From Candidatus Nanoarchaeia archaeon (GTDB taxonomy: Archaea > Nanobdellota > Nanobdellia > Woesearchaeales > SM23-78): 64,000 bases of DNA. The notes under the pieces are model-generated. The model saw nothing but the letters and a program-made list of their open reading frames with translations, was not told where the DNA came from and did not search any database. Positions 1 to 64,000 of the stretch are shown piece by piece. Location: contig DATDWO010000043.1 of NCBI GenBank assembly GCA_035289665.1, positions 611-64,610 on the forward strand. Reading direction: 5' to 3'. The translations under genes and the position numbers were made by a program. Positions within the stretch are counted from its first letter, which is position 1. Every line of letters begins with the position of its first letter.

Positions 1-156
1 CCTCATTCTGGGACTGTCTCCGACATGGTCTAGAAAGATGGATTCTTCCGTCATAGAATCAGGTAAGATGAACCGCTTTTTAAACCTTTCTAAATTATAT
101 ATTGATGTATACTTAGGGAAGGAAACTATTATGAATGTATTCTGAATTCTAACTCT

Positions 157-441
157 ATGGATGATACCTATTCACTAAAAAAGCTCATTCTCCAGAAGCT
201 GGTCCGAGCCAATGTTTGGGGCGGAAAACATACCCCTGTGGATTTTATTATCAAAGGAATGCCCGAGCATTACAGAAATACTCATCCAGGAAAGAAAACC
301 ATTGAAAAAACAATAAAAGAATTAGTGAATCATGGGCGGGTTATCGTTACGCTAAAAAGAACAGGAAAAAGCTCGGATCAGCACCTTTCTTTAAACCCTA
401 GAAAGACAAACGATATAAAACAGTTTCTTGAAGAAGGGTAA
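157..441 (+). CDS. Small hypothetical protein, member of a 2-copy paralogous family in this window (shares GGKH(T/I)P and K(R)TGKxSxxHxSLNPRKTxE motifs with 14586..14867)
   Basis: 94-aa ORF; conserved motifs shared with second ORF in window; no recognisable domain. Confidence 0.4.
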   Translation: MDDTYSLKKLILQKLVRANVWGGKHTPVDFIIKGMPEHYRNTHPGKKTIEKTIKELVNHGRVIVTLKRTGKSSDQHLSLNPRKTNDIKQFLEEG

Positions 442-491
442 GCTCCTTTTAGACAGTAATAATCTACTCTGACCTACTGCCGTGGTGGTTA

Positions 492-1235
492 TTGTTCCGT
501 AAAGCTTTAATAGGATTAAGCGTTATTGGAAAGATGCCTCAAAATCGTCCTAAAACAATTCTTTTCATGCTCATGTCCCTAGATGGTAAGATCTCCACAG
601 GTGATTGCGATGCTTTGGATATGGACCAAGACTTTCCTAACATAAAAGGGGTTCGTGAAGGACTTTACCAATATTACGACTTAGAAAAACACACTGACAT
701 CCACTCGCTGAATACTGGAAAAGTCCAGGCCAAAATTGGTATGAATCAAAGAAAAGGATCTGTACAAAAAATCCCTGTTCGGTTTATCCTGATTGATAAT
801 AAGCCCCACTTGAAATCATCTGGTGTGAACTACTTCCTTAAGCGTGGAAAGATGATTTACCTTATAACGACAAACCCAAGACATCCTGCTTTTCAGATTA
901 AGAAGTGCCCTGAGTTGAATATTCTTTATTATCCCAATAAAATTGATTTCAAGAAACTGTTCATGCGGTTTAGACAAGAATTTGGCATCAGGCGCATAAC
1001 GATTCAATCTGGAGGTACGCTCAATGCTTTGCTATTGCGCCAAGGACTTATCGATCGTGTTTCCATTGTTGTGGCACCGATTCTGATCGGCGGGAAAACT
1101 ACACCCACGCTTATTGATGGAGAGTCTTTGCACACCCTAAAAGATTTAAAATGTGTGAGAGCACTGAAATTACAAACTTCCAGAAAACTAAAAAATTCTT
1201 ACCTTCACTTGATCTATAAAGTTTTGAATCGATGA
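492..1235 (+). CDS. RibD C-terminal-domain reductase (diaminohydroxyphosphoribosylaminopyrimidine reductase-like, riboflavin/F420 pathway); true start probably the internal Met near 534
   Basis: N-terminal MLMSLDGKISTG motif typical of RibD_C/DHFR-like reductases; ~240 aa size. Confidence 0.55.
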   Translation: MFRKALIGLSVIGKMPQNRPKTILFMLMSLDGKISTGDCDALDMDQDFPNIKGVREGLYQYYDLEKHTDIHSLNTGKVQAKIGMNQRKGSVQKIPVRFILIDNKPHLKSSGVNYFLKRGKMIYLITTNPRHPAFQIKKCPELNILYYPNKIDFKKLFMRFRQEFGIRRITIQSGGTLNALLLRQGLIDRVSIVVAPILIGGKTTPTLIDGESLHTLKDLKCVRALKLQTSRKLKNSYLHLIYKVLNR

Positions 1236-1237
1236 CC

Positions 1238-3031
1238 TCAATGCTTGCTTACTTCTTCCAGTAATTCTATGAGCGTCGCGGCACTCCAAGCCTGCGCTAA
1301 GCAGCCAAATGAAGTGCGGGAAGAGGCGCTACTGATCTCCGCGCAATGCCCTAGCCAGCCATCCATTAACATCTCATTCATGCTGGCTTCGATGATCTTA
1401 TAGATTTTTTCTTTATACTTCATTTTGTTTAGCCGTAATAGACTTAAGGCGGCGAGGTTATTGATCCAATACCAACTATCACCTTGGTGATAACTTTGAT
1501 CGTCCTGACCGGTATGCTCAACCTTGAATGCGGGATGAGAGCGATCCAAGGTTGCCAAGCCACCCCAGGGCAACCAGATTCTTTCTAACGCCTTGTCCAA
1601 AGCTCGTTCCCACTCTTCCTGAGAAAGCAATTCAGGGTAAATATAATAGGCCAAGAAAATGTTCGGCCTGACTGTGAAATCAGCCTTTCCATCTACGAAT
1701 CCGTCCGCCAGATGCCCATCAAAGAACTTGTTCTTTATGGCTTGAGCCAGTTGTTTTTCCTGCCAGCCATGTTTTTCGCTATAACTTGAAGTAAGTTCAT
1801 CCAACAACTGCGCTGTCCGATACATACTCAACTGCAATGCCTGGATTTCAATCCGCGCACCTTCCCTCCCTATAGTGTCCATCCACGTCTCTTTTGGATT
1901 GTTGACGATCAAATTATCTTTTTGGTGCTCCTTATGCAAGCGCTGCAAACAAAGCTCTATTTTTTCTTTCAACCGCATTAAATCCGACTTGCTTAAGACA
2001 TTGGAGAGCTGCTTTCTCAATTGCAACAGTCGAATCCAATCGTGAACCCGCTTCCATAGCCAGCCAACCCCGTCTGCGGAACCCAATGGTGAGCCTGAAT
2101 ATACTGGAGAGACATTGGGTAAACGTCCATCTTCTAGAATGTTGTCCATATATGAGAAAATGATTTTCTTAACGAATTCAGCCTTCCCTTGCAAAGCAAA
2201 TGCATGCAGGGAAATCAACGTGTCTCTACTCCAAAACTGGTGGAACCAAGGCAAACCTGCTAAGATGCCCTTACTGTCTTTAACCAAGCTGTGCAAAGCA
2301 TGTACGGCTGGAAGCAACCTGGCTGAAGAATACCGCTGCTCGGTTTCGAGCTCTGCTTGTCTCACTTCTTGATCAAACCCAGTAAAAAACTTTTTGCTTT
2401 GACTTAGAGCTGATTCGATGTCCTGATGCACTGTAAACACTAAACGCAATTTTCCCTGACTGCGGAGTCGCAGCGTCTGATAAATGAAGAAATCAGACTT
2501 GGCCTTTCTTCGACGATCGTATGCATAGTTGCGCTGAGCCCAGTTTTTTACCGGAACAAAACTTTCAACCCCTTCAATGACTATATAATAGGAGCCTTTC
2601 AGTTCTTTTAGCGACTGATCGGAGTATTTTTTATACTCCATGATCAAGGTATTCTCTTGCTTGTAAACTTGGTAGATGCGACCTTGATCGCTGTAATCGT
2701 ACAACTCCCTACAATCCAAGTCCACATTTACAAAGCCTTCATAATTCATTACTTCATATAAGATCGAATTTCCTTTTAAGACAAAACGCTCTTGAGCTTT
2801 ACTGCTTTTTCGCAGAACACTATGGAAATGATTCTCTACGATCTCTACGGGTGAATCTAGATAGATGTTTTCAACTGACTTGAACAAGGTTTCTGTTCCT
2901 AGCTTGAATAACACCAACCCTTCGTAATTCGAACGACACTCTGGTTGGTTCGGCAACGCCAAATATCCCCCTGAAGCGTTGGTCAGCAAAAAGCCTGCCT
3001 TTCCATGCCCCTCCAATTTATGGCCTTTCAC
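1238..3031 (-). CDS. Glycogen debranching enzyme-like (amylo-alpha-1,6-glucosidase, GDE_C family)
   Basis: 597 aa; WFHQFWSRDTLISL motif characteristic of GDE_C amylo-1,6-glucosidase domain. Confidence 0.5.
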   Translation of the reverse strand: MKGHKLEGHGKAGFLLTNASGGYLALPNQPECRSNYEGLVLFKLGTETLFKSVENIYLDSPVEIVENHFHSVLRKSSKAQERFVLKGNSILYEVMNYEGFVNVDLDCRELYDYSDQGRIYQVYKQENTLIMEYKKYSDQSLKELKGSYYIVIEGVESFVPVKNWAQRNYAYDRRRKAKSDFFIYQTLRLRSQGKLRLVFTVHQDIESALSQSKKFFTGFDQEVRQAELETEQRYSSARLLPAVHALHSLVKDSKGILAGLPWFHQFWSRDTLISLHAFALQGKAEFVKKIIFSYMDNILEDGRLPNVSPVYSGSPLGSADGVGWLWKRVHDWIRLLQLRKQLSNVLSKSDLMRLKEKIELCLQRLHKEHQKDNLIVNNPKETWMDTIGREGARIEIQALQLSMYRTAQLLDELTSSYSEKHGWQEKQLAQAIKNKFFDGHLADGFVDGKADFTVRPNIFLAYYIYPELLSQEEWERALDKALERIWLPWGGLATLDRSHPAFKVEHTGQDDQSYHQGDSWYWINNLAALSLLRLNKMKYKEKIYKIIEASMNEMLMDGWLGHCAEISSASSRTSFGCLAQAWSAATLIELLEEVSKH

Positions 3032-3172
3032 CTTATGCAGAATACGAATAGGAACCTCACCTCTCCAGACAGAAGACGATTCGACGTTTATAACTTTTTC
3101 CTCAATAACCTGTCAAGAATCGCCAATATTAAACGATAGCGATTCTTGATCACATCAGAATTCCACAGATGA

Positions 3173-4129
3173 GTGATAATATTTCACTTTTATACAGCAC
3201 AGTGGAATTCAGAATGTTTAAATACCCAAACGATTCAGGAAAGCCTAATGACTAAAATCCATTGGGACCGGCTGAACTACCCTTGGTCGTACTCCAAAGA
3301 CCCGGTCAAGTTCTGGCTCAGCGTGGGAGGATTGGGAGTGTTCTTATTCAGCTTTGCCGTACTCCACAGCATTAGCCTAGACTTAGGATTGACTCCTAAA
3401 AACGTAGGTGGGCAAGCCACTCAATACCCTGCTTATTATGATCCGAATAGTCCTATCATGAGCGGACAATACTTCGGCTATCGATCACAAGATTACTATA
3501 GTCCATCCCAATATGGGTATTATCAACAGTCTGGTTACCCGCAATCTGGCTATCAGCAATCCGGCTATGCACAAGCCCCTATTTATTACGGTAACAATCA
3601 ATATGGTGGCTACCCTAATTCCCCCTATGGAGCCGGCTACAACCAATATCAAGGACAATACCCTACTCAAGGTGCATACAACCCTGCGCAAGGCTATGGT
3701 CCTATGTATAGTGGATACGACCCGATGAACTCCTATTACAACCCTCGCGGAGTTCCTGTCTTTCAAGGCATAAAAGCCCCCAGCCAAGCTAGCTACTCTC
3801 CTCCCACTCAAGGTGTTGTTGAAGAACCCTACACCCCCCAACCCCCTCAAGAACAACCCCTTGCAGATATTCAAATTGAACGCTCGAACAGTCCCCCACC
3901 CAATACTGTATTTGAACCTTCTGCACCTAAGAAAAAAACATGGAAACTCAGCCCCACTTTCTTGTACATTGTACTCGTCCTTGCCATCCTCATCTGGCTC
4001 TACTTAATCTATGTCATGTTCAAACCCAAATCCCATCCCGCTGCTCCTAGTAAACCCTTAGGAATTGAGCACACACCCGTTAAAGAAACCAAACCACATA
4101 ACAAACCCCGCAAACCTAGAAAAAAATAA
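3173..4129 (+). CDS. Low-complexity Q/Y/G/P-rich (prion-like) protein with C-terminal transmembrane helix and Lys-rich tail; start may be internal Met near 3248
   Basis: Long run of YGYYQQSGYPQSGYQQSGY... repeats, then hydrophobic LYIVLVLAILIWLYLIYVMF segment and KPRKPRKK tail. Confidence 0.45.
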   Translation: MIIFHFYTAQWNSECLNTQTIQESLMTKIHWDRLNYPWSYSKDPVKFWLSVGGLGVFLFSFAVLHSISLDLGLTPKNVGGQATQYPAYYDPNSPIMSGQYFGYRSQDYYSPSQYGYYQQSGYPQSGYQQSGYAQAPIYYGNNQYGGYPNSPYGAGYNQYQGQYPTQGAYNPAQGYGPMYSGYDPMNSYYNPRGVPVFQGIKAPSQASYSPPTQGVVEEPYTPQPPQEQPLADIQIERSNSPPPNTVFEPSAPKKKTWKLSPTFLYIVLVLAILIWLYLIYVMFKPKSHPAAPSKPLGIEHTPVKETKPHNKPRKPRKK

Positions 4130-4139
4130 TTCAGAACTT

Positions 4140-4349
4140 CTAACGATTGGCTAGTTTGATGTCTTCTGCCTTCACTGTTTTTCTACCGGCGTGAGCCGCT
4201 AACTCAGAAGCCTTCTTTGCTAATTCGATGCCGTACTCTTCCAAAGCATCTCTCAACTCTGCCTTGCCATCCTCTCCCACGCGATCAGCACCGCCTTTCT
4301 TCAGAATACGCTCCATAGCAGCGAGCGGAAGTTCGTTTGTTTTTGGCAT
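4140..4349 (-). CDS. Archaeal histone (HMfA/B family)
   Basis: 69 aa; [19 protein letters not shown]...[24 protein letters not shown] matches archaeal histone fold signature. Confidence 0.85.
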
Positions 4350-4514
4350 GTTCCTATCTAATGGAGCGAACTATATAAACGTTTCTAACCTTTCCCCCTC
4401 TATATTTAATTGAAACGAATCCGACTGTCGTCTTGAACTTTTCATTCTCCACTGCTTGAATATAGAAAGCTTTATTAAGGACTACTGTCCAGAATAGACG
4501 ATAGGTGAGCGGTT

Positions 4515-5495
4515 TTGAAAACAAAGATATCCCTTATTATCCTCATCGGTTTTCTACTCCTTTCTTCTTGCACAACTAAAAAAGAAAGCGATAAACTTGA
4601 CATCACCCAAGCCTTTATCGGCGGAAACGTAGGCTTAAACGTCTTTTTACTTGAGGGACTGCCTCCCCCCGTTGTTTATGATAAAGGTACTTATCCTTTT
4701 GGCGTGGGCGTCACCATTGAGAATGTAGGTGAAGGCGATGTAGGACCTGGGACACCCAATCCCTTTGTTCGCGTACGTTTGGAAGGCATTAACCCTACTG
4801 AATTTGGCACCACGGATGCAGCGGTTGTCCAAGACCTTGCCGTTCCCTTACGAAGCGCCAAACGAAACTTTGACGGCACCATCCTACCTGGAGAAGTTAC
4901 CACGGCTGTATTTGAGCCTTTGAACTACTTACCTGACCTTCGAGGCAATCATGAATTCACGATTCGCGCTGATGTTTGCTATGATTATACTAACTTAGCA
5001 ACTGCTAAGATCTGCATCAAAGATGAAGTCTTAGAAAACATCCAAGATGACAGCATCTGCAGCTTGGTCGGAGAGAAATTCCCCCAAAACAGTGGTGGAC
5101 CGGTACAGATCACTTCATTAGTAGAAAACCCATTGTCTGACAACAAGATTCAAATCAGCTTTGTCCTTGAACACGTTGGCAAAGGAGAATTTTTCGGCCG
5201 AGACACCAATGAAATCTGCGACTTTAGCGTACGAAACTTCAACAAATATTTCATCGATGTCATCATACGACCCTTGGCTGCGCCTGATTTAGCGGTAAGC
5301 TGCACTCGATTTGGTGGAACCAACCAAGGAAGAATCAAACTCTTCCAAGGAGCCCCAGCTACCATCCAATGCGTTGTTCAACGCACAGGGCCTAGCAAGC
5401 GACGCATCTACCAAGAAATCATGGAAATTGAACTTAGATACCGTTATGGACAGTTCATTGAAACCCCGATCCTCATTCAAGATGTTACTAATTAA
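4515..5495 (+). CDS. Secreted lipoprotein, paralog 1 of tandem pair, unknown function
   Basis: Signal peptide with LLSSC lipobox; shares FIGGNxGL..LEGxPPPV..NVGExxVGP..NPFV..RxNFDGTILPGE..DVCYDYTN..KIC.KD motifs with next gene. Confidence 0.55.
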   Translation: MKTKISLIILIGFLLLSSCTTKKESDKLDITQAFIGGNVGLNVFLLEGLPPPVVYDKGTYPFGVGVTIENVGEGDVGPGTPNPFVRVRLEGINPTEFGTTDAAVVQDLAVPLRSAKRNFDGTILPGEVTTAVFEPLNYLPDLRGNHEFTIRADVCYDYTNLATAKICIKDEVLENIQDDSICSLVGEKFPQNSGGPVQITSLVENPLSDNKIQISFVLEHVGKGEFFGRDTNEICDFSVRNFNKYFIDVIIRPLAAPDLAVSCTRFGGTNQGRIKLFQGAPATIQCVVQRTGPSKRRIYQEIMEIELRYRYGQFIETPILIQDVTN

Positions 5496-5506
5496 CTCTT
5501 CTTATT

Positions 5507-6499
5507 ATGAAATCAAAGACGCTCTGGATCCTTTTGTTCCTTGTTCTCCTTACTTGGTCTTGCAAAAAACAAGACTCGGGAGTTATCCAGCAGACGTTCA
5601 TCGGAGGCAACCAAGGACTTTCTTTTAAGATACTCGAAGGAGCCCCGCCCCCCGTGATTCAAGATGAGGGCAGCAGCCCCTTTTCTGTTTCTACTACCCT
5701 TTCCAATGTCGGTGAGGCTGAAGTGGGACCTGACACCGAAAACCCTTTTGTACTGGTTCGACTCCTTGGGATTGTACCTGCACAATTCGGAACTAAACCT
5801 GAAAACCTCTACCAAACCCTGAGCCACAAACTCAACGGTGCGAGAAGAAACTTTGACGGCACCATCCTACCTGGAGAGATTGAAATCGCCACGTTTGAAC
5901 CCTTGACTTTTTTAGGTAATGTGCTGGAAACGAACGTCATCACCCTGCGACTCGACGTTTGCTACGACTATACCAATTATGCCACTGTGAAAATCTGCTT
6001 GAAAGATGACATCATAGAAAATGCCCAAGATTCCAGCCTTTGCAATTTACGTGATTTGAACCTTCTTGTAGGCAACAGTGCAGGACCTTTACATATCGTA
6101 TCGGCCGATCAAAGCCCTGCTGGATTTGATCGCATCCAAGTCAACCTTGTGGTTGGGCATGTTGGAAGAGGAATGAATTTCCGAAGAGGCACGGAAGACC
6201 CGCAAAAAGCTTGCGACTTTAGTCAACAAAACCGCGACGCGTTCTTTGCTACGCTTAATGTTAAGTATGAAGACCCTCACTTTAAACTCAGCTGTCAAGG
6301 CTTAACTCAACAAGGGCCGGATGGAAGCACCTTTGGCGAGATCCGGTTGTTTGACAATGCTCCCACGACTGTGACGTGCTACTTGAAGCGCGCCGAACCG
6401 ATTAAAAATAGGGTTTATCAAAGCATAATGAATGTGAAAATCAAGTATCGGTACGGGGAGTTTGCCGAGATACCGATTGCGGTACAGGATGTGCATTAG
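5507..6499 (+). CDS. Secreted lipoprotein, paralog 2 of tandem pair, unknown function
   Basis: Signal peptide LTWSC; collinear similarity over full length with 4515..5495. Confidence 0.55.
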   Translation: MKSKTLWILLFLVLLTWSCKKQDSGVIQQTFIGGNQGLSFKILEGAPPPVIQDEGSSPFSVSTTLSNVGEAEVGPDTENPFVLVRLLGIVPAQFGTKPENLYQTLSHKLNGARRNFDGTILPGEIEIATFEPLTFLGNVLETNVITLRLDVCYDYTNYATVKICLKDDIIENAQDSSLCNLRDLNLLVGNSAGPLHIVSADQSPAGFDRIQVNLVVGHVGRGMNFRRGTEDPQKACDFSQQNRDAFFATLNVKYEDPHFKLSCQGLTQQGPDGSTFGEIRLFDNAPTTVTCYLKRAEPIKNRVYQSIMNVKIKYRYGEFAEIPIAVQDVH

Positions 6500-6663
6500 A
6501 ACTTTGAATGACTTTATTTTAGAATTTTAACAATATCCTTACTTGAGAGAATAGGAAGTTTCATAAGAATAAACGAGTAGCGAGAGGAGACATTAACCTT
6601 TCAGCTGCTTTAGGAGCCTTTTCAGGACATTCCTCTAAATAAAGCTCGATCGCATCTTTTATG

Positions 6664-6966
6664 TTATTCAATGCTTCCTCGTAGTTCATGTTTTCTCTTA
6701 CGCACCCGATCCATTAATTCCTTTGTCGAAATCACTTCGCCCCTCTGAACAGCATTAAGCCTTTCCTTAATTATCTCACGAGTTTCATCATTGAGCGGAA
6801 GTTTATCCTCTTGATCATGTTCCACATAATTTTTTATGATCCGCTGTATAACGTTGTCGTAAGGCTCTTGATTAACAAGCTTAAGTTGGTCTAAACACTG
6901 TTTTGTTCCCTCTTTCACTCTTATTTGCTTTGATTCCTCCCCCTCAATCATTTCTTCTTGTTCCAT
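6664..6966 (-). CDS. Ribbon-helix-helix (CopG/Arc-like) DNA-binding protein, candidate regulator/antitoxin; start placed at MEQEEM (ORF extends to 7020)
   Basis: KQIRVKEGTKQCLDQLKLV..YDNVIQRIIKNYVEH fits beta-strand + two helices of RHH; divergent from toxSAS-like gene; shared intergenic region carries operator-like repeats. Confidence 0.45.
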   Translation of the reverse strand: MEQEEMIEGEESKQIRVKEGTKQCLDQLKLVNQEPYDNVIQRIIKNYVEHDQEDKLPLNDETREIIKERLNAVQRGEVISTKELMDRVRKRKHELRGSIE

Positions 6967-7084
6967 AGCCACCCTCTTTTCTGTCAACGCAAGTTGACAG
7001 CAGTAAACTACTGTATACAAAGCGGTTATTTAAACTTTTCGTTTAGATACCGCGCAAATCAGATTAGATATATAATATTTCCAA

Positions 7085-7111
7085 TTTTAAGCTTAAATAT
7101 GACCGCGCAAA
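7085..7111. repeat. 27-bp perfect direct repeat copy 1 (TTTTAAGCTTAAATATGACCGCGCAAA)
   Basis: Identical to 7168..7194. Confidence 0.9.
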
Positions 7112-7167
7112 GTACAAATTTGAAAGACGTACCGCGCAAATTATCATTTATTACTAAATATCTCATG

Positions 7168-7194
7168 TTTTAAGCTTAAATATGACCGCGCAAA
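7168..7194. repeat. 27-bp perfect direct repeat copy 2
   Basis: Identical to 7085..7111; ~40 bp upstream of 7232 start. Confidence 0.9.
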
Positions 7195-7231
7195 AGATAA
7201 GTTTAAATATACATGCTCCTATTCTTACTTC

Positions 7232-8299
7232 ATGGCATGGACAAAACCAGAAGGACACTCTAAGAGAAAAATTGATTTTGCAGGGACTATTCTAACTGGA
7301 GTTAAGAGTTCAGAAGAGAAAGAAGAAGCAATAAAAATATTGAACAATTGGCGAGCCGTTCATAGTTACCCTATGCATATATTCAAAATGAGGCTAAAAA
7401 GAGTATCAGAGAAACTAGATAAAGAATCATTATCTGTTCAGCGCCTTAAACGTGTCCCTTCAATTATTAAAAAATTACAGAGAGGATATCATGGAAACAG
7501 ACCCACTATGAAACTCTCGCAAATGCAAGATATCGCCGGTTGTAGAGTGGTCATGTCAAACGTCTCATTAGCAAAACAACTTTACAAAGATTCTTATATT
7601 AAAGGAGATCTAAAGCATACAAAAGTAAAAGAAAAAGACTACATCGCGAACCCAAAAGAAGACGGATACAGGAGTATTCATCTGATTTATAGGTACAATA
7701 GTGATAAAGAAGGTAAGAAAGAATATAATGGACTACTTGTAGAAGTGCAGATAAGATCAAAGCTACAACATTTATGGGCTACAGCTATAGAGACAGTAGA
7801 TTTTTTTACAAGACAAGCTATTAAGTCTAACGAAGGCGAAAAAGATTGGATGGATTTTTTTAGATTAATGAGCTCAGCATTTGCTATACTAGAAAATTGT
7901 CCATGCGTTCCAAATACTCCCACTGACGAAAAAGAATTGTTCTCTCAAATAAAAACTAAAGAAAGAGAGTTAAACGTTATAAAAATAATGACTGGATGGA
8001 CAAGAGCAATTAGGGTATTTGAGCAAGAAGTAAAAAAGAAATCTGAACTACAGTTTTTCTTATTAGAGCTAGATATTTTAGGAGAAAAGCTAACTATCAG
8101 CGAATATACAAAAGATCAGGAAAAAAAAGCGATAGCAGACTACGCAAAAGCTGAAAAAAGAAATGAAGGAAAAAAAGAATTTGACGTGGTTCTTGTTGGA
8201 GCTGATACAAGCAATGATTTAAAAAAAGCTTATCCGAACTACTTCGTAGATACTGGAGAATTCTTAATAAATCTTAAGAAGATTTTAGATAAGTATTAA
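7232..8299 (+). CDS. RelA/SpoT-family nucleotidyltransferase (small alarmone synthetase fold; toxSAS/CapRel-like single-chain architecture with ~140-aa C-terminal extension)
   Basis: Synthetase-domain motifs: LKRVPSIIKKL..DIAGCRVV..DYIANPKEDGYRSIHL..LLVEVQIRSKLQHLWA; 355 aa. Confidence 0.75.
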   Translation: MAWTKPEGHSKRKIDFAGTILTGVKSSEEKEEAIKILNNWRAVHSYPMHIFKMRLKRVSEKLDKESLSVQRLKRVPSIIKKLQRGYHGNRPTMKLSQMQDIAGCRVVMSNVSLAKQLYKDSYIKGDLKHTKVKEKDYIANPKEDGYRSIHLIYRYNSDKEGKKEYNGLLVEVQIRSKLQHLWATAIETVDFFTRQAIKSNEGEKDWMDFFRLMSSAFAILENCPCVPNTPTDEKELFSQIKTKERELNVIKIMTGWTRAIRVFEQEVKKKSELQFFLLELDILGEKLTISEYTKDQEKKAIADYAKAEKRNEGKKEFDVVLVGADTSNDLKKAYPNYFVDTGEFLINLKKILDKY

Positions 8300-8386
8300 T
8301 TCACAATATTAATAGAAAAGTATTGTGCAGGGTTAATTACTTGAGAATCTTTAAAAAGAGGGTTCAGCCACTTAGAATGTTATGGG

Positions 8387-8689
8387 GTGCTTTTTTTGAA
8401 TCGTCAAGGTTTAGGATATTATACTGAGATCATCGTCGTAAGCCTTATAGCTGTGGTCGTTGTAGGGGCTATCATTGGGGGTTTAGTCTACGTTTTTAAG
8501 ACCGTACCGATGGATTCTCTGCTCTCTATTTTACCCCATACAGAAACAAGAGCACAGCAAAGTACGGTAGCGTCTCCTGCTCATTTAGAAGAGCCTACTC
8601 CACAGCCACCAAAGTATACGCTAGTAGAAACTCCTCCCCCCCCGTACAGGAACCAGAACCTCAACCACAAAATCCACCACCAGTTGTAA
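8387..8689 (+). CDS. N-terminal part (TM anchor + Pro-rich linker) of a membrane-anchored transglutaminase-like protein, interrupted by frameshift at C8 tract (8636..8643)
   Basis: TM helix IIVVSLIAVVVVGAIIGGLVYVF; Pro-rich linker continues in frame +1 after poly-C into next ORF. Confidence 0.5.
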   Translation: MLFLNRQGLGYYTEIIVVSLIAVVVVGAIIGGLVYVFKTVPMDSLLSILPHTETRAQQSTVASPAHLEEPTPQPPKYTLVETPPPPYRNQNLNHKIHHQL

Positions 8690-8790
8690 CCACCCCAGAA
8701 CCACCTCCTAAACCTGTAGATCCAAATGATGCATACGCTAATGTAAAAAGCTATGACTCATACAAAACTGATCCAAAGAGAGTTACCTTC

Positions 8791-9558
8791 TTGTATAAAG
8801 TGAATAGTTCTACTTTCTCATGGGAATATACAGTCTATAAAGGAATTTACGACTATAAAAAAAAACTTGACATGAGTTACCATCTCACACCAAGTGAACA
8901 CCCAACTCAAGAAGAAGTCAACACCAAAATCATAATGAGACAACTTGCTGACCCCATACAATTGAATACTGTCGCCCACATAATACTTTCCTACAGAGAT
9001 CAAATTTTAAAAGAAGGCTGGACTAGAGACCAAACAGCTCGCGCTATAATTTCGCTAGTACAAAGCATCCCTTACGACTCTGAGTCTGTTGAGCAAGGAA
9101 TCATTGTTGGAAGACTACCCTATCAAGTACTTTACGATAACAAAGGTATATGTGAAGAAAAATCGCTTCTTCTTGCACTAATGTTGAAACATCTAGGCTA
9201 TGGTGTGGCGCTACTCAGATTTCCTCAGGAAAACCATATGGCTGTAGGCATTAAATGTCCAAAAGAATATGGCTACGCAGACACAGAATACTGCTTTATT
9301 GAAACAACCTCTCCAGCTTTTATAACTGATGCAGATGCAGAGTATGCGGGAGGTGTAAAGCTCACCAACAAGCCAGAAGTCATAGTCATATCGGAAGGGG
9401 AGACATATACAGATTTGTCAAATGAATTATCTGATCTTGCCACTTGGCGTACACTTTGGGCTAAAGATGATGATACTGCGAGTTGGCAAGATTGTGATAC
9501 AATAAATAAACTAGCCGAGAAATATGGACTCAAATCTAACTGTAAAAGAGGATTCTAA
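8791..9558 (+). CDS. Transglutaminase-like (papain-fold) putative cysteine protease domain; likely C-terminal part of 8387.. gene
   Basis: GICEEKSLLLALMLKHLGYGVALLRF...NHMAVGIK resembles transglutaminase-like Cys/His core; upstream frame open through Pro-rich linker back to the C8 tract. Confidence 0.5.
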   Translation: MYKVNSSTFSWEYTVYKGIYDYKKKLDMSYHLTPSEHPTQEEVNTKIIMRQLADPIQLNTVAHIILSYRDQILKEGWTRDQTARAIISLVQSIPYDSESVEQGIIVGRLPYQVLYDNKGICEEKSLLLALMLKHLGYGVALLRFPQENHMAVGIKCPKEYGYADTEYCFIETTSPAFITDADAEYAGGVKLTNKPEVIVISEGETYTDLSNELSDLATWRTLWAKDDDTASWQDCDTINKLAEKYGLKSNCKRGF

Positions 9559-9668
9559 TTAATGTGCAAAACTCCTTTATTCATGTGCAGCTTAGTATTT
9601 ATGTGCAAAGCTAAAGGAAGGAAAAGCTTTATAAATACTTTCGCCTTCTTTGAGTAGTAACATACATA

Positions 9669-10130
9669 TTGGAGGCAATCATGAAAAACATCGTCGGAAT
9701 CCTGGTTTTGAGCATCACCCTACTTATTGGAATGGAAGCGGTAAGCGCTTTCCAACTGAACTACGGCTTTCCGCCTAGTCATCCCCTAGTGTATGGAAGT
9801 CAACGCGTGCCTGGCATTGCTACTCCTATCATTCCATTGACTGCTTATACGGATCCTACTGTCCGCATTGGCGGCTTCTTCGGCAACAGCGAATTGTACT
9901 TAGCTGGACTCCGACAAGGCGTACTTCAAGAGCCTTACCCTGGCATGAAATACAGCCAACGCGTACAATTGGCCAGCGCCTACTACCCTCACTACCCTAT
10001 TGGAGCCATCCGAGAAGGCGGCTACTATGGTGAAAGAGGTGTAAACCTCAAAGGCAGCCCTAACGCTCCTGGAACCTTTATCTTTGGAGCCAGCAAAGGC
10101 CGCTTTAATGTTTATTCAGGCTTTAACTAA
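9669..10130 (+). CDS. Small secreted Tyr/Gly/Pro-rich protein
   Basis: N-terminal signal peptide; no domain recognised. Confidence 0.45.
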   Translation: MEAIMKNIVGILVLSITLLIGMEAVSAFQLNYGFPPSHPLVYGSQRVPGIATPIIPLTAYTDPTVRIGGFFGNSELYLAGLRQGVLQEPYPGMKYSQRVQLASAYYPHYPIGAIREGGYYGERGVNLKGSPNAPGTFIFGASKGRFNVYSGFN

Positions 10131-10213
10131 GCCTTTTTTCTTTGTTTTTTTCTTTCTTACTCTCATTAAACGAAAGCTTTAAATACTAGTTTTGTTATTA
10201 TAGAGTAGTTAAA

Positions 10214-10702
10214 ATGAAGCTTAAATTGGTTATGGTGATCGTCTTAGGCCTTCTTATGATAGGCATGACTTTAGCCTTTGACGGTTACGTTCAGCAAAGC
10301 ACCCAAGGTACACCTGGCAGTGGTTTACTCTACCGAAACGGTCGCGTAGCGGTGTACCAAAACCCGAATGCCTTCTATGGCTCAGGAGTTTATCAGAAAC
10401 GGACCACTCAACGAGGCCCTGCTTACAACCCATTCCCTATGCCGAATACTCCAGCAAGCGGACGCGATGGAAGATATAGTTCATACATCTACTTAGACAA
10501 CCCATTGGCTGCTGAGATTTACAGCAACCCCTCGCTCCTGCAACCTCGCTACATGACCAACAACCAACGATTCCTTGCTGCTTACCCGTACACGCATGGC
10601 TTCTACGGCCCTGCCAGTCGAAGAGATAAACGTGCGCCGTTGTTGGATGTGAGCTCAAGTGATAAACGCAACTATGGAAATGTTATGGGATATAAGATTT
10701 AG
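10214..10702 (+). CDS. Small secreted Tyr/Gly/Pro-rich protein
   Basis: N-terminal signal peptide MKLKLVMVIVLGLLMIGMTLA; compositionally similar to 9669..10130. Confidence 0.45.
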   Translation: MKLKLVMVIVLGLLMIGMTLAFDGYVQQSTQGTPGSGLLYRNGRVAVYQNPNAFYGSGVYQKRTTQRGPAYNPFPMPNTPASGRDGRYSSYIYLDNPLAAEIYSNPSLLQPRYMTNNQRFLAAYPYTHGFYGPASRRDKRAPLLDVSSSDKRNYGNVMGYKI

Positions 10703-10711
10703 GAGTATAAA

Positions 10712-11482
10712 ATGCCTAGAGTCTTTCAATATGGTTCTAATCTGGATAAAACTCGGCTAGAGAAGCGAGTAGGTTCTGTTAAAGATTTAGGAAGACATGA
10801 ATTGCCTGGCTTTCGCTTAACCTTTGATATATTCAGTACTGGAAACAATTGTGCAGCTGCGAATATAACGCCCGATCATGATGGTCGAGTTGTCGGTAGA
10901 GTTTATGAATTAACACCTGAACAGTTAGCGAGGTTAGACCGTGTTGAAGGCGTATTAGGAGAAGTTGGAAATTATAAAAGAATCTCTCTTGCAGGAGGCC
11001 TTGAGACGTATGTAGCTACCGAAAGTCGTCGAGATGTAGCACGTTGCAGAGCTTACCCCCCTTCTGATGAATATTTAAATCATATTATTCGGGGCTTAGG
11101 AGAAATCGGTGCCGAAGAAGACTATGTTCGCCAAGTACGAGAGGCTGCTGGCAGAACTACCTGCCCGTCTACTGTTACGGTTTTTGCTGCTTATGATAAT
11201 CCTTCTACTTACTTACCTGATGCCATTGGCTTAAATGCTAAACTTAGAAAGCAACTTGGAATTCATGAAGATGACCTTGTTGAAATAGAATATGAAGGTA
11301 GAACACAGCGTATGCGTGTCAAGAAAGTTCATGAAGAGCTTATTCGCGGACCCTCCAAGACTACAGATCCTATAACTATATCTAGAGCTGCCCGAGAAGC
11401 TTTAGGTCTTCCTCTAAAAGATCGAAGAGATACACCTAAGTACAATGCTAGGTACGTAGGATTTACTATAAGAAAAGTTTAG
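10712..11482 (+). CDS. Gamma-glutamyl cyclotransferase-like (AIG2/GGCT fold) protein with extra C-terminal domain
   Basis: YGSNLDKTRLEKR...GRVYELTPEQLARLDRVEG...YKR pattern of GGCT-like family; C-terminal ~90 aa unassigned. Confidence 0.5.
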   Translation: MPRVFQYGSNLDKTRLEKRVGSVKDLGRHELPGFRLTFDIFSTGNNCAAANITPDHDGRVVGRVYELTPEQLARLDRVEGVLGEVGNYKRISLAGGLETYVATESRRDVARCRAYPPSDEYLNHIIRGLGEIGAEEDYVRQVREAAGRTTCPSTVTVFAAYDNPSTYLPDAIGLNAKLRKQLGIHEDDLVEIEYEGRTQRMRVKKVHEELIRGPSKTTDPITISRAAREALGLPLKDRRDTPKYNARYVGFTIRKV

Positions 11483-12867
11483 GTCTTTTTTACCTTCACT
11501 CCTTCTTTGGTATCTTCCAAAATGTATCCTTTGGCTTCAATTTCCTTCCGGACAGCGTCGGACTCAGCGTATTTTTTCTCTTTGCGAAGTGACTCTCGTT
11601 TGTCAATTAAGGCTTGGATGTTTGTAGGGACGTGGACGTCTTCCACTTCTAAAAGCTTTAAGCCGAGTACCTGATCGAACTTTGCCAGAGCATCTAACTT
11701 TTCCTTGTTGCCTATAGAGTCGTCTTTCACCAAGCCCCATAGTGTGGCCAAGGCCTTCGGCATGTTGAGATCGTCATTGATGTCCTCTATGAAATCTGCT
11801 TCGTATTTTTTCGTGTCGCCTTTGCTTGTTGGGTGTTTTTTCATCTCCAAGATGCGGTCTTTCAAACCTGAGAAAGCATTCTTGGCGGCCTGCAAGGCTT
11901 CCATGGTGAAGGCCATGGGGATTCGGTAATGAGTGTTTAGGCAGAGATAACGATACTCCAGCGGATCAAAGCCCTGCTCTTGCAGAGAGGATAAAGTAAC
12001 TAAGTTGCCTAAACTCTTGCTCATCTTTTCCTTGTCCAAGACCAAGAATTCACCATGCATCCAGTACTTCACCCAGGGGTGCTTGCCTGTTGCGGCTTCA
12101 GACTGCGCGATTTCGTTGGTGTGATGCACGGGAATGTGATCGATCCCGCCACAATGAATATCAAACTGCTCGCCTAAGTATTTGATCGACATGGCTGAAC
12201 ATTCGATATGCCATCCCGGATATCCCTCCTCACCCCAGGGACTTTTCCAGTTCAAGAGATGATGTTTGAATTTCGACTCGGTGAACCACAGGACGAAATC
12301 ATGAGGGTTTCTTTTTTCTGTGTCCACTTCGATGCGTGCGCCGGCTTCTAAGCCTTCCATCTTCAACTTAGCTAGTTCACCATATTGTTTGAATTTAGCA
12401 ATGTCAAAGTAGACATTACCCCCTGCGAGATACGCGTAGCCGTTTTTTTCAATGCGTTGAATCAGTTCAATTATTTCTTTTATGTGTTCCGTGGCTTTGC
12501 AGATGGTATGTGGCATTAAGGTGTTTATTTTTTTCATATCCTCAAAAAAGACTTGAGTATAGAACTGTGCGATTTCCATGACTGACTTGCCTTCCTTTTT
12601 TGCGGCCTTGTCCATCTTATCCTCGCCTTCATCGGCATCGGAAGTTAGGTGGCCGACATCCGTGATGTTCATCACATGCTTGACTTTGTATTGGTTGTAT
12701 TCCAGGACTCTACGTAGGATGTCTTCGAATAGGTATGTACGAGCGTGACCGACGTGCGTGTAGAAGTAAACCGTAGGGCCGCACGTGTAGAGCTTTACTT
12801 CCTTAAGATCTAAGGGCTGGAAAGGCTCTTTTTTACGAGTTAAGGTGTTGAATAGCTTTAGCGCCAT
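11479..12867 (-). CDS. cysS: Cysteinyl-tRNA synthetase
   Basis: HIGH-type motif HVGHARTY, KMSKSLGN motif, 462 aa. Confidence 0.9.
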   Translation of the reverse strand: MALKLFNTLTRKKEPFQPLDLKEVKLYTCGPTVYFYTHVGHARTYLFEDILRRVLEYNQYKVKHVMNITDVGHLTSDADEGEDKMDKAAKKEGKSVMEIAQFYTQVFFEDMKKINTLMPHTICKATEHIKEIIELIQRIEKNGYAYLAGGNVYFDIAKFKQYGELAKLKMEGLEAGARIEVDTEKRNPHDFVLWFTESKFKHHLLNWKSPWGEEGYPGWHIECSAMSIKYLGEQFDIHCGGIDHIPVHHTNEIAQSEAATGKHPWVKYWMHGEFLVLDKEKMSKSLGNLVTLSSLQEQGFDPLEYRYLCLNTHYRIPMAFTMEALQAAKNAFSGLKDRILEMKKHPTSKGDTKKYEADFIEDINDDLNMPKALATLWGLVKDDSIGNKEKLDALAKFDQVLGLKLLEVEDVHVPTNIQALIDKRESLRKEKKYAESDAVRKEIEAKGYILEDTKEGVKVKKT

Positions 12868-12968
12868 TAAGGTTCGTTGGCGTCGAGAAGTTTATAATGG
12901 TTTTGTGCAGGGGAAATTAGTTTCTATATAGAAGATAATATCTGGTTTATACACAGTATGCCCTTTCC

Positions 12969-14165
12969 TTAAGTCCGCTGACTCAATACCAATCGCTTAA
13001 ACACAATCGGAGAAATGATCGTTGTGACCAATGACATCATCACCAACGCTGTAAATAAACCCCCTGATAAAATCCCTGCCCTTAATGCCAAAGCTGCGAT
13101 CACCAGCTCTACATCTCCTTTTGGATTCAATCCCCAACCCAATAACCAACCTTCTTTCCATTTTCCCCCATCCAGGCGAATCGCAATAGCGGTTCCAAGA
13201 ACAGTCCCCACGGTTGCGAGAACCACTAACAAGACAATTAACCCTGCATTCGGTATAATTGCACTTAAATCCACATTCACTCCAATCCAAACCGAAAACA
13301 ACGGAATCAAAAATCCAAATGCGATGATATGGATGGATCGGGAGATGTCGTGCTCTTCCCACTTAGGCAACGTAACATCTCTAAAAATGGTCTGACGAAT
13401 GACAATCCCTGCCACCATCGCCCCAATCATCGCTCCAACGGAAAGGTACTCTGCTAGTGAAGCAATCAACAAGACAATAATCATCGCTCCGGTAAACCGA
13501 GCTGTGCTTGAATTCTCTCTATTGAATAATTTTAGTGTCCAAGGCACCACCCACAACTTCGCTAGCACAATTAATAGAAGAAAAAATCCCATATCCAGCA
13601 ATAAACGGTCCACTGTAAAATTGGTCACGGCTATGTGGAGCACGGACAACAATACACTGATCATCACTAATTCTACTACGTCGTCTACAGCACCGGCCGT
13701 TACAATCAAGTTTCCAATCTTTGATTTTAACATTTTCAATTCTTCCAATAAGTCAACTGAGACGGCTTGTGCACTTACAGACAACGAAATCCCAACAATG
13801 ACACTCACCAATGCAGAGGCACCAAAAAAAATATGCATGGCAAAATACCCCATTATAAATGGAAGCGAAGTATTAAACACTGAAATCAAGAAAGACTTCC
13901 TCATGTTCTGTGTAAACGCTAAAAAATTAGTTTCCAACCCGATATAATAGAACAACAATATAATCCCCAGATTCGCCAAAAATGACAACACCTCCATGTT
14001 TTCTGCACCAAAGATGTAAGACTTAAAGCTACCTATCCCTAATATTAATCCAGCCAAAATTTGGCCTACCACTCTAGGCAAACCCAACTGCTTAAATGCC
14101 TCTGCCAGCAGATAAGCTAATAATAAACAGATCAAGACCATCAATAAAACAGAGACCATTCTCAT
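12969..14165 (-). CDS. Cation:proton antiporter (CPA/NhaP-KefB-like sodium/hydrogen exchanger family)
   Basis: 398 aa, ~11 predicted TM helices, Na+/H+ exchanger-like composition. Confidence 0.55.
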   Translation of the reverse strand: MRMVSVLLMVLICLLLAYLLAEAFKQLGLPRVVGQILAGLILGIGSFKSYIFGAENMEVLSFLANLGIILLFYYIGLETNFLAFTQNMRKSFLISVFNTSLPFIMGYFAMHIFFGASALVSVIVGISLSVSAQAVSVDLLEELKMLKSKIGNLIVTAGAVDDVVELVMISVLLSVLHIAVTNFTVDRLLLDMGFFLLLIVLAKLWVVPWTLKLFNRENSSTARFTGAMIIVLLIASLAEYLSVGAMIGAMVAGIVIRQTIFRDVTLPKWEEHDISRSIHIIAFGFLIPLFSVWIGVNVDLSAIIPNAGLIVLLVVLATVGTVLGTAIAIRLDGGKWKEGWLLGWGLNPKGDVELVIAALALRAGILSGGLFTALVMMSLVTTIISPIVFKRLVLSQRT

Positions 14166-14232
14166 TACTCCTTATATTTATATATAAATCTAATGGTGCG
14201 CCATTCCTTGTTGGTGGTTTTGGAAACGGCCG

Positions 14233-14595
14233 TTACTTGACCATAACCATTGGCTTTGTTTTTTCTTTTTTGATGTATTCATCCATAACCATGTTGAGGC
14301 AGTCGTTGAAGGCCCTTAAAAGGACTTTGACGTGCGGGTTTTCCTTATTGAGGATATACAATTGTGTTTTACTGATGACTCGGTGCTTTTTCACATACCT
14401 TTTTTCCTCTAGTTCATAGATTGCTTGGTAGGCTTTTGGACGGGAAATTTCCAAGTCTCTAGCCATGTCACCTATGGAGATACCCAATTCTGCAGCTTCT
14501 AAAAGGTATTCTAAAATGCGGTTGTCGGTCGTAATTCCAAAGACTTCGCAAAAGACTCCTGGTGTTGCAAGACTAACGGTTTCATCTATCTCCAT
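14233..14595 (-). CDS. Winged-helix transcription regulator (start placed at MEIDE)
   Basis: ILEYLLEAAELGISIGDMARDLEISRPKAYQAIYELEEKRYV HTH pattern; directly downstream of family paralog 14586..14867. Confidence 0.5.
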   Translation of the reverse strand: MEIDETVSLATPGVFCEVFGITTDNRILEYLLEAAELGISIGDMARDLEISRPKAYQAIYELEEKRYVKKHRVISKTQLYILNKENPHVKVLLRAFNDCLNMVMDEYIKKEKTKPMVMVK

Positions 14596-14867
14596 TTTTC
14601 TTCCTCTTCCATTTTCTCTTTTAGCTCTTCTGTTTTTCTTGGATTTAGACTTATATGCCATTCTGACCCTTTTCCAGTTCTTTTTTTCATTCGTAAAATA
14701 AATATTTCATTTATAATTTCAGTATATCCTTTTTGAAATTCTTTCCATTCTTCCTTTGTCAGGAGATTTCTTACTCTCGTCAATAGTCTTTTTTCTGGGA
14801 TGTGTTTTCCACCTATGTATCTTCTGGCGAATAGTATTCCCAGAAACCTTTTTAGCGCTCTGTCCAT
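14586..14867 (-). CDS. Small hypothetical protein, paralog of 157..441
   Basis: Shares GGKHIP and KRTGKGSEWHISLNPRKTEE motifs with 157..441. Confidence 0.45.
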   Translation of the reverse strand: MDRALKRFLGILFARRYIGGKHIPEKRLLTRVRNLLTKEEWKEFQKGYTEIINEIFILRMKKRTGKGSEWHISLNPRKTEELKEKMEEEEKWR

Positions 14868-15043
14868 CTTTATACCTTTTACATTTTATCTTCCCTTGGA
14901 TTTTCATACAGATCGCCTTGTTAACTATTATTTACTAACAAAATTTTTTTGGTTAAACCAAATTTTGGGAGTTCCAAAAATTTACTACTACTTATTATTT
15001 ATTGTAAATTTTTGTTAACGATCTGTAAATTATTATTAACTAT

Positions 15044-15295
15044 TTAAATGTTTTCCTTTGTCTTACTCTCACGATAAACCACTTGAACTCCTTTCTCTTC
15101 TAGTCGTTGAACCGCTGTTTGATACGCCTCCCCTGAACCTTGGTATTGACCAAACAACCCTTCTGTGTACTTCATCGGAATCACTCTGAATCCTGCTTCT
15201 TCTACCCTCTTAATTGCTTCTTCCTTTGTCAGCTCATCGTATTCAAAACGAACCTTTCTGTCTAAACTCATCCTAACCTCAACTCCTGCACCCAT
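15044..15295 (-). CDS. Small acidic protein, last gene of GC-rich cassette
   Basis: 83 aa; overlaps subtilase gene end; no domain recognised. Confidence 0.4.
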   Translation of the reverse strand: MGAGVEVRMSLDRKVRFEYDELTKEEAIKRVEEAGFRVIPMKYTEGLFGQYQGSGEAYQTAVQRLEEKGVQVVYRESKTKENI

Positions 15296-16497
15296 TCTTG
15301 TTGGCTTGCTTTTCCACTGACTAATTTGTCTGCCCTCACCAAACCCACCCCATACTTTTTTCGATTCTCTGGATCCAAACTTGATCCTAACTCGTCTGCT
15401 GAAGACTTCAAACGCTCCTCTAACTCTTTGGGTGAGCCTTGTTTAACTGATTTACCTAATGCGAGGCTCCCAGTTACATGAGGGGTCGCCATGCTTGTCC
15501 CTGAGAATTCCTGATAACCCCCAGGGACAGAAGAATAGATGCTCACTCCCGGAGCAGAGATGTCATTGGTCTCATAAATATTGCTAAACTCAGCGTGCTC
15601 GTTGTTACGATCCACCGCTGCTACGGCAACCACATTGTTCAATGCTGCGGGATAGCTCGGACCATAATATTCGTTCCCAGCTGCCGCCACTACAGTGATT
15701 CCTCGCTTTACGGCCTCTTGAATTACTTGATCCTCAAAATAGGAATATTGGGAACTCCCCAGGCTCATGTTGATAACTTCCATCTTATTATCGATGGCCC
15801 ACTCAATCCCCCGTAACACATCTGCTTCACTCCCATACCCTTCATCACTTAATACTTTTATTGCATATAAACTACACGCTGGAGCAACCCCTGTTTCCTC
15901 TCCAGCGACGGTACCGGCTACATGCGTTCCATGCCCATTCCCATCATAAGGATCTGCGTTATCCTCTACAAAATTATATCCCTTATTTCCCCCAAAGCGA
16001 TTTTTTACTTCTTCATGAGTGTAATCCACGCCAGTATCGATGATCCCTACTTTCACGCCCTTTCCCTGCGTTGTTTTGTTAGCTATGTCTGCACCGATGT
16101 TGTTCAAATTCCATGCACTCCCTGGTCGGCTGTTTAACTTTACTGAAACTGGAAAGCCGCCTTGAATCAACTCCGGAATGTACAAAACCCTTGCCGGAGA
16201 AATATGGCCTGCCCAAGACAGGCGTTGCTTTAGATAAGAACAGATTTTTTCCTCCTCTCTTCCCCCACACTCCACAGCAACAAAAGGGACATACTTGAAT
16301 GAGTAACTGGGTAGTTTCAACTCTTTCTCCAATGCTTCCCGACCTTTTTCTGAACAGATACCTCTTCCTCGGATCTGAACTAAAACCCGAGATCTCTTCT
16401 TTTCTATCTTTTCCACCCATTTATCTTTCTCTGGGGTTTTTTTCTCTGTGAATATCTCCTTAAACAACTTCCTTGCAAACTGACTTCGATAGCTCAA
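15268..16497 (-). CDS. Subtilisin-like serine protease (peptidase S8) with I9-like propeptide and no signal peptide
   Basis: Catalytic triad motifs GIIDTGVD, HGTHVAGT, GTSMATPHV; N-terminus hydrophilic (MSYRSQFARKLFKE...). Confidence 0.85.
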   Translation of the reverse strand: MSYRSQFARKLFKEIFTEKKTPEKDKWVEKIEKKRSRVLVQIRGRGICSEKGREALEKELKLPSYSFKYVPFVAVECGGREEEKICSYLKQRLSWAGHISPARVLYIPELIQGGFPVSVKLNSRPGSAWNLNNIGADIANKTTQGKGVKVGIIDTGVDYTHEEVKNRFGGNKGYNFVEDNADPYDGNGHGTHVAGTVAGEETGVAPACSLYAIKVLSDEGYGSEADVLRGIEWAIDNKMEVINMSLGSSQYSYFEDQVIQEAVKRGITVVAAAGNEYYGPSYPAALNNVVAVAAVDRNNEHAEFSNIYETNDISAPGVSIYSSVPGGYQEFSGTSMATPHVTGSLALGKSVKQGSPKELEERLKSSADELGSSLDPENRKKYGVGLVRADKLVSGKASQQEWVQELRLG

Positions 16498-17888
16498 ACG
16501 CCCACCCCCACGTTCTCCCTTAAGGTGTCGTACGATTCCAGTACCTCTAAGAAATCAGCCTCTTTCGGTAGTTCGTAATGATCCCTGTCTAAATCCCTTC
16601 GAAAGCAGGCTTCAAATGCACGATTCACAATTTCTGCTACATCTGCTCCTACCAGCCTAGGTTTACCTGCTTGCTCTAACTCCTCTGATTTTCTCGCTAA
16701 CCCTTTAACCAATACTCTGAAATCTTCTTCGCTCCCTCCTTCTCCCACCCTTCTGAAACGCTTTTCCCAATGAATCTGAGCGACTTCCTCTAGTTCAATC
16801 GGACCTGGATAATGAAACGGAATGATCTTTGAAAAACGATGTGGCGAGCGCAACTTTTTATCTATACACTTTATTTCATTAGTGGCTCCTACATACAATG
16901 TGAAGTTATTTTCTTCGGTTTCACACATCTTTAACGCTAAAATATTGGTTACATTTACCCCGATGTCGGAATGTACCCACTCTCGGTTCCGACCGATCGA
17001 GTCTATTTCATCCAGGAAGAAAACCCGGTCTTTACCTGATAAGACTTGCTCCAATTGCCTTTCGGTCTCTCCTGCCCACTTACTCAAAAAATCCGTTAAA
17101 TGCACTTCTACAAATTCGCAATCCAACTCGGATGCTAAAACTCTGGCTAGTAAGGTTTTTCCTGTACCTGAGGGGCCGTAAAACAAAAGACCTCTAGGAA
17201 ATGAGTACCCCCAACGTTCGCACTTCTTTACGCTTCTATACGCCTTGATCAGGTAATTCACTTCCTCCTTTGCCTCTCGATTGCCCCCTACCTCTGCCAA
17301 AGAAACCTTTGCGTGGTTTGGGCGAACTCTATATGTAGAAAATCCATCATATCGAAGCCCTTCGTATGAAAGACTAAGATCCTTTACCCTTTCTAACAAC
17401 GGCTTATACGCCTCTTTCGAACCCTCTGATTCTGCACGCTCTGCTACCCACAACAAAAATCCTCTCCCATAATCAAAAACCCTTTCTGAGGAAACTTGGC
17501 TTACCATCCCCTGCGCTTCACGCGCCAGTTCCTTAGCCAGTACTTGGGCTGAGCTGTCAAAATAAATAGGGAACTTTCTTCCCATGCCTACTCCTTGCCC
17601 TCCCATGAGCTCAGCTGGAGCCAGTCGCTCCAATTCGTTTAAACCCGCTTTTGCAGCTACATACAAGCTTTGTGCGTTCAAAAATGCAGACCTTCCTTTG
17701 TCATTGCCTTCTACACTCCCCTCTAATGCTTGGTGAGCTGCATCGTATACTCCTAAAAAGCGCGCACTGACTTCCAGCACATTTCTTTGCTCGCTGGTTA
17801 ACCCTTTACCATCCTCCGTCAGTTTACGTTGATATACTCCGACATGAGCTTCTACCTTCTTAGGATTCAGCTGTACCATATTCCTCAC
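16494..17888 (-). CDS. AAA+ ATPase (classic AAA clade) with ~200-aa unrecognised N-terminal domain
   Basis: Walker A GPSGTGKT, Walker B FFLDEIDSIG, SRH-like VGATNEIKCIDKKLRSPHRF; 4-bp overlaps with both neighbours. Confidence 0.8.
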   Translation of the reverse strand: MRNMVQLNPKKVEAHVGVYQRKLTEDGKGLTSEQRNVLEVSARFLGVYDAAHQALEGSVEGNDKGRSAFLNAQSLYVAAKAGLNELERLAPAELMGGQGVGMGRKFPIYFDSSAQVLAKELAREAQGMVSQVSSERVFDYGRGFLLWVAERAESEGSKEAYKPLLERVKDLSLSYEGLRYDGFSTYRVRPNHAKVSLAEVGGNREAKEEVNYLIKAYRSVKKCERWGYSFPRGLLFYGPSGTGKTLLARVLASELDCEFVEVHLTDFLSKWAGETERQLEQVLSGKDRVFFLDEIDSIGRNREWVHSDIGVNVTNILALKMCETEENNFTLYVGATNEIKCIDKKLRSPHRFSKIIPFHYPGPIELEEVAQIHWEKRFRRVGEGGSEEDFRVLVKGLARKSEELEQAGKPRLVGADVAEIVNRAFEACFRRDLDRDHYELPKEADFLEVLESYDTLRENVGVGV

Positions 17889-18913
17889 CGGCTACGACGC
17901 TCTTCTTCCAAGATCCTATCTGCCAAATCCTCCAGCTGGTTATCAAACAACCTTCCCTTCTGCTTTAATTCCCTCATTCTCCGGTCTGAACGCGGACTGT
18001 ACGAGAAGCTTTCTTCTGGAAGATTCAATGCTGCTTGCAACCCCTCCAATTGAATGCTTGAGGCTGCCTCTGCAAAATGCCCTGCTTCTTGCGTTACTTG
18101 AGTCGTTTCCCTCAACACTTCCATTGTACCTACCGGATCCAACCCATTCTGCGCAACGCCTGCTAACCTCGTTTCTAGTAAACGGTTTGCTAAGTACTTT
18201 TGACGCAAAGCCTTCATGTACAGGTCCAACTTTGCCTTGTTGTGTTCCAAACCCTGAACTTGGTGATGGTAACCCACCAAACACCCTGTGGCTGCAGACC
18301 TTTCCTCCAACACTTTACTCATGTCTGCTTCGTAATCCTCCAATTCCTCTTCAGCCCGATCCAATTCGTCCATCGCTCGATGGTCTTCCGGGCTCTTAGC
18401 CAAATTCTGACGAATGGACGCTGTTCGCTCTGACAACTCTTGCTCCTTCTCCACTAAACTTGCTTCCATAGCACTGTACTGGCTTCGTAATTTCATCGCC
18501 CCCCGCTTCAGCTTCTTTTTTTCTCGCAACTTATCCCGCGTGTCCTCAACCATTCCTTCATACTTATTCAGCCGATACTCCAATGCTTTTTTTGCCTGGT
18601 CCACTGCTCGTTGCTGCCTCTTAACCCGATAATCAAATGAAGTAACTCCTAGCAACTTATCGGCTAACCTATACACAAAACGAACAGGCTTAGACAAGTG
18701 TTCGCGGCCAATCTCATTCAAACGCCGCTCCTGTTCCTGCAAATCCTTAATGGCGGCTTCGTATATATCCAATTCACTTGAGTCTCCAGACAAAATGACT
18801 CTTTTTGTACGCTCATCCACATCCGAAGACTGATATGAACTCATCATCTCCTTCATGGAATCTGACTTGTATCTTGCTCTCAACTTAATCACCCCCCTTA
18901 GAAACCCAATCAA
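17885..18913 (-). CDS. Coiled-coil protein (342 aa), unknown function
   Basis: Long heptad-like charged/helical sequence (EQELSERTASIRQNLAKSPEDHRAMDELDRAEEELEDYE...). Confidence 0.55.
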   Translation of the reverse strand: MIGFLRGVIKLRARYKSDSMKEMMSSYQSSDVDERTKRVILSGDSSELDIYEAAIKDLQEQERRLNEIGREHLSKPVRFVYRLADKLLGVTSFDYRVKRQQRAVDQAKKALEYRLNKYEGMVEDTRDKLREKKKLKRGAMKLRSQYSAMEASLVEKEQELSERTASIRQNLAKSPEDHRAMDELDRAEEELEDYEADMSKVLEERSAATGCLVGYHHQVQGLEHNKAKLDLYMKALRQKYLANRLLETRLAGVAQNGLDPVGTMEVLRETTQVTQEAGHFAEAASSIQLEGLQAALNLPEESFSYSPRSDRRMRELKQKGRLFDNQLEDLADRILEEERRSR

Positions 18914-19289
18914 AACGTTCCTTCAACCCATCTTGCCTTATTGCATATTCATGGCCACTGCGCAACTGAACCAGCGCATAATCTTTCCCCTTGTCTTCTG
19001 CCCATATCAGGCGTACGTCTTTTGGGTGAATAAAACCCTCCAACGTTGGGTGGTGACGATGTGCACGACTCTTCAATCCATGCAACTCATCTGCCTCTTT
19101 GTCGGTCAAACTTTCGTACTTTGTTGGCCTACTTGCTATTTCCCTGTTTAGCCGGTATGCTAATGTTTCTGGTTTTTCCACACACCCCCTAAACGCCCAC
19201 CCTCCGTAAATTAAGATGATTGCTGTTGCTAGACTCCGGATAGGGTGCGAAAGCAACCCCCTCCTTGGCCGCGGATAATATTCTCTCAT
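18885..19289 (-). CDS. Small membrane protein
   Basis: Hydrophobic segment LATAIILIYGGWAFRG; coupled within cassette. Confidence 0.45.
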   Translation of the reverse strand: MREYYPRPRRGLLSHPIRSLATAIILIYGGWAFRGCVEKPETLAYRLNREIASRPTKYESLTDKEADELHGLKSRAHRHHPTLEGFIHPKDVRLIWAEDKGKDYALVQLRSGHEYAIRQDGLKERFDWVSKGGD

Positions 19290-19912
19290 TCTTCATCCCC
19301 CCTCAATGCCCAATCCCCTGCATCTTTCAATGAATGACGCACGTCCTCATACGCATTTGACAATAACTTCTTCGCCACCGAACCTGGATGATCCAACAAA
19401 CATTGCTCTGCAACTGCAACCCGCGTATTCACTTCTGAACTTCTATACAACTCCAGCAAAAGCTCTCGCTGAGCTTCCTCCCCTAAGTTGCCAAAGCCCT
19501 GAGAAACAACATACTGTGTGTCTTTTTCGCTTAATCTATTGCTTTCAATGCCCCTCTTCGCTAACTCCCCTAACCATCCCTGATCTTGAACCAGATAACC
19601 TTCCACTCCATGCAACAAACGAGCTCTCCTCTCCACTGAACTGTGTTCCAATACCTTAGACACCACTTGATCCAAGAAGGGTCCTTGCCACTCCACTCCT
19701 TTTGAATCATCCATACTTTTTACCAAACCCTCTGCTGCTTGCTCAGGTGTTTGATTCCACGAAAAAGACATGTACTCCAAACCCTTATTCCCCTGCGCGT
19801 CTTCTAGACGAACCCAATTTTTACTGTACACTAGAGCTGCTGCACCTGCCAGAACAGCACCGACTGTTACCAACTTAAATCGCAAAAACCTTTTTTGAGC
19901 ATCCATCATCAT
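19286..19912 (-). CDS. Membrane-anchored protein (N-terminal TM/signal anchor), first gene of cassette
   Basis: LVTVGAVLAGAAALVY hydrophobic N-terminus; 4-bp overlap with next gene. Confidence 0.5.
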   Translation of the reverse strand: MMMDAQKRFLRFKLVTVGAVLAGAAALVYSKNWVRLEDAQGNKGLEYMSFSWNQTPEQAAEGLVKSMDDSKGVEWQGPFLDQVVSKVLEHSSVERRARLLHGVEGYLVQDQGWLGELAKRGIESNRLSEKDTQYVVSQGFGNLGEEAQRELLLELYRSSEVNTRVAVAEQCLLDHPGSVAKKLLSNAYEDVRHSLKDAGDWALRGDEE

Positions 19913-20025
19913 CCACCTCTAGAAAACACAATACGCCTGAACTATAAGAAAAATAGGTGTACAAAAAAGGACACCACGTATTTATATAGTCTTAATATAG
20001 AAGGAGCCACGAAATTTATTAAAAA

Positions 20026-20424
20026 TTATTCGATCAAAAACTCATGAATACTCGCGTTGGCGAACTCTCTGCGCTCTTTTTGAGGAAACACTTGATGCAT
20101 GTAATACATGACCCCTGCATGCCCTACGATTAAGATTGTCTTTCCGTTGTATTCTGATTTAAGACCCTCTATCAATTCTTTTACACGTTTTTTCATGTCT
20201 TCCTCGGATTCTCCTCCATAGGTTCTGACATCCACCGTTTTTAACTGTTCGCCTATGTCTGATTTCGTTTTGTCCAGTCCCGGAAGGTCGTTTATCTTCC
20301 ATCCGGCCAATCTTCCGAAATCCCTTTCTTTTAATGAGTCTTTGTATATGATTGGTACCTTTCGGTATTTTGCGATGATTTCAGCTGATTGCGCTGCGCG
20401 CTTTAAGGGTGATGAAAGGATCAC
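20026..20424 (-). pseudogene. Histidine phosphatase (phosphoglycerate mutase family) fragment lacking the N-terminal RHG catalytic motif
   Basis: Begins at the ...SSPLKRAAQSAEII segment; ends with GHAGVMYY; no upstream in-frame RHG; inverted repeats immediately upstream. Confidence 0.4.
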
Positions 20425-20440
20425 GTCAAAATGAGGAGGT

Positions 20441-20531
20441 ATAGATAACTGCGTAGCTTATGCTACTCTATTGTACGCAGCTATCTATATGTGAACTGCG
20501 CTAATCATGTTCTCTAAGTCGCGCAGTTCAC
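20441..20531. repeat. Two adjacent inverted repeats (imperfect 17-bp pair 20441..20488; perfect 11-bp GTGAACTGCGC/GCGCAGTTCAC 20491..20531)
   Basis: Read directly; lie between truncated phosphatase gene and next gene. Confidence 0.7.
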
Positions 20532-20712
20532 TATAAGAATTGGATTAACTCGTTGACTTGCTGCACTCCTATTTCTGATAATGGCTCATCGATCGTCTGG
20601 CCTTGGACCTTTTTTTCCTTGTTTGAATTGGTTTGGCCGTGTCGGACGAAGAAGATTCGCATAGAGCAAGAAAAATAACACTGTTTAAAAAGACATAGGA
20701 TTTCTTTTTTTC

Positions 20713-21315
20713 ATGAAAGCCCTTCTCCTCCTCAGCGGCGGCATTGACAGCCCTGTGGCTGGGAAACTGATGATTGATCAAGGCGTTGAGTTGGTTGCAG
20801 TGCACTTCAGCAATCAACCCTTTGTGGATGAGAAAACCGAACAGAAATCAGCTGAGCTGGCTCGGAAGATTGGGGCTATAAAGTTTTTGATTGTACCTCA
20901 CGGACCCCAACAAGCTGAGATTCACAAGCACTGCAATCCTCGCTATTACTATATATTGACTCGACGCATCATGTTTCGCACGGCAGAGAAACTAGCTCAG
21001 CAAGAAGGCTGCGAAGTGTTGATTACTGGCGAGAACTTGGGACAGGTTGGCAGTCAGACGCTGACCAACCTGAGCGTGATTAGCCGCGCTGTGAAGCTGC
21101 CTATCCTTAGACCGATCCTATGCAACGACAAAAATGACACCATCAGACTTGCTGAACGGTATGAAACTTTTGAACTCAGCAAAGGACCTGAGATTTGCTG
21201 CACCCTCGGGCCGAAAAACCCGACGACTCGGGCGAAGCTTGAAGTGGTGGAGAGAGAAGAAGAGAAGATTGATGTGAAAGAACTTGTTCAGCAAGCGCTT
21301 AATCATACTAAATAA
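20713..21315 (+). CDS. PP-loop ATPase, ThiI-like tRNA sulfurtransferase catalytic domain (stand-alone)
   Basis: LLLSGGIDSPVAG PP-loop (SGGxDS) motif; ~200 aa. Confidence 0.55.
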   Translation: MKALLLLSGGIDSPVAGKLMIDQGVELVAVHFSNQPFVDEKTEQKSAELARKIGAIKFLIVPHGPQQAEIHKHCNPRYYYILTRRIMFRTAEKLAQQEGCEVLITGENLGQVGSQTLTNLSVISRAVKLPILRPILCNDKNDTIRLAERYETFELSKGPEICCTLGPKNPTTRAKLEVVEREEEKIDVKELVQQALNHTK

Positions 21316-21334
21316 AACAGACTTCTGCTTTCAC

Positions 21335-22276
21335 TTAGAAATACCCTCTGCGTTTGAAATACCACATCAGGAAGACACCGGAAAAGAACATTAGACCCAG
21401 TGCCCAGACATATCCTAAAGGCCAGTTGAACTCGGGCAGGTACTTGAAATTCATCCCGTAAATGCCTGCGATAAGCGTTGGGACCAAGACGAGTGAGCCC
21501 AAGGCGGTCATGCGCTTCATGATGACGTTTAAGTTGTTAGATACGGTGCTGCTGTATAGCTCCAAGGTTCCTGAAAGGCCGTCCCGATAGGCCCCAATCA
21601 GATCAATCAACTCCATGAAATCATTGTACTGGTTCCTAAAATGCGGCGTATATTTCTTGTTGATGTTTTTTATAAGGCCATCCTCCAATGATAGAACAAT
21701 ATTCCTGTTATGATTCAAAGAACGGTGTAATACCGTAATGGATTTTTTTAACCTGAAAATGGACTGCACCAACTCATGGGTTTGATGAAGAAGGACCTCT
21801 TCCTCCAATCGATTGCAGCTTTCATCCAAGTCCTCAATGATTGAGAAATATTCACTCAGAATGCCTTCGATGAGGGTGAAAAGGATGAATGTAGGGCCAT
21901 TTTGCAATATTTTTTTCCACTCCGCCTCCTCCCAATCCTTCCACTTCAATCCATGCTCATTTGCTGAGTAGGTTAGGATTTCCTTCTTTCCAATAAAAAC
22001 ATATAATCTCTGAGAATGGTACTGATCTTTTGAGAGGGTTACAGGGAATTTAATCACTAGTACTTCTTTGTCCTTAACTTCTTTTAACCTACGTAGAAGG
22101 CTAGGATTGTGCATCGACCCACTTAAGGCCTTGAATGGAATCTTGAACTTCCGCTCCCAGGCATGCAAGTCGGCAGAAGAGGAGCCACCCATGTGAATCC
22201 ATCGAGCTGAGAACGAATCAGGCGCTTGTTGCCCTATCACTAACTTCCTATTCGTTAACGAGATGCAGCGAATCAC
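21335..22276 (-). CDS. corA: CorA-family Mg2+/Co2+ transporter
   Basis: YGMNF motif (IYGMNFKYLPE) between two C-terminal TM helices; 313 aa. Confidence 0.85.
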   Translation of the reverse strand: MIRCISLTNRKLVIGQQAPDSFSARWIHMGGSSSADLHAWERKFKIPFKALSGSMHNPSLLRRLKEVKDKEVLVIKFPVTLSKDQYHSQRLYVFIGKKEILTYSANEHGLKWKDWEEAEWKKILQNGPTFILFTLIEGILSEYFSIIEDLDESCNRLEEEVLLHQTHELVQSIFRLKKSITVLHRSLNHNRNIVLSLEDGLIKNINKKYTPHFRNQYNDFMELIDLIGAYRDGLSGTLELYSSTVSNNLNVIMKRMTALGSLVLVPTLIAGIYGMNFKYLPEFNWPLGYVWALGLMFFSGVFLMWYFKRRGYF

Positions 22277-22438
22277 CCTTTAACTTTTACAAACTGCCTA
22301 TATAAATATTCCGCGTCCTGCCAAAAGGATAACCTTTTTAAATAGAAATATATTAATCCGATTATTATGTTCCTCTCCATTCAATCGCTTCAAGCGCTTG
22401 TTCTAATGAGGAATGCGTAAGACCGAGGAAATTACGAA

Positions 22439-23923
22439 ATGATGACCCACGCACACTCCTCTCTCGAATCGCTTTCACCCCGCTACTCAAAAAAGCGATG
22501 GAATGACTTTTTAACCCAGGACAAAGACGGCGTTTTGCACGTGGAAGGCGTATCGGTTGAACACTTAGCTCGCAAGTACGGAACACCTCATTTTATTCTT
22601 ATTGAACGTGAAATTCGTGAGCGACTCCGAGCATTCAAACAAGCTTTCCCCTACCCTAAATTAAGACCCCAATTTGCTTGTAAAGTCAATTCCAACCTTG
22701 AAATCATTCGAATTGCCAAAGAAGAAGGATTTGAACTGGATGCAAGCAGCGTTGGTGAGATCATTCTTGGTCTACTTGCAGACTATAAACCCAACCAAAT
22801 TACTTTTACCAACTTATACAAAAGTCACCAAGACATTACCTTTGCCGCTATGATTGGCGTGCAGGCCATTACTGCAGATAGCATGGAAGAACTCGAGAAA
22901 ATCGCCTTTGTCGGCGAGAAATTAGGCCTTAAAATCAACTTATTCTTACGCTTGAACCCCCTTATCGACTTAGGTAATTATACTACTCGTTACCAACAAT
23001 ATGGCATTCCCTACCCAGATGCTAAAAAAGCAGTAGACTACGCTATGAAGCATCCCCACCTGGAATTAACCGGGTTCCACTTCCACGGCAGCTACATCAG
23101 TGATCCGCAAGTCTATGTGATGGCGGCGCAGAAACTCCTTAAAGTCGTTCGGTATGCCACGGACCTTGGGGCTAAGATTAAGTACTTGGATCTGGGCGGA
23201 GGTTTCCCCCCTAATGATAATAGTCATCCACAATACGGAAAAATGTATGACCTTCCAGAGGGCGGAAAGAAAATCGTTGAAGGCATCCAAAAACTTCTCC
23301 AGAAATACCAACTAGCTGCTCCTTACCTCATCTTTGAACCTGGAAAACACATCGTAAGTAACGCAATGATGGCCCTCACCAAAATTGTTTCTGAAAAAAA
23401 CATGGGCAAGAACAAGATGGTCATTCTGAACGGATCAGTCTATAACTTAGTAGCTGACATCTTTGTCAGCAAGCTGACGTATCACTTCTTGCCTGCCAAC
23501 AAAATGAGACAGCCCCGCACGGAACGATACCGCATCACAGGCAGCACCTGCGACTGCATTGATGTCTTCAGCAAAGGAGAGGCCATGCCTAAATTGGAGA
23601 AAGACGACCTTCTCATGATCATGGATTGCGGGGCTTACAGCGAAGTCTTCGCCAGCAACTTCAATAGCTTGAAAAGAGCTCCGATCATCCTCATCAGCCC
23701 AGATGGCACCACCAAATTGGTTCGACGAAGAGACCGCTACGCGGAGATGTTTGCACCCCAACTCGATGCGCTCAAAGTAGCTGATCCAAATGAGCTCAAA
23801 TTCTTCTATAACCTACATCGTATTAATATTGAGAAGATCTGGAACGATAAGCCTGAACTGGAGAAACTAAAAAAACCGATTAAGGCTCTGCTTCAAAGCT
23901 TGCAGAAAAACTCAGCGACATAA
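22439..23923 (+). CDS. PLP-dependent decarboxylase, Orn/DAP/Arg decarboxylase family (fold type III); substrate not assignable
   Basis: FACKVNSNLEII..DASSVGEI Lys-PLP region and overall length 494 aa. Confidence 0.6.
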   Translation: MMTHAHSSLESLSPRYSKKRWNDFLTQDKDGVLHVEGVSVEHLARKYGTPHFILIEREIRERLRAFKQAFPYPKLRPQFACKVNSNLEIIRIAKEEGFELDASSVGEIILGLLADYKPNQITFTNLYKSHQDITFAAMIGVQAITADSMEELEKIAFVGEKLGLKINLFLRLNPLIDLGNYTTRYQQYGIPYPDAKKAVDYAMKHPHLELTGFHFHGSYISDPQVYVMAAQKLLKVVRYATDLGAKIKYLDLGGGFPPNDNSHPQYGKMYDLPEGGKKIVEGIQKLLQKYQLAAPYLIFEPGKHIVSNAMMALTKIVSEKNMGKNKMVILNGSVYNLVADIFVSKLTYHFLPANKMRQPRTERYRITGSTCDCIDVFSKGEAMPKLEKDDLLMIMDCGAYSEVFASNFNSLKRAPIILISPDGTTKLVRRRDRYAEMFAPQLDALKVADPNELKFFYNLHRINIEKIWNDKPELEKLKKPIKALLQSLQKNSAT

Positions 23924-24038
23924 ATAAAGAATAAAAATAGTTTCTATCGCTGACATTAGTGAAGGAAAAATAGGATAATAGATATCCTCCACTAAAAAAC
24001 AACAATCTTTAAAGCCTAAAAGATGATTTCTCCTTCTT

Positions 24039-24884
24039 ATGAAGATTCTCTGCATTGGATGCCTACACGGAACGTTTCCTTCTAAGGCTTATGCGATCGC
24101 CAAGAAAGAAGGTATCCAACTGATCTTATGCCCTGGTGATTTAGCAGATGGCGGTTACATGCGCAACCTTGAATTTAAATACTGGCACAAGCTCCATGAA
24201 GGACTCTCTCTTGAGACTTTGGTTGGCAAGAAAAAACTAAAACAAGCTGGAGAACACAGCTTAAAAAGTCAAGCTATTATGGCAAAAAAATTGGAAAAAT
24301 TCAAACTACCGGTTCTTGTTATTGCGGGTAACCATGATTATATGATGGAAGATCTGAGCGCTAAGAACAAGAATAAGTACAAGAAATACACCCTCGAACA
24401 CCTTGCCAGCCACTCCAAACACTTACACTTTGTCCAGATGGGAGTGGGGAATTTTCACGGACAAGAAATTGGATGCATCAGTGGATATCGAGTACCCAGC
24501 CTGAAAGAGTTCACCCGACCCTCTGGAAAGGTTCCTGCCCAGATCCGACTTATGAACCACTTCTGGGACCTGCAACTCAAAACGATTTTTAAGAGCTTTA
24601 CCCATAAGAAAGAAGCCATCTTTATGTGCCACGATCCGCCTTATCATACGAAGCTGGACAAGATCCGTAACAAGTCCAGCCCCTTGGATGGGAAACACTT
24701 AGGAGATGAGTATGTGCTGAAGTACATTAAGAAGTATCAGCCTAGGTATGTTGTGTGTAGCCATATGCATGAAAATCAAGGTATGATCAAGATCGGAAAG
24801 ACGACCGTGGTGAACTGCGGACCGGCGTACAAAGGAAGGTTTGCGATCGTGGATCTAAATAACGGCAAGATTAAGTTTTACTAA
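24039..24884 (+). CDS. Calcineurin-like metallophosphoesterase
   Basis: CIGCLHG...CPGDLAD...IAGNHD motifs. Confidence 0.65.
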   Translation: MKILCIGCLHGTFPSKAYAIAKKEGIQLILCPGDLADGGYMRNLEFKYWHKLHEGLSLETLVGKKKLKQAGEHSLKSQAIMAKKLEKFKLPVLVIAGNHDYMMEDLSAKNKNKYKKYTLEHLASHSKHLHFVQMGVGNFHGQEIGCISGYRVPSLKEFTRPSGKVPAQIRLMNHFWDLQLKTIFKSFTHKKEAIFMCHDPPYHTKLDKIRNKSSPLDGKHLGDEYVLKYIKKYQPRYVVCSHMHENQGMIKIGKTTVVNCGPAYKGRFAIVDLNNGKIKFY

Positions 24885-25720
24885 GGTGCTAACCAACACA
24901 CCAGACGCTCCCATTCTGATGGTTCATGTTCATACAGGATTTGCCACTCACCAAAATACTTAGCGAGTGATGCTTTGTCGTTGTATACTAGTTTTACCTG
25001 GATGTCTAACTCTGGCTTAAAACCATACTGCTTTAATACTTCTTTTACTAGCCTTTTGCTTATCGCCTTCCCTAGATGTAAGCTTAATTCAGTTATCATC
25101 CGCTCTTTTTCTTTTAGAATGCTTGGCCGGCCTTTAATGATTAAGATCAGATCATCGTCTACGATTCGATGCAACAGCTTTCCAGAGACGTAGACTTTTT
25201 CTAACCATTTCCTTAAACGAGGTTCCTCTAGGAGCCTCTTAGTAAATTCTTGCAGCTCTTTTTGACACACGCTCTCTGTGTCCTTACGATGAAGCGTCCG
25301 AGCCAAACCAACTAAAACATCTTTTAGGTGATGGTTTACCGCTCCGATGATGATGTTTAGTCGCTCCGCTTCCTCTTCTTGATTTATATCATTTAATTGC
25401 CTGTCCCGAATCCTGCTTAAATCTGAAGAAAACCTTGATAAAGACTGGATAACTCCTTTTATTTTATTCAATTCAGACCCCAGGTGCTGCATCAGCTCGT
25501 AGGCGTTTGAGGCCTCCAAGGGCTGAATCCACTTTTCTTGGTATAAGTCTAAAATATCTTGAACGATGGCATCGTCTAACTCTGAAAGTTTCTTGAACTT
25601 TTTTCCTTTACGATCCCACCACGCCCAGTTAGAAGGAATCTGAGTGAACTGGTTCAGCTCTTGGATGTGCTTCTCAAAACGCGTTATGATGGCTTCTTGA
25701 ATCCCCATCCTGTTTCTCAC
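24881..25720 (-). CDS. Hypothetical protein
   Basis: 279-aa ORF, 4-bp overlap with upstream gene; no domain recognised. Confidence 0.4.
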   Translation of the reverse strand: MRNRMGIQEAIITRFEKHIQELNQFTQIPSNWAWWDRKGKKFKKLSELDDAIVQDILDLYQEKWIQPLEASNAYELMQHLGSELNKIKGVIQSLSRFSSDLSRIRDRQLNDINQEEEAERLNIIIGAVNHHLKDVLVGLARTLHRKDTESVCQKELQEFTKRLLEEPRLRKWLEKVYVSGKLLHRIVDDDLILIIKGRPSILKEKERMITELSLHLGKAISKRLVKEVLKQYGFKPELDIQVKLVYNDKASLAKYFGEWQILYEHEPSEWERLVCWLAP

Positions 25721-25759
25721 GTAAATCCCTATAAAAAGCTATAGCAAAAATGGCAAAAT

Positions 25760-25825
25760 TTCGCATATTTTTATGCCATTTTTGGATATAGCAAATGTGG
25801 ACTTATACATTTGCTATATTCCCCA
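25760..25825. promoter_or_regulatory. Divergent promoter region with palindromes (ATATAGCAAATGT/ACATTTGCTATAT; AAAAATGGCA/TGCCATTTTT)
   Basis: Perfect inverted repeats read between 24881..25720(-) and 25860..26456(+). Confidence 0.35.
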
Positions 25826-25859
25826 CAATACATAAAAAGAGACAGGGCTTCTACCCTTT

Positions 25860-26456
25860 ATGATTGTTATTGACCTTGAAACTTCTGGCCCTTATCCGGA
25901 TGTAAACGGCATTGTTAGCATTGGCGCGCTCGAGTTTGAAAATCCAGAAAATTGCTTTTATGAAGAATGTCGACTGGAGCATGGCAAACAGATCGATCCT
26001 ATTGCGATCGAGGTGACGGGCTTCAGTGAGGGGCAGATGCGAGACCATAAGAAGAAAACTGTGAAGGGAATTCTCTTGGATTTTCTCGATTGGCTGTCTA
26101 CAGCCCGGGAGAAGACCTTTGCTGCTCACAATACCCCATTTGATTGGAAATTCATGGAATGGGAGTTTAGACAGAATAAGCTGGAATGGCCCTTTCACTT
26201 TCGAAGTGTTGACATCCACGGATTGACCTATGGTCACATGCGGCAACGCGGCATCCAACCCCCCCTCCTTAATGACGTCAGTGCACTTGGACTTGGTAAG
26301 ATTCTTTCCTATTGTGGCCTCGAAGACCCCCGCCAAATTCACAACGCATTGGAAGATGCTAAGCTTGAAGCTGAATGCTTTCATCGTATCCTGCATGGAA
26401 AGCCGATGTTTTCTGAATACTCAGATCAGAAGATACCGGAATATTTACGGAAATAG
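25860..26456 (+). CDS. DEDDh 3'-5' exonuclease (DnaQ-like)
   Basis: Exo motifs VIDLETSG, HNTPFDWKF, HNALEDAKLEAE. Confidence 0.8.
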   Translation: MIVIDLETSGPYPDVNGIVSIGALEFENPENCFYEECRLEHGKQIDPIAIEVTGFSEGQMRDHKKKTVKGILLDFLDWLSTAREKTFAAHNTPFDWKFMEWEFRQNKLEWPFHFRSVDIHGLTYGHMRQRGIQPPLLNDVSALGLGKILSYCGLEDPRQIHNALEDAKLEAECFHRILHGKPMFSEYSDQKIPEYLRK

Positions 26457-29345
26457 TTATTCTACCAGAATCGCCGGCTTTCCGGGTGAGGCTTGCTTGG
26501 CCTTGGGATGAGGGCTGTCTTCAGCCTTTTCTATCTCGATATCACAACCCAACTCTTCTTTTAAGCTTTCTTTGCTTTCTTCTAAGCGGCTTAACTCAAG
26601 CTCCTGGCTTAGCACGATTTCCGGCAATTTTGAAGGATCGTTCACAAATTTAGGTGTTAATTTGGTTATTTCCTGTCCATACTTCTTGAGATCCGAAGCC
26701 ATCAATGCTTTTAATAATTCGCCCAGGTTGCGAGTCTTTGTCAATTCCTCTTTTAACTTCTTCATGTAAGCATATTTCCAGCTTTCAGCAACAAATAGCT
26801 TCACTTTCTTTGGCTGTATCTTTGCCAATTCAAATACAGCTCTGACGTCCTTTACGGTCTCTTCGATGCACTTTTCACTTGCCTCTGCGTCCAGATCTAT
26901 TTTAGATTCATCATACTGTGGCCATTCGGCTAAGCTAACAAATCCTTTTTCTTTAAGCATCTCCCATAGCTCTTCGGCCATGTGGGGAGCTACTGGCGTT
27001 AATAGCCTCACCCACCTACTAGCGATTAAGTCATATATGTTATACTGCTCGCCTTCTTCCACTCGTTTTTGCATCCTTTTTATATTGGTGAGAATGTGAT
27101 GAATTGCGATATTTCCATATTGTCTTAATTTCATTTCTTCTAAATTCCCTGTTGCCTCTTTAACTAGGCTTTCAAACCTTGAGATAAACGCCTTAGCTGC
27201 TTTGGTCCTTATTTCTCCTTTTTTTCTCTTGCCAATCATTTCTATGATATTGTTGTACAGGTTCAGAAGGGTGCTATTCATACTCGTTGCGTCTTTCTCT
27301 TTCCAGTCGAATGTTCCATCTAAGCTTGTGGCTGTGGACAGGTAAGCTCTGAATGTATCGGGACCAAAGCTGTTTTTAACGTCTAGTAAGGTGATCACGT
27401 TTCCTTTTGATTTGCTCATCTTTGAACCTTCACTTACTACAAATCCATGTAATGAGATCTTCTTTGGCCAGTACTCCTCGGGAAAGATGGCTGCATGGGC
27501 AAGAATGAAGAACGAGAGATGATTTGATAAGTGGGCTTGATACGTATGTCTATGATCGTTTGGGTACCAGTAAGCAAAGGCCTCCCTTAACTCTTCAAGC
27601 ACTTCCTTTGCTATACCTACTTTGCTGCTTACCTCTTCCAAGCTGCCTTTGTTTAGGTACACATAGTCGAAAAATTCCAACGACATTTGATCTGATTTAA
27701 TCCCGTATTTGTTAATCAGGTTTTTTATGGTGTAGAACGACATGTATATGGTCGAGTCGGACAATGATTCGATGATCCAGTCCTTACTGAATGGTAGAGG
27801 CGTACCAATCCCTCGCTTTCTCGCGGCCGGCCTTTTGTCCAACCATTCAAAGGCGTCTAAATAGAGCTTTCTTGAGGATTCCGGAACCAACTGCATCTTT
27901 TCAAGGCATGCCCTTCCCAAGTCCTTCCAGCCTGGAGCATTGAAATCTAGGAACCATTGGTCTTTTAACACGGCGACTGTCACTGGAGTACCGCACCTAC
28001 AAATGGCAGGGCGAGAGGTTTCATAGAACATGATGGCCTCGCCTTGCTCGATTAACTTCTTTTTCAAGTGTTTTTGTGCTTTTTGTACACTCATTCCAGC
28101 ACATTCACCGCAATTCTCTTTCATCAAGCCTTTTCTAAATACACGTTTGTTTAATTCATTCTTAGCTAGCTCTATCTTCTCTTTATCCTGAGGAGATTTT
28201 ACTCCAAACTCTTTCCCGATTTCCTCTCCTAAGTTTTCTCCCATACCTGGAATGCGGATTATGGATATTGGTTTTAGCTGCGCGACGATGTTTTTATCCA
28301 AGTTGTACTGATCCAGCAACTTCATATCGTCGTGAATTCTCTTTAATTCGAACAGATCCACAGGGTCTTCCAGGGCAGAATACACAATTCCCGAGCCTAC
28401 ATTGGCATCTATAAACCACGCAGGAACGATGTATACATCATAGTTCACTAAGGGCCCTTTTGCCCATTTACCAATTAACTCGGTTGCTTTTATATCTCCG
28501 ACCACTTCAGGCTTTGCATACTGCTGCTCTATTTTCTTTACAGCTGCTTCTCCCACAACCCATTTTTCATCATTGACTTGGACTATCTTATAGGTCGCTT
28601 CGGGGTCTAGCCATATATGGGTTTGCCCATAAAATGCATCCGGCCTTGTAGTTCCGGCCATCAGTATCAAGTCAGAATCTTTTAGCTTGAATTTTCCCCA
28701 GATAAAATCTTGCTTGGAGACGGGATTTGTATCTGCATCCTGAATGTCATCTTCTCCTACTGCATTTTCACAGTTCGGACAATAAAGTACGGGGTAGGAA
28801 CCCTTTATTAAGTAATTTTTATCCTTGTATTTATGGAATTGCCAAGTGATTAGCTTTTGATAGTCCAGATCTCCAGTTGTGAACCTTCTACTCCAGTCTA
28901 TGCTCGTTCCCAGTGAGCTATATTCCGAAAGCATCTTCGGGATGAAAAAGTTAACTAAATTCCAAGGATCCTTGAAAGACTCCACTGTTTTTTCGACTTC
29001 TTTTTCATCTGATACATAATTCCTGACATAGTTTTTGTAGAGTTCGATCTTTTTTTTATCTCCAGATGCAATAGCTAAAGAAATACCTAGAATGGGGGTT
29101 CCTGTTATGTGAAACGCCAGGGGGTAGAGAACATTAAAGCCTTTCATTCTTAAAAATCGGACATAGATATCGCTCTCCACTACTGCCCTTCCATGACCAA
29201 TATGCAGAGAGCCGCTTATATACGGGTAAGGGGTGGTGAAGAAAAACTTCTTCTTGGATTTATCTATTTGAGGCTCGAAGGCCTTCGCCTCTGCCCACTT
29301 CTTTTGCCACTTCTCTGCGACCGCTTTGACATCCATGTTTTTCAC
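26457..29345 (-). CDS. leuS: Leucyl-tRNA synthetase (archaeal/eukaryotic type)
   Basis: HIGH (SLHIGHGRA), FHITGTPI, KMSKSKGN motifs; 962 aa. Confidence 0.85.
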   Translation of the reverse strand: MKNMDVKAVAEKWQKKWAEAKAFEPQIDKSKKKFFFTTPYPYISGSLHIGHGRAVVESDIYVRFLRMKGFNVLYPLAFHITGTPILGISLAIASGDKKKIELYKNYVRNYVSDEKEVEKTVESFKDPWNLVNFFIPKMLSEYSSLGTSIDWSRRFTTGDLDYQKLITWQFHKYKDKNYLIKGSYPVLYCPNCENAVGEDDIQDADTNPVSKQDFIWGKFKLKDSDLILMAGTTRPDAFYGQTHIWLDPEATYKIVQVNDEKWVVGEAAVKKIEQQYAKPEVVGDIKATELIGKWAKGPLVNYDVYIVPAWFIDANVGSGIVYSALEDPVDLFELKRIHDDMKLLDQYNLDKNIVAQLKPISIIRIPGMGENLGEEIGKEFGVKSPQDKEKIELAKNELNKRVFRKGLMKENCGECAGMSVQKAQKHLKKKLIEQGEAIMFYETSRPAICRCGTPVTVAVLKDQWFLDFNAPGWKDLGRACLEKMQLVPESSRKLYLDAFEWLDKRPAARKRGIGTPLPFSKDWIIESLSDSTIYMSFYTIKNLINKYGIKSDQMSLEFFDYVYLNKGSLEEVSSKVGIAKEVLEELREAFAYWYPNDHRHTYQAHLSNHLSFFILAHAAIFPEEYWPKKISLHGFVVSEGSKMSKSKGNVITLLDVKNSFGPDTFRAYLSTATSLDGTFDWKEKDATSMNSTLLNLYNNIIEMIGKRKKGEIRTKAAKAFISRFESLVKEATGNLEEMKLRQYGNIAIHHILTNIKRMQKRVEEGEQYNIYDLIASRWVRLLTPVAPHMAEELWEMLKEKGFVSLAEWPQYDESKIDLDAEASEKCIEETVKDVRAVFELAKIQPKKVKLFVAESWKYAYMKKLKEELTKTRNLGELLKALMASDLKKYGQEITKLTPKFVNDPSKLPEIVLSQELELSRLEESKESLKEELGCDIEIEKAEDSPHPKAKQASPGKPAILVE

Positions 29346-29476
29346 CGGAGTTGGGACTGGTCTGTATCCTTCCAGCCCCTTAAAAGATAGGGCTATTTAA
29401 CGTAACAACAACAGAAGCCCCAATGAACGACTATGCATAGTTCAAGTTAGATAGGTATTTTATATAAAGGTTTTGG

Positions 29477-29983
29477 TCAATCCAGCCGATCTGGAAGCTG
29501 TACTACCCCTTGGTTTCCTGACCGTGTTCCGGTGAATGTTCTTAGAAACCCTTTACCTTTATCGAGTCCATCTTTCCAATAAACGCAATGTCCATCCCGT
29601 ATCGGTTCGTAACCATTTGGGCGAAGGATTTGCGCTACTTGATCTAGTAAACGGCTAGGTTGCTTAGCTTGGAATCTTCTAACCGATTCTACCCTAGCAG
29701 GGGCGTGTCTAAGCAGAACACTGATTGCATGTACTAAGCCAGGCCTTGCAACATCTGCCTCTTGTATAACCAACAAGCCTAAATCTTGGGCATTCAACGG
29801 CTGATCTGGAAAAAGAGTATGCACCTCATCTTCTGCATCACCTAAAATAAACATAAGCGCTCTGCCATATTGGTCGCGTTCGACCCAGAATTCTCTTCTG
29901 CGGATTTGATCGATGAAACCGCTCCCTCTAAAAGGGCCTGTCGGGATGGGGGATAAAACTCGTACTTCATAACTGTCCATCAC
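29477..29983 (-). CDS. Hypothetical protein, GC-richer than surroundings
   Basis: 168-aa ORF; no domain recognised. Confidence 0.4.
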   Translation of the reverse strand: MMDSYEVRVLSPIPTGPFRGSGFIDQIRRREFWVERDQYGRALMFILGDAEDEVHTLFPDQPLNAQDLGLLVIQEADVARPGLVHAISVLLRHAPARVESVRRFQAKQPSRLLDQVAQILRPNGYEPIRDGHCVYWKDGLDKGKGFLRTFTGTRSGNQGVVQLPDRLD

Positions 29984-30042
29984 TTTTGAGAGTATGCTCT
30001 TCTTAAAATACCTTACTATAAGGTATTATAGATAAAACGCTT

Positions 30043-30648
30043 TTACCACTCCGTTGCTTCATACGTTTTTACTTGGAAAGGGCCTGCCTTTCTTAAGGTT
30101 CGAAGCATGGACTTGGTTAAGATCTTGGTGTGGGGTACGTCACACAGGTACTCAGGGATGTACCAGATGTCATCTTTTGACGTCATCCAATTAAGCCTAT
30201 CGAAACGTGAGAGGTTGATGGGTTTTGAATAGGTTCTGAGATTCTTTTTCCCTTTGCTGTCAAAGTATTCATCGAAATATGACATGACCAGTTCCCGCAC
30301 GGTTCTATAGATAGGGTCTCGGTATCTTAAAACGGCATGATTGGTCTTGCTGATCGCACCCCAATGATTGTGCTCTTTGAAGAGGGCAATGACATGGTCA
30401 AAGTCATCTTTTGTTGATTCTAAACTAAGAACCAAGGGAGGACGGCCCTGAACACGCAGAATTGCGGCTGCGAGCATCGCTCCTTCCATGCACTGTGCCT
30501 TGTTCTCTTGCAGTACTTTGCGAGGAGACATACAGGTGTCGCCATTTTTTTCCTTGTTAATCGGCATTTTGTCTAAGAAGTCCTGTACTTTTTGAGGTGT
30601 GCTTAATGAGCGGAAGAGCTTGAGCTCGTGAGGGGATAAGTTGAACAT
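30043..30648 (-). CDS. Hypothetical protein, possibly transglutaminase-like/papain-fold (QCMEGAMLAAAILR...H)
   Basis: Cys-containing motif resembling transglutaminase-like core; weak. Confidence 0.35.
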   Translation of the reverse strand: MFNLSPHELKLFRSLSTPQKVQDFLDKMPINKEKNGDTCMSPRKVLQENKAQCMEGAMLAAAILRVQGRPPLVLSLESTKDDFDHVIALFKEHNHWGAISKTNHAVLRYRDPIYRTVRELVMSYFDEYFDSKGKKNLRTYSKPINLSRFDRLNWMTSKDDIWYIPEYLCDVPHTKILTKSMLRTLRKAGPFQVKTYEATEW

Positions 30649-30718
30649 GTGCTTCTATTTGAGCATAGAACTTATAAGCTTTTTCGCTAAGCTATTTAAA
30701 GTTACTCCGTTTTCGCTA

Positions 30719-31306
30719 GGTATGCCCCCTTTATATCGCCCAAAACATAGACTAACGCTTGACGTGATGGCCCTTGCAGATAGAACACTCCAGAGCGTTG
30801 ACTCTTCTGATGATTCTTCTTGCTTTACTGACTACTCTGACCTTTCTGAACGAGTCTTTGAGTATTGTGCTCGTAGGCTGTGGATATCTAGCAAAACCGA
30901 TTCTTTCCGATTTACTGGTTTCGGAAAAGGAAGAGGAAACATCCATGTGATAAGCGAAGCAGGTCTTAGCGATGATGATTTACGTCATGAGGGTTTACGT
31001 AATGAGGTTGTACCCCCCAGTACATTGCAGATTCGAGGGCCTGATCAATACCGAATTCTTTGTGCCTCTGATAACTTAGAGACTGCTAGGCAATGGAGTG
31101 CCAGATTTGAACGCCTTGTATCAAGAACAGTATCTAAAGATATTAAAGCGCAATATGAGTACGATGAAAATATGACAAGACTTGCTGATGAAGAAGCAAG
31201 CAGAAAAAGACGAGAGGAAATGGATAGGTTATTTCCAAAACCAAGTTTATATGAGCTTACTACTACATGCGCTAGTGAACAACCTTTTTATGGCAAAAGC
31301 CCATAA
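30719..31306 (+). CDS. Hypothetical protein (start uncertain; ORF opens at 30641)
   Basis: Long ORF, GC-richer; no domain recognised. Confidence 0.35.
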   Translation, partial: GMPPLYRPKHRLTLDVMALADRTLQSVDSSDDSSCFTDYSDLSERVFEYCARRLWISSKTDSFRFTGFGKGRGNIHVISEAGLSDDDLRHEGLRNEVVPPSTLQIRGPDQYRILCASDNLETARQWSARFERLVSRTVSKDIKAQYEYDENMTRLADEEASRKRREEMDRLFPKPSLYELTTTCASEQPFYGKSP

Positions 31307-31336
31307 ACTGTATTTTGAGTTTTAATTTCTGGCAGT

Positions 31337-31636
31337 TTACACTTCTACTTCAATTTTTCTCCCTTGTACTAAATTCCAGTCCAGCTTTATGAGTTGCTGA
31401 ACGGCGGGGTTTTTCGTGTTGAGCTGGTATAGGTTTGATTTCCCGATTCGCCTTGTTTTGATGACGATGCGATTTTTTACTAACTTATCCCATGAGGTTT
31501 GGAGGGTGGAGTAGCTAACGCCGGATTTTTTGGCGATTTCGGTCAAGGGGTAGTCGAAGAGCTGATAGGTGATGAGAAAGTCGAGTACTTTGATGAAGGG
31601 ATTCTTACCGAAGAGTTCGATGAATGGAGTTTTCAT
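31337..31636 (-). CDS. Winged-helix DNA-binding protein
   Basis: LTEIAKKSGVSYSTLQTSWDKLVKNRIV HTH pattern. Confidence 0.5.
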   Translation of the reverse strand: MKTPFIELFGKNPFIKVLDFLITYQLFDYPLTEIAKKSGVSYSTLQTSWDKLVKNRIVIKTRRIGKSNLYQLNTKNPAVQQLIKLDWNLVQGRKIEVEV

Positions 31637-31639
31637 CTT

Positions 31640-31840
31640 TCAGAACTTCTTAAACTGTGCAGCGATGTCGATTAATTCCGTGGTACCCATCATCTGTGCT
31701 CGGCAGCAATAGCGTTCGAGGCCCATGCTGTCCAAGACTTTTTTACGGTCTTCTTTCTTCTTGGTTGTTCGCTCTACATAGCCTTCCCAGAATTGGCCGA
31801 TGGGCTTGCCGCAACTCATGCAACGTACCGGAACTAACAT
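31640..31840 (-). CDS. rpoN: DNA-directed RNA polymerase subunit N (Rpb10)
   Basis: MLVPVRCMSCGKPIGQFWEGY... zinc-bundle signature, 66 aa, downstream of rps9. Confidence 0.85.
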   Translation of the reverse strand: MLVPVRCMSCGKPIGQFWEGYVERTTKKKEDRKKVLDSMGLERYCCRAQMMGTTELIDIAAQFKKF

Positions 31841-31983
31841 GGGTTTAGGGTGAATGGGGTGGTTTATAAAGCTTAGGTTTTAGGTTGGAGTGAATAAATT
31901 TCTATATAGAAAATATTTATATTTAATCACTTATTAGTGATAAAAATAGAAATATTTAAATAGAGTATTCCCTGCCCTTCATC

Positions 31984-33198
31984 ATGGGATGGTTTACTCG
32001 CGGACCCAAAAGTGCTCAAGAACTTGAAGAACTAGTAGAGCAAGCTAAACAGATCGAGAATCCCTATGAAGCTTCTGAACATTGGAATGAAATTTTAGAA
32101 CACGCCACGCAACTCCGGCTTCAACTTGATCAATATATCACTAAGGCACGAAACGATACCGTGCCTAAATTTTTAGACCAAGTATTAGTCCAGCGACCCA
32201 CTCGAGGAACCCTTAAAGCAACGCTTGAAACTCTCTTTCAACAAGGAACGTCTGAAGCTCAGCCCATTGTTAGTCGAACTAGCGCATTTTTAGACCTCCA
32301 ACGATTTATACAAGGCTGCTATAATCTTGGGGGCGCACAACGCTTAACAGCTATGAATCCATTTGCACAAAGATTGTATGGTGAATTCACTGAAACTGGA
32401 CCCACGATAGAAGCTCTAAGCCATTTTGATCAAGCCTTGAACCAAGTCACGCAAACAGTAAGTGAATGGAACCATGAATTTGGGCTACCCCCTGCCACAC
32501 CTGATCAAGTCCTAAGCCGATTAAAATCCGGCCAAGAACCTGTCGCATTCAAAGCTCTTGATTTAGGCGTTGGCATTTTGCGTAAATTGGCCGGACAAAC
32601 CCCTCAAGACATTCAACAACTCAAAACCCAACTCAACCAACATTATTGGATAAAACACTTAGTTATGGGATACCATCGAACGCTCGGAGTCCCTATTCAG
32701 ATTCCTATAGAAGGAAGCCAGCCTATAGAGCTTTCTCAATTTGTTCAAGCACTGGAAGAAACGATCACCCAAAAAATTACTCCGTACGTTAACCTTCAAA
32801 ACCAAGCATTCAATGAATTCGTTCGTCCTATTGAAGAAAAACAAGACCAATTGTATGATGAGGCAGTCAGACAATTCCGCGCTTTTATGAAAGACAAAAA
32901 ACCTACTGATTTTGAACCCTTACTTCAAGACCCTCGGGTTGCCATATTTTCTGAAAAGAGTCGTCGATCCCATGCTGCTGTATTATACGCGTCCACTCAC
33001 TGCCCTGAATTTGAGCAAGCAATGGTCCTTTATGGAAATTTCAGCACACACTATGCTGGAATTCTCCAAGAAGACACTTCATCTCTATTTGCCTCTTACG
33101 CAGAAATTCCTAGTCGAGCAGCAGAACTTATCGATGTAGAAGAAAGTTCGGCTCTGAACCCAGAAGTAGATTCTAGAGAGCCTGAGCAGACTGCATAA
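31984..33198 (+). CDS. Hypothetical protein
   Basis: 404-aa ORF; no domain recognised. Confidence 0.4.
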   Translation: MGWFTRGPKSAQELEELVEQAKQIENPYEASEHWNEILEHATQLRLQLDQYITKARNDTVPKFLDQVLVQRPTRGTLKATLETLFQQGTSEAQPIVSRTSAFLDLQRFIQGCYNLGGAQRLTAMNPFAQRLYGEFTETGPTIEALSHFDQALNQVTQTVSEWNHEFGLPPATPDQVLSRLKSGQEPVAFKALDLGVGILRKLAGQTPQDIQQLKTQLNQHYWIKHLVMGYHRTLGVPIQIPIEGSQPIELSQFVQALEETITQKITPYVNLQNQAFNEFVRPIEEKQDQLYDEAVRQFRAFMKDKKPTDFEPLLQDPRVAIFSEKSRRSHAAVLYASTHCPEFEQAMVLYGNFSTHYAGILQEDTSSLFASYAEIPSRAAELIDVEESSALNPEVDSREPEQTA

Positions 33199-33603
33199 TC
33201 ATCTATACGACTTCTGACGCTTCGCTCGTGCCTGACCATGACGGCCGGGTTTAGCACTTTCTTTACGGCGAACGTCTGCAATCAAGAGATGACGATCGTA
33301 GGATTCAAATGTGGGTTTTAGTTTTTTATCAAATTGCGCTAGGCAACGGGCAATGGCTAGACGAGAAGCCTCGGTCTGGCTCATGATCCCGCCCCCTTCT
33401 ACCATCACAGAAATATCCACTTTTTTTATCACGTCTTCCCCAGCAAGCAACAAAGGCTCCATGACTTTCATACGAGCCATCTTGGGTTCAAAATGATCCA
33501 ATAAAAGATTATTAATACGGATAATCCCCTTACCCTCCTTCAGGGTTGCGCGTGCAATCGATCGCTTTCTCTTGCCGCTCACATGAATCAGCTTTGCCAT
33601 CAT
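33199..33603 (-). CDS. rps9: 30S ribosomal protein S9 (uS9)
   Basis: C-terminal ...GRHGQARAKRQKSYR and overall S9 pattern; operon context. Confidence 0.9.
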   Translation of the reverse strand: MMAKLIHVSGKRKRSIARATLKEGKGIIRINNLLLDHFEPKMARMKVMEPLLLAGEDVIKKVDISVMVEGGGIMSQTEASRLAIARCLAQFDKKLKPTFESYDRHLLIADVRRKESAKPGRHGQARAKRQKSYR

Positions 33604-34037
33604 TCATCACCTTTCACTGCTGAAATTCTACTTCCACCGATTAACTTACTCAATTCCCCTACATGTAAAAATTTAGGAGTGCTTAACTTAGACAGGTGAG
33701 CCTCTTCAATGCTTACCTTCTTTTGATCCTTTAACACCACCGGAACACCTCGGAAACACATGATGCGCTCAAACGCCGCCTTACCACGAGGCTGTTTGTA
33801 TGGCAACATGCCTCGGATCATGCGACGCACAATACGATCTGATAACCGTCCATAATACGGTCCTCGATACGTACCTATACCTCGCTTCCACTTCCAATCC
33901 TCTAAGATGTGTACAGGATCTCCACTGATCACTGCCTTTTCGCAGTTCACAATCTCTACTTTTTCCCCTAGCAAAGCCTTCTTCGCTGCTACAGTAGCCA
34001 AACGGCCCACCACTAGGTCTGTTGCGTCGATGATCAT
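33600..34037 (-). CDS. rpl13: 50S ribosomal protein L13 (uL13)
   Basis: IIDATDLVVGRLATVAAKKALLGEKVEIVNCEK signature. Confidence 0.9.
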   Translation of the reverse strand: MIIDATDLVVGRLATVAAKKALLGEKVEIVNCEKAVISGDPVHILEDWKWKRGIGTYRGPYYGRLSDRIVRRMIRGMLPYKQPRGKAAFERIMCFRGVPVVLKDQKKVSIEEAHLSKLSTPKFLHVGELSKLIGGSRISAVKGDE

Positions 34038-34390
34038 CCTAAAATCCTCACACCCTTACCTTTCGGGTTTTTTTCTACTAATTCCATGATTGTAATTGCC
34101 GTACCCTTACCATTGATTTTTTGCTTAGCTTCGTCACTGAATGAATATGCCGCTACGGTTACCTTCTTGCTCAATTCTCCAGTACCTAAGACCTTACCCG
34201 GCACAAGTACGATCTCATTCGGCTTAGCGTATTGCTCGATCTTGTATACATTCACGATTCGCTTACTTCGCGTGGGCTTTTCCAAGTCGGATGCGATTCG
34301 TTTCCATAGAGCTACATCTTGCTCAATCGCACACTTCCTCAATACCTGAATCAGTGCTCCAAGCTCCGGGTTCTTGTAATTTTGTTTCAT
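34034..34390 (-). CDS. rpl18e: 50S ribosomal protein L18e
   Basis: Size and position upstream of L13 in archaeal operon; L18e-like sequence. Confidence 0.75.
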   Translation of the reverse strand: MKQNYKNPELGALIQVLRKCAIEQDVALWKRIASDLEKPTRSKRIVNVYKIEQYAKPNEIVLVPGKVLGTGELSKKVTVAAYSFSDEAKQKINGKGTAITIMELVEKNPKGKGVRILG

Positions 34391-34421
34391 CTTTTCACTT
34401 TATTGGTAGTTTCGGTCCTTG

Positions 34422-34445
34422 ATGCGGGGGGAATGGGTTCCCACC
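34422..34445 (-). repeat. Degenerate direct copy of tRNA-Leu 3' end (T-arm/acceptor)
   Basis: ATGCGGGGGGAATGGGTTCCCACC vs ATGCGGGGGAAGGGATTCGAACCC... at 34504. Confidence 0.35.
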
Positions 34446-34492
34446 TAAGGGTTTCACCCTTAGGATCCCGCAGCGGATTCCTTTCGGAATCC
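34445..34492 (-). terminator. Two perfect hairpins (34445..34463, 8-bp stem; 34475..34492, 7-bp stem) between tRNA-Leu and rpl18e
   Basis: CTAAGGGT-TTC-ACCCTTAG and GGATTCC-TTTC-GGAATCC read directly. Confidence 0.4.
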
Positions 34493-34505
34493 ACTATTCC
34501 CTCAA

Positions 34506-34683
34506 TGCGGGGGAAGGGATTCGAACCCTCGCACCCACTAAGGGACTACCCGTTTGATTGCGCTTGAATGAGACGAGCTTTGCTCGCCAACATTTTTACA
34601 GCGGCTTGAACCGCTGAATGTCGAAAAGCTTCGCTTTCCGACTCCTCAAGGTAGCGCATTTGACCAGGCTCTGCCACCCCCGC
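34506..34683 (-). tRNA. tRNA-Leu(GAG) with ~90-nt intron in anticodon loop
   Basis: 5' GCGGGGGUGGCAGAGCCUGGUCAAAUGCG-CUACC-UUGAGG..., 3' GGUAG + long variable arm + GAGGG-UUCGAAU-CCCUU-CCCCCGC-A; acceptor pairs perfectly. Confidence 0.6.
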
Positions 34684-34689
34684 GTGAAT

Positions 34690-35484
34690 TTATTTGGCTT
34701 TCTCTTTGCCCTTGAACTGATCTCTCAATTCTTTTATCATCAAATTGCAACGCTCGATGGCATTGCTTACGATTTCTTTGTGATCCAATTGACCCCAAGC
34801 TTCAATATAAAATAGGAAGTCATCTTCTTTTTTGACGTGTACGTCTTCGTTGGTGAGCTCGGCGCATTCACCACACCAGATGCACGCCTCTTCATTCACG
34901 ACCTTCAATTGGCCTCCTTTAGCATCAAATACTTTTGTCGGACAGCGCTCCTTAATCCACTCAGGATCCTGAGGTTGCTTCTTAATGGTCACATGAGGAT
35001 AATACTTGTAAAAAGCCAAACACGGGCTCCACTTGGCATGGACTCTGCCCACGCCCATCTTTGCCGTCATCTCAGCCTCTATTTCTTGGCCTTCCAATAA
35101 TTTAGTGATGGGAGTGTCACCATAAACGGGTTTACACTTTGGATCCTTACTTCGAATGTCACTGGCATACACATAACCTGGACCTTTTGCCTTTAGCGTG
35201 AGCTTCAGTGTACACTGCGCGCAACCAGCGCCATTGCACTTGCATTCAGATTGGATGTTATAACTTTCAGCGTCTGTCTTCAACACCAGTAAACCCAAAC
35301 GATGTGCTACCATTTCGTCATACAAGATGCCGTTGTTTTTTTGGAATTCAATGTCCTCAATCGCCAAAACAGGCACTTCTTCCATCATCAATCGACGCAA
35401 GGCATTCATGTAGGTCGCATCTGTATCTTGGATATGCAACGTCAATTTCTCCTTTTTTTCCTCAACGATTTTTACCTTCACCAT
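34690..35484 (-). CDS. rpoD: DNA-directed RNA polymerase subunit D (Rpb3 homolog) with 4Fe-4S cluster motifs
   Basis: CKCNGAGCAQC and CIWCGECAE cysteine clusters; 264 aa; operon context. Confidence 0.85.
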   Translation of the reverse strand: MVKVKIVEEKKEKLTLHIQDTDATYMNALRRLMMEEVPVLAIEDIEFQKNNGILYDEMVAHRLGLLVLKTDAESYNIQSECKCNGAGCAQCTLKLTLKAKGPGYVYASDIRSKDPKCKPVYGDTPITKLLEGQEIEAEMTAKMGVGRVHAKWSPCLAFYKYYPHVTIKKQPQDPEWIKERCPTKVFDAKGGQLKVVNEEACIWCGECAELTNEDVHVKKEDDFLFYIEAWGQLDHKEIVSNAIERCNLMIKELRDQFKGKEKAK

Positions 35485-35618
35485 GCAAACACCTCAATAA
35501 GATATTGGTTACAATGGTGAGACCCAAACGCACGAAATACATGGTATTTCGGCGCGCCAAAAGCTTTGGCTTTTGAGCGAATCTTTGATTTTTGTTGTTT
35601 GACCATGTTCTCGCCTCT

Positions 35619-36014
35619 TTATACTCGTCTACCTCGTTTACCGCCTTTCTTTCTGCAACCACCATGAGGGATCGGAGTCACATCTTCAATAATACCAATT
35701 TTCAAGCCCATCCTGGACAAGCTGCGAACCGCTGCTTGCGCACCTGGACCTGGAGCCATAGGACCATTGTGGCCTCCTGGTGCTCTGATTTTGATGTGTA
35801 AACCCTGAATGCCTTTTTCCAAGACACTCTCTGCAACTCGCTTAGAGGCTACCATGGCCGCTGTAGGAGAAGACTCCAAACGATCTGCCTTGACTACTTG
35901 ACCTCCTGAGCAAATGGCCAAGGTTTCCGTACCCGTTATGTCAGTCACATGAATGATCGTATCATTATACGAAGCAAAGATATGGCAAATACCCCAGCGA
36001 AGATTGTCATTCAT
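35619..36014 (-). CDS. rps11: 30S ribosomal protein S11 (uS11)
   Basis: [18 protein letters not shown]...KIRAPGG...[14 protein letters not shown] signature. Confidence 0.9.
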
Positions 36015-36628
36015 GAGGGCGTCACCTGCACTTCAGGATCCACGATTTCTTCCGCTTTATACGCGATCGTTTCTTCCTCTTTCTTCTCCACCTTTTCTTC
36101 TGCCTTCTCTTTTTTCACCACGACACGTTCTGGATGCATATTATCTCCGAAAGGACTGCTGGTGTGGAAATTGATGGAACCTTCCTCGGCAATGTCCACT
36201 AAGTAAGAAGGCGCTGTGATTTTTTTAGTACCTACCAAGACGTGTTCATGCGTAATCATCTGGCGGGCCTGTTTCATGGTTCGGGCCAAGCCCTTTTTTA
36301 CTAGCAAACTCTGCAACCTGCGATCCAACACATTTTTCAAGGTCAGACTTAAGACTTTATCCAAGCCGTCGCCGGTCTGCAATAAAGACAGAGACAACAA
36401 CTTAGCGAGTAATTGTGCCTTCTCCACTTCAGCCTGCTTGCCTACTTGAGGAGCTAGCTTTTTTACCCGATCCTTGAAATCCTTTAACTTGGAAACCATC
36501 TTCCAAATCTCGGTGTTGGAAGGAATGCCGAACTCTTTTTTGAGCTCTGCTTCTTCATCGATTCTTACCTTCTGCCACGGATGACTAGGCGAACTATACT
36601 TTTTACGGAAATGTCTTGGATCTCCCAT
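36011..36628 (-). CDS. rps4: 30S ribosomal protein S4 (uS4) with acidic C-terminal extension
   Basis: [18 protein letters not shown] archaeal S4 N-terminus. Confidence 0.85.
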
Positions 36629-37188
36629 TATACTCTACCTGCCTTGGCACTGGCCTTTTTCTTAACACCCATGCCTTTACCCTTATTCCTTCTAAAGTTG
36701 GACTTGGTTCTCTGACCCCGTACCGGTTGACCCCAAGCATGACGCAAGCCCTTGTAACTCTTGATCTTCTTCATCCTTCGAATATCGGTTTCAATAGCAA
36801 ATTCTAAATCCCCTGTTAATAGATGAGCGGTTTTACCCGTCTCGTAATCCTTCCTGCGATTCACCATCCACTCCGGAATACCATGATGCAAAGGATCCTT
36901 CAAGACACCCTCAATCTTTTGAATTTCATCCTCTTTCACATAACCTGCCTTTTGAGAAGGATTCGCACCTGTGACTCCGCAAACCGCGTGGGCCATGGCA
37001 TAACTGACGCCCTTTACTTTTCGCATGGCATACTGAAGCTGCTTGTTGCCATCACAGTCCGTGTTGCCGATGCGAACCAGATACTTAAAATTAGGATCGG
37101 TATTTCGAGGAGCTGCAGGAGCCTGTTTCTGAGGTGCAACCTTAGGCTTTAAATGAGCGTCTTCTGGATATGATTTTTCTTTTGCCAT
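36628..37188 (-). CDS. rps13: 30S ribosomal protein S13 (uS13) with N-terminal extension
   Basis: RIGNTDCDGNKQLQYAM...RHAWGQPVRGQRTKSN signature. Confidence 0.85.
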   Translation of the reverse strand: MAKEKSYPEDAHLKPKVAPQKQAPAAPRNTDPNFKYLVRIGNTDCDGNKQLQYAMRKVKGVSYAMAHAVCGVTGANPSQKAGYVKEDEIQKIEGVLKDPLHHGIPEWMVNRRKDYETGKTAHLLTGDLEFAIETDIRRMKKIKSYKGLRHAWGQPVRGQRTKSNFRRNKGKGMGVKKKASAKAGRV

Positions 37189-37297
37189 TGTATCAATCCG
37201 GGTAATAGAGCTTAGAATTGTCCTTAAGACAAACCCTATACGCTCTTCACTCGGGCTTTACGCTTGAGAAACGGGAGGGGTTTATAAAGATTTGGCT

Positions 37298-37606
37298 TTA
37301 GAAAGATCTAAGATTCAATGGACCACGGCTTGGAACGCCTTCGATTGCTACAGGAACCTGATCGGGTCCAAGAACTGTGTATCCTGCACGGGCCCCTTCA
37401 TCAACTAAAGATTTCATATCCCCCGAAAGTTCTTCGTAAGGTACACTAAGGAAAACATGCTGTGCATATTCTGCAACCTTGAATACAGGACGTCCGTCTT
37501 TTATGACTTCATGAAATGTTTCCAGGCCAATGCTACTGTCTCTTCCCATCATTTGGACGATTTTTACGTCTAAAGAAGCACTAAATGAGTCTCTTTCTTC
37601 ATGCAT
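37298..37606 (-). CDS. Hypothetical protein upstream of rps13
   Basis: 102-aa ORF; no domain recognised. Confidence 0.35.
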   Translation of the reverse strand: MHEERDSFSASLDVKIVQMMGRDSSIGLETFHEVIKDGRPVFKVAEYAQHVFLSVPYEELSGDMKSLVDEGARAGYTVLGPDQVPVAIEGVPSRGPLNLRSF

Positions 37607-37693
37607 TGTCGAAGAAAATGATCCCTGAGTTATAAATCTTTCTCCTCGTTTGGAATTGGTTCTGGATAGCGAAGCATGCTACTTCCGCTTCTG

Positions 37694-38023
37694 TCAAACC
37701 TTCAACTCCTTTGCCTTCACCGGTTTAATCAAAATACCTTCTGGCCGTTCCTCGAAGACACCGAAGTCTCCTGGCTTGATGTGGTACTCTTGTAGCAATT
37801 CCGGCGGGAAGCGCATGATGGTTGAGTCACCCAACACCCCGAACTTGCGGACTTGCCTTTGTCTGCCCGTTAAGATGTCAAATCGTACGAGTTCGCTGGA
37901 GGTGAAGTACTCCTCATTGCATTTGGGGCATTTTAAACAGTTTAGGTTGATTCCTTCTTTTAAAATACTGGCTTCCTTTACGTTTGTTCCGCACTTATAA
38001 CACGTTTTCATGAACTTTTTCAT
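37694..38023 (-). CDS. Zn-ribbon + AbrB/SpoVT-like (swapped-hairpin) DNA-binding protein; candidate antitoxin/regulator
   Basis: CYKCG...CLKCPKC zinc ribbon then IMRFPPELLQEYHIKPGD swapped-hairpin-like segment. Confidence 0.45.
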   Translation of the reverse strand: MKKFMKTCYKCGTNVKEASILKEGINLNCLKCPKCNEEYFTSSELVRFDILTGRQRQVRKFGVLGDSTIMRFPPELLQEYHIKPGDFGVFEERPEGILIKPVKAKELKV

Positions 38024-38024
38024 T

Positions 38025-38300
38025 TTATCTTTCCCTCCTCTTTTTTGTAACTGGTTTGATATGGATCAAGATGATGTTTTCGTGTTCCACGTACGATAAA
38101 CATATGTATTTTCTTCGGAAGGGGTAAAATACATTGTATTTCTTCTGATTTTTTGAGGCAAGTTTATGCTCTCCTTTGTCGAGGATGTCGATCACGAATT
38201 CGAGCGGCTTGTTGAACTTTTCGAACTCTTCCTTGAAGTGCCAGGTAAACACGAGCAACTTCCTCTTCCAGTATAAGTCTTCGATGTATATCTTAATCAC
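38025..38300 (-). CDS. Small protein immediately upstream of ZnR-AbrB gene; candidate toxin partner
   Basis: 91 aa, 1-bp gap to downstream gene; no confident family. Confidence 0.3.
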   Translation of the reverse strand: MIKIYIEDLYWKRKLLVFTWHFKEEFEKFNKPLEFVIDILDKGEHKLASKNQKKYNVFYPFRRKYICLSYVEHENIILIHIKPVTKKRRER

Positions 38301-38368
38301 CTTAAAGATATCTATTAGAATGAAAAGATATTTATAAGCTTTTCTATGATTCCGGCCATCTCCTTGGT

Positions 38369-38695
38369 CTAAATTTTAGCACTCAATCTTTCCTTTAAAA
38401 TTGTCACCAGTTCCAGATCATTCCGTTGGTAAATATCAAGGATGTTCAGCACCATGATCTTCTTCTCCAGTTCTGGGTATAAATAAGTAATGTAGAGCTT
38501 ATGTTCTTCCTCCATGCAGAAGATCTTGCCAGCCCATTGGAGTAATTGGTAGGTGATGCGGTTCGGGGCGTCGGGCGCAACGCCCGCCGACTTTACATTG
38601 CCTTTTTTCTTGTTTTCCTTGAGCATCTTACGGAAGACTTTTTCGGCTGTAGGACTTCGTATCTCGTTGTTGGTGCAGATGAAGAGGTAGTTCAT
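38369..38695 (-). CDS. Low-molecular-weight protein tyrosine phosphatase / ArsC-like
   Basis: N-terminal CX5R P-loop (CTNNEIRS) at residue 7; 108 aa. Confidence 0.65.
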   Translation of the reverse strand: MNYLFICTNNEIRSPTAEKVFRKMLKENKKKGNVKSAGVAPDAPNRITYQLLQWAGKIFCMEEEHKLYITYLYPELEKKIMVLNILDIYQRNDLELVTILKERLSAKI

Positions 38696-39048
38696 TTTTT
38701 GTGATAACCAAATTTTTCATTGTAAATATTATGGTCCAGTATATCGGTGATGAAGCAGATGATTTCTTGTTCATTGCCCTTTATCGTGTATATCATTCTC
38801 CAATATTGAACCAACTCTGCTCTCCATAAATTATGGACATGGTATTCTTTTGGAACCTTATTCTTAGAGATGTTGCATCCATAGAATGGATTGGAGCGTA
38901 TGAATTCTATCTTTTGCCGTATGGATTTAAGCAACTGCATTTCTGGATGGAATTCTTTGTCTTCTTTTATGTTTTGTTCTAATTCTTTCAATTTTTTGAA
39001 TTCTTGCTCTGCGTTTCCTATAAGAACGATCCGCACCTTTCTGTTCAT
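38692..39048 (-). CDS. RelE/ParE-superfamily toxin-like protein
   Basis: C-terminal LWRAELVQYWRMIYTIKGNEQEIICFITDILDH..Y pattern typical of ParE/RelE fold; 4-bp overlap with LMW-PTP gene. Confidence 0.5.
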   Translation of the reverse strand: MNRKVRIVLIGNAEQEFKKLKELEQNIKEDKEFHPEMQLLKSIRQKIEFIRSNPFYGCNISKNKVPKEYHVHNLWRAELVQYWRMIYTIKGNEQEIICFITDILDHNIYNEKFGYHKK

Positions 39049-39132
39049 TTGCTTCCATCTTTGTAGGTAGAATATAAGTGTTATCTAAGAAAATCCGGAA
39101 AGTTTTCGGTTAAATCGGAAGCTATGAAAAGA

Positions 39133-39402
39133 TCACACTTCGGTTCCTTGTCGGATCAATTTATCGAGCTCTTTCTTTTCAGCGAAAATCCAAAGAATAC
39201 CCTTTGTGCCGATCAAGATCTTACCGCTTACTTGTAAGTAATCCAGTGTTTGGATCAACGTTTGGTGCATGACTTTTTTGGGTAGCCTTCGTTTGAGCTC
39301 TGCAATCGTTAATAATTCATTGGCTTTTTTTAATGTGTCTTCTACCATAAGAATCGTACTAAGCGTGGGCATATGTTTTTTTGTTATTGTGATTTGCTTC
39401 AT
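39133..39402 (-). CDS. Small hypothetical protein (possible DNA-binding/antitoxin partner)
   Basis: 89 aa upstream of RelE/ParE-like gene. Confidence 0.3.
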   Translation of the reverse strand: MKQITITKKHMPTLSTILMVEDTLKKANELLTIAELKRRLPKKVMHQTLIQTLDYLQVSGKILIGTKGILWIFAEKKELDKLIRQGTEV

Positions 39403-39451
39403 TTTATATAAAATAGATATAAATTTATCTATAATAAGGATGGACTTATAT

Positions 39452-39763
39452 TTAAACTTTGCTACTCTTCCTCTTCGTCATCACATCCACAATCTTAAAC
39501 GCTGGCGCTTGGATGCGTTCATGACGGCAATGGGGGCATTTAGAGGGGTTCTTTACCTTGCCACGCTCCTTGAAGACAAAGCCACACGCCTTACAGAAGG
39601 GGGGGTTCATGACCAAGCGCTTCTTATGATGTGCCACGATGCGCTTGATGTGCTCTATTTCGTCTAGAATTTCCCACATCTCTACTCGGTAGATATGACA
39701 GAACTCTTGCGCTGAGATTTCATGCTGCAGCAGCATCTCGATCATTTCCTGGCGACGGGTCAT
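39452..39763 (-). CDS. Zinc-ribbon protein
   Basis: CKACG...CPHC Cys pairs near C-terminus. Confidence 0.4.
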   Translation of the reverse strand: MTRRQEMIEMLLQHEISAQEFCHIYRVEMWEILDEIEHIKRIVAHHKKRLVMNPPFCKACGFVFKERGKVKNPSKCPHCRHERIQAPAFKIVDVMTKRKSSKV

Positions 39764-39777
39764 GTTAAGGTTTGTAT

Positions 39778-39969
39778 TTACAAAACTTTCCTAGCTGTTT
39801 TTAGAGCTTGCTCGATGTCTTCCTTCTCCAGATTTAGATAGACATTGTGTTCCTTAAGCAAGTTGATGAATTCGCTTAGTGTTATACCTGCGAGCCTTGC
39901 TCCTAAACCCAGACTCACCTTTTTTCCTTTGTATAATTCGACGGCTTTGTTTCTTGTGGACGCTTGCAT
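39778..39969 (-). CDS. UPF0175-family small HTH protein (antitoxin-like), orphan
   Basis: AVELYKGKKVSLGLGARLAGITLSEFINLLKEHNV matches UPF0175 pattern. Confidence 0.55.
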   Translation of the reverse strand: MQASTRNKAVELYKGKKVSLGLGARLAGITLSEFINLLKEHNVYLNLEKEDIEQALKTARKVL

Positions 39970-40020
39970 TTGCGATAATGCTGTTTTGTTTGTTTATAAG
40001 CTTTCTGAACTTAAATTGTC

Positions 40021-40860
40021 TTATGCTTTTGTTTTACTGTATTTCTGATGATGGAAAACAATCCTTACTTTTAACTTTAGCTCTTTGACTTTCTTCTTAA
40101 TTCGTGCCTCTACTTTATCCCAGTAGTCGTTTTTCGTGAAGAAAATGCGTTCGTATTCCTTAGCTAGACCAGGGTACTTTTTCTGGATGATCTCAAACAC
40201 TTGCGGCCAAGTGCCTGCTTTATGGTTTAGGTTTTCTGCCCAGACCATGTCCACACCGAGTTCTTTGAATTTTTTCAGCATTTCTTCGATGTTCGTTAAG
40301 TATGGGAAAATAGGGCCCATGAAGGCGTAGACCTTAATGCCTGCTTTCTTTAACTTTTTCATCGCCTCCAAACGCCGCTCTGGAGAAGCAGCTACGGGTT
40401 CGAAATCCTTCCGATGCTGATCGTTAAAGCTAAGAAACGAGAAGCCGACTTCACAGCTCTTGAATCGTTTCAATACGTCAATGTCTCTTGTGACGAGGTC
40501 GGACTTCGTCAGAACTGAGATGGGGAATTGGTATTTTAAGAGAATCTCCAGTAGCCTTCTTGTCAGTTTGTATCGTATCTCCAGCGGGTGATAGGCGTCT
40601 GTGACACTGCTCATGAGAACAAGACCTTTCTTTGCTTTCTTAATCTCTTTCTCTAAAAGCTCAGGGGCATTCATTTTTACATCGACAAACTTCCCCCAAG
40701 GCTCTTTATGCTTGGTTACTCGCTTCATGAAAACAGCGTAACAGTAAGGGCAGGCGTGCATGCAACCAACATAAGGGTTAATGACGTAGTCAGCGCCCGG
40801 GAGGCCACTTTTCGTGAGAATGCTTTTGGATTGGATTTCTTTCAGTTGGAATTGGTCCAT
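40021..40860 (-). CDS. Radical SAM protein (SplB/DNA-repair photolyase-like family)
   Basis: CMHACPYC CxxxCxxC cluster near N-terminus. Confidence 0.65.
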   Translation of the reverse strand: MDQFQLKEIQSKSILTKSGLPGADYVINPYVGCMHACPYCYAVFMKRVTKHKEPWGKFVDVKMNAPELLEKEIKKAKKGLVLMSSVTDAYHPLEIRYKLTRRLLEILLKYQFPISVLTKSDLVTRDIDVLKRFKSCEVGFSFLSFNDQHRKDFEPVAASPERRLEAMKKLKKAGIKVYAFMGPIFPYLTNIEEMLKKFKELGVDMVWAENLNHKAGTWPQVFEIIQKKYPGLAKEYERIFFTKNDYWDKVEARIKKKVKELKLKVRIVFHHQKYSKTKA

Positions 40861-40865
40861 GAATA

Positions 40866-42185
40866 TTAAGGTGTTAACCGTTCTGGATCTCTTGGGAGCA
40901 AGATGGCTTCTCGCACGTTTTCTAGATTGAGCATCTGTTGGGTGATTCGGTCCAATCCGAGACCGACCCCTCCATGAGGTGGACAGCCATATCGGAAAAT
41001 ATCTCGGTAGAAAGCCATCTTTTTGAAATCAATACTCTTCTCTGCACACTGAGCTTCTAGGATGTCGAGGCGATGCTCTCGCTGAGCGCCTGTGCCAATC
41101 TCGACCCCTTTGTAGAGTAAGTCAAACGATTTTGTTACGTTCTTGTTGTTATCTGGTCGCATGTGGTAGAATGGGCGCTTTTTCCAGGGGTAATCCAACA
41201 TAAAGACAAAATCAGAGTTGTACTTTTCCTTTACATGGTCTCCAATCATCTTTTCCCCTTCCGCGTCCAAGTCTTCATCTTCAGGAATGATTTTTCCCTT
41301 TTCCTTCAACCACTTTCGCATCTCAATCAAAGAAAGACGTGGGATCTCCTTAGGAACTTCGATTGTAACACTTAATTCAGCCAGCTCTGTCTTGCATGAA
41401 TCTTTCATTTTGGTTAGCAGGAATTTAACATATTTTTCGATTAAGTCCATCACATCGTGCTCGTCCTTGATGAAACCCATTTCAAAGTCAATGCCGATGA
41501 ACTCAGTTAGATGCCTGGTAGTATGGGACTTTTCTGCTCGAAAGATCGGAGCGATTTCGTACACTTTTTCCAGTCCTGAGACGACAAACATCTGCTTATA
41601 GACTTGTGGAGACTGGGCCAAAGAAGCTGTTTTCCCAAAGTAAGGGATCTTGAATTCTTCCGCGCCGGATTCTACGCCGGAAGCTGTGAGCTTGGGTGTT
41701 TGAATGGCCACAAATTCTTCTTGATCAAAGAACTGGATTGTGGTGCTGTAAATCTTTGAGCGAACCCTAAAAATATTTTTAACTTTGTCCCTGCGTACGT
41801 CTAAAAAGCGATAATCCAAGCGCTTATCCATATGGGTCGTTGTTTCCTCCTGCACCTCAATCGGAAGAGGCGTTTCTGCCAGATTTATCAACTCGACTCG
41901 TGTAGCACCTAATTCAATGGTACCAGTCGCCATCTCTTTTTTTACCTGGTTCTCTGGACGCTTATTCACGACCCCTTCTACTAAAACAATAGACTCTTTT
42001 TTCAAAGACTGAGCTTGTTCGGTTAAGTTCTTATCTAAAAAGACCTGAGTTATCCCATTCCTATCTCTTAATAACATAAAAGAGATCTTGCCTGAGATTC
42101 GTAAGGTGTCCAGCCAGCCGCATAAGGTGACGGTTTTCCCCGCATTGGTCTCTCTCAACTCCCCACACGTATGCGTTCTTAACAT
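40866..42185 (-). CDS. aspS: Aspartyl-tRNA synthetase (class IIb; could be non-discriminating AspRS); start placed at MLRTHTCGELR
   Basis: FRAEKSHTTRHLTEF motif 2 and GGVGLGLDRITQQ motif 3. Confidence 0.8.
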   Translation of the reverse strand: MLRTHTCGELRETNAGKTVTLCGWLDTLRISGKISFMLLRDRNGITQVFLDKNLTEQAQSLKKESIVLVEGVVNKRPENQVKKEMATGTIELGATRVELINLAETPLPIEVQEETTTHMDKRLDYRFLDVRRDKVKNIFRVRSKIYSTTIQFFDQEEFVAIQTPKLTASGVESGAEEFKIPYFGKTASLAQSPQVYKQMFVVSGLEKVYEIAPIFRAEKSHTTRHLTEFIGIDFEMGFIKDEHDVMDLIEKYVKFLLTKMKDSCKTELAELSVTIEVPKEIPRLSLIEMRKWLKEKGKIIPEDEDLDAEGEKMIGDHVKEKYNSDFVFMLDYPWKKRPFYHMRPDNNKNVTKSFDLLYKGVEIGTGAQREHRLDILEAQCAEKSIDFKKMAFYRDIFRYGCPPHGGVGLGLDRITQQMLNLENVREAILLPRDPERLTP

Positions 42186-42274
42186 GGTTTGCTGGACAAA
42201 GACGAGATATATAAATTTACTGTACAGAAGGGCCATTTCAAAAGCTATATATACTCCTGGATGATTGTTCAAGC

Positions 42275-42694
42275 ATGGCTACCGATCAACTCTTAGGCTA
42301 CCTCTTAGGCGGAGCCGTGAGTGGACTGATTTTCGCTTCGGTTATGATCTTTTTCCTGTTCGTTGTAGTAGCTTATCTTTACACGTCTTATGCTTGGATG
42401 ATCCTTGGCCAAAAACTCAAGTACGACAAGCCCTGGCTAGCCTGGATTCCCTTTGCCGGCACCTCGATGGTACTACAAATGGGAGGATTTCACTGGGCAT
42501 GGGTTTTCCTTTACCTTATTCCTATCTTAGGCTGGATTGCCATTGGCGTTCTTTACATTATCTCTAACTGGAGAGTCTTTGAAAAAAGAAAATACCCTGG
42601 ATGGTATAGCTTATCTTTGATCCTACCCAAAGTGGGTGGCATTCTTTACTTGGTCGCACTTGGATTTGTCACGTTTAAAGACAAGAGAAAATAG
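42275..42694 (+). CDS. Small integral membrane protein
   Basis: 139 aa, 4 hydrophobic segments. Confidence 0.45.
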   Translation: MATDQLLGYLLGGAVSGLIFASVMIFFLFVVVAYLYTSYAWMILGQKLKYDKPWLAWIPFAGTSMVLQMGGFHWAWVFLYLIPILGWIAIGVLYIISNWRVFEKRKYPGWYSLSLILPKVGGILYLVALGFVTFKDKRK

Positions 42695-42742
42695 TTTTCT
42701 GACTAAACCTTTAAATACCTAAGGCTGTTTTATCGACGATGT

Positions 42743-42867
42743 GGACCCGTAGCCTAGCCTGGATAGGGCACCAGCCTTCTATCTTCGGATGATAGCTGGT
42801 GATCGTGGGTTCGAACACGGTCCTTTGCGAATCAAACGCTGATCGTTCGAAAGTCCCACCGGGTCCG
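42743..42867 (+). tRNA. tRNA-Arg(UCU) with two introns: 12 nt at 37/38 and 38 nt in the T-loop (59/60)
   Basis: GGACCCG-UA-GCCU..GGGC-A-CCAGC-CUUCUA[12 nt]A-GCUGG-UGAUC-GUGGG-UUCGAA[38 nt]U-CCCAC-CGGGUCC-G; duplicated UUCGAA at intron borders. Confidence 0.6.
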
Positions 42868-42883
42868 CTCTTTTCTTTATACT

Positions 42884-42920
42884 CAGCGACAGAAAGAATT
42901 GGGCAAATAATCTGTCGCTG
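42884..42920 (+). other. Perfect 10-bp stem hairpin (CAGCGACAGA...TCTGTCGCTG) between the two tRNAs
   Basis: Read directly. Confidence 0.5.
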
Positions 42921-43005
42921 GTATATCGCGGAGAAAGCATATACAAAATAAGTGTCCCTCCGCCATAGAAACCCATAAAAAGAGGACTTCGTTTCATCGA
43001 CTTAA

Positions 43006-43077
43006 GCGCTGGTCGCCAAGCGGTAAGGCACGAGGCTGCAACCCTCCCATTCCCCGGTTCAAATCCGGGCCAGCGCT
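43006..43077 (+). tRNA. tRNA-Cys(GCA), intron-less, U73 discriminator
   Basis: GCGCUGG...CUGCAAC anticodon loop...CCCGG-UUCAAAU-CCGGG-CCAGCGC-U. Confidence 0.75.
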
Positions 43078-43105
43078 TAATCTTCCAAACCTTTTTAACC
43101 CTCTC

Positions 43106-43897
43106 TTGGTTTCGTTTTTCATGGCCAAAAAAATCCTTCTCAAACTCCCCCGAACCACGTACGTGGCGGAAGTAAACCGAGAAATTACGCTCTCTGACTT
43201 TGAAAAACACCTAGTGGATGTTGACAAAGACTTTCACTCTAAATATGGCATTATCCCTAAAAAAGAGCTTGCCAAGAAACCCGGCGCTGTGTTGAGAGCA
43301 GGTAAGGAGGAATTCCATTTACTGGACACCTCTTTTTTGGACCTATATAAGAATCTTAAGCGCAGCGCCCAAATCATTGGGTTGAAAGACATCGGAATTA
43401 TCATCGGACGCACCGGCATTCACCGCGAAAGCATTGTGATGGACGCTGGAACAGGAAGCGGAGCCTTTGCCTGCTTTGTAGCTGCGATTGCCAAACAAGT
43501 GGTTTCTTATGATATCGATTCAGAGCGCACATCACTCGGTCAGAAAAATGCATGCGACTTAGGATTGGTAAATGTCGAATTCAAAAAAGGAGATGTGTAC
43601 AAAACAGAAACGGTTAAAGAAAAAGACATTGATGTATTCTTACTTGATGTGCCGGAACCTTCTAAAGCGTTGAAAACAGCGGAAAAAATACTGAATGTTG
43701 GAGGGTACCTTGTTGCTTACACCCCCCAAATTCACCAAGCCCAAAAAGTCGTAATTTCTTTGCCTAAGAATATGTTGCATGAATGCACTATTGAAGTCAT
43801 GGAACGCGAATGGCTCGTGGATGAAATGAGGCTTAGACCGAATTCTGGAGATATGCTGCATACAGCGTTCTTGACGTTTGTGAGGAAACTTTCCTAA
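43106..43897 (+). CDS. tRNA (adenine-N1)-methyltransferase TrmI/Gcd14-like SAM-dependent methyltransferase
   Basis: VMDAGTGSGAF SAM-binding motif and N-terminal TrmI-like beta domain. Confidence 0.65.
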   Translation: MVSFFMAKKILLKLPRTTYVAEVNREITLSDFEKHLVDVDKDFHSKYGIIPKKELAKKPGAVLRAGKEEFHLLDTSFLDLYKNLKRSAQIIGLKDIGIIIGRTGIHRESIVMDAGTGSGAFACFVAAIAKQVVSYDIDSERTSLGQKNACDLGLVNVEFKKGDVYKTETVKEKDIDVFLLDVPEPSKALKTAEKILNVGGYLVAYTPQIHQAQKVVISLPKNMLHECTIEVMEREWLVDEMRLRPNSGDMLHTAFLTFVRKLS

Positions 43898-45069
43898 GCA
43901 GTTTTATGCTTATACATGTAGAGAAGAGCGATGAGTCCTAAAAATAAGGAAATTCCTCCTGATACAAAGAAAGCCAGGCGCAATGAGTAGACGTCCATGA
44001 TCCAACCCAAAAACGGACCTAGAGCAACGTAGAGAAGCCGGCTGACCATCGTTCTTGTGGACAACACGGTTGCTCTTCGATCGGATGAGACCAATCGATT
44101 AATGTAATCTTTAAACACCGGTTCGCTAAAACCCCGAACAGAATAAAATAGTAATAAGAACACAATCCCCCATACTGATTGGAAAACAGCCGCTAACACA
44201 CAACCCGCTACAGTTCCTATAAGAAGGCTTATCAAAGAAGCTCTTCTACCTAAATAAGTTTCCAAACGATGCGCCCACCATGAGCATGCGGCCATGGATA
44301 CTTTCATGATCGCCCAAATGATACCAAACCAAAATAAAGGAATCCCTACCATTTTTAAGTAGGGTTGAACAAACCAGATCGTGATCAATGTCGCTGCGTA
44401 AATTATCGCTGAATACAGGATTAACCATTTTATTTCGATGTGTTCATGTAGGGCATATTTTACTGTTTTTATCGCGAACTTTACTGCTTTTACTCGTCGG
44501 AAGCTATGTCGTTTTGGTTCTATTAATGAGAGGGCTAAAGGGATTGTCAATAACTCAAGACCCACCTGTGAATAGATTGTCCATCGCAGACTGATTAAAG
44601 CCACTCCCCCACCTATTACGCTGGCCATCGCTTCTGAAAAGTATCCCAAACCGGAGAGACGGCCTTCATATTTTTTATATTGCTTCTCCTTGCCTGCCTG
44701 CACTAAACTATCATAAATCAAAGCTGAATCTGCACCGGATATGAGGCTGGAACTTATCCCGAGCAATACTTCCGCCATCAAGAAGCCGAGAAAATTATAA
44801 GAGAATGAATAGGTTATGAATCCAAAAAGCCCCATTATGCAGGCTAAAAGAATTATAGGTTTTCGGCCGAAGCGATCCGCAAGAAAACCCGTTGGCACAT
44901 CAAACACGAGCAGGATTATAGAGAAAATCGCCTGAAGCAGGAAAATGTCCCTCATCGATAAGCCGTTCTCTTGATAAAACAAGACAATGATCGGGGCCCA
45001 TAACATGAACCAACGGAACGACTTTAAAATATACAACTTCCAGATATTGGAAAGAATGGGATCCTTCAT
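43894..45069 (-). CDS. MFS transporter
   Basis: 391 aa, 12 TM segments, GxLaDrfGrk-like motif (GFLADRFGRKPI). Confidence 0.7.
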   Translation of the reverse strand: MKDPILSNIWKLYILKSFRWFMLWAPIIVLFYQENGLSMRDIFLLQAIFSIILLVFDVPTGFLADRFGRKPIILLACIMGLFGFITYSFSYNFLGFLMAEVLLGISSSLISGADSALIYDSLVQAGKEKQYKKYEGRLSGLGYFSEAMASVIGGGVALISLRWTIYSQVGLELLTIPLALSLIEPKRHSFRRVKAVKFAIKTVKYALHEHIEIKWLILYSAIIYAATLITIWFVQPYLKMVGIPLFWFGIIWAIMKVSMAACSWWAHRLETYLGRRASLISLLIGTVAGCVLAAVFQSVWGIVFLLLFYSVRGFSEPVFKDYINRLVSSDRRATVLSTRTMVSRLLYVALGPFLGWIMDVYSLRLAFFVSGGISLFLGLIALLYMYKHKTA

Positions 45070-45145
45070 TTTTTCTTGTTTGTAAGAGTCGACTTATAAA
45101 GTTGCTGTGCAGAACATTTAAGTATCTCCCCTCTTTTCTTTTTTC

Positions 45146-45742
45146 ATGGCTTCCGTCGCCCGTCCCAAACAGCAGATCAAGAAACAAGTTAGAGTTCTAG
45201 GAATAGACGATGCGCCGTTTGATAAATTTAACCCTCTACAACGACAAGTGTTGGTGATTGGGACTGTGTATAGAGGAGGGGATTATATGGATGGTGTCCT
45301 TTCTACTTATGTGGAAAAAGATGGGATTGATGCGACCATGAAGATTGTGGAGATGGTGAATGCTTGCAAGTTCAAATCCCAGCTGCAAGCGATTTTTCTG
45401 AATGGAATTTCTGTTGCCGGTTTTAATGTCATCAACCTCCCTAAGTTGCATGAGCTAACGTCTATACCTGTCATTGCCGTTGTCCGCGATTACCCTAATT
45501 TTGAAGAATTCTATGGTGCCATGGAAAAATTACAGATGACTGAAAAAATGGCTTGGGTGAAAAAGCTGCCTAAACCGGTCAAAGCAGAAAAGGTCTATAT
45601 TCAGCCTGTTGGCATTTCGTTGCCCAAAGCGACCGAGCTGCTCAAGATCTGCACTTCCCACGCTGAAGTGCCTGAGTGCCTGCGCATTGCCCACATCATT
45701 GCCTCCGGACTGGTTGATGGAGAGAGCCGAGGAAGGGCGTAG
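45146..45742 (+). CDS. UPF0215/DUF99 family protein
   Basis: VRVLGIDDAPF N-terminal signature of archaeal DUF99 family. Confidence 0.55.
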   Translation: MASVARPKQQIKKQVRVLGIDDAPFDKFNPLQRQVLVIGTVYRGGDYMDGVLSTYVEKDGIDATMKIVEMVNACKFKSQLQAIFLNGISVAGFNVINLPKLHELTSIPVIAVVRDYPNFEEFYGAMEKLQMTEKMAWVKKLPKPVKAEKVYIQPVGISLPKATELLKICTSHAEVPECLRIAHIIASGLVDGESRGRA

Positions 45743-45767
45743 TTTCTACTTTATGATGCTAAGCCAA

Positions 45768-45866
45768 TATAGAGAGGTTTGAATAACCCCTATGAGTAGT
45801 GTCCTATAGGCGAAGTAGCTCGTCGATAGCCTAGTGTGCGCCGGAGGTTATTCAAAGTCCTCTATA
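45768..45866. other. Long imperfect inverted repeat (21-nt arms, 18/21 match, 57-nt spacer) downstream of DUF99 gene; possible structured RNA/terminator
   Basis: TATAGAGAGGTTTGAATAACC vs GGTTATTCAAAGTCCTCTATA. Confidence 0.3.
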
Positions 45867-46036
45867 CTCTAAGTATAAATCCTTCCTTTTTTTCTTAATT
45901 CCTGCGGGTGCTTTTCATCTAGATAGCTCTTAAAGAAGAACATGGCCGCTTCCATCGTGAGGTGAAAGATGAACTGCGCAATGACCATGAACAATAAGAA
46001 CCTAAACATCCAACTTACGAAGCCTTCTAACATGAT

Positions 46037-46933
46037 TCACCCCAGCTGCATATCAAACTGATTTGTTTTTGACTCCAATTCTCCCACATGTCCCTTCAGC
46101 GAGAGCGTATTTTGATTGTTCTTTAACTCAGAGGTTACACTTCCTCGATACTGCTGCAGACTCAGCTCATCTTTCTCTGTTTTTAATGTCAACTTGTTTC
46201 CAATCTGAATAGGGCCTGAACTCAAGCCCGCTAATGAAGCAATTTCTGCGTTTTCAATGGAAACAATTCCCTCTTCTAATAGAAGCGTATACTCCTCCTT
46301 ACTTTTCCACCGGACTTCTGTGTTGGCGTTTTGATAGCCTGCCATCTCGCCTTCCAACTTGAGTTGGTTGTTCTTCCAACTGAGGGTTCCTGTGAAACCT
46401 TGAATGTCGGCTTGCCCCCCTGTTTCTAAAATAAGCTCTTCAGTCGAACCTTTCAACTCGTGTTTTGTTGTCTCAATATGTAGGTTTACATTACTTAAGG
46501 CAATGGAGTACTCTGAGAGTTGAAGTTCGCTTTGAATGTCCATATCTTTTGCTTGATAGGCTTGCTTGCTATTTGCTTCGGAAGCTGTTTCGGAAGCCGA
46601 CGCATCGGATGCTTCCGACATAGGGTTTTTTCCGAACAAAATGGCTTTTGCCTTTCCTAGAAAACCTTCTTCCCCTGAAGCGGGAGCATCTTCTTCTGCG
46701 CTTCTACTTGATTGAAAATTTGATGGTGCATTTGGATCCAGAACCTCATTGCCTGTGATCTGTGTGAAATGCTCTTCAAAACCCCATAATCCAAGGGCTA
46801 AAACCGCTAAGGCTACACTCCCAACTAAGATAAGCCAACCACACATTTTTTTCCGATCAGACACTTCTTCCTGATGTGGTTTAAAGAACTCTCTTGTTTC
46901 TTTCATCTTTGTCACATCGATAAAATCTGCCAT
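46037..46933 (-). CDS. Membrane-anchored hypothetical protein (N-terminal TM, extracytoplasmic beta-rich domain)
   Basis: TM helix GWLILVGSVALAVLALGLW; no domain recognised. Confidence 0.45.
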   Translation of the reverse strand: MADFIDVTKMKETREFFKPHQEEVSDRKKMCGWLILVGSVALAVLALGLWGFEEHFTQITGNEVLDPNAPSNFQSSRSAEEDAPASGEEGFLGKAKAILFGKNPMSEASDASASETASEANSKQAYQAKDMDIQSELQLSEYSIALSNVNLHIETTKHELKGSTEELILETGGQADIQGFTGTLSWKNNQLKLEGEMAGYQNANTEVRWKSKEEYTLLLEEGIVSIENAEIASLAGLSSGPIQIGNKLTLKTEKDELSLQQYRGSVTSELKNNQNTLSLKGHVGELESKTNQFDMQLG

Positions 46934-47066
46934 AAAAATGTATACTGATATAGTCTTTTATAATATTTTTTCTTATAAAATATAAGGATTCTTATAGATT
47001 CAATTTATAAACTACCTTATATTTTCTTCTTTGCATGAGGGAACTTTTTTATAAGGAAGTGCTCCG

Positions 47067-48008
47067 ATGAAACGCAAAGTTATCCAACTTGCCCACTCCA
47101 CTGCGGTCATTTCGCTCCCCAGCAAATGGGTAAAAAAGTACGGCGTCAAAAAAGGCGACGAGATAGAAGTAGGTGAAGAGGAAAGCAGACTGATTGTCAC
47201 GGCTGAACAAACTGGCTCCCCCAAAAAACAAGAAATTGAAGTTGATATGGCTGGAATGGCCCCTCGCGCACTCATGTGGACTTTAGTAGGCCTGTACCGC
47301 GCTGGTTACGATCGCATCCGCATTCTCTATGATGACACCATTCAATTCGAACAGATCCACCTTTACGTTGGAAACCTATTGGAAGGATTTCAGCTAACAG
47401 AAGAAGGCAAAGGATACTGTGTAGTGGAAAGTGTTTCTAAAGGAATGGAAGCAGATTTTCTTCCTCTCTTTCGCAAAACATTACGATTGGTCTCAGCTAT
47501 GGGTCAGAGTAGCTTAGAAGCCATTCGCAACAATGATCTTCAGCAACTGAAAGAAGTGCTTGTATTGGAAGACACCAACAATCGCCTTAGCATCCTATGC
47601 GAGCGCATGCTTACTAAAGGGGCCTGCGTTCCCTCTAATGTGAAGTCGTACTTCTTTGTCATGGCCTGGCATAGCCAAAAGATGTGCAATCTCTACCGAG
47701 ACCTTTGCAGATACTTAGTAGAAAAACAAAAATTAAAACTAAGCAAAAAGTTGTTCGAGCTCTATGCGTACACGAACCAGGTCGTGCAGTCCTACGAAGA
47801 ACAGTACAACCACACTGAAATCTCAAGACTTGTAGAACTCTTCACAGAGACCCGTCGCAGAGCAATGGATGTCGACATTGCGGTTTATTCCAAAGAGGAA
47901 CAGCGTGTTGTGTTTTATTTACTCTCTATTCTTCATCGAGTTTCGGACATATCGACCGTCTTGATCGGGATCCATGAAAGTCTGCGCCAAAAAAAAGATT
48001 TAGCCTAA
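47067..48008 (+). CDS. AbrB/SpoVT-domain + PhoU-like domain protein (archaeal phosphate-uptake-regulator-type architecture)
   Basis: N-terminal KVIQLAHSTAVISLPSKWVKKYGVKKGDEIEV swapped-hairpin; helical C-terminal remainder. Confidence 0.45.
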   Translation: MKRKVIQLAHSTAVISLPSKWVKKYGVKKGDEIEVGEEESRLIVTAEQTGSPKKQEIEVDMAGMAPRALMWTLVGLYRAGYDRIRILYDDTIQFEQIHLYVGNLLEGFQLTEEGKGYCVVESVSKGMEADFLPLFRKTLRLVSAMGQSSLEAIRNNDLQQLKEVLVLEDTNNRLSILCERMLTKGACVPSNVKSYFFVMAWHSQKMCNLYRDLCRYLVEKQKLKLSKKLFELYAYTNQVVQSYEEQYNHTEISRLVELFTETRRRAMDVDIAVYSKEEQRVVFYLLSILHRVSDISTVLIGIHESLRQKKDLA

Positions 48009-50525
48009 TGAATGAAGGCCTTCGTAAAGGATTGTTAAACGAGCTCTTTCTGCTCCGCTCTCTGCATTCATACAACTTTCTGTGAAACCCTCAGCCCACC
48101 TTCGCGCTCTTTTTAAACTATACACATCCTTTTCTGTACCTCCCAAGCCCTTGATGACCCGTATAGGGGGTAAGAACTGGCGCAAAGCAACACTTCGCAA
48201 CACATGACTTGGCATGAATTGGGCTGAGTAAGGATTTTCTGGAGGACGAATGTTACTTGCCAACTGACTGCCAAAGGATCTAGCATCGACCTCGCTTACT
48301 CCAATGAGGGTAAACCATTCTATTGCTTGGCTTTTCACATATGATCGCAATGATTCATGGTCTGTTCCATCCAGTAGGGCTAAACGACTTTCTCTAGCAG
48401 GATTTATATATTGTGTTACCACTCTTTTAACGGCTTCTTCGATTACTCCAACTTCGGATGGTAAATTCGGGAGTACTCCTGTTACGATTTCTTCCATCGT
48501 TCCTACTCTCAAATACGGATCGAAGAACGAAGTTCTACCTGCATTGCGTAAAGTCAGGTCCCAATCTACTACGGTAGGCGTTCCTTCTCGGATGCGAAGG
48601 GTCTCTGCTAGCGCCTTTGTAAAAGCCTCTCGATTTGGAAGTTCACGCTGATAAACCTGTTCCAAGCCCGCTGTGATTTCCACTGCAAAACGATCTAGCT
48701 CCTCTTCTCTATACTTGCGAACGCAGAGAGAATCGGTTTTTTTAGGTGTCCTTCCTAAAAGAGTTCCTGCCACTTTTAACGTATCTTCTAACTCTGCTTT
48801 CAGCACCGGATGTTCCCCATTGAAGAATAGACTGTTTCTCAATGCACGCTCTTCTCTTGTGTTATGCCCCAAGAACTGAATCACTAGGTAACCTGGTTTC
48901 ACAAATTGGTATTGTGGCCTTTGAATGCCGGTTTCCGGAGCGAGCACGGAAGCTAAGTACAAGGCCTCCATGGTCTGCCTTTGCTCACGCTCTTTTGGAA
49001 GATACTTAACCACTCGGTGCTCCACCCGCAATGCTCTTGAATTTGGATTTTTCACGTAAAACGTTCCCAACCAAACATCGGGTTGCTGAGGGGTTGTTCC
49101 TTTCTTTAGCAATCGTGTTCTCATTAAGGCCCCCTCCAAATCAATTCCTTGGAGGAAGGAGTCATATGCGTCTTTTCCTCCTTGTTCCATGATGCGCATA
49201 GCTAGACCCCTTTCCGAAAGAAGCCGCTCAAAGGAAAACCTTCTGTGAGCAAACGAATACTCACTTGCTGCCTCACTTACCCCATGTAGATCCCTCAGCC
49301 ACCGAACGACTTCCGGAGGCAGAGAACCAAACGATTCTGGGAGTTTACCTCTTGCTTTTGCTGCTACTTCCACCATGCCCAGCACTTCGTCTTCTGTAGG
49401 TGCTCGTCGTCCCCCTTCTCTTTGAATCAGCAAACTCGGTCGATGCAACAATTCTTCGGGATCGATGGTTCGTTTTCCATCCTTTCCTATTTCTAGACTT
49501 GAGTGAATATGGAATCTACGCCGTTCTCGATCTCCTGTATGAACAAGCACATCCACTCCATATTTTGGTTGATGGCCTTCATCTGAACTGTCTGCATGAT
49601 ACCCTCTTACTTTTCCGGGGAACAGATTCCAAAACCTCTCTAGTAAAAGGTTTGCAATGAAGCCTGATCGCGTCGTGTAAGCGGGAAGCTCATGATCTCC
49701 ATTCGATGTCAATATAGGATTGGAGAAGAAAGTTTCAACCACTTCATCCAGATCCACCGGCTGCAACTCAGCTGAGAGAAAGTAACACAACCCTTGACTC
49801 CACGTTATGAGATGATGTGCTGCTTCGTAAACATTGCCTTCACCTAGCTGAAATTTAAACCGTGAAAGAGGTTCATGAAGTGTTTGCCGGATTCTTTCAA
49901 AACTCGGGCTGACCTTTGAGCTGGAAGCTTTACTTACAAAAAGAAGATTGGGAAGCTCTAAAACTCCTCTCAAGTTCATTAATCTTTTATACTCTTTTTT
50001 TAATCGGCTTTTTTCTGTTGGTGAGATGTTTCCTTGCTCGAATAGGTAATTCACCATTTCTGCTACTTGAATTTCAGAAGTGTCTAAAGGAAGTACGGGC
50101 ATTCCTCTTAATTCTGCCATTACTCGTTCATGCAACCCCTTTGCTTGATGAAACAACGTTCCAATCATGCGCCTTGTTAACTTTGGCTCTTGAAAAGAAG
50201 TGCCATCCAGATCCCTAAATAAAACGATGTCATACGGCTTTTCTTCTGGACTTTCGTATCTTCTCCAAACCCTCCTTGCTAATTCTTCCTTTCCTTCCAA
50301 TGCTGTGTTTAACAACACTAGAAAATGATCCTGTGCGGGCTTGCAATTGTAAATCCTCTTGAAAAGAAGGTCATCTAATAGTAAGCAATGCCCTCCTGTA
50401 AAATGAGTATCGATTGGAGTAAGAGAAGGCTGCCGAGGGCGTATAAGGTCTCGATCTAGTAAGACACCTGCTTCTGAAACAATTGCGTCTAATTCACTTT
50501 TTCCCATTCTATCCCTGAACGTCAA
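48000..50525 (-). CDS. Large hypothetical protein (841 aa), GC-rich
   Basis: Long uninterrupted ORF; no domain recognised. Confidence 0.5.
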   Translation of the reverse strand: MTFRDRMGKSELDAIVSEAGVLLDRDLIRPRQPSLTPIDTHFTGGHCLLLDDLLFKRIYNCKPAQDHFLVLLNTALEGKEELARRVWRRYESPEEKPYDIVLFRDLDGTSFQEPKLTRRMIGTLFHQAKGLHERVMAELRGMPVLPLDTSEIQVAEMVNYLFEQGNISPTEKSRLKKEYKRLMNLRGVLELPNLLFVSKASSSKVSPSFERIRQTLHEPLSRFKFQLGEGNVYEAAHHLITWSQGLCYFLSAELQPVDLDEVVETFFSNPILTSNGDHELPAYTTRSGFIANLLLERFWNLFPGKVRGYHADSSDEGHQPKYGVDVLVHTGDRERRRFHIHSSLEIGKDGKRTIDPEELLHRPSLLIQREGGRRAPTEDEVLGMVEVAAKARGKLPESFGSLPPEVVRWLRDLHGVSEAASEYSFAHRRFSFERLLSERGLAMRIMEQGGKDAYDSFLQGIDLEGALMRTRLLKKGTTPQQPDVWLGTFYVKNPNSRALRVEHRVVKYLPKEREQRQTMEALYLASVLAPETGIQRPQYQFVKPGYLVIQFLGHNTREERALRNSLFFNGEHPVLKAELEDTLKVAGTLLGRTPKKTDSLCVRKYREEELDRFAVEITAGLEQVYQRELPNREAFTKALAETLRIREGTPTVVDWDLTLRNAGRTSFFDPYLRVGTMEEIVTGVLPNLPSEVGVIEEAVKRVVTQYINPARESRLALLDGTDHESLRSYVKSQAIEWFTLIGVSEVDARSFGSQLASNIRPPENPYSAQFMPSHVLRSVALRQFLPPIRVIKGLGGTEKDVYSLKRARRWAEGFTESCMNAESGAERARLTILYEGLHSLG

Positions 50526-50640
50526 GAATCCCGCGATCCTTATAAACCTGCGCCGATTGGTTTTGCTTTATTAACCAAATCGGGCCCTCGTCGATGGGAA
50601 ATGCAAACTTTTATATATTTTATAAGACTTCGATGCTACC

Positions 50641-52278
50641 ATGCCGAAACCGCGGGTTCTTCTCTACCATTCTGAGGCAGATCATTTGGCATCTCCTGCT
50701 GTTCTAGGAACCGAGTTTAGTGCCTTTTCAGCTCCCAAAGTGGTTAATGCTTCGGTTCCTTCCAGTGAACTTAGCCTTTTAGAGATTCATCGTGCTCTAG
50801 GGCAGGTAGCTCCTAAAGTCGTTGTAGTGGACGGTAGCATGGATGGAAAACAAGGAGGTGTTGACTGGAAAGAACTCATTCTTTACTTTGCTTTACAAGG
50901 AGCTCCTGTGATTGTTGCCGGAGAAGGTAATGGGGGACTTGATGAACTGGTAGATGCCAAGCGAGAAGGAGCCATTGCAGACCATGTTGAGAACGGTGCG
51001 GATTCTACTTCAAGACTGCAAGAAGCTGTTCGAAAGGCTTTGAATCATCGAATCAACATGATGTTTTTGCCAGAACATGTGACCTATCCCGTTCGATCAG
51101 AAGAGTTTGTTTTTGACCCTCAACGGGTTAGTCAACTAGGGGCTCATTGGCGTAATACCATCCATAATCCGGAAGGCGTCTTTGATTTAAGGGAATTGCT
51201 TATTCAAGTCAGTGGTACCGCTAACCTTGCACAAAATTTATTTGATTCTGGCGAAGTTCAAACAGCAGTAAACGTATGGGCCCGTACCTTAAACATGCTT
51301 GAGTATGCTAAACAAGAAGAGGCAGGATTAAATTTAGTGAATTACCTATTAACCAACTCTTCTTCCGTTCAGTTACTCGGACGCGACAAAAAGAGGGCTC
51401 TTGCTATACAAGCTGAACTTAAAAGAAACCCTAATTATCTTGGAAGCGCAGCGGATTCGCTTTCCTTTTCCCAATTAGAAACGTTGATGCGAATGTCTAA
51501 GGCTCTTGAATCCGCTGCATCTGCTTATTCTTCCTCAGCAGGTATTATCCGCAAAGAAGACCGAGATGAAGTATTGAACGGAATCTATACTCAACTGGAA
51601 AGCCTCTGGGGTTCTATGCGCACTGTACTCGGATCGAGCTCTTCTGATACTTACTGGCGAGCGGAATTTACGGGTCGTATTGGCTTGACTGAAGCTACAC
51701 AACGCCGCATGTTTGAAGAAGATGATGACAAACTTACTCGCCTTACTGCCCTTGAAGCGGAGATGCTCACTCCTGCAGATCGTGTTCGCTTGTTAAAAGA
51801 GCGAGTGTTTGCTTACATTGGAAGAGCTGAACGAACCGAGCGAGGAGCCAACCCTGGAGCTGCTCATCATCTTGACCCTGCTTCGGCCGTAGCTCATCTA
51901 CTTCACGGAATGATTCCCGATTTAGACGCTTCTGCTACGGGAGCTGTCTTTTCTGGGATTGGTGCTTATCAACTCGCTCGGGTGGTTTATGATCATGGAC
52001 ATCAAGATAGAACCCTTTCTGACTGTGAACAAGCCTTTGTCACTGCGGGTGAGCGGGCTCTTGCCGTTGGATCTCCTGTTGAAATTGGTCGATACCTCGC
52101 TGCCCAACAAAATTTAGTTACTTACATAGCCTTAACCACTCCGTCACGAGAAACTCGCGCTGATCAAGTCCTTGATCGATTAAGAGCAACTCAAGAACAC
52201 GCTGATAAAAGTCCTTTAGGTCAAAGAGCGAATGAACTCTATCGAAGAGCATGCTTTGCTTTCGATCGAGAACGGTGA
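50641..52278 (+). CDS. Large hypothetical protein (545 aa), GC-rich, divergent from 48000..50525
   Basis: Long ORF; no domain recognised. Confidence 0.5.
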   Translation: MPKPRVLLYHSEADHLASPAVLGTEFSAFSAPKVVNASVPSSELSLLEIHRALGQVAPKVVVVDGSMDGKQGGVDWKELILYFALQGAPVIVAGEGNGGLDELVDAKREGAIADHVENGADSTSRLQEAVRKALNHRINMMFLPEHVTYPVRSEEFVFDPQRVSQLGAHWRNTIHNPEGVFDLRELLIQVSGTANLAQNLFDSGEVQTAVNVWARTLNMLEYAKQEEAGLNLVNYLLTNSSSVQLLGRDKKRALAIQAELKRNPNYLGSAADSLSFSQLETLMRMSKALESAASAYSSSAGIIRKEDRDEVLNGIYTQLESLWGSMRTVLGSSSSDTYWRAEFTGRIGLTEATQRRMFEEDDDKLTRLTALEAEMLTPADRVRLLKERVFAYIGRAERTERGANPGAAHHLDPASAVAHLLHGMIPDLDASATGAVFSGIGAYQLARVVYDHGHQDRTLSDCEQAFVTAGERALAVGSPVEIGRYLAAQQNLVTYIALTTPSRETRADQVLDRLRATQEHADKSPLGQRANELYRRACFAFDRER

Positions 52279-52318
52279 CGAAATGCATATAAACCTAAAA
52301 ATATTGCAGGAGGCCAAG

Positions 52319-52894
52319 ATGAAACAATTAATTATAGGAATGTTTTTGGTAGGATTGTTTTTGTTAGGTAGTATACTTTCCCTAGCCGTCTCTGCCTCTT
52401 CCTCTAGCGGTAGCTCTATTTCATCCGGCGGCAATTATATTTACTCCAGCATGACTGGCACCTTATCCTGGACCCCAAATGCGATCGGATTCTATGACCT
52501 GCCGAGCGCTCCCTCTTCTACTTCGTTGACACTGGATATCCATCAAAGAAAAAATATAAACAACCGAGCGAATGAAGTTTTGGTTCTCCTGGGTGAAGAA
52601 TACTTTAAAAATCAAGTATTGAACCAAGTGGTTAGCAATAGTTTTATGGCCAGCACCAACCTCCTTGCAACTGTAATTAATAGTAACATCCTTGTTTGGG
52701 ACCCTAACTTTGGAGAGATCTACAACCCTACACATGTTCAACTGACCCAAACGACCTTAAACTGCATGACTGGAAGCGTTTGCTTCTCGGCCCGTATGTA
52801 CGGCTCTAACGGGGTGGTCATCCAAGCGCAGCGCATCATCGTCTTTCCAGGCAACACCAATAATCTTATTGTAATGGAACCTGAGAGTGGCTAA
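52319..52894 (+). CDS. Secreted Ser-rich hypothetical protein (start at MKQLIIG)
   Basis: Signal peptide LIIGMFLVGLFLLGSILSLAVSA. Confidence 0.4.
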   Translation: MKQLIIGMFLVGLFLLGSILSLAVSASSSSGSSISSGGNYIYSSMTGTLSWTPNAIGFYDLPSAPSSTSLTLDIHQRKNINNRANEVLVLLGEEYFKNQVLNQVVSNSFMASTNLLATVINSNILVWDPNFGEIYNPTHVQLTQTTLNCMTGSVCFSARMYGSNGVVIQAQRIIVFPGNTNNLIVMEPESG

Positions 52895-53029
52895 GCTGAG
52901 ATAATCGTGCCTATTTTTTCTATTTGTTTGCCGGTCCCCCTCCTGTTCCGATCACTTCTACTCCTAATTTTGCTACCATTTCCTCCAACTTGGAGCCTGC
53001 AGGTAGCTCTTGAGTGACCCAAGTCAGCT

Positions 53030-53506
53030 TCATTCGATCGAACCTAGATTCGGCAGATAGATAGACTGGACTGATGCGGTTTTTTTTTCTTGATAGCACC
53101 CATTGTTTTCTGCGAAGAATACTTCTTTCGTTACTGGGTTGTATGCCACCCCAAGGACTGGAATGTTTTGCCGAGCGATTCCAATTAACATCCAAAATTT
53201 CTCCGTTCCCTTCACAAATTCTTCTGTCCCATCAATCGGATCTACCCAGGCAATGCCTGCTTCTGGGATTTGAGTGGAAACACATTCAGCTTCCTCTTCG
53301 TTCACAACTAGATATCTTCTTTCTCGTAACCCAGCTGAAATGATCCTTCCTGCGGTTTCATCTGCTATAGTGCTTGGAGTGCCATCGCTTTTTACTGTAC
53401 TCTTGCAATTTCCATGATAACCTAAGATAGCCTCTCCAGCATTTTTTGCTAGAGAAATTAGAGTCAATAATTCGTTAGAAACGATGGGCGATTTAGACGG
53501 TGACAT
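53030..53506 (-). pseudogene. Inositol monophosphatase-family (IMPase/SuhB/CysQ-like) N-terminal part, apparently truncated/frameshifted at A9 tract (53084..53092, + strand T9)
   Basis: ADETAGRIISAGL...WVDPIDGTEEFVKG metal-binding motifs; C-terminal continuation in another frame (52920..53195). Confidence 0.45.
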
Positions 53507-53547
53507 TAGATTAGAAATTTGATGAGATATTTAAACGCTTGGGAAAA

Positions 53548-54399
53548 CTACTCCAACGTTTCTTTTAATCGGACCTTTGCCTTAGCTAATTCGTTTATTT
53601 TTGAGAGGATCTTATTTTTTTCATCTTGACTCTGTGCTGCGTTCAACGTTTCTTCTTTTTCACGGATCAGGCGATCTAATTCTGCTATGCTTGCTAAGAC
53701 CTGCTTCTGCTCCTTTTCCTTGAGTAGGCTCTCTTTTTCTTCCTCGAGCTCTGCCTTTAACTCTTCTAGGTTTGCTTGATGCTCTTCCATACGCTGATGC
53801 ACTTTTTGCAAACGGTTGTCCAGGTTTTCCTGATCGGAGTATAACTCCTCCAACTGCTGCTTTAAGTCTTCTTTTACTTGAGTAGAAACGGTTTGCTGGA
53901 TGGCTTCCCGCATCTTTTCTATACGGAAACGATTGTCACTAATTTTTTCCTTTAATTCTGCTTCCTCTCGGGCTAGGTTGTTCAACACTTCCTGAAGCTC
54001 TTCCTCCCCCTGTTTAGCTCTGCGATCGATTCGAATCTGCTGAATCTGGTTTTCTAAGCTTTTGATTTCGTCTATTAACGAATCCCTTCTATGATACAAT
54101 CTCCTTATTTGGTTCTCTATGCTTTTCTGCTCGGATACCTTCCAACTGTTTTCTAATTCCCTTATCCTGACGCGTACTTCATTGTAGTCTGCGTAGACTT
54201 GAAGCTGTTGCTCTTGCAAGGAGACCAAAGGATCTTGAGGGATAAGAGGTTGAGTTTCCTGGACAGGCTCTTGGACGATCGTTACGTTGGTTGTGTTCTC
54301 CACTTCCAGAACCACTTGACCGGTGGGGGAGGTGGTTTCTTCTCTTGCACTGCACCCGATTAAGAACAAAACCAAGAACACTAAGATTCCTTTCTTCAT
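53548..54399 (-). CDS. Coiled-coil lipoprotein
   Basis: Signal peptide with LIGCS lipobox; E/K/Q-rich heptad sequence. Confidence 0.5.
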   Translation of the reverse strand: MKKGILVFLVLFLIGCSAREETTSPTGQVVLEVENTTNVTIVQEPVQETQPLIPQDPLVSLQEQQLQVYADYNEVRVRIRELENSWKVSEQKSIENQIRRLYHRRDSLIDEIKSLENQIQQIRIDRRAKQGEEELQEVLNNLAREEAELKEKISDNRFRIEKMREAIQQTVSTQVKEDLKQQLEELYSDQENLDNRLQKVHQRMEEHQANLEELKAELEEEKESLLKEKEQKQVLASIAELDRLIREKEETLNAAQSQDEKNKILSKINELAKAKVRLKETLE

Positions 54400-54536
54400 A
54401 AGCGATGGGACTGAAACTGAGTTTTTAAACCTAGGGATTTCCCTTTTAAAGCCAAAACCCTGTATTTGGCGAGCACCTTATGAGGATTTCGCCTTGAGGA
54501 TGCTAACCAAACGCCAGGAAAGCCAAAACCTTTATA

Positions 54537-55064
54537 TTGCTAGAAACAAAAAAGCACTCTATGACTCAAGTACAGGTTACGATTGGAATTGTCCTCATCT
54601 TACTCATCTTCATTGCTGGAGGGTTGGCGATTGTTGTTGTTTCTGACCAAAAGCTGGTGAATGATGCCAAATCCCTTGGGCAGGCCACAATGGATTACTT
54701 CAAAAAAGTCGGGTATAAATGTGAGACTCGCGCGAACGAGTTTGCCAAAATCACCACTTGTTTGAAAAACTTAAACCAACAATTGGGTGTGATTGGGACT
54801 CTTAAAGAGCAAAGCTTTATGGACTACAGTGCCAAGCGCAATGATACAGGCTTCCTTGTCCTTGAAAACAAAGGCCGCACGACTCTGGAATCCGTTCAAT
54901 TCGCGCTTTACAAAAACCACGAAGTTACCGATGAAGGCTGTGTGATTGAAGGCTCTATTGACCCAGGCTACCTGTGCCGATTGGAATTTAATACGCCCTG
55001 CGAGAAAGGGGATGTCTTGGAAGCCATGTATGCTGGAAAGAGAGCGTTCTTGAAGACGTGCTGA
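54537..55064 (+). CDS. Membrane-anchored/pilin-like small protein
   Basis: Single N-terminal hydrophobic helix after short charged segment. Confidence 0.35.
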   Translation: MLETKKHSMTQVQVTIGIVLILLIFIAGGLAIVVVSDQKLVNDAKSLGQATMDYFKKVGYKCETRANEFAKITTCLKNLNQQLGVIGTLKEQSFMDYSAKRNDTGFLVLENKGRTTLESVQFALYKNHEVTDEGCVIEGSIDPGYLCRLEFNTPCEKGDVLEAMYAGKRAFLKTC

Positions 55065-55080
55065 GTTCATTGGCTTAATG

Positions 55081-56436
55081 TCAATATATGCCTCCAAAGA
55101 GGCTGCTGAAAAAGTTAGTAACGGCCTGAATGATTGCATTCATTGTTGTTTTTGGTTGTGCAGGTGGTTGTTCAACTAGGCCCTCATCGCTATCAGGCAA
55201 CGGCAATTCAAGGGTTTTCTCTTCTGCGCTAAGGCTCTCATCTGATTTCTCTGATAGAGACAATTCAGGAGTTGGAGTTTCCAATGGTGATGGTGTACTT
55301 GGACTGTTTTCGTCTGAGGTTGAAGGCCGAAGCGAATGGTGTGGGGGTTCCATAAATCGGCTGGGACCATAATCTTCGGTTTCTCCAAAACCAAATGCTC
55401 CCCTTCCATTCCAAGACAAATCAACCTTTTGATCATACGTCAACGTTGCCCGAACCCAAATGTACTGGGTTACCGGGCCACTAATCAAAGGAATCAAAAC
55501 CGTATTTGTTGTCATTCCTGCAGGCCATGAGCTCACATCGATTGGATAATTCTGAACTGCATGCTCTTGCGCGATCAAGCCACAATCGACTGCACCTTGC
55601 CATCTTCCATTCATGTCCCAATCGAAAAGCATGTTCAGGTAAAGCGGTTTATTATTGGAATAAGTGTGGACGGGATCTTCCCTGCTCTTTACCGAAATAA
55701 TAACTGGCAGCATTACTTGAGAGCAAGGATGCAAACTGTACAAGTTAGAAAGCGTAATGCCGTCGTCCTTGTCATCTGCATCTACTTGCCGCGAATCAGA
55801 CTCCTTACTCACATCAATACCAAGCCATTCGTGTTCTGTATTTACATGCCTTGCTCCATTGCTTGATTTCCAACTTGGAAAGGTCGGGTCTGGGGCGTCC
55901 CCATAATCGATGGGTTGATTTTCTTCTGAAACCTGACTTTCATCCTGAGAAGATTCTGCAGCGCATTGATCCCAGCATGCCCATAAGTCTTTGTTACACT
56001 GATTTACGTCTGCGCCGCTGCTACTGCAAGATTTTTTAGCATCCATGTCGCACTGATGCATGCACTCCACTAGCTCAGGAGACTCCTGCGGCTGAGAAGG
56101 AGGAGGTGGGACATTGGTTGGCGCAGGCAAAGGAGGCGTTGGATTCCCATTTATGGCACATTGCTCGTAGCATTTAGGGATTTCTGAAGAGCATATTGGT
56201 TCAGCGGTTCCTTGGTATATGCACTGCTTTCCGTTAACCTCACACTGGTGCTGGCATTCCATCAATGGCGAGGGTATTTCTTCTTGTGGAGGAGCATCTT
56301 CTTTTGGGGGCAGATTTTCAGTGGACGAAGTTCCTGACGAGGTATCATCATCTGTGGTGGTTGAGCTGGCGTGAACTGTCTGATATGTGAACAGGAAGAG
56401 AATTATTAAGATCAGCCACGCGGTTCTAACTGTCAT
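55081..56436 (-). CDS. Secreted Cys-repeat, Ser/Thr/Pro-rich protein
   Basis: Signal peptide; repeated CxHQC(E/D)...C modules; low-complexity P/S/T tracts. Confidence 0.5.
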   Translation of the reverse strand: MTVRTAWLILIILFLFTYQTVHASSTTTDDDTSSGTSSTENLPPKEDAPPQEEIPSPLMECQHQCEVNGKQCIYQGTAEPICSSEIPKCYEQCAINGNPTPPLPAPTNVPPPPSQPQESPELVECMHQCDMDAKKSCSSSGADVNQCNKDLWACWDQCAAESSQDESQVSEENQPIDYGDAPDPTFPSWKSSNGARHVNTEHEWLGIDVSKESDSRQVDADDKDDGITLSNLYSLHPCSQVMLPVIISVKSREDPVHTYSNNKPLYLNMLFDWDMNGRWQGAVDCGLIAQEHAVQNYPIDVSSWPAGMTTNTVLIPLISGPVTQYIWVRATLTYDQKVDLSWNGRGAFGFGETEDYGPSRFMEPPHHSLRPSTSDENSPSTPSPLETPTPELSLSEKSDESLSAEEKTLELPLPDSDEGLVEQPPAQPKTTMNAIIQAVTNFFSSLFGGIY

Positions 56437-56491
56437 ATTCTTTATAAATTACTTATTAGAAGAGTATTTATAGCTTTCTATTGAGTTGAGA

Positions 56492-56947
56492 TTAATCAAA
56501 TAGATGAAGTTTACCTATTCTCTCAAAGTGTTTTTTGTTGTTTGTTTTAATGCCAAAACCTTCTGTTTGTGCTATGCATGCGATCAACAAGTCTTTGGAT
56601 TCGACTGTGAGTCCTTTTTTCTCTAGCTCGGCTCCGATCTGGCCAGCTTGCCGAACCGCCTCTTCCGAAAGATTCAGTAAGATAAGCCTGTCCTGCAACT
56701 CATACACATGCCTAACATGCTCTAATGAACCTGACTTGTAGGCTCCGAGATATAGCTCAAACAAGTTTATAAAGGTGGTGGCGAAGAAAGCTCGACTTCT
56801 ATGCTCTTTGATGAAAGCAACTTCTTCTTTCTGGTTGCGTAAAAGCTTGATTAAGAAGTCACTGTCTAAACAGATGTTTTCCAATTCTTCCACCCGCGCC
56901 GTATACTCTTCATGATTTCTGTTTCCTCTTTGTCGCTCATCTTCCAT
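56492..56947 (-). CDS. PIN-domain ribonuclease (VapC-like toxin); true start probably downstream (GTG near VEELENICLD)
   Basis: Conserved acidic residues in LDSDFLI, NLFELY, DLLIACIA, TNN..HF. Confidence 0.7.
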   Translation of the reverse strand: MEDERQRGNRNHEEYTARVEELENICLDSDFLIKLLRNQKEEVAFIKEHRSRAFFATTFINLFELYLGAYKSGSLEHVRHVYELQDRLILLNLSEEAVRQAGQIGAELEKKGLTVESKDLLIACIAQTEGFGIKTNNKKHFERIGKLHLFD

Positions 56948-57102
56948 CCGCCCGCTACATCCAGCAAATCCCCCTTTCTGAGAAGATGATTGAGCGCTTT
57001 GTCTACCGAGACGGGTTTACCTACTTTTTTCTGCAACTCACCCGCCAGCTCGTTCAACCGCTTGTAATTGGCTGCACTGATCTTGATTGTTTTTGCTTCC
57101 AT
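56866..57102 (-). CDS. VapB-like antitoxin
   Basis: 78-aa ORF immediately upstream of and overlapping PIN gene. Confidence 0.5.
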   Translation of the reverse strand: MEAKTIKISAANYKRLNELAGELQKKVGKPVSVDKALNHLLRKGDLLDVAGGWKMSDKEETEIMKSIRRGWKNWKTSV

Positions 57103-57219
57103 ATTACCACTTATTCTACTAAGTAGTAAAGGTGGTATTTAAAGATTGCGGTAATACAGTGTTTACCTTAGAATATTCTCGGCAGCTTTTTAAATTATTA
57201 GCGCTTATCCAAGCTTGTA

Positions 57220-57673
57220 GGACCGCCCTTAGCTGTCGGTGAATGTAGCTTTACACCTTAACTGGTTGAAGATGCCTTTGCTGAGGAAAGTCCGCCCACA
57301 CCTCGCAAGAGGAAGCAGTTCCTCATGGAAATGAGATCCTGAAAAGGATGGCAACCACTCCGAAACGAGACCCCCAACGTGCAGGATGAAAGTCATGAAG
57401 TTCCAGGCGACTGGAATAAGTTAATTGGCTGACGTTGCGTTGCCCACAGAAGCTTTGGCTTCTGGGGCGCTAGAAAGCTTAGCTTTCTATGCGGAATGGA
57501 TGAAACGGTGAGCCCGAACTTGTGCAAGTCTGTTACAGACGCTCAGTAGAATGCTAAGACATCCATCGGTGTTTCTTTTAGAAATGTGCTCAGAAATCAA
57601 TGATTTCTGGCACGCGAGCAAGCAACACTTGCTCTGCGCTTTGGGATGCACAAAAGGCGGCTTATACCGGTCC
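57220..57673 (+). ncRNA. rnpB: RNase P RNA
   Basis: ORF-free GC-rich stretch; GAGGAAAGUCCGCCCACA (CR-I/P4 5' strand) and ACAAAAGGCGGCUUAUACCGGUCC (P4 3' strand/P1 closing) with P1 GGACCG...CGGUCC pairing. Confidence 0.7.
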
Positions 57674-58240
57674 TACACTTTTTAAACTTAAAACGATCTG
57701 ATCTAAATTGATTTCTGGAGTGTGACGTCCAAAATTCCTTTTTACACGCTCAGATACAGAAAGCGACCTTCTTTTTCCTGTTTCTCCCCCTAATAATCGG
57801 GTCAGTTTTTCACTACGCCTAAGCTGAGGACTTGCCTTTACCACAAAAATCGCGATTGAAGGAGCGAATTCACAAAATTGTTGGTGAACCAAATCGATCC
57901 ATAACCCTCGTTCACTGTCGAAGTTCCAGCTATGTCGTGTTTTGCCTGGATCATAAAACCCGGCTACTTCTTGAAGAGGCGTTAGCTGAGCTACAATATA
58001 GGAAGCGGCATCACACAAACTATAAGGAAACCCTGGAAGGCCCATCATCTCGTCATATGCGCGTTCCAATCTTCGGTAATAAGGAAGCTCTGCTATGACT
58101 TCATTAGGAAGTAAACCTTGTTGCCATTCAGGAATCATTCTATAGGTTCTTGGCGCAAGTTTTTTAAACGCTACGGTTTTTCTACTTATCATGGCGAAAG
58201 ACAACCGCATTACTCTGCCCAGTTCAGGCGCAGGCATCAC
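57662..58240 (-). CDS. Hypothetical protein, GC-rich
   Basis: 192-aa ORF; no domain recognised; 3' end abuts RNase P RNA. Confidence 0.4.
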   Translation of the reverse strand: MMPAPELGRVMRLSFAMISRKTVAFKKLAPRTYRMIPEWQQGLLPNEVIAELPYYRRLERAYDEMMGLPGFPYSLCDAASYIVAQLTPLQEVAGFYDPGKTRHSWNFDSERGLWIDLVHQQFCEFAPSIAIFVVKASPQLRRSEKLTRLLGGETGKRRSLSVSERVKRNFGRHTPEINLDQIVLSLKSVGPV

Positions 58241-58364
58241 CCGATACTTTGAAGATTACAAAAGTAAGATCGTGATGAAACCCCAGCATGTTATTATCCT
58301 TGCGATTGTCATCATCCTTCTGATCGTGTTTTTACACTTGCAAGGAAGCTTGTTTGGTTAATCA

Positions 58365-58739
58365 TTACCGTGTGCGATTGTGACCTAAGCCTGTTTCGTT
58401 TAACAATTCATGCAGACGAATTTCTGGCATTAGTCCACGCCGGTCTATTAGAAAGTTATCTTCTGGGAAGGATACACAGATATTGTATATTGCAGGCACA
58501 GCGGTGGAGTTTCGTTCAAAAACAAAGTAACCTTTCTCATATTCTTCTCTATATCTCCCTTGTAGTCTAGCTTTTATTTTTTCAGCTTCCTTTGCCGAAA
58601 CATCTGAAAGTATGAAACCACCCAACTGCTCTGTTTTGCGTGTATTTACCCAGTTGTTTTCGTAATGGCGTACTACTCCATCTGGGGTATAGGGGGAACA
58701 CCCTAAAATAAGAGCCAATCCCACTATCTGTTTTTTCAT
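58365..58739 (-). CDS. Small lipoprotein
   Basis: Signal peptide with LILGCS lipobox. Confidence 0.45.
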   Translation of the reverse strand: MKKQIVGLALILGCSPYTPDGVVRHYENNWVNTRKTEQLGGFILSDVSAKEAEKIKARLQGRYREEYEKGYFVFERNSTAVPAIYNICVSFPEDNFLIDRRGLMPEIRLHELLNETGLGHNRTR

Positions 58740-58815
58740 CGTCCTTGGAAAGGACCCTACATTTTAAACCTTTACCACTCACAAACCTTTTAAATCATGT
58801 CTCGTTCTCAATACT

Positions 58816-59154
58816 ATGTTTCCCGGCGTTAACCCTCGACAGATGAAGCAGATGATGAAGCAGATGGGCATCCAACAGCAAGACATTGAAGCCACAGAAG
58901 TCATCATCCGCTGTCCAGACAAAGAAATTGTTATTACAAATCCTCAAGTCGCCAAAGTCAACATGATGGGACAGAAGACCTGGCAGATTGTTGGCGAGGA
59001 AGAAGAACGCTCCTTGAACACAAAACCAGAGATCGGTGAAGAGGATGTCAAGACGGTGGTGGAGCAGACTGGTGCTAGCGAAGAAAAGGCAAGAGTAGCC
59101 ATTGAAGAAGCGAATGGGGACTTAGCGCAGGCGATTTTGAGTTTGAAATCTTAG
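58816..59154 (+). CDS. nac: Nascent polypeptide-associated complex alpha subunit (NAC domain + C-terminal UBA)
   Basis: MFPGVNPRQMKQMMKQMGI...VITNPQV...EEANGDLAQAILSL signature. Confidence 0.85.
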   Translation: MFPGVNPRQMKQMMKQMGIQQQDIEATEVIIRCPDKEIVITNPQVAKVNMMGQKTWQIVGEEEERSLNTKPEIGEEDVKTVVEQTGASEEKARVAIEEANGDLAQAILSLKS

Positions 59155-59201
59155 TTTTATTTTCACTTAGCTTTATATATTCTTGATGATTTCTTTTCTT
59201 T

Positions 59202-59432
59202 ATGGGAGGATCTGAATCTAAGGATTGTAGCTTGGAAATAAGAGCAGGCCCGGGAGGGGAAAACTCGGATGTGTATGCTTATGTTCATTCCACCCTTCCC
59301 AGCTGGATAAGAACAGTGGACGACCCTCTTTATCGATTACCTGTGGGATTGGCATTAGAAGCTGCAAAGCAACTAGCAAGAGACACTGGAAGAGATCTTA
59401 CCCTGAATTTTAGTTTAACTTACCGACTTTAA
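59202..59432 (+). CDS. Small hypothetical protein
   Basis: 76-aa ORF. Confidence 0.3.
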   Translation: MGGSESKDCSLEIRAGPGGENSDVYAYVHSTLPSWIRTVDDPLYRLPVGLALEAAKQLARDTGRDLTLNFSLTYRL

Positions 59433-59500
59433 ATGAAGGTTCTATCTAGCAACTTACCTGGTGCAAAGACTTTAAAAACCCACTCTAGTTCACTTTTTTC

Positions 59501-60979
59501 ATGAGGTGGACGATCTGGCGGATGTTACTGGCTGTTCTTGTACTTAGCGTCTTTATCTTTCGCCTCTGGCTTGCCTTTCAAACCCCTAGTTTTTCGTATG
59601 ACGCTTATTTTCACCTTCGACAAATTGAATCGATCAGTGAAACCGGAAAACCTCTTTTTAATGACCCACTTAGCTATCAAGGAAGAACCTACGTGTTTGC
59701 CCCTCTCTTTTACTATGTCCTTGCCTTCTTCTCTAAATTAATTTCCACTGAAATGGTTGCCAAGATTATTCCTAACCTATTCTTTTCTATTAGTATTCTC
59801 TTAGTCTATCTCATTGTATTGAGACGCGCTAAAAAAGAATGGGCAGCCTTGCTTGCTGCTTTTTTCACTGCACTCATCCCTCAATCCTATGCCTATCTCA
59901 TCAATGTAAGCCCGGTTTCCCTTGCCATTCCTCTCGGATTGTTTATGATCTATTGTCTCATGGATCTGGACAATAAAAAAAATGTTTATTATGCCATCCT
60001 CTGTGCTGTTTTCCTTACTTTAACTCATGCCTTGATTTTTTTATTTGTATTTGGATTCATCCTTTATTTTTGCCTCCTTGCCTTACTAAAACATCCTAGA
60101 AGTTCTAAAGAGGTAGAATTCACTCTTTTCTTGTTCTTCCTTGCCGCTTGGTTTAACTTTATACTCTATAAGAAAGCCTTTCTTGCCCAAGGCCTATTCT
60201 TTCTCTGGCAGAATGTTCCTGCCCCTCTTCGCGCCGAGATTTTTGGCGAGGCCACTTTCCTTACTGCTCTTTATGCCATCAATTTCATTCCCTTTCTTTT
60301 TGGTATTTATACAGTATATCATACTCTTGTTGTCCGCGAAACCACCCAGTATTTTTTATTCGTAGGACTTGTTTTAGGCGTATGCACCCTATTGCTTTTT
60401 AGTTGGATTCAAATCAACACAGGCCTCTTATTCTTAGGATACTTCGTAGTTATCCTCAGCAGCCGAACTTTCCTCCTATTTGTACGATACATTAAAAAAA
60501 CAAAGTTTCCTAGATTAGCCTATTCCTCCCTCGTTGCACTCTTCATCCTCTTCATCCTCACCACTTTTTTACCTATGTTCTTAACGGCCAGCCATCACTT
60601 GAAGGACACTCCTCAACCCGACCAGGTCGCTGCTTTCCAATGGATTCGTAACCATGCCCTTCTTGAAGCCACCGTGTTAGCGGCTGTAAAAGAAGGACAA
60701 GCTTTAAGCTATTACACTCACCGCAAAAACATCATTGACACAAACTTATTCCTTGCTCATGACATTCACCAACGATACAGTGACTTAACTAAAATCTACA
60801 CCAGCCGATTCCAATCAACTGCCTTACAGAAAATAAACCAATACCACATCAACTACATCTACTTCTCTAATGAATCCGTCCACACTTACGGAGTACAACA
60901 ACTCTATTTTACCGATAACCCTTGTTTTAGACTTCTTTACGAAAAAGGCGTTCAAATCTATGGGGTGATTTGCGCATGA
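59501..60979 (+). CDS. Polytopic membrane protein, GT-C-fold glycosyltransferase-like (PMT/ArnT/DUF2079-like), paralog 1
   Basis: ~12 TM helices with large C-terminal soluble domain; similar architecture to next gene. Confidence 0.4.
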   Translation: MRWTIWRMLLAVLVLSVFIFRLWLAFQTPSFSYDAYFHLRQIESISETGKPLFNDPLSYQGRTYVFAPLFYYVLAFFSKLISTEMVAKIIPNLFFSISILLVYLIVLRRAKKEWAALLAAFFTALIPQSYAYLINVSPVSLAIPLGLFMIYCLMDLDNKKNVYYAILCAVFLTLTHALIFLFVFGFILYFCLLALLKHPRSSKEVEFTLFLFFLAAWFNFILYKKAFLAQGLFFLWQNVPAPLRAEIFGEATFLTALYAINFIPFLFGIYTVYHTLVVRETTQYFLFVGLVLGVCTLLLFSWIQINTGLLFLGYFVVILSSRTFLLFVRYIKKTKFPRLAYSSLVALFILFILTTFLPMFLTASHHLKDTPQPDQVAAFQWIRNHALLEATVLAAVKEGQALSYYTHRKNIIDTNLFLAHDIHQRYSDLTKIYTSRFQSTALQKINQYHINYIYFSNESVHTYGVQQLYFTDNPCFRLLYEKGVQIYGVICA

Positions 60980-62331
60980 AAACCAAATATGTTTTCCTCA
61001 CCCTTTTTCTGGCTGCGCTTTTGATCTTGATATCTCTTCTTGCTTTGAGGCATTTCAATCACTACCCGACCCTGCACTCACCTGAAGCGTACACCCACTT
61101 ACGCATCGCACAATTAATCCATGAAAATGGGATCCTCCAATTTGACTCCCTTCTCAAACAACATTATACCTTTAACCTTTATGATTACCTTATCGCTGGA
61201 CTTTCACTCCTAGCTCCATTGTCACTACTCAGTTTATTGATTCCTCTGTTAATAGGTGTTGCGGTTGCGTTTCTTTTCTATCAAATCCTAATCAAATATT
61301 GCAACTCAGAGCGGACTTTTTACATCTTGTTTTTCTTCCTCCTCTCGCCTGCTTACCTATATAGTTTTACTACTCTAACCTCATTGGGCTTTATTGCTTT
61401 CCTCGCCCTACTTGGCTTTTGGCTCTTCCTCAAACAAAAAATGATCTGGGCTTATTTAACCTGGGCTTTACTTGTCCTCACTAGTTGGGTTGCCTTTATC
61501 ACGATTTGCCTCCTATTCCTTTGGTATCTTTACACTTATGAAAAAAATAAGATTCAATCTGCCCTTCACCTCTTTAGTTTAGGATTCCTTTTTTGGATTT
61601 TACTCATTGTCACTCATCCCTTTAATTTTCAAGATCAACTCCTACCCTTCCAATTAGGGCTTCGTTATTACCTCACTGACTTCGGAGCTATGGTTGGCTA
61701 CTCTTTTGTGACTTTTATCTTATGCCTTATCTGGCTTTTTAAATATTGGAATAAAAAACCTTTAGTGTTACTCCTGGTTTTCTTACTGTCTGCCATTAAC
61801 CTGCCCACCCGCATTTTGATGTCTTTTATGCTTTCCATTGGAGCCGGCCTTTATGTAGCCAACCTCTCTGAACGCAATTGGCAGCTCTCGCTCCTTAAAC
61901 AATTAACCCTTCTTCTCATCGGTTGCCTTATTCTTTTCTCCGCCCTCTCCTACATGCACCGTTTGGTTCAATCTCCCCCAGAACTCTCTCTTCAAAAAGC
62001 CCTTGAAAAACTCTCTTATGAAGAGAAAGGAGCTGTTTTAACTTCGCCTGAATATAGTAGCTTTACTGCTTATTTTGCCCATCAATCCCTGGCTAACCTC
62101 TCTCAACAAGACCTCTCTACGATCTACCATTCTCAGCGCCTTGACCTCACCAAAAAGATACTGGATCAATACGACGTGCGGTACATCCTTATTACTCCTT
62201 CCATGCGAAACGGCGGTGTTTGGAATGCCCCTAACCAAGGACTCCTTCTCCTACTCCCCTTCAGCGAAAGTTTTATTAAGCGAAACGCAGTCGATGATAT
62301 TGAAATTTGGCAGTACAGGGGGGGCTCATGA
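60970..62331 (+). CDS. Polytopic membrane protein, GT-C-fold glycosyltransferase-like, paralog 2
   Basis: 10-nt overlap with previous gene; same architecture. Confidence 0.4.
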   Translation: MRMKTKYVFLTLFLAALLILISLLALRHFNHYPTLHSPEAYTHLRIAQLIHENGILQFDSLLKQHYTFNLYDYLIAGLSLLAPLSLLSLLIPLLIGVAVAFLFYQILIKYCNSERTFYILFFFLLSPAYLYSFTTLTSLGFIAFLALLGFWLFLKQKMIWAYLTWALLVLTSWVAFITICLLFLWYLYTYEKNKIQSALHLFSLGFLFWILLIVTHPFNFQDQLLPFQLGLRYYLTDFGAMVGYSFVTFILCLIWLFKYWNKKPLVLLLVFLLSAINLPTRILMSFMLSIGAGLYVANLSERNWQLSLLKQLTLLLIGCLILFSALSYMHRLVQSPPELSLQKALEKLSYEEKGAVLTSPEYSSFTAYFAHQSLANLSQQDLSTIYHSQRLDLTKKILDQYDVRYILITPSMRNGGVWNAPNQGLLLLLPFSESFIKRNAVDDIEIWQYRGGS

Positions 62332-63578
62332 ATTTTGGAGATTTTCTCATTTATCTGGTCAGTTACTTCGGTCTTTATACCAGCTTATTTTTTCTCCTCA
62401 CCTTATTTGAAGATGCTCCTCCCAAGCGAAAGCCCTTGCGCCAAGCACCTAAAATAACGATTGCCATCCCTTGCTTTAATGAAGAACACACCGTCCTTAA
62501 AACAGTAAAATCCCTTCTTCGCTTGAATTACCCCCAAGAAAAACTAGACATTGTTGTTGTGGATGATGGCTCTACCGATCGGACGTACACGGTGGTTGAG
62601 TCCTTTGTCAACCAAAACAACATCAAAAATGTGCGGCTCTTTCATAAAGAAAATGGCGGAAAATACACTGCGATGAACTATGCTCTTGAGCGAAGCGACT
62701 CTGTTTTCTTCGGCCTACTTGACGCAGATAGCTTTGTAGATAAAGATGCCCTCAGAAATCAACTCCCCTACTTTAAAAATTCCGATGTGATGGCGGTCAC
62801 TCCCAGCATGCGGGTTCATAATCCTAAACGGGTTTTGGTTCGAGTACAATACGTGGAATACTTGATCGGGACTTTCCTACGCCGTGTTTTTTCCTTACTG
62901 GGAGCCGAGCATGTTGCGCCAGGTCCCTTCACCATTTACCGCAGAGAATTTTTTAAGAAACACGGAGGCTTTCGTAAAGCTTACCACACAGAAGACATTG
63001 AAAGCAGCTTGCGCATTCAGTCCTTTAACTACACCATTCAACATGCCCCTGACGCTAAAGTCTACACAGAAGGCGTACAAACTTGGAAGGCCCTTACTGC
63101 CCAACGCTTACGATGGTATCATGGCTTCCTACGCAATGCGGTGGATTACAAGCACTTGTTCAGTAACCGCCACGGCAACCTAGGACTTTTTATCCTTCCT
63201 GCTGCCTTCTTTTCGGTTTTCCTCGTCATGATCAGCATGTTCTATACGATTTACCAGTTTTCAGATACGCTCTGGAGAAAATGGCTGAACCTCGTTGCGG
63301 TGGACTTCGACATTTGGCGCATGCTCACGTTCAAATGGGATACTTTTTACATTAATAATACCAGCATCATGATCCTATCGGTTTTCACCCTTATCCTAAG
63401 CCTCTATTTCATCTGGCTTGCTAAACGCTTGTCTGAAGAAAAGCATCCTATCAAGTGGAGCTATTGCCTGTTCTTCCTATTCTACTGGCTCTTCTTCGGC
63501 TACTGGTGGCTGCGAGCGATCCTAGCGGCTGTCTTACGAATGAACGTACGCTGGGGACATAAGACAGGATTGGTGTAA
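62307..63578 (+). CDS. Family-2 glycosyltransferase, processive type (D, DxD, D, QxxRW), with flanking TM helices
   Basis: IPCFNEE, VVDDGSTD, LDADS, QRLRWYHG motifs. Confidence 0.8.
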   Translation: MAVQGGLMNFGDFLIYLVSYFGLYTSLFFLLTLFEDAPPKRKPLRQAPKITIAIPCFNEEHTVLKTVKSLLRLNYPQEKLDIVVVDDGSTDRTYTVVESFVNQNNIKNVRLFHKENGGKYTAMNYALERSDSVFFGLLDADSFVDKDALRNQLPYFKNSDVMAVTPSMRVHNPKRVLVRVQYVEYLIGTFLRRVFSLLGAEHVAPGPFTIYRREFFKKHGGFRKAYHTEDIESSLRIQSFNYTIQHAPDAKVYTEGVQTWKALTAQRLRWYHGFLRNAVDYKHLFSNRHGNLGLFILPAAFFSVFLVMISMFYTIYQFSDTLWRKWLNLVAVDFDIWRMLTFKWDTFYINNTSIMILSVFTLILSLYFIWLAKRLSEEKHPIKWSYCLFFLFYWLFFGYWWLRAILAAVLRMNVRWGHKTGLV

Positions 63579-63616
63579 ATTCATTACGTTTTTAAATTAG
63601 ATACTTAAACTTAAGT

Positions 63617-64000
63617 TATGGTCCTGTTCGAACGACGCCTTACTCCGAGTGAAGTAGACCTTCTTAGAAAAATATGTAAGCAGGGAGGTGAGCCTCTTAT
63701 TCATCGAAAGCCAGGACTTCGATTGGATACGCTCATCGAATGCTTGCAGTTCGACAGGAAAGAATACCAGCACTATCACGTTAAAATCCCCCCATCCGAA
63801 CAGAGTGCTCTGAAAGCCTTGCAGGATTTGTCCTCGTTGCTCAAAGGCAGCATTCGTAGTGTCCCTGCCCAAACTTTGGAAGTATGTCTGAAAAGCGCTC
63901 AAGAAGATGGATATATCTCAGATGGTGTTATTAACGAATTTGATACACCTATCCCCGTTCTCGTAACCCTAAAACTTTTCCATCGCATGCTAAATGGCAC
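63617..64000 (+). CDS. Hypothetical protein, 5' partial ORF running off window end
   Basis: Open + frame from ATG 63617 to window end (>125 codons); preferred over antisense 63597..63902. Confidence 0.35.

Follow-up and report, generated by a model that had tools for sequence, protein, structure and literature searches.

A two-intron tRNA-Arg(UCU) gene with a conserved T-loop intron at position 59/60 in a Woesearchaeota (DPANN) archaeon

The tRNA-Arg(UCU) locus and its neighbourhood

The window analyzed here, a 64-kb stretch of archaeal DNA (64,000 nucleotides) with a GC content of about 43%, carries on its forward strand, at positions 42743 to 42867, a tRNA-Arg(UCU) gene that reads as three exons and two insertions of 12 and 38 nt. 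It lies among genes for several proteins and for a second tRNA:

40866-42182, minus strand: aspartyl-tRNA synthetase (AspRS)
42275-42694, plus strand: small DUF5684-like membrane protein
43005-43078, plus strand: tRNA-Cys(GCA), uninterrupted
43121-43897, plus strand: GCD14/TrmI-type tRNA m1A58 methyltransferase, directly downstream of both tRNA genes
45146-45742, plus strand: Endo_dU protein

Antisense to both tRNA genes runs a 143-aa open reading frame (42779-43210, minus strand). It is almost certainly not a gene; if a naive gene caller annotated it, both tRNAs could be masked.

The letters of the tRNA-Arg(UCU) gene, with the two insertions in brackets, are GGACCCG UA GCCU AGCCUGGAUA GGGC A CCAGC CUUCUA[UCUUCGGAUGAU]A GCUGG UGAUC GUGGG UUCGAA[CACGG...UUCGAAAG]U CCCAC CGGGUCC G, and CCA is not encoded at the 3′ end. 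The parts of the gene and its flanks are as follows:

42710-42717, plus strand: TATA-box-like TTTAAATA, 26-33 nt 5′ of the mature 5′ end; putative archaeal promoter, read from the sequence
42743-42781, plus strand: exon 1, tRNA positions 1-37 (acceptor 5′ strand, D arm, anticodon stem 5′ strand, and CUUCUA with the anticodon UCU), from ARAGORN on the spliced form
42782-42793, plus strand: intron 1, 12 nt (UCUUCGGAUGAU), at the canonical site 37/38; called as an intron by ARAGORN once the T-loop insertion is deleted
42794-42815, plus strand: exon 2, tRNA positions 38-59 (A38, anticodon stem 3′ strand, variable loop UGAUC, T stem GUGGG, T-loop UUCGAA)
42816-42853, plus strand: intron 2, 38 nt, at the non-canonical site 59/60 in the T-loop; any tRNA call by ARAGORN needs its removal
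42854-42867, plus strand: exon 3 (U60, T stem 3′ strand CCCAC, acceptor 3′ strand CGGGUCC, discriminator G)
42868-42880, plus strand: T-rich tract CTCTTTTCTTTAT, directly after the discriminator; putative archaeal terminator, likewise read from the letters

Detection by tRNA finders and nature of the insertions

When both insertions (42782-42793 and 42816-42853) were deleted in silico, ARAGORN returned a 75-nt tRNA-Arg(tct) with stems of 7, 4, 5, and 5 bp, and the spliced product bears the conserved core positions U8, G18G19, U33, and A37, as well as U54U55C56G57A58 in a 7-nt T-loop. Deletion of the T-loop insertion alone led ARAGORN to the same tRNA-Arg(tct) with a 12-nt intron in the anticodon loop, and zero calls were obtained, intron search included, for the raw region or after deletion of the 12-nt insertion alone. 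The sequence-only reading of this DNA had proposed that a clean cloverleaf emerges only once both insertions are removed, with the anticodon UCU, the acceptor pairing GGACCCG/CGGGUCC, and a restored T stem; these runs agree with it on each point, and its model proved correct in every coordinate. No single-intron model exists by ARAGORN. Indeed, models of 42743-42867 with a single intron or with none were discarded, as ARAGORN calls neither, and the best alignment to the Rfam tRNA model mispairs the acceptor.

That alignment, obtained on the unspliced region at permissive thresholds, scores 21.4 bits against a cut-off of 29 and takes the wrong 3′ acceptor strand; besides this sub-threshold tRNA, the Rfam search of the region at E ≤ 10 yielded no meaningful match. 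On the raw window, ARAGORN reports only the tRNA-Cys at 43005-43078, and Rfam at gathering thresholds finds the same tRNA-Cys, a 178-nt tRNA at 34506-34683 (minus strand), and an archaeal RNase P RNA. The earlier expectation that standard finders miss the tRNA-Arg gene thus holds for ARAGORN and Rfam. As a whole, the precursor folds with z = -3.9 relative to shuffled sequences.

Two other kinds of insert were considered and rejected. Group I self-splicing introns, which in tRNA genes usually occupy the anticodon loop, have a catalytic core of a few hundred nucleotides, and the inserts measure just 12 and 38 nt. C/D box sRNAs are recognized by a C box (RUGAUGA) and a D box (CUGA) brought together by a terminal kink-turn stem. 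Intron 2 offers a lone CUGA (42839-42842), no C box, and no Rfam C/D family; the sole C/D match in Rfam, sR34 (E = 5.5), is at chance level, outside the gene, and on the opposite strand.

The other structured RNAs of the window have peculiarities of their own. The 178-nt tRNA is a tRNA-Leu(GAG) (34506-34683, minus strand; 38 bits in Rfam) that ARAGORN finds only with intron search; its 92-nt intron sits at the canonical position and ends in UCAA, which pairs with U32-A35 (4/4). The RNase P RNA (57217-57676, plus strand; 90.9 bits) is 460 nt long against a 288-position model, which implies sizeable insertions. The T-loop intron of the tRNA-Arg gene (42826-42837) and the 3′ end of the tRNA-Leu intron have GCG(C)AATCAAAC in common, a 12-nt similarity that could hint at relatedness of the introns or at chance; it was matched by 2.9% of shuffles in a post hoc comparison. 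This similarity is the sole hint of intron transposition within the window, for which we found no clear evidence.

Orthologues, the wider family, and intron turnover

The AspRS of the window has relatives in metagenome-assembled genomes (MAGs) that are 92% (locus L001) and 90% (locus L002) identical, and it shares 66-76% identity with its counterparts in numerous MAGs labelled “Candidatus Woesearchaeota”. These relatives, which NCBI lists as “Nanoarchaeota” and “Woesearchaeota”, place the window in a Woesearchaeota (DPANN) archaeon. In both L001 and L002, a tRNA-Arg gene lies upstream of AspRS, in synteny with the window; it is absent from the AspRS loci L003-L021. Contig L100 is almost the same as L001, and both derive from groundwater samples. 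Exon 1 is identical to those of the two orthologues over 25-35 nt, and the exons of the orthologues differ from those of the window by compensatory double changes at 3:70 (A-U to G-C), 6:67 (C-G to U-A), and 49:65 (G-C to C-G), which argues that the gene is under selection for the cloverleaf. The flanks are conserved as well: the same TTTAAATACC occurs at equal distance upstream of the tRNA-Arg gene in L001, and a comparable T-rich tract follows the genes of both L001 and L002. These flanks may act as promoter and terminator; for TTTAAATA, the putative promoter role is based on general features of archaeal promoters.

Both orthologues carry an identical 45-nt insertion exactly at 59/60, unrelated in sequence to the 38 nt of the window. 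The 5′ introns are more variable:

Window, 42782-42793: 12 nt at 37/38
L002, minus strand, about 2950-2965: 16 nt at 37/38, of different sequence
L001, minus strand, about 5369-5399: 31 nt at 29/30, in the anticodon stem

For its part, the 29/30 intron of L001 forms a central helix of 4 bp without a mismatch. Since the site and sequence of the 5′ intron vary among genomes whose AspRS are 90-92% identical, this intron appears to turn over fast, while the 59/60 intron stays put.

A metagenome scan with a shared D-arm DNA pattern yielded a wider set of 119 loci. Parsing them together with the genome loci and the window gave 61 different Arg tRNA genes, among them 28 for Arg(TCT). Ten of the 28 are interrupted exactly at 59/60, by nine distinct introns of 18-87 nt, and the carriers include both orthologues in synteny and seven homologues from metagenomes; no interruption at this site is seen in the 33 genes that encode other Arg isoacceptors or have unassigned anticodons. 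All ten belong to the subgroup with the anticodon stem CCAGC/GCUGG. At the junctions, the uninterrupted homologues read CUUCUAA and UUCRAAU, and among them are near or exact twins of interrupted genes: the uninterrupted L024 matches the joined exons of L061 without a difference, and L040 is nearly identical to those of L072. Together with the ARAGORN calls on spliced forms, these twins and the nine distinct homologous T-loop introns bear out the proposed intron positions, 37/38 for the 12 nt and 59/60 for the 38 nt. Counted across the family, six genes have an intron at 29/30, ten have one at 37/38, and ten have one at 59/60; the six combinations seen comprise none, one, or a 5′ intron plus the 59/60 intron.

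A pattern written for 59/60 introns was also scanned over 2.1 Mb, both strands counted. Apart from one clear false positive (L032), it brought out tRNA-Cys(GCA) genes with insertions of 17-36 nt at 59/60, confirmed by ARAGORN after in silico splicing, with intron ends GAAAG/U or GGAAG/U:

L053, 8078-8167, minus strand: tRNA-Cys(GCA) with a 59/60 insertion
L072, 11709-11816, minus strand: tRNA-Cys(GCA) with a 59/60 insertion
L121, 2799-2926, minus strand: tRNA-Cys(GCA) with a 59/60 insertion

The tRNA-Arg(UCU) and tRNA-Cys(GCA) genes are often adjacent in contigs of the relatives. Tentatively, and with more doubt than confidence, we suggest that the 59/60 intron is old, vertically inherited, and selectively kept in the tRNA-Arg(UCU) and tRNA-Cys(GCA) genes of Woesearchaeota-like DPANN archaea, with 5′ introns that jump between 29/30 and 37/38 within genus-level distance.

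One metagenomic relative differs in its 3′ context. In L113 (plus strand), the 3′ end of tRNA-Arg(UCU) (TCGAATCCCGCCGGGTCCGTGGTACAAAGGGATT) is repeated about 75 nt downstream, within the first 175 nt or so after the D-arm match. The repeat resembles the att duplication that an element leaves when it integrates into a tRNA gene.

The bulge-helix-bulge motif at the 59/60 intron

For bulge-helix-bulge (BHB) motifs, the cut geometry and the pairing between anticodon and intron are well established. We assumed cleavage after the second nucleotide of each 3-nt bulge and 4 bp between the bulges. At 59/60, the T stem (5 bp) serves as the outer helix, and the remainder of the motif is made up of these elements:

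42810-42813, plus strand: 5′ strand of the central helix, U54 U55 C56 G57, paired with CGAA at 42848-42851 (4/4 pairs)
42814-42816, plus strand: 5′ bulge, A58 A59 / C
42817-42846, plus strand: inner helix h′ of intron 2, ACGGUC (42817-42822) with GAUCGU (42841-42846), 6 bp, from the minimum-energy fold
42848-42854, plus strand: 3′ strand of the central helix (CGAA, 42848-42851) and 3′ bulge A G / U60 (42852-42854), followed by the T stem CCCAC

The central pairs U54-A, U55-A, C56-G, and G57-C are all present in the minimum-energy fold. The sequence-only reading had made its model depend on a BHB-like structure at the junctions, and at 59/60 the motif is indeed the minimum-energy structure of the T arm (z = -2.0), in a relaxed form: two bulges of about 3 nt, a 4-bp helix, and outer and inner helices can all be recognized, and the inner helix is offset by 1 nt, leaving U 42847 able to pair with A58. 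In the minimum-energy fold, this A58-U42847 pair gives a 5-bp helix and a 2-nt 5′ bulge, not the strict 3-4-3 arrangement, and the strict form with its 3-nt bulge costs 1.6 kcal/mol more. An extra pair between A58 and a U that immediately precedes the helix strand is possible in the window, L001, and L061. As predicted by folding, the 59/60 motif of the window is therefore a mildly relaxed BHB.

A58, which makes this additional pair in the window, is also the target of the GCD14/TrmI-type methyltransferase. Recurrent A58-U pairing could tie the order of splicing to m1A58 methylation.

The hexamer UUCGAA stands at both borders of the T-loop intron (42810-42815 and 42847-42852), and the earlier reading took this duplication as support for its model. 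The repeat is real; it is no duplication scar, since TTCGAA is its own reverse complement and the second copy is the helix partner of T-loop positions 54-57. What the relatives conserve is complementarity to 54-57, not TTCGAA identity. Across the nine distinct sequences, 97% of the central-helix cells are paired, and position 57 and its intron partner covary, as G-C in five sequences and A-U in four. In a control in which the partners were slid by 1-3 columns, 32-68% of cells were paired, and none of 500 shuffles matched the observed pairing or covariation score. The strict 3-4-3 hBHBh′ arrangement found in L072, L119, L121, and L123 fixes the register. The 59/60 register is the only one compatible with BHB geometry, placing the insertion between Sprinzl positions 59 and 60, and eight of the nine distinct T-loop introns end in GAAAG/U or GGAAG/U.

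The motif at the 37/38 intron

At the anticodon loop, three of the four central pairs can form (C32-G, U34-A, and C35-G, with a U33×U mismatch), the bulges are UA/U and AU/A, and a loop takes the place of the inner helix, of which there is essentially none. Constrained to this BHB, the fold reaches -4.8 kcal/mol against a minimum of -10.6 kcal/mol, in which a UUCG hairpin competes, a gap of 5.8 kcal/mol. Gaps of 4-6.6 kcal/mol recur in eight of the nine relatives with 37/38 introns, among them several whose 4/4 helices are perfect and whose inner stems are good, so the gap would reflect the nearest-neighbour penalty for bulges and not a defect of the copy in the window. Predicted structure thus lends weak support to the 37/38 junction, and the position rests mainly on homology, because all intron-less relatives read CUUCUAA.

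Alternative explanations

Two alternatives deny that the T-loop insertion is an intron. A decaying tRNA pseudogene would carry the insertions as disabling indels while another gene supplied tRNA-Arg(UCU); failure of the unspliced sequence in ARAGORN and below the Rfam threshold, the weak BHB at 37/38, and coverage of one 64-kb window in a genome that could hold a second, uninterrupted tRNA-Arg(UCU) elsewhere would all fit such decay. This explanation is nonetheless very unlikely in view of the cloverleaf kept by three compensatory double substitutions in the orthologues, the conserved promoter-like and terminator-like flanks, and the inserts of very different sequence and length that fall on exactly the same phosphodiester bond in nine lineages; every 59/60 insert, moreover, pairs with U54-R57, with covariation, which is not expected of random indels. 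The chance is almost negligible that the T-loop insertion is instead the scar of integration or excision of a mobile element, with the TTCGAA copies as target-site or att duplication. The 3′ halves of tRNA genes are common integration sites, two TTCGAA copies are present, and in relative L113 the tRNA-Arg 3′ end occurs twice, as integration of an element would leave it. Yet the insert is just 38 nt long, the repeat is a 6-nt palindrome acting as a complementary strand, and the second copy has become CGGAAG in L001 and L002 and UGAAAG in the genes with A57, so that complementarity is kept and identity is not. Left unspliced, the 38 nt would also wreck the core formed by the T-loop and D-loop.

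A third alternative accepts a real gene and moves its junctions, for instance to 58/59 for the T-loop intron (giving UUCGAGU) or to 38/39 for the anticodon-loop intron. Other 38-nt deletions, enumerated by hand, also leave a 7-nt loop with U54 U55 C56 R57 A58, and the 5′ bulge of the window has only 2 nt in the minimum-energy fold. Such shifts are highly improbable, given that intron-less relatives read UUCGAAU or UUCAAAU and CUUCUAA, that only the 59/60 register brings a 3-nt bulge right up to the T stem and a 4-bp helix next to that bulge, and that homologues with a strict BHB fix the same register, pairing being lost in slid ones. We regard 42743-42867 (plus strand) as very probably a functional tRNA-Arg(UCU) gene of Woesearchaeota (DPANN) with two protein-spliced, BHB-type introns at 37/38 and 59/60.

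Splicing enzymes and a proposed pathway

Neither the splicing endonuclease EndA nor the ligase RtcB was found with Pfam among the 36 open reading frames of the window. Searches of the 64 kb by tblastn with a provisional M. jannaschii EndA sequence, used as a lead only, and with the Pfam-verified EndA of L072 gave a chance-level match only; this match (1423-1608, plus strand) overlaps a 597-aa open reading frame on the opposite strand and was dismissed. In L072, a 190-aa single-unit EndA (PF02778 and PF01974; 3534-4106, plus strand) is encoded immediately 3′ of a tRNA-Arg(UCU) gene whose 59/60 BHB is strict, and it resembles the alpha4 enzyme of M. jannaschii (1a79) and the alpha subunit of N. 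equitans (3iey_A). A single-unit EndA gene also directly adjoins tRNA-Arg(UCU) in L075 (2860-3384, minus strand) and L083 (7531-8055, minus strand).

With the gene structure, its conservation, the covariation, and the foldability of the motif established, we infer cleavage, ligation, their order, and the type of enzyme in the window organism along the following lines. The tRNA-Arg gene would be transcribed from its own TATA-like promoter. In the precursor, CGAA in the 3′ part of intron 2 would pair with U54-G57 to form the 4-bp helix, flanked by the T stem, the 3-nt bulge AG/U60, the bulged A58/A59/C, and the inner 6-bp hairpin of the intron. An archaeal EndA would cut in both bulges, and a ligase of the RtcB type would join the exons into GUGGG-UUCGAAU-CCCAC. 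The anticodon-loop intron would probably be removed likewise, from a weaker motif that resembles a bulge-helix-loop.

Relation to known systems and significance

Positions 59/60 and 29/30 are among the listed non-canonical tRNA intron sites (PMC4090602), and T-loop introns at 59/60 have been described in Crenarchaeota, Nanoarchaeota, and ARMAN-2 (PMC4090602; PMC3239211). A close parallel is ARMAN-2 (Ca. [quoted passage not shown] Both systems are DPANN, with an intron at 59/60, more than one intron per gene, and BHB motifs that are either strict or relaxed (hBH), and tRNA-Cys(GCA) has a 59/60 intron in relatives of the window too. On the other hand, ARMAN-2 belongs to the Micrarchaeota and not to the Woesearchaeota, its disrupted tRNAs are Cys and Pro and not Arg-UCU, the other intron of the gene studied here occupies 37/38, and the ARMAN-2 EndA is an epsilon2 three-unit enzyme, in contrast to the 190-aa single-unit EndA of relative L072. 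Cleavage has been shown in vitro for ARMAN-2 (PMC3239211) and is predicted for the gene of the window.

[quoted passage not shown] They differ by their (alpha-beta)2 EndA with a crenarchaeal loop, the window being part of a DPANN genome of mesophilic type (43% GC). Hirata/Fujishima et al. (2018; PMC5829648) report disrupted tRNA genes in DPANN lineages with an L3-loop alpha4 EndA, including Ca. Woesearchaeota RBG_13_36_6; the main text describes DPANN, Woesearchaeota among them, as rich in such genes, given only as proportions per genome, and takes the incomplete predicted tRNA sets of these lineages to point to undetected disrupted genes. That study concerns the same phylum and the same general phenomenon of tRNA gene disruption.

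The literature that we searched contained no description of this tRNA-Arg(UCU) gene or of its conserved 59/60 intron. The sequence-only reading had held that T-arm introns, being known from few archaeal lineages, are phylogenetically informative. The intron is there, and its news value is lower than that, as introns at 59/60 were already described (PMC4090602; PMC3239211) and PMC5829648 already notes tRNA gene disruption in DPANN. The gene is a real, conserved, two-intron tRNA-Arg(UCU) of a known type that would not surprise a specialist, and it leaves the current picture of archaeal tRNA splicing unchanged.

Its significance lies in annotation and in comparison. The gene fills an apparent lack of an AGA-decoding tRNA in a DPANN genome annotated by ARAGORN or plain Infernal, and claims that genomes are reduced or have reassigned codons draw on gaps of this kind. 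With one family, three intron sites, intron-less twins, and BHB covariation, it provides a well-supported comparative series for tRNA disruption in DPANN, and the series from strict to relaxed motifs offers a substrate panel for the specificity of the DPANN splicing endonuclease. If a short, single-unit EndA of the alpha4 type is truly the sole one, the T-loop site, the 2-nt bulge with its 5-bp helix, and the bulge-helix-loop substrates would together imply that this enzyme has a broad specificity in vivo.

Follow-up and report, generated by a model that had tools for sequence, protein, structure and literature searches.

DPANN archaea encode many lineage-specific proteins of unknown function, few of which come with a testable hypothesis. 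For the gene pair described here, the closest described systems are the kinases of the APH/choline-kinase branch (PF01636, APH), for which a long Lys to Asp spacing is typical (~146 residues in APH(3')-IIIa), unlike that of Hanks kinases (~94). In Woesearchaeota the slot convergent to an AbrB-domain gene is usually occupied by a kinase that combines TPR repeats with an APH/choline-kinase-like part. These proteins make up an unnamed family, here called A5 after the alignment that was built of them: among 45 anchor loci in which the AbrB gene is followed immediately by a convergent ORF of 450 aa or more, 30 carry a member. Matches of the family in the PDB comprise choline kinase (4r77, 5e-6), aminoglycoside phosphotransferases (7s3l, 1e-5; 3csv, 7e-5) and TPR proteins (1e-49), and its near-invariant residues follow the pattern D..N..D, with spacings of 123-175 residues from Lys to Asp, 5 from Asp to Asn and 9-16 from Asn to the second Asp. 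No paper was found that links Woesearchaeota, AbrB and a kinase, and a general literature search on DPANN protein families brought up nothing that seemed specific to the module discussed below, which lies at the same kind of position in a stretch of 64,000 nucleotides of archaeal DNA (the window).

A divergent gene pair and its surroundings

The two ORFs on which this work centres had been picked out in a sequence-only reading of the window as a large divergent pair of 841 aa (TTG start) and 545 aa, and they are indeed present, uninterrupted and divergent (Table 1). Both are real conserved coding genes; alignment with orthologues spans their full length (51% identity for the longer protein, 63% for the shorter), while nucleotide conservation is highest at codon position 2, lower at position 1 and lowest at position 3, like that of neighbouring genes. 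The start of the longer gene needs revision, since a downstream ATG is the start both in the NCBI gene call (835 aa, 'MGKSELD') and according to the orthologue alignment, and the gene is accordingly referred to below as the 835-aa gene. The divergent spacer, previously put at ~115 bp, has that length if the TTG is used but is 133 bp with the true start.

Table 1 Features of the locus, in window coordinates.
Feature	Coordinates	Strand	Remarks
AbrB/MazE-domain protein, 313 aa	47067..48008	+	convergent with 835-aa gene; 3' ends overlap by 9 bp
835-aa gene	48000..50507	-	orthologue-supported start ATG 50507; listed ORF runs to TTG 50525
DWDLTLRNAGRTSFFDPYLR, residues 648-667 of 835-aa protein	48507..48566	-	putative active site; sole invariant acidic cluster in family
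Codon of invariant K501 (VVKYL)	49005..49007	-	candidate ATP-anchoring lysine if kinase-like; 149 residues upstream of D650
Divergent intergenic region, 133 bp	50508..50640	.	both promoters inside
GTTTATAAGGATC, predicted TATA-box block of 835-aa gene	50535..50547	-	invariant in all four lineages
TTTATATATTTTATAAGA, predicted TATA-box block of 545-aa gene	50610..50627	+	16/18 positions invariant in four lineages
545-aa gene	50641..52278	+	
191-aa protein	52319..52894	+	N-terminal signal/TM segment; 40 bp downstream of 545-aa gene, same strand

Neither of the predicted TATA-box blocks of the spacer recurs: GTTTATAAGGATC has no second exact copy in the window, and TTTATATATTTTATAAGA is unique there (0.04 copies expected by chance). 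The latter ends 13 nt before the ATG of the 545-aa gene, implying a leaderless or near-leaderless mRNA.

The surroundings are of housekeeping type, the pair being flanked by AspRS, tRNA-Cys, a GCD14-type tRNA methyltransferase, Endo-dU and RNase P RNA and, in a related MAG, by an S13/S4/S11/RpoD cluster as well. No mobile-element genes adjoin the pair, and gene order around it is conserved between MAGs; given housekeeping flanks that are syntenic in related MAGs, the earlier description of the locus as an accessory region has to be abandoned. The 835-aa gene lies directly downstream of the AbrB gene and convergent with it, the overlap being 8-80 bp in L001, L005 and L008 as compared with 9 bp in the window. 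The AbrB-domain protein itself is well conserved (57-68% identity in all pairs) and marks the slot across Woesearchaeota. On the other side, the gene for the 191-aa protein adjoins the 545-aa gene in three of the four lineages that carry the pair but is relocated in L008, so that it is possibly co-transcribed without being a firm part of the module.

Inheritance, divergence and base composition

Searches of 5.8 billion plus 1.84 billion proteins returned relatives of either gene from just four closely related DPANN (Nanoarchaeota/Woesearchaeota) lineages. As to whether homologues of the two genes co-occur elsewhere, a check that had been proposed at the outset, both are present together and divergent in every one of the four lineages having either, making them a linked unit, and in all four the same divergent pair stands beside the convergent AbrB-domain gene. 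A word-indexed search with A2, a metagenome scan and two viral scans yielded no further family members, and the viral scans found no relatives on viral contigs. Identity among 835-family proteins is 51% and 37% within sub-clades and falls to 22-25% across them; the corresponding figures for the 545 family are 63% and 31%, and ~21%. For the shorter protein, comparing the 545 pair with the 569/431 pair by hhalign gave no significant result; their homology was established via L008-557 (BLASTP, shuffle test), the 545-, 557- and 569-aa proteins forming one family by collinear BLASTP (E 0.003) and a shuffle z of 7.8, with an L005-L008 link at 2e-67.

The pair thus diverges much faster than its neighbours (~22% identity, against 41-68%), and the fact that both genes do so in step suggests a joint function, probably involving mutual binding. 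What emerges is a clade-specific two-gene module, vertically inherited in a core-like neighbourhood of a small Nanoarchaeota/Woesearchaeota group, and we are highly confident that this is a real, linked, vertically inherited and fast-evolving gene pair.

Concerted and very fast divergence inside an otherwise conserved setting, and the existence at one locus of two variants separated by a deep split, might also be expected of a two-gene defence or conflict cassette caught up in an arms race against viruses or a host, and the narrow distribution and absence of housekeeping homology would fit such a cassette too. Set against this are zero matches for either protein in PADLOC (E<=0.1) or PHROGs, no NTPase, nuclease, TIR, SIR2 or methyltransferase signatures, and a syntenic position, fixed in all four lineages and surrounded by housekeeping genes, that is the opposite of patchy; nor is there any compositional anomaly, relative on a viral contig or adjacent defence or mobile gene. 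A defence role is therefore considered quite improbable. Of the original suggestion that the pair might represent a new enzymatic or defence function, the defence half finds no matching system model, while a new function is conceivable, since no known family can be assigned to either protein.

The idea that the two genes were acquired together had been derived from their composition, both being described as visibly GC-richer than their neighbours. Computed over the 67 ORFs of the window (mean GC 0.438, sd 0.030), the excess is slight: the 835-aa gene has a GC content of 0.447 (z +0.27) and the 545-aa gene 0.462 (z +0.76), many other genes of the window are GC-richer than either, and in GC3 both lie under the average of the window (z -0.95 and -1.66, respectively). 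The small excess is confined to codon positions 1 and 2 and so reflects amino-acid composition. A GC or codon anomaly was on these grounds ruled out, an outcome that the sequence-only reading had itself named as refuting its interpretation, leaving joint acquisition without compositional evidence. For a jointly and recently acquired foreign island one could still point to GC values marginally above the mean, but synteny with three other lineages indicates vertical inheritance since their common ancestor, and no clade of foreign homologues around the pair was found in the databases searched, so that an island of this kind is very improbable indeed.

The two proteins and a kinase-like reading

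Neither protein has a predicted transmembrane segment or signal peptide, and both are soluble and cytoplasmic. Pfam and NCBIfam gave zero matches for either, while PDB sequence and profile searches (A1, A2, A6, A9 for the 545 N-domain and A10 for the 835 C-domain) returned only noise. The initial impression that no motif could be assigned was borne out, Walker A/B, SAM-methyltransferase, HExxH and PD-(D/E)xK motifs being absent from all family members.

In the 835-aa protein, an N-terminal part of ~465 aa that is predicted to be mostly helical is followed by ~370 aa bearing an invariant polar cluster. Within the stretch DWDLTLRNAGRTSFFDPYLR the invariant residues are D648, D650, R654, N655, D663 and R667, and the resulting pattern DxDxxxRN-x7-D contains all three invariant Asp of the family together with one of its two invariant Asn. 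Two other ways of reading these residues were considered and set aside. A HAD-like interpretation of 'DWDLT' fails in that the Thr is missing in two lineages and the downstream HAD motifs are not conserved, while 'DxD' was not taken as part of a Pol-beta nucleotidyltransferase or AEP-primase, since on inspection neither a G[SG] motif upstream nor a His motif downstream is conserved. An AF2 model from a 2-sequence alignment had a pLDDT of 35 and is unusable, making its Foldseek matches meaningless.

It is conceivable that the pair is a non-enzymatic, mostly helical scaffold, organising for instance nearby secreted or membrane proteins or an episymbiont host-contact apparatus, with the polar cluster serving as a binding surface. 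However, the invariance of three Asp, an Asn and two Arg within 20 residues, in proteins otherwise ~22% identical, fits a catalytic or metal site better, and the neighbours are not consistently linked to the pair, as the relocation of the 191-aa gene illustrates; a scaffold is thus unlikely.

The reading preferred here is that the 835-aa protein is a very diverged enzyme with a kinase-like mechanism, to which, judging from sequence patterns and genomic position, a probability of roughly 0.35 is given. Its likeness to the APH/choline-kinase branch lies in a D-x4-N motif resembling a catalytic loop, a metal-binding-like Asp further on and an invariant Lys ~150 residues upstream. D650 and N655, which provide the D-x4-N spacing, are invariant in all four lineages, and the distance from K501 to D650 is 149-153 residues across the family; in label shuffles, a K/D/N/D arrangement of this sort arose at a frequency of ~5e-5. 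D663, also invariant, follows the Asn by 8 residues (10 in P0006), so that a regular expression demanding a distance of 9 or more finds no match in three lineages. In contrast to the APH/choline-kinase branch, the 835 family lacks a Gly-rich loop, the HxD histidine and a conserved alphaC Glu (the candidate, E514, is not conserved) and, whatever threshold was tried, matches nothing in Pfam or the PDB.

Comparison with the A5 family brings out further common ground. The two share the slot, the orientation and the overlapping stop codons relative to the AbrB gene; they are of similar size (548-1064 aa in A5, 834-858 aa in the 835 family), and in both a helical N-terminal part precedes a C-terminal part with invariant Asp, Asn and Asp. 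The Lys to Asp spacing is similar, the Asp to Asn spacing of 5 is the same in both, and the alphaC Glu is missing from some A5 sub-branches too. On the other hand, the catalytic-loop context differs (DWDxxxRN in the 835 family, (K/N)DAHxxN in A5), Asn and the second Asp lie 8-10 residues apart in the 835 family as against 9-16 in A5, the divergent 545-aa partner has no counterpart at A5 loci, and the 835 family has no recognisable TPR repeats (no TPR match in Pfam or the PDB) and no significant sequence or profile similarity to A5. Thus hhalign of the two families gave E 0.19, which is not significant, and against three A5 sub-families E was ~0.3, these sub-families being inter-linked at 4e-8 to 2e-37; hmmsearch was negative in either direction. 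Restricting hhalign to the domain gave P 0.036, where controls gave 0.23-0.52, and paired K501 with the lysine of A5; this result again is not significant. In two hhalign runs the catalytic loops are in register in the best local alignment. Searches for kinase-like domains in Pfam and NCBIfam were negative (nothing in five members of the 835 family at E<=10), as were PDB profile searches for a kinase using the full-length 835-aa protein or its C-terminal domain. It favours the kinase-like reading that neither the rest of the window nor the related loci encode an A5-type kinase.

These negative profile results bear on the possibility of non-orthologous displacement, whereby a new enzyme and partner module, perhaps with a new fold and having a DxD...RN...D metal site, replaced the ancestral TPR-kinase beside the AbrB gene in the forebear of this small clade, and any likeness to kinase motifs is coincidental. 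That the link to A5 falls short of significance, although A5 sub-families are readily linked to one another, speaks for this, as do the missing Gly-loop and alphaC Glu, the short Asn to Asp spacing and the unmatched 545-aa partner; moreover, what the slot contains varies among other loci, from singletons and a PEP-utilising enzyme (L060) to small genes in ~35 loci. Yet the family supposedly displaced is matched in size, orientation, 3' overlap with AbrB, layout of helical N-terminal and catalytic C-terminal parts and K/D/N/D spacing, and no donor lineage or other homologue appeared in the databases searched, which makes displacement possible but doubtful. Rather unlikely, in our estimation, is a new two-protein system comprising a non-kinase catalytic domain (DxD-x3-RN-x7-D-x3-R) and an alpha/beta-solenoid partner, present as two co-adapted variants at one fixed locus with a strictly conserved bidirectional promoter; were it correct, two such deeply diverged variants would point to diversifying selection, for example through symbiont-host or virus conflict.

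The 545-aa protein is cytoplasmic and acidic, with ~140 N-terminal residues of alternating strand and helix followed by an all-helical repeat region (~180-545). The strand/helix pattern comes from an AF2 model (2-sequence alignment) of pLDDT 51, with the N-domain at ~30. An alpha/beta N-domain of flavodoxin- or receiver-like type, followed by an alpha-solenoid, is proposed on this basis; Response_reg, flavodoxin, TIR and TPR profiles (Pfam, PDB) did not match the protein. Of the acidic-pocket residues of receiver/flavodoxin-like domains, the N-domain keeps only the Asp after strand 3 (D64, which is invariant and lies at the end of that strand); the acidic pair that receiver domains have after strand 1 is not conserved here, and the Lys after strand 5 is missing. 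A TIR-like N-terminus, suggested by 'WKE' after strand 3, was rejected, the motif not being conserved in L008.

Taken together, our best guess, held with low to moderate confidence, is a diverged kinase-like enzyme with an alpha/beta plus helical-repeat partner; physical interaction of the pair, a kinase-like fold and phosphotransfer chemistry are what we infer. The two genes are predicted to be transcribed divergently from the conserved 133-bp bidirectional promoter, and the 835-aa protein fills the slot held in most other Woesearchaeota by a TPR plus APH/choline-kinase-like phosphotransferase. On the kinase-like reading, it would join its helical N-terminal region to a C-terminal catalytic domain that may use K501, D650, N655 and D663. 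The 545-aa protein might then act as an adaptor, a regulator or a substrate of the enzyme.

Implications

An anonymous pair of ORFs has become a defined module, whose genes are never found apart, are served by one conserved bidirectional promoter and keep a constant position beside an AbrB-domain regulator gene. Candidate catalytic residues have been shortlisted (those four just named), and a plausible ancestor can be suggested in the TPR-APH kinase found in the same slot across Woesearchaeota. The wider impact is limited by the very narrow distribution of the pair, confined as it is to four uncultured lineages. Should the kinase-like reading fail, the pair would be a candidate for a new fold or enzyme; should it prove true, this would be an enzyme that has diverged past sequence recognition and yet kept its genomic address, and it would offer an initial clue to how these reduced symbionts signal.

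Gene models, composition and genomic setting

The DNA is that of a DPANN archaeon. The two ORFs, correctly described at the outset as a divergent pair, require one correction: alignment with orthologues and the public gene call agree that the larger gene begins at the ATG at 50507, giving an 835-aa protein identical to NCBI 'hypothetical protein VJG90_05565 [Candidatus Nanoarchaeia archaeon]'. The divergent region, first put at roughly 115 bp, is therefore 133 bp long. Orthologues from another MAG align end to end and nearly without gaps (51% identity for the 835-aa protein, 63% for the 545-aa protein), and nucleotide conservation by codon position (2 > 1 > 3) matches that of neighbouring genes; on this sequence evidence, both ORFs are real genes.

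The sequence-only reading had called the pair visibly GC-richer than its neighbours and argued from composition for joint acquisition, and had named a lack of computed deviation as what would refute it. Among the window's ORFs (67 without overlap; mean GC 0.438, sd 0.030) no deviation was found: the 835-aa gene has GC 0.447 (z +0.27) and the 545-aa gene 0.462 (z +0.76), several other stretches of the window reach 0.467, and third-position GC is below average in both genes (z -0.95 and -1.66, respectively). The slight excess is confined to codon positions 1 and 2 and so reflects amino-acid composition, and the idea that the two were recently acquired together by horizontal transfer is effectively refuted. 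The true compositional outliers of the window are two other ORFs (see table; z about -3.4), which, unlike the flagged pair, could be foreign or fast-evolving DNA.

Nor is the locus an accessory island, as had been supposed. The upstream flank carries AspRS, tRNA-Cys, a GCD14-type tRNA methyltransferase, an MFS transporter and Endo-dU, the downstream flank the RNase P RNA, and gene order matches that of a Hainich-groundwater MAG (L001/L007, AABX70 locus tags), where an S13/S4/S11/RpoD cluster is followed by AspRS, GCD14, hyp-302, AbrB-312, 834, 545, hyp-187 and IMPase.

Lineage-specific genes without Pfam matches but with N-terminal signal or TM segments surround the pair, and this run may be a surface-protein cluster. 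Its 283-aa member, a coiled-coil protein with a lipobox-like LIGC, matches only SMC/Rad50/JetC-type models, over the presumed coiled-coil stretch, while the 451-aa member is acidic and has 14 Cys. The inositol-monophosphatase-family gene, intact in L001, corresponds here to residues 3-137 and 136-192 of a 282-aa orthologue in two frames, which points to a pseudogene or else an assembly error. Elsewhere in the window, the span of one tRNA implies a long intron.

Features of the window and of related loci
Feature	Sequence	Position	Strand	Remarks
Larger ORF	window	48000..50525	-	841 aa from TTG
Smaller ORF	window	50641..52278	+	545 aa
GATCCTTATAAAC	window		835 strand	invariant intergenic block; TATA box ~37 nt before 835-gene ATG
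TTTATATAnTnTATAAGA	window		545 strand	invariant intergenic block; ends 13 nt before 545-gene ATG
298-aa protein	window	46037-46933	-	surrounding run
191-aa protein	window	52319-52894	+	surrounding run
283-aa protein	window	53548-54399	-	surrounding run
451-aa protein	window	55081-56436	-	surrounding run
Inositol-monophosphatase-family gene	window	52923-53506	-	truncated, frameshifted near 53088
Archaeal RNase P RNA	window	57217-57676	+	downstream of pair
tRNA	window	34506-34683	-	178 nt; Rfam, without ARAGORN call
Outlier ORF	window	7232-8299	+	GC 0.333
Outlier ORF	window	38692-39048	-	GC 0.339
847-aa gene	L006	1433-3981	+	split into 116-aa + 726-aa ORFs; ENA metagenome scaffold
847-aa gene	L008	7625-10168	-	intact; CAYOJS01 MAG contig
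PEP-utilising enzyme, PPDK/PEP synthase-like	L060	10931-13534	-	complete, 867 aa; replaces TPR-kinase

Distribution and co-divergence of the pair

When 5.8 billion proteins were searched by word index, each protein had a single true homologue; the two lie in one MAG under adjacent locus tags. With the 835-aa profile, exhaustive HMMER searching of 1.84 billion representatives added two further relatives, P0006 (858 aa, E 5e-12) and P0005 (726 aa, E 2e-15), the latter being the C-terminal part of the gene split in L006; L006 and L008 are apparently from the same organism, and the split reflects a frameshift variant or else a sequencing error. On their contigs, as in the window, a ~190-aa gene and a 569/557-aa gene precede the divergent 858/847-aa gene, which is followed by a convergent AbrB-domain gene. 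A first hhalign run did not link the 545-aa protein to the 557/569-aa proteins. By BLASTP, the window protein and the 557-aa protein of L008 match collinearly (residues 83-397 and 85-400; single-comparison E 0.003; shuffle z-score 7.8, controls about 0), and the latter shares 31% identity with the 569-aa protein of L005 (E 2e-67), so the three are treated as one family. No further members came from searching with a profile built on the 545 pair, from the 545-family profile against 80 Woesearchaeota loci or, for either family, from metagenome and viral-contig scans. The two genes thus form a unit, as first proposed, being adjacent and divergent in all four lineages.

Between lineages, identity is 57-68% for the AbrB-domain neighbour in every pairwise comparison, 53-61% for hyp-298, 41-54% for hyp-190/220 and 45-57% for hyp-283. 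The 835 family, by comparison, shows 51% (window and L001) and 37% (L005 and L006) within its sub-clades and just 22-25% between them, and the 545 family 63%, 31% and about 21%, implying that the pair diverged in step and much further than its genomic frame. Despite this, two intergenic blocks are invariant in all four lineages. The first has no second exact copy within the window, and the second is unique there even at two mismatches (0.04 expected by chance); neither is a generic promoter of this genome. We put at about 0.9 the probability that the pair forms a genuine module of two genes, inherited vertically and restricted to its clade, that shares a conserved bidirectional promoter and encodes rapidly co-diverging cytoplasmic proteins.

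Both proteins are soluble, having neither TM segment nor signal peptide, while signal or TM N-termini occur in several neighbours. Pfam, NCBIfam, PADLOC and PHROGs gave no match to either protein, and a role in defence, suggested earlier and unsupported by the last two, or in conflict is improbable. PDB sequence and profile searches gave only noise; a new fold is no more than a possibility. As was noted from the start, recognisable motifs are absent (Walker A/B, SAM-methyltransferase, HExxH and PD-(D/E)xK patterns). A non-enzymatic scaffold role is distinctly unlikely, bearing in mind where the invariant residues of the 835 family fall: among 64 invariant columns in the four-lineage alignment, the cluster D648-x-D650-x3-R654-N655-x7-D663-x3-R667 holds all three invariant Asp and one of two invariant Asn, and K501, one of two invariant Lys, lies 149 residues upstream. 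In the 545 family, D64, where the hydrophobic third strand ends, is among the invariant residues.

The position after the AbrB-domain gene

The well-conserved AbrB-domain neighbour (window 47067-48008, plus strand; about 310 aa, an AbrB/MazE N-terminal domain plus a C-terminal domain of about 260 aa) was used as anchor in species-representative genomes, matching 108 Woesearchaeota/Nanoarchaeota species, in which a convergent TPR plus APH/choline-kinase-like gene very often comes next, with stops overlapping or abutting. In 45 of the 80 loci kept, the next gene downstream is a convergent ORF of 450 aa or more, often with overlapping stop codons, and 30 of these 45 are one family, A5. The A5 profile finds TPR proteins (1e-49) as well as APH/choline-kinase structures (4r77, 5e-6; 7s3l, 1e-5; 3csv, 7e-5), single members produce weak Pfam matches to APH or Pkinase, and near-invariance is limited to three residues, D, N (+5) and D. 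We found no paper that connects Woesearchaeota with AbrB and kinases, and the 835 and 545 families are unannotated.

The 835 family equals A5 in slot, orientation and 3' overlap with the AbrB-domain gene, and resembles it in size and in layout, with a polar cluster in the C-terminal part after a helical N-terminal part. Spacings are likewise comparable (835 family and A5, respectively): Lys to Asp, 149-153 and 123-175; Asp to Asn, 5 and 5; Asn to Asp, 8-10 and 9-16; Asp to C-terminus, 185-197 and 123-215. The K...DxxxxN...D pattern arises in ~5e-5 of label shuffles over invariant positions, a figure that is partly post hoc, the Asn-Asp range having been widened by one residue. Neither the window nor the related loci encode an A5-type kinase elsewhere. 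Profile-profile comparison was never significant: at full length E was 0.19 with catalytic loops in register; restricted to the domain, P was 0.036 with K501 aligned to the A5 lysine (reversed and wrong-domain controls, 0.23-0.52); and three re-aligned A5 sub-families, which link mutually at 4e-8 to 2e-37, gave E ~0.3 over unrelated segments. The 835-family alignment also lacks a Gly-rich loop and a conserved alphaC glutamate, so the kinase-like reading is based on genomic position and motif pattern rather than on any proof of homology or fold, and confidence in it is low to moderate. The main rival, that an unrelated new enzyme displaced the TPR-APH kinase, gains from the PEP-utilising enzyme of L060, which shows this slot to be open to re-occupation; set against the matching motif pattern, displacement seems only slightly less likely than the kinase-like reading. 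Tentatively, then, the AbrB-adjacent TPR-APH kinase may have given rise, through extreme divergence, to the 835-aa protein, which would still catalyse phosphotransfer; the 545-aa protein would serve it as adaptor, regulator or substrate.

DPANN genomes abound in lineage-specific hypothetical proteins and, with so tiny a distribution, the pair would not greatly surprise a specialist. Its most distinctive features are co-divergence inside a conserved frame and an invariant promoter; under the best explanation, it would comprise a new, highly diverged kinase-like enzyme plus partner.
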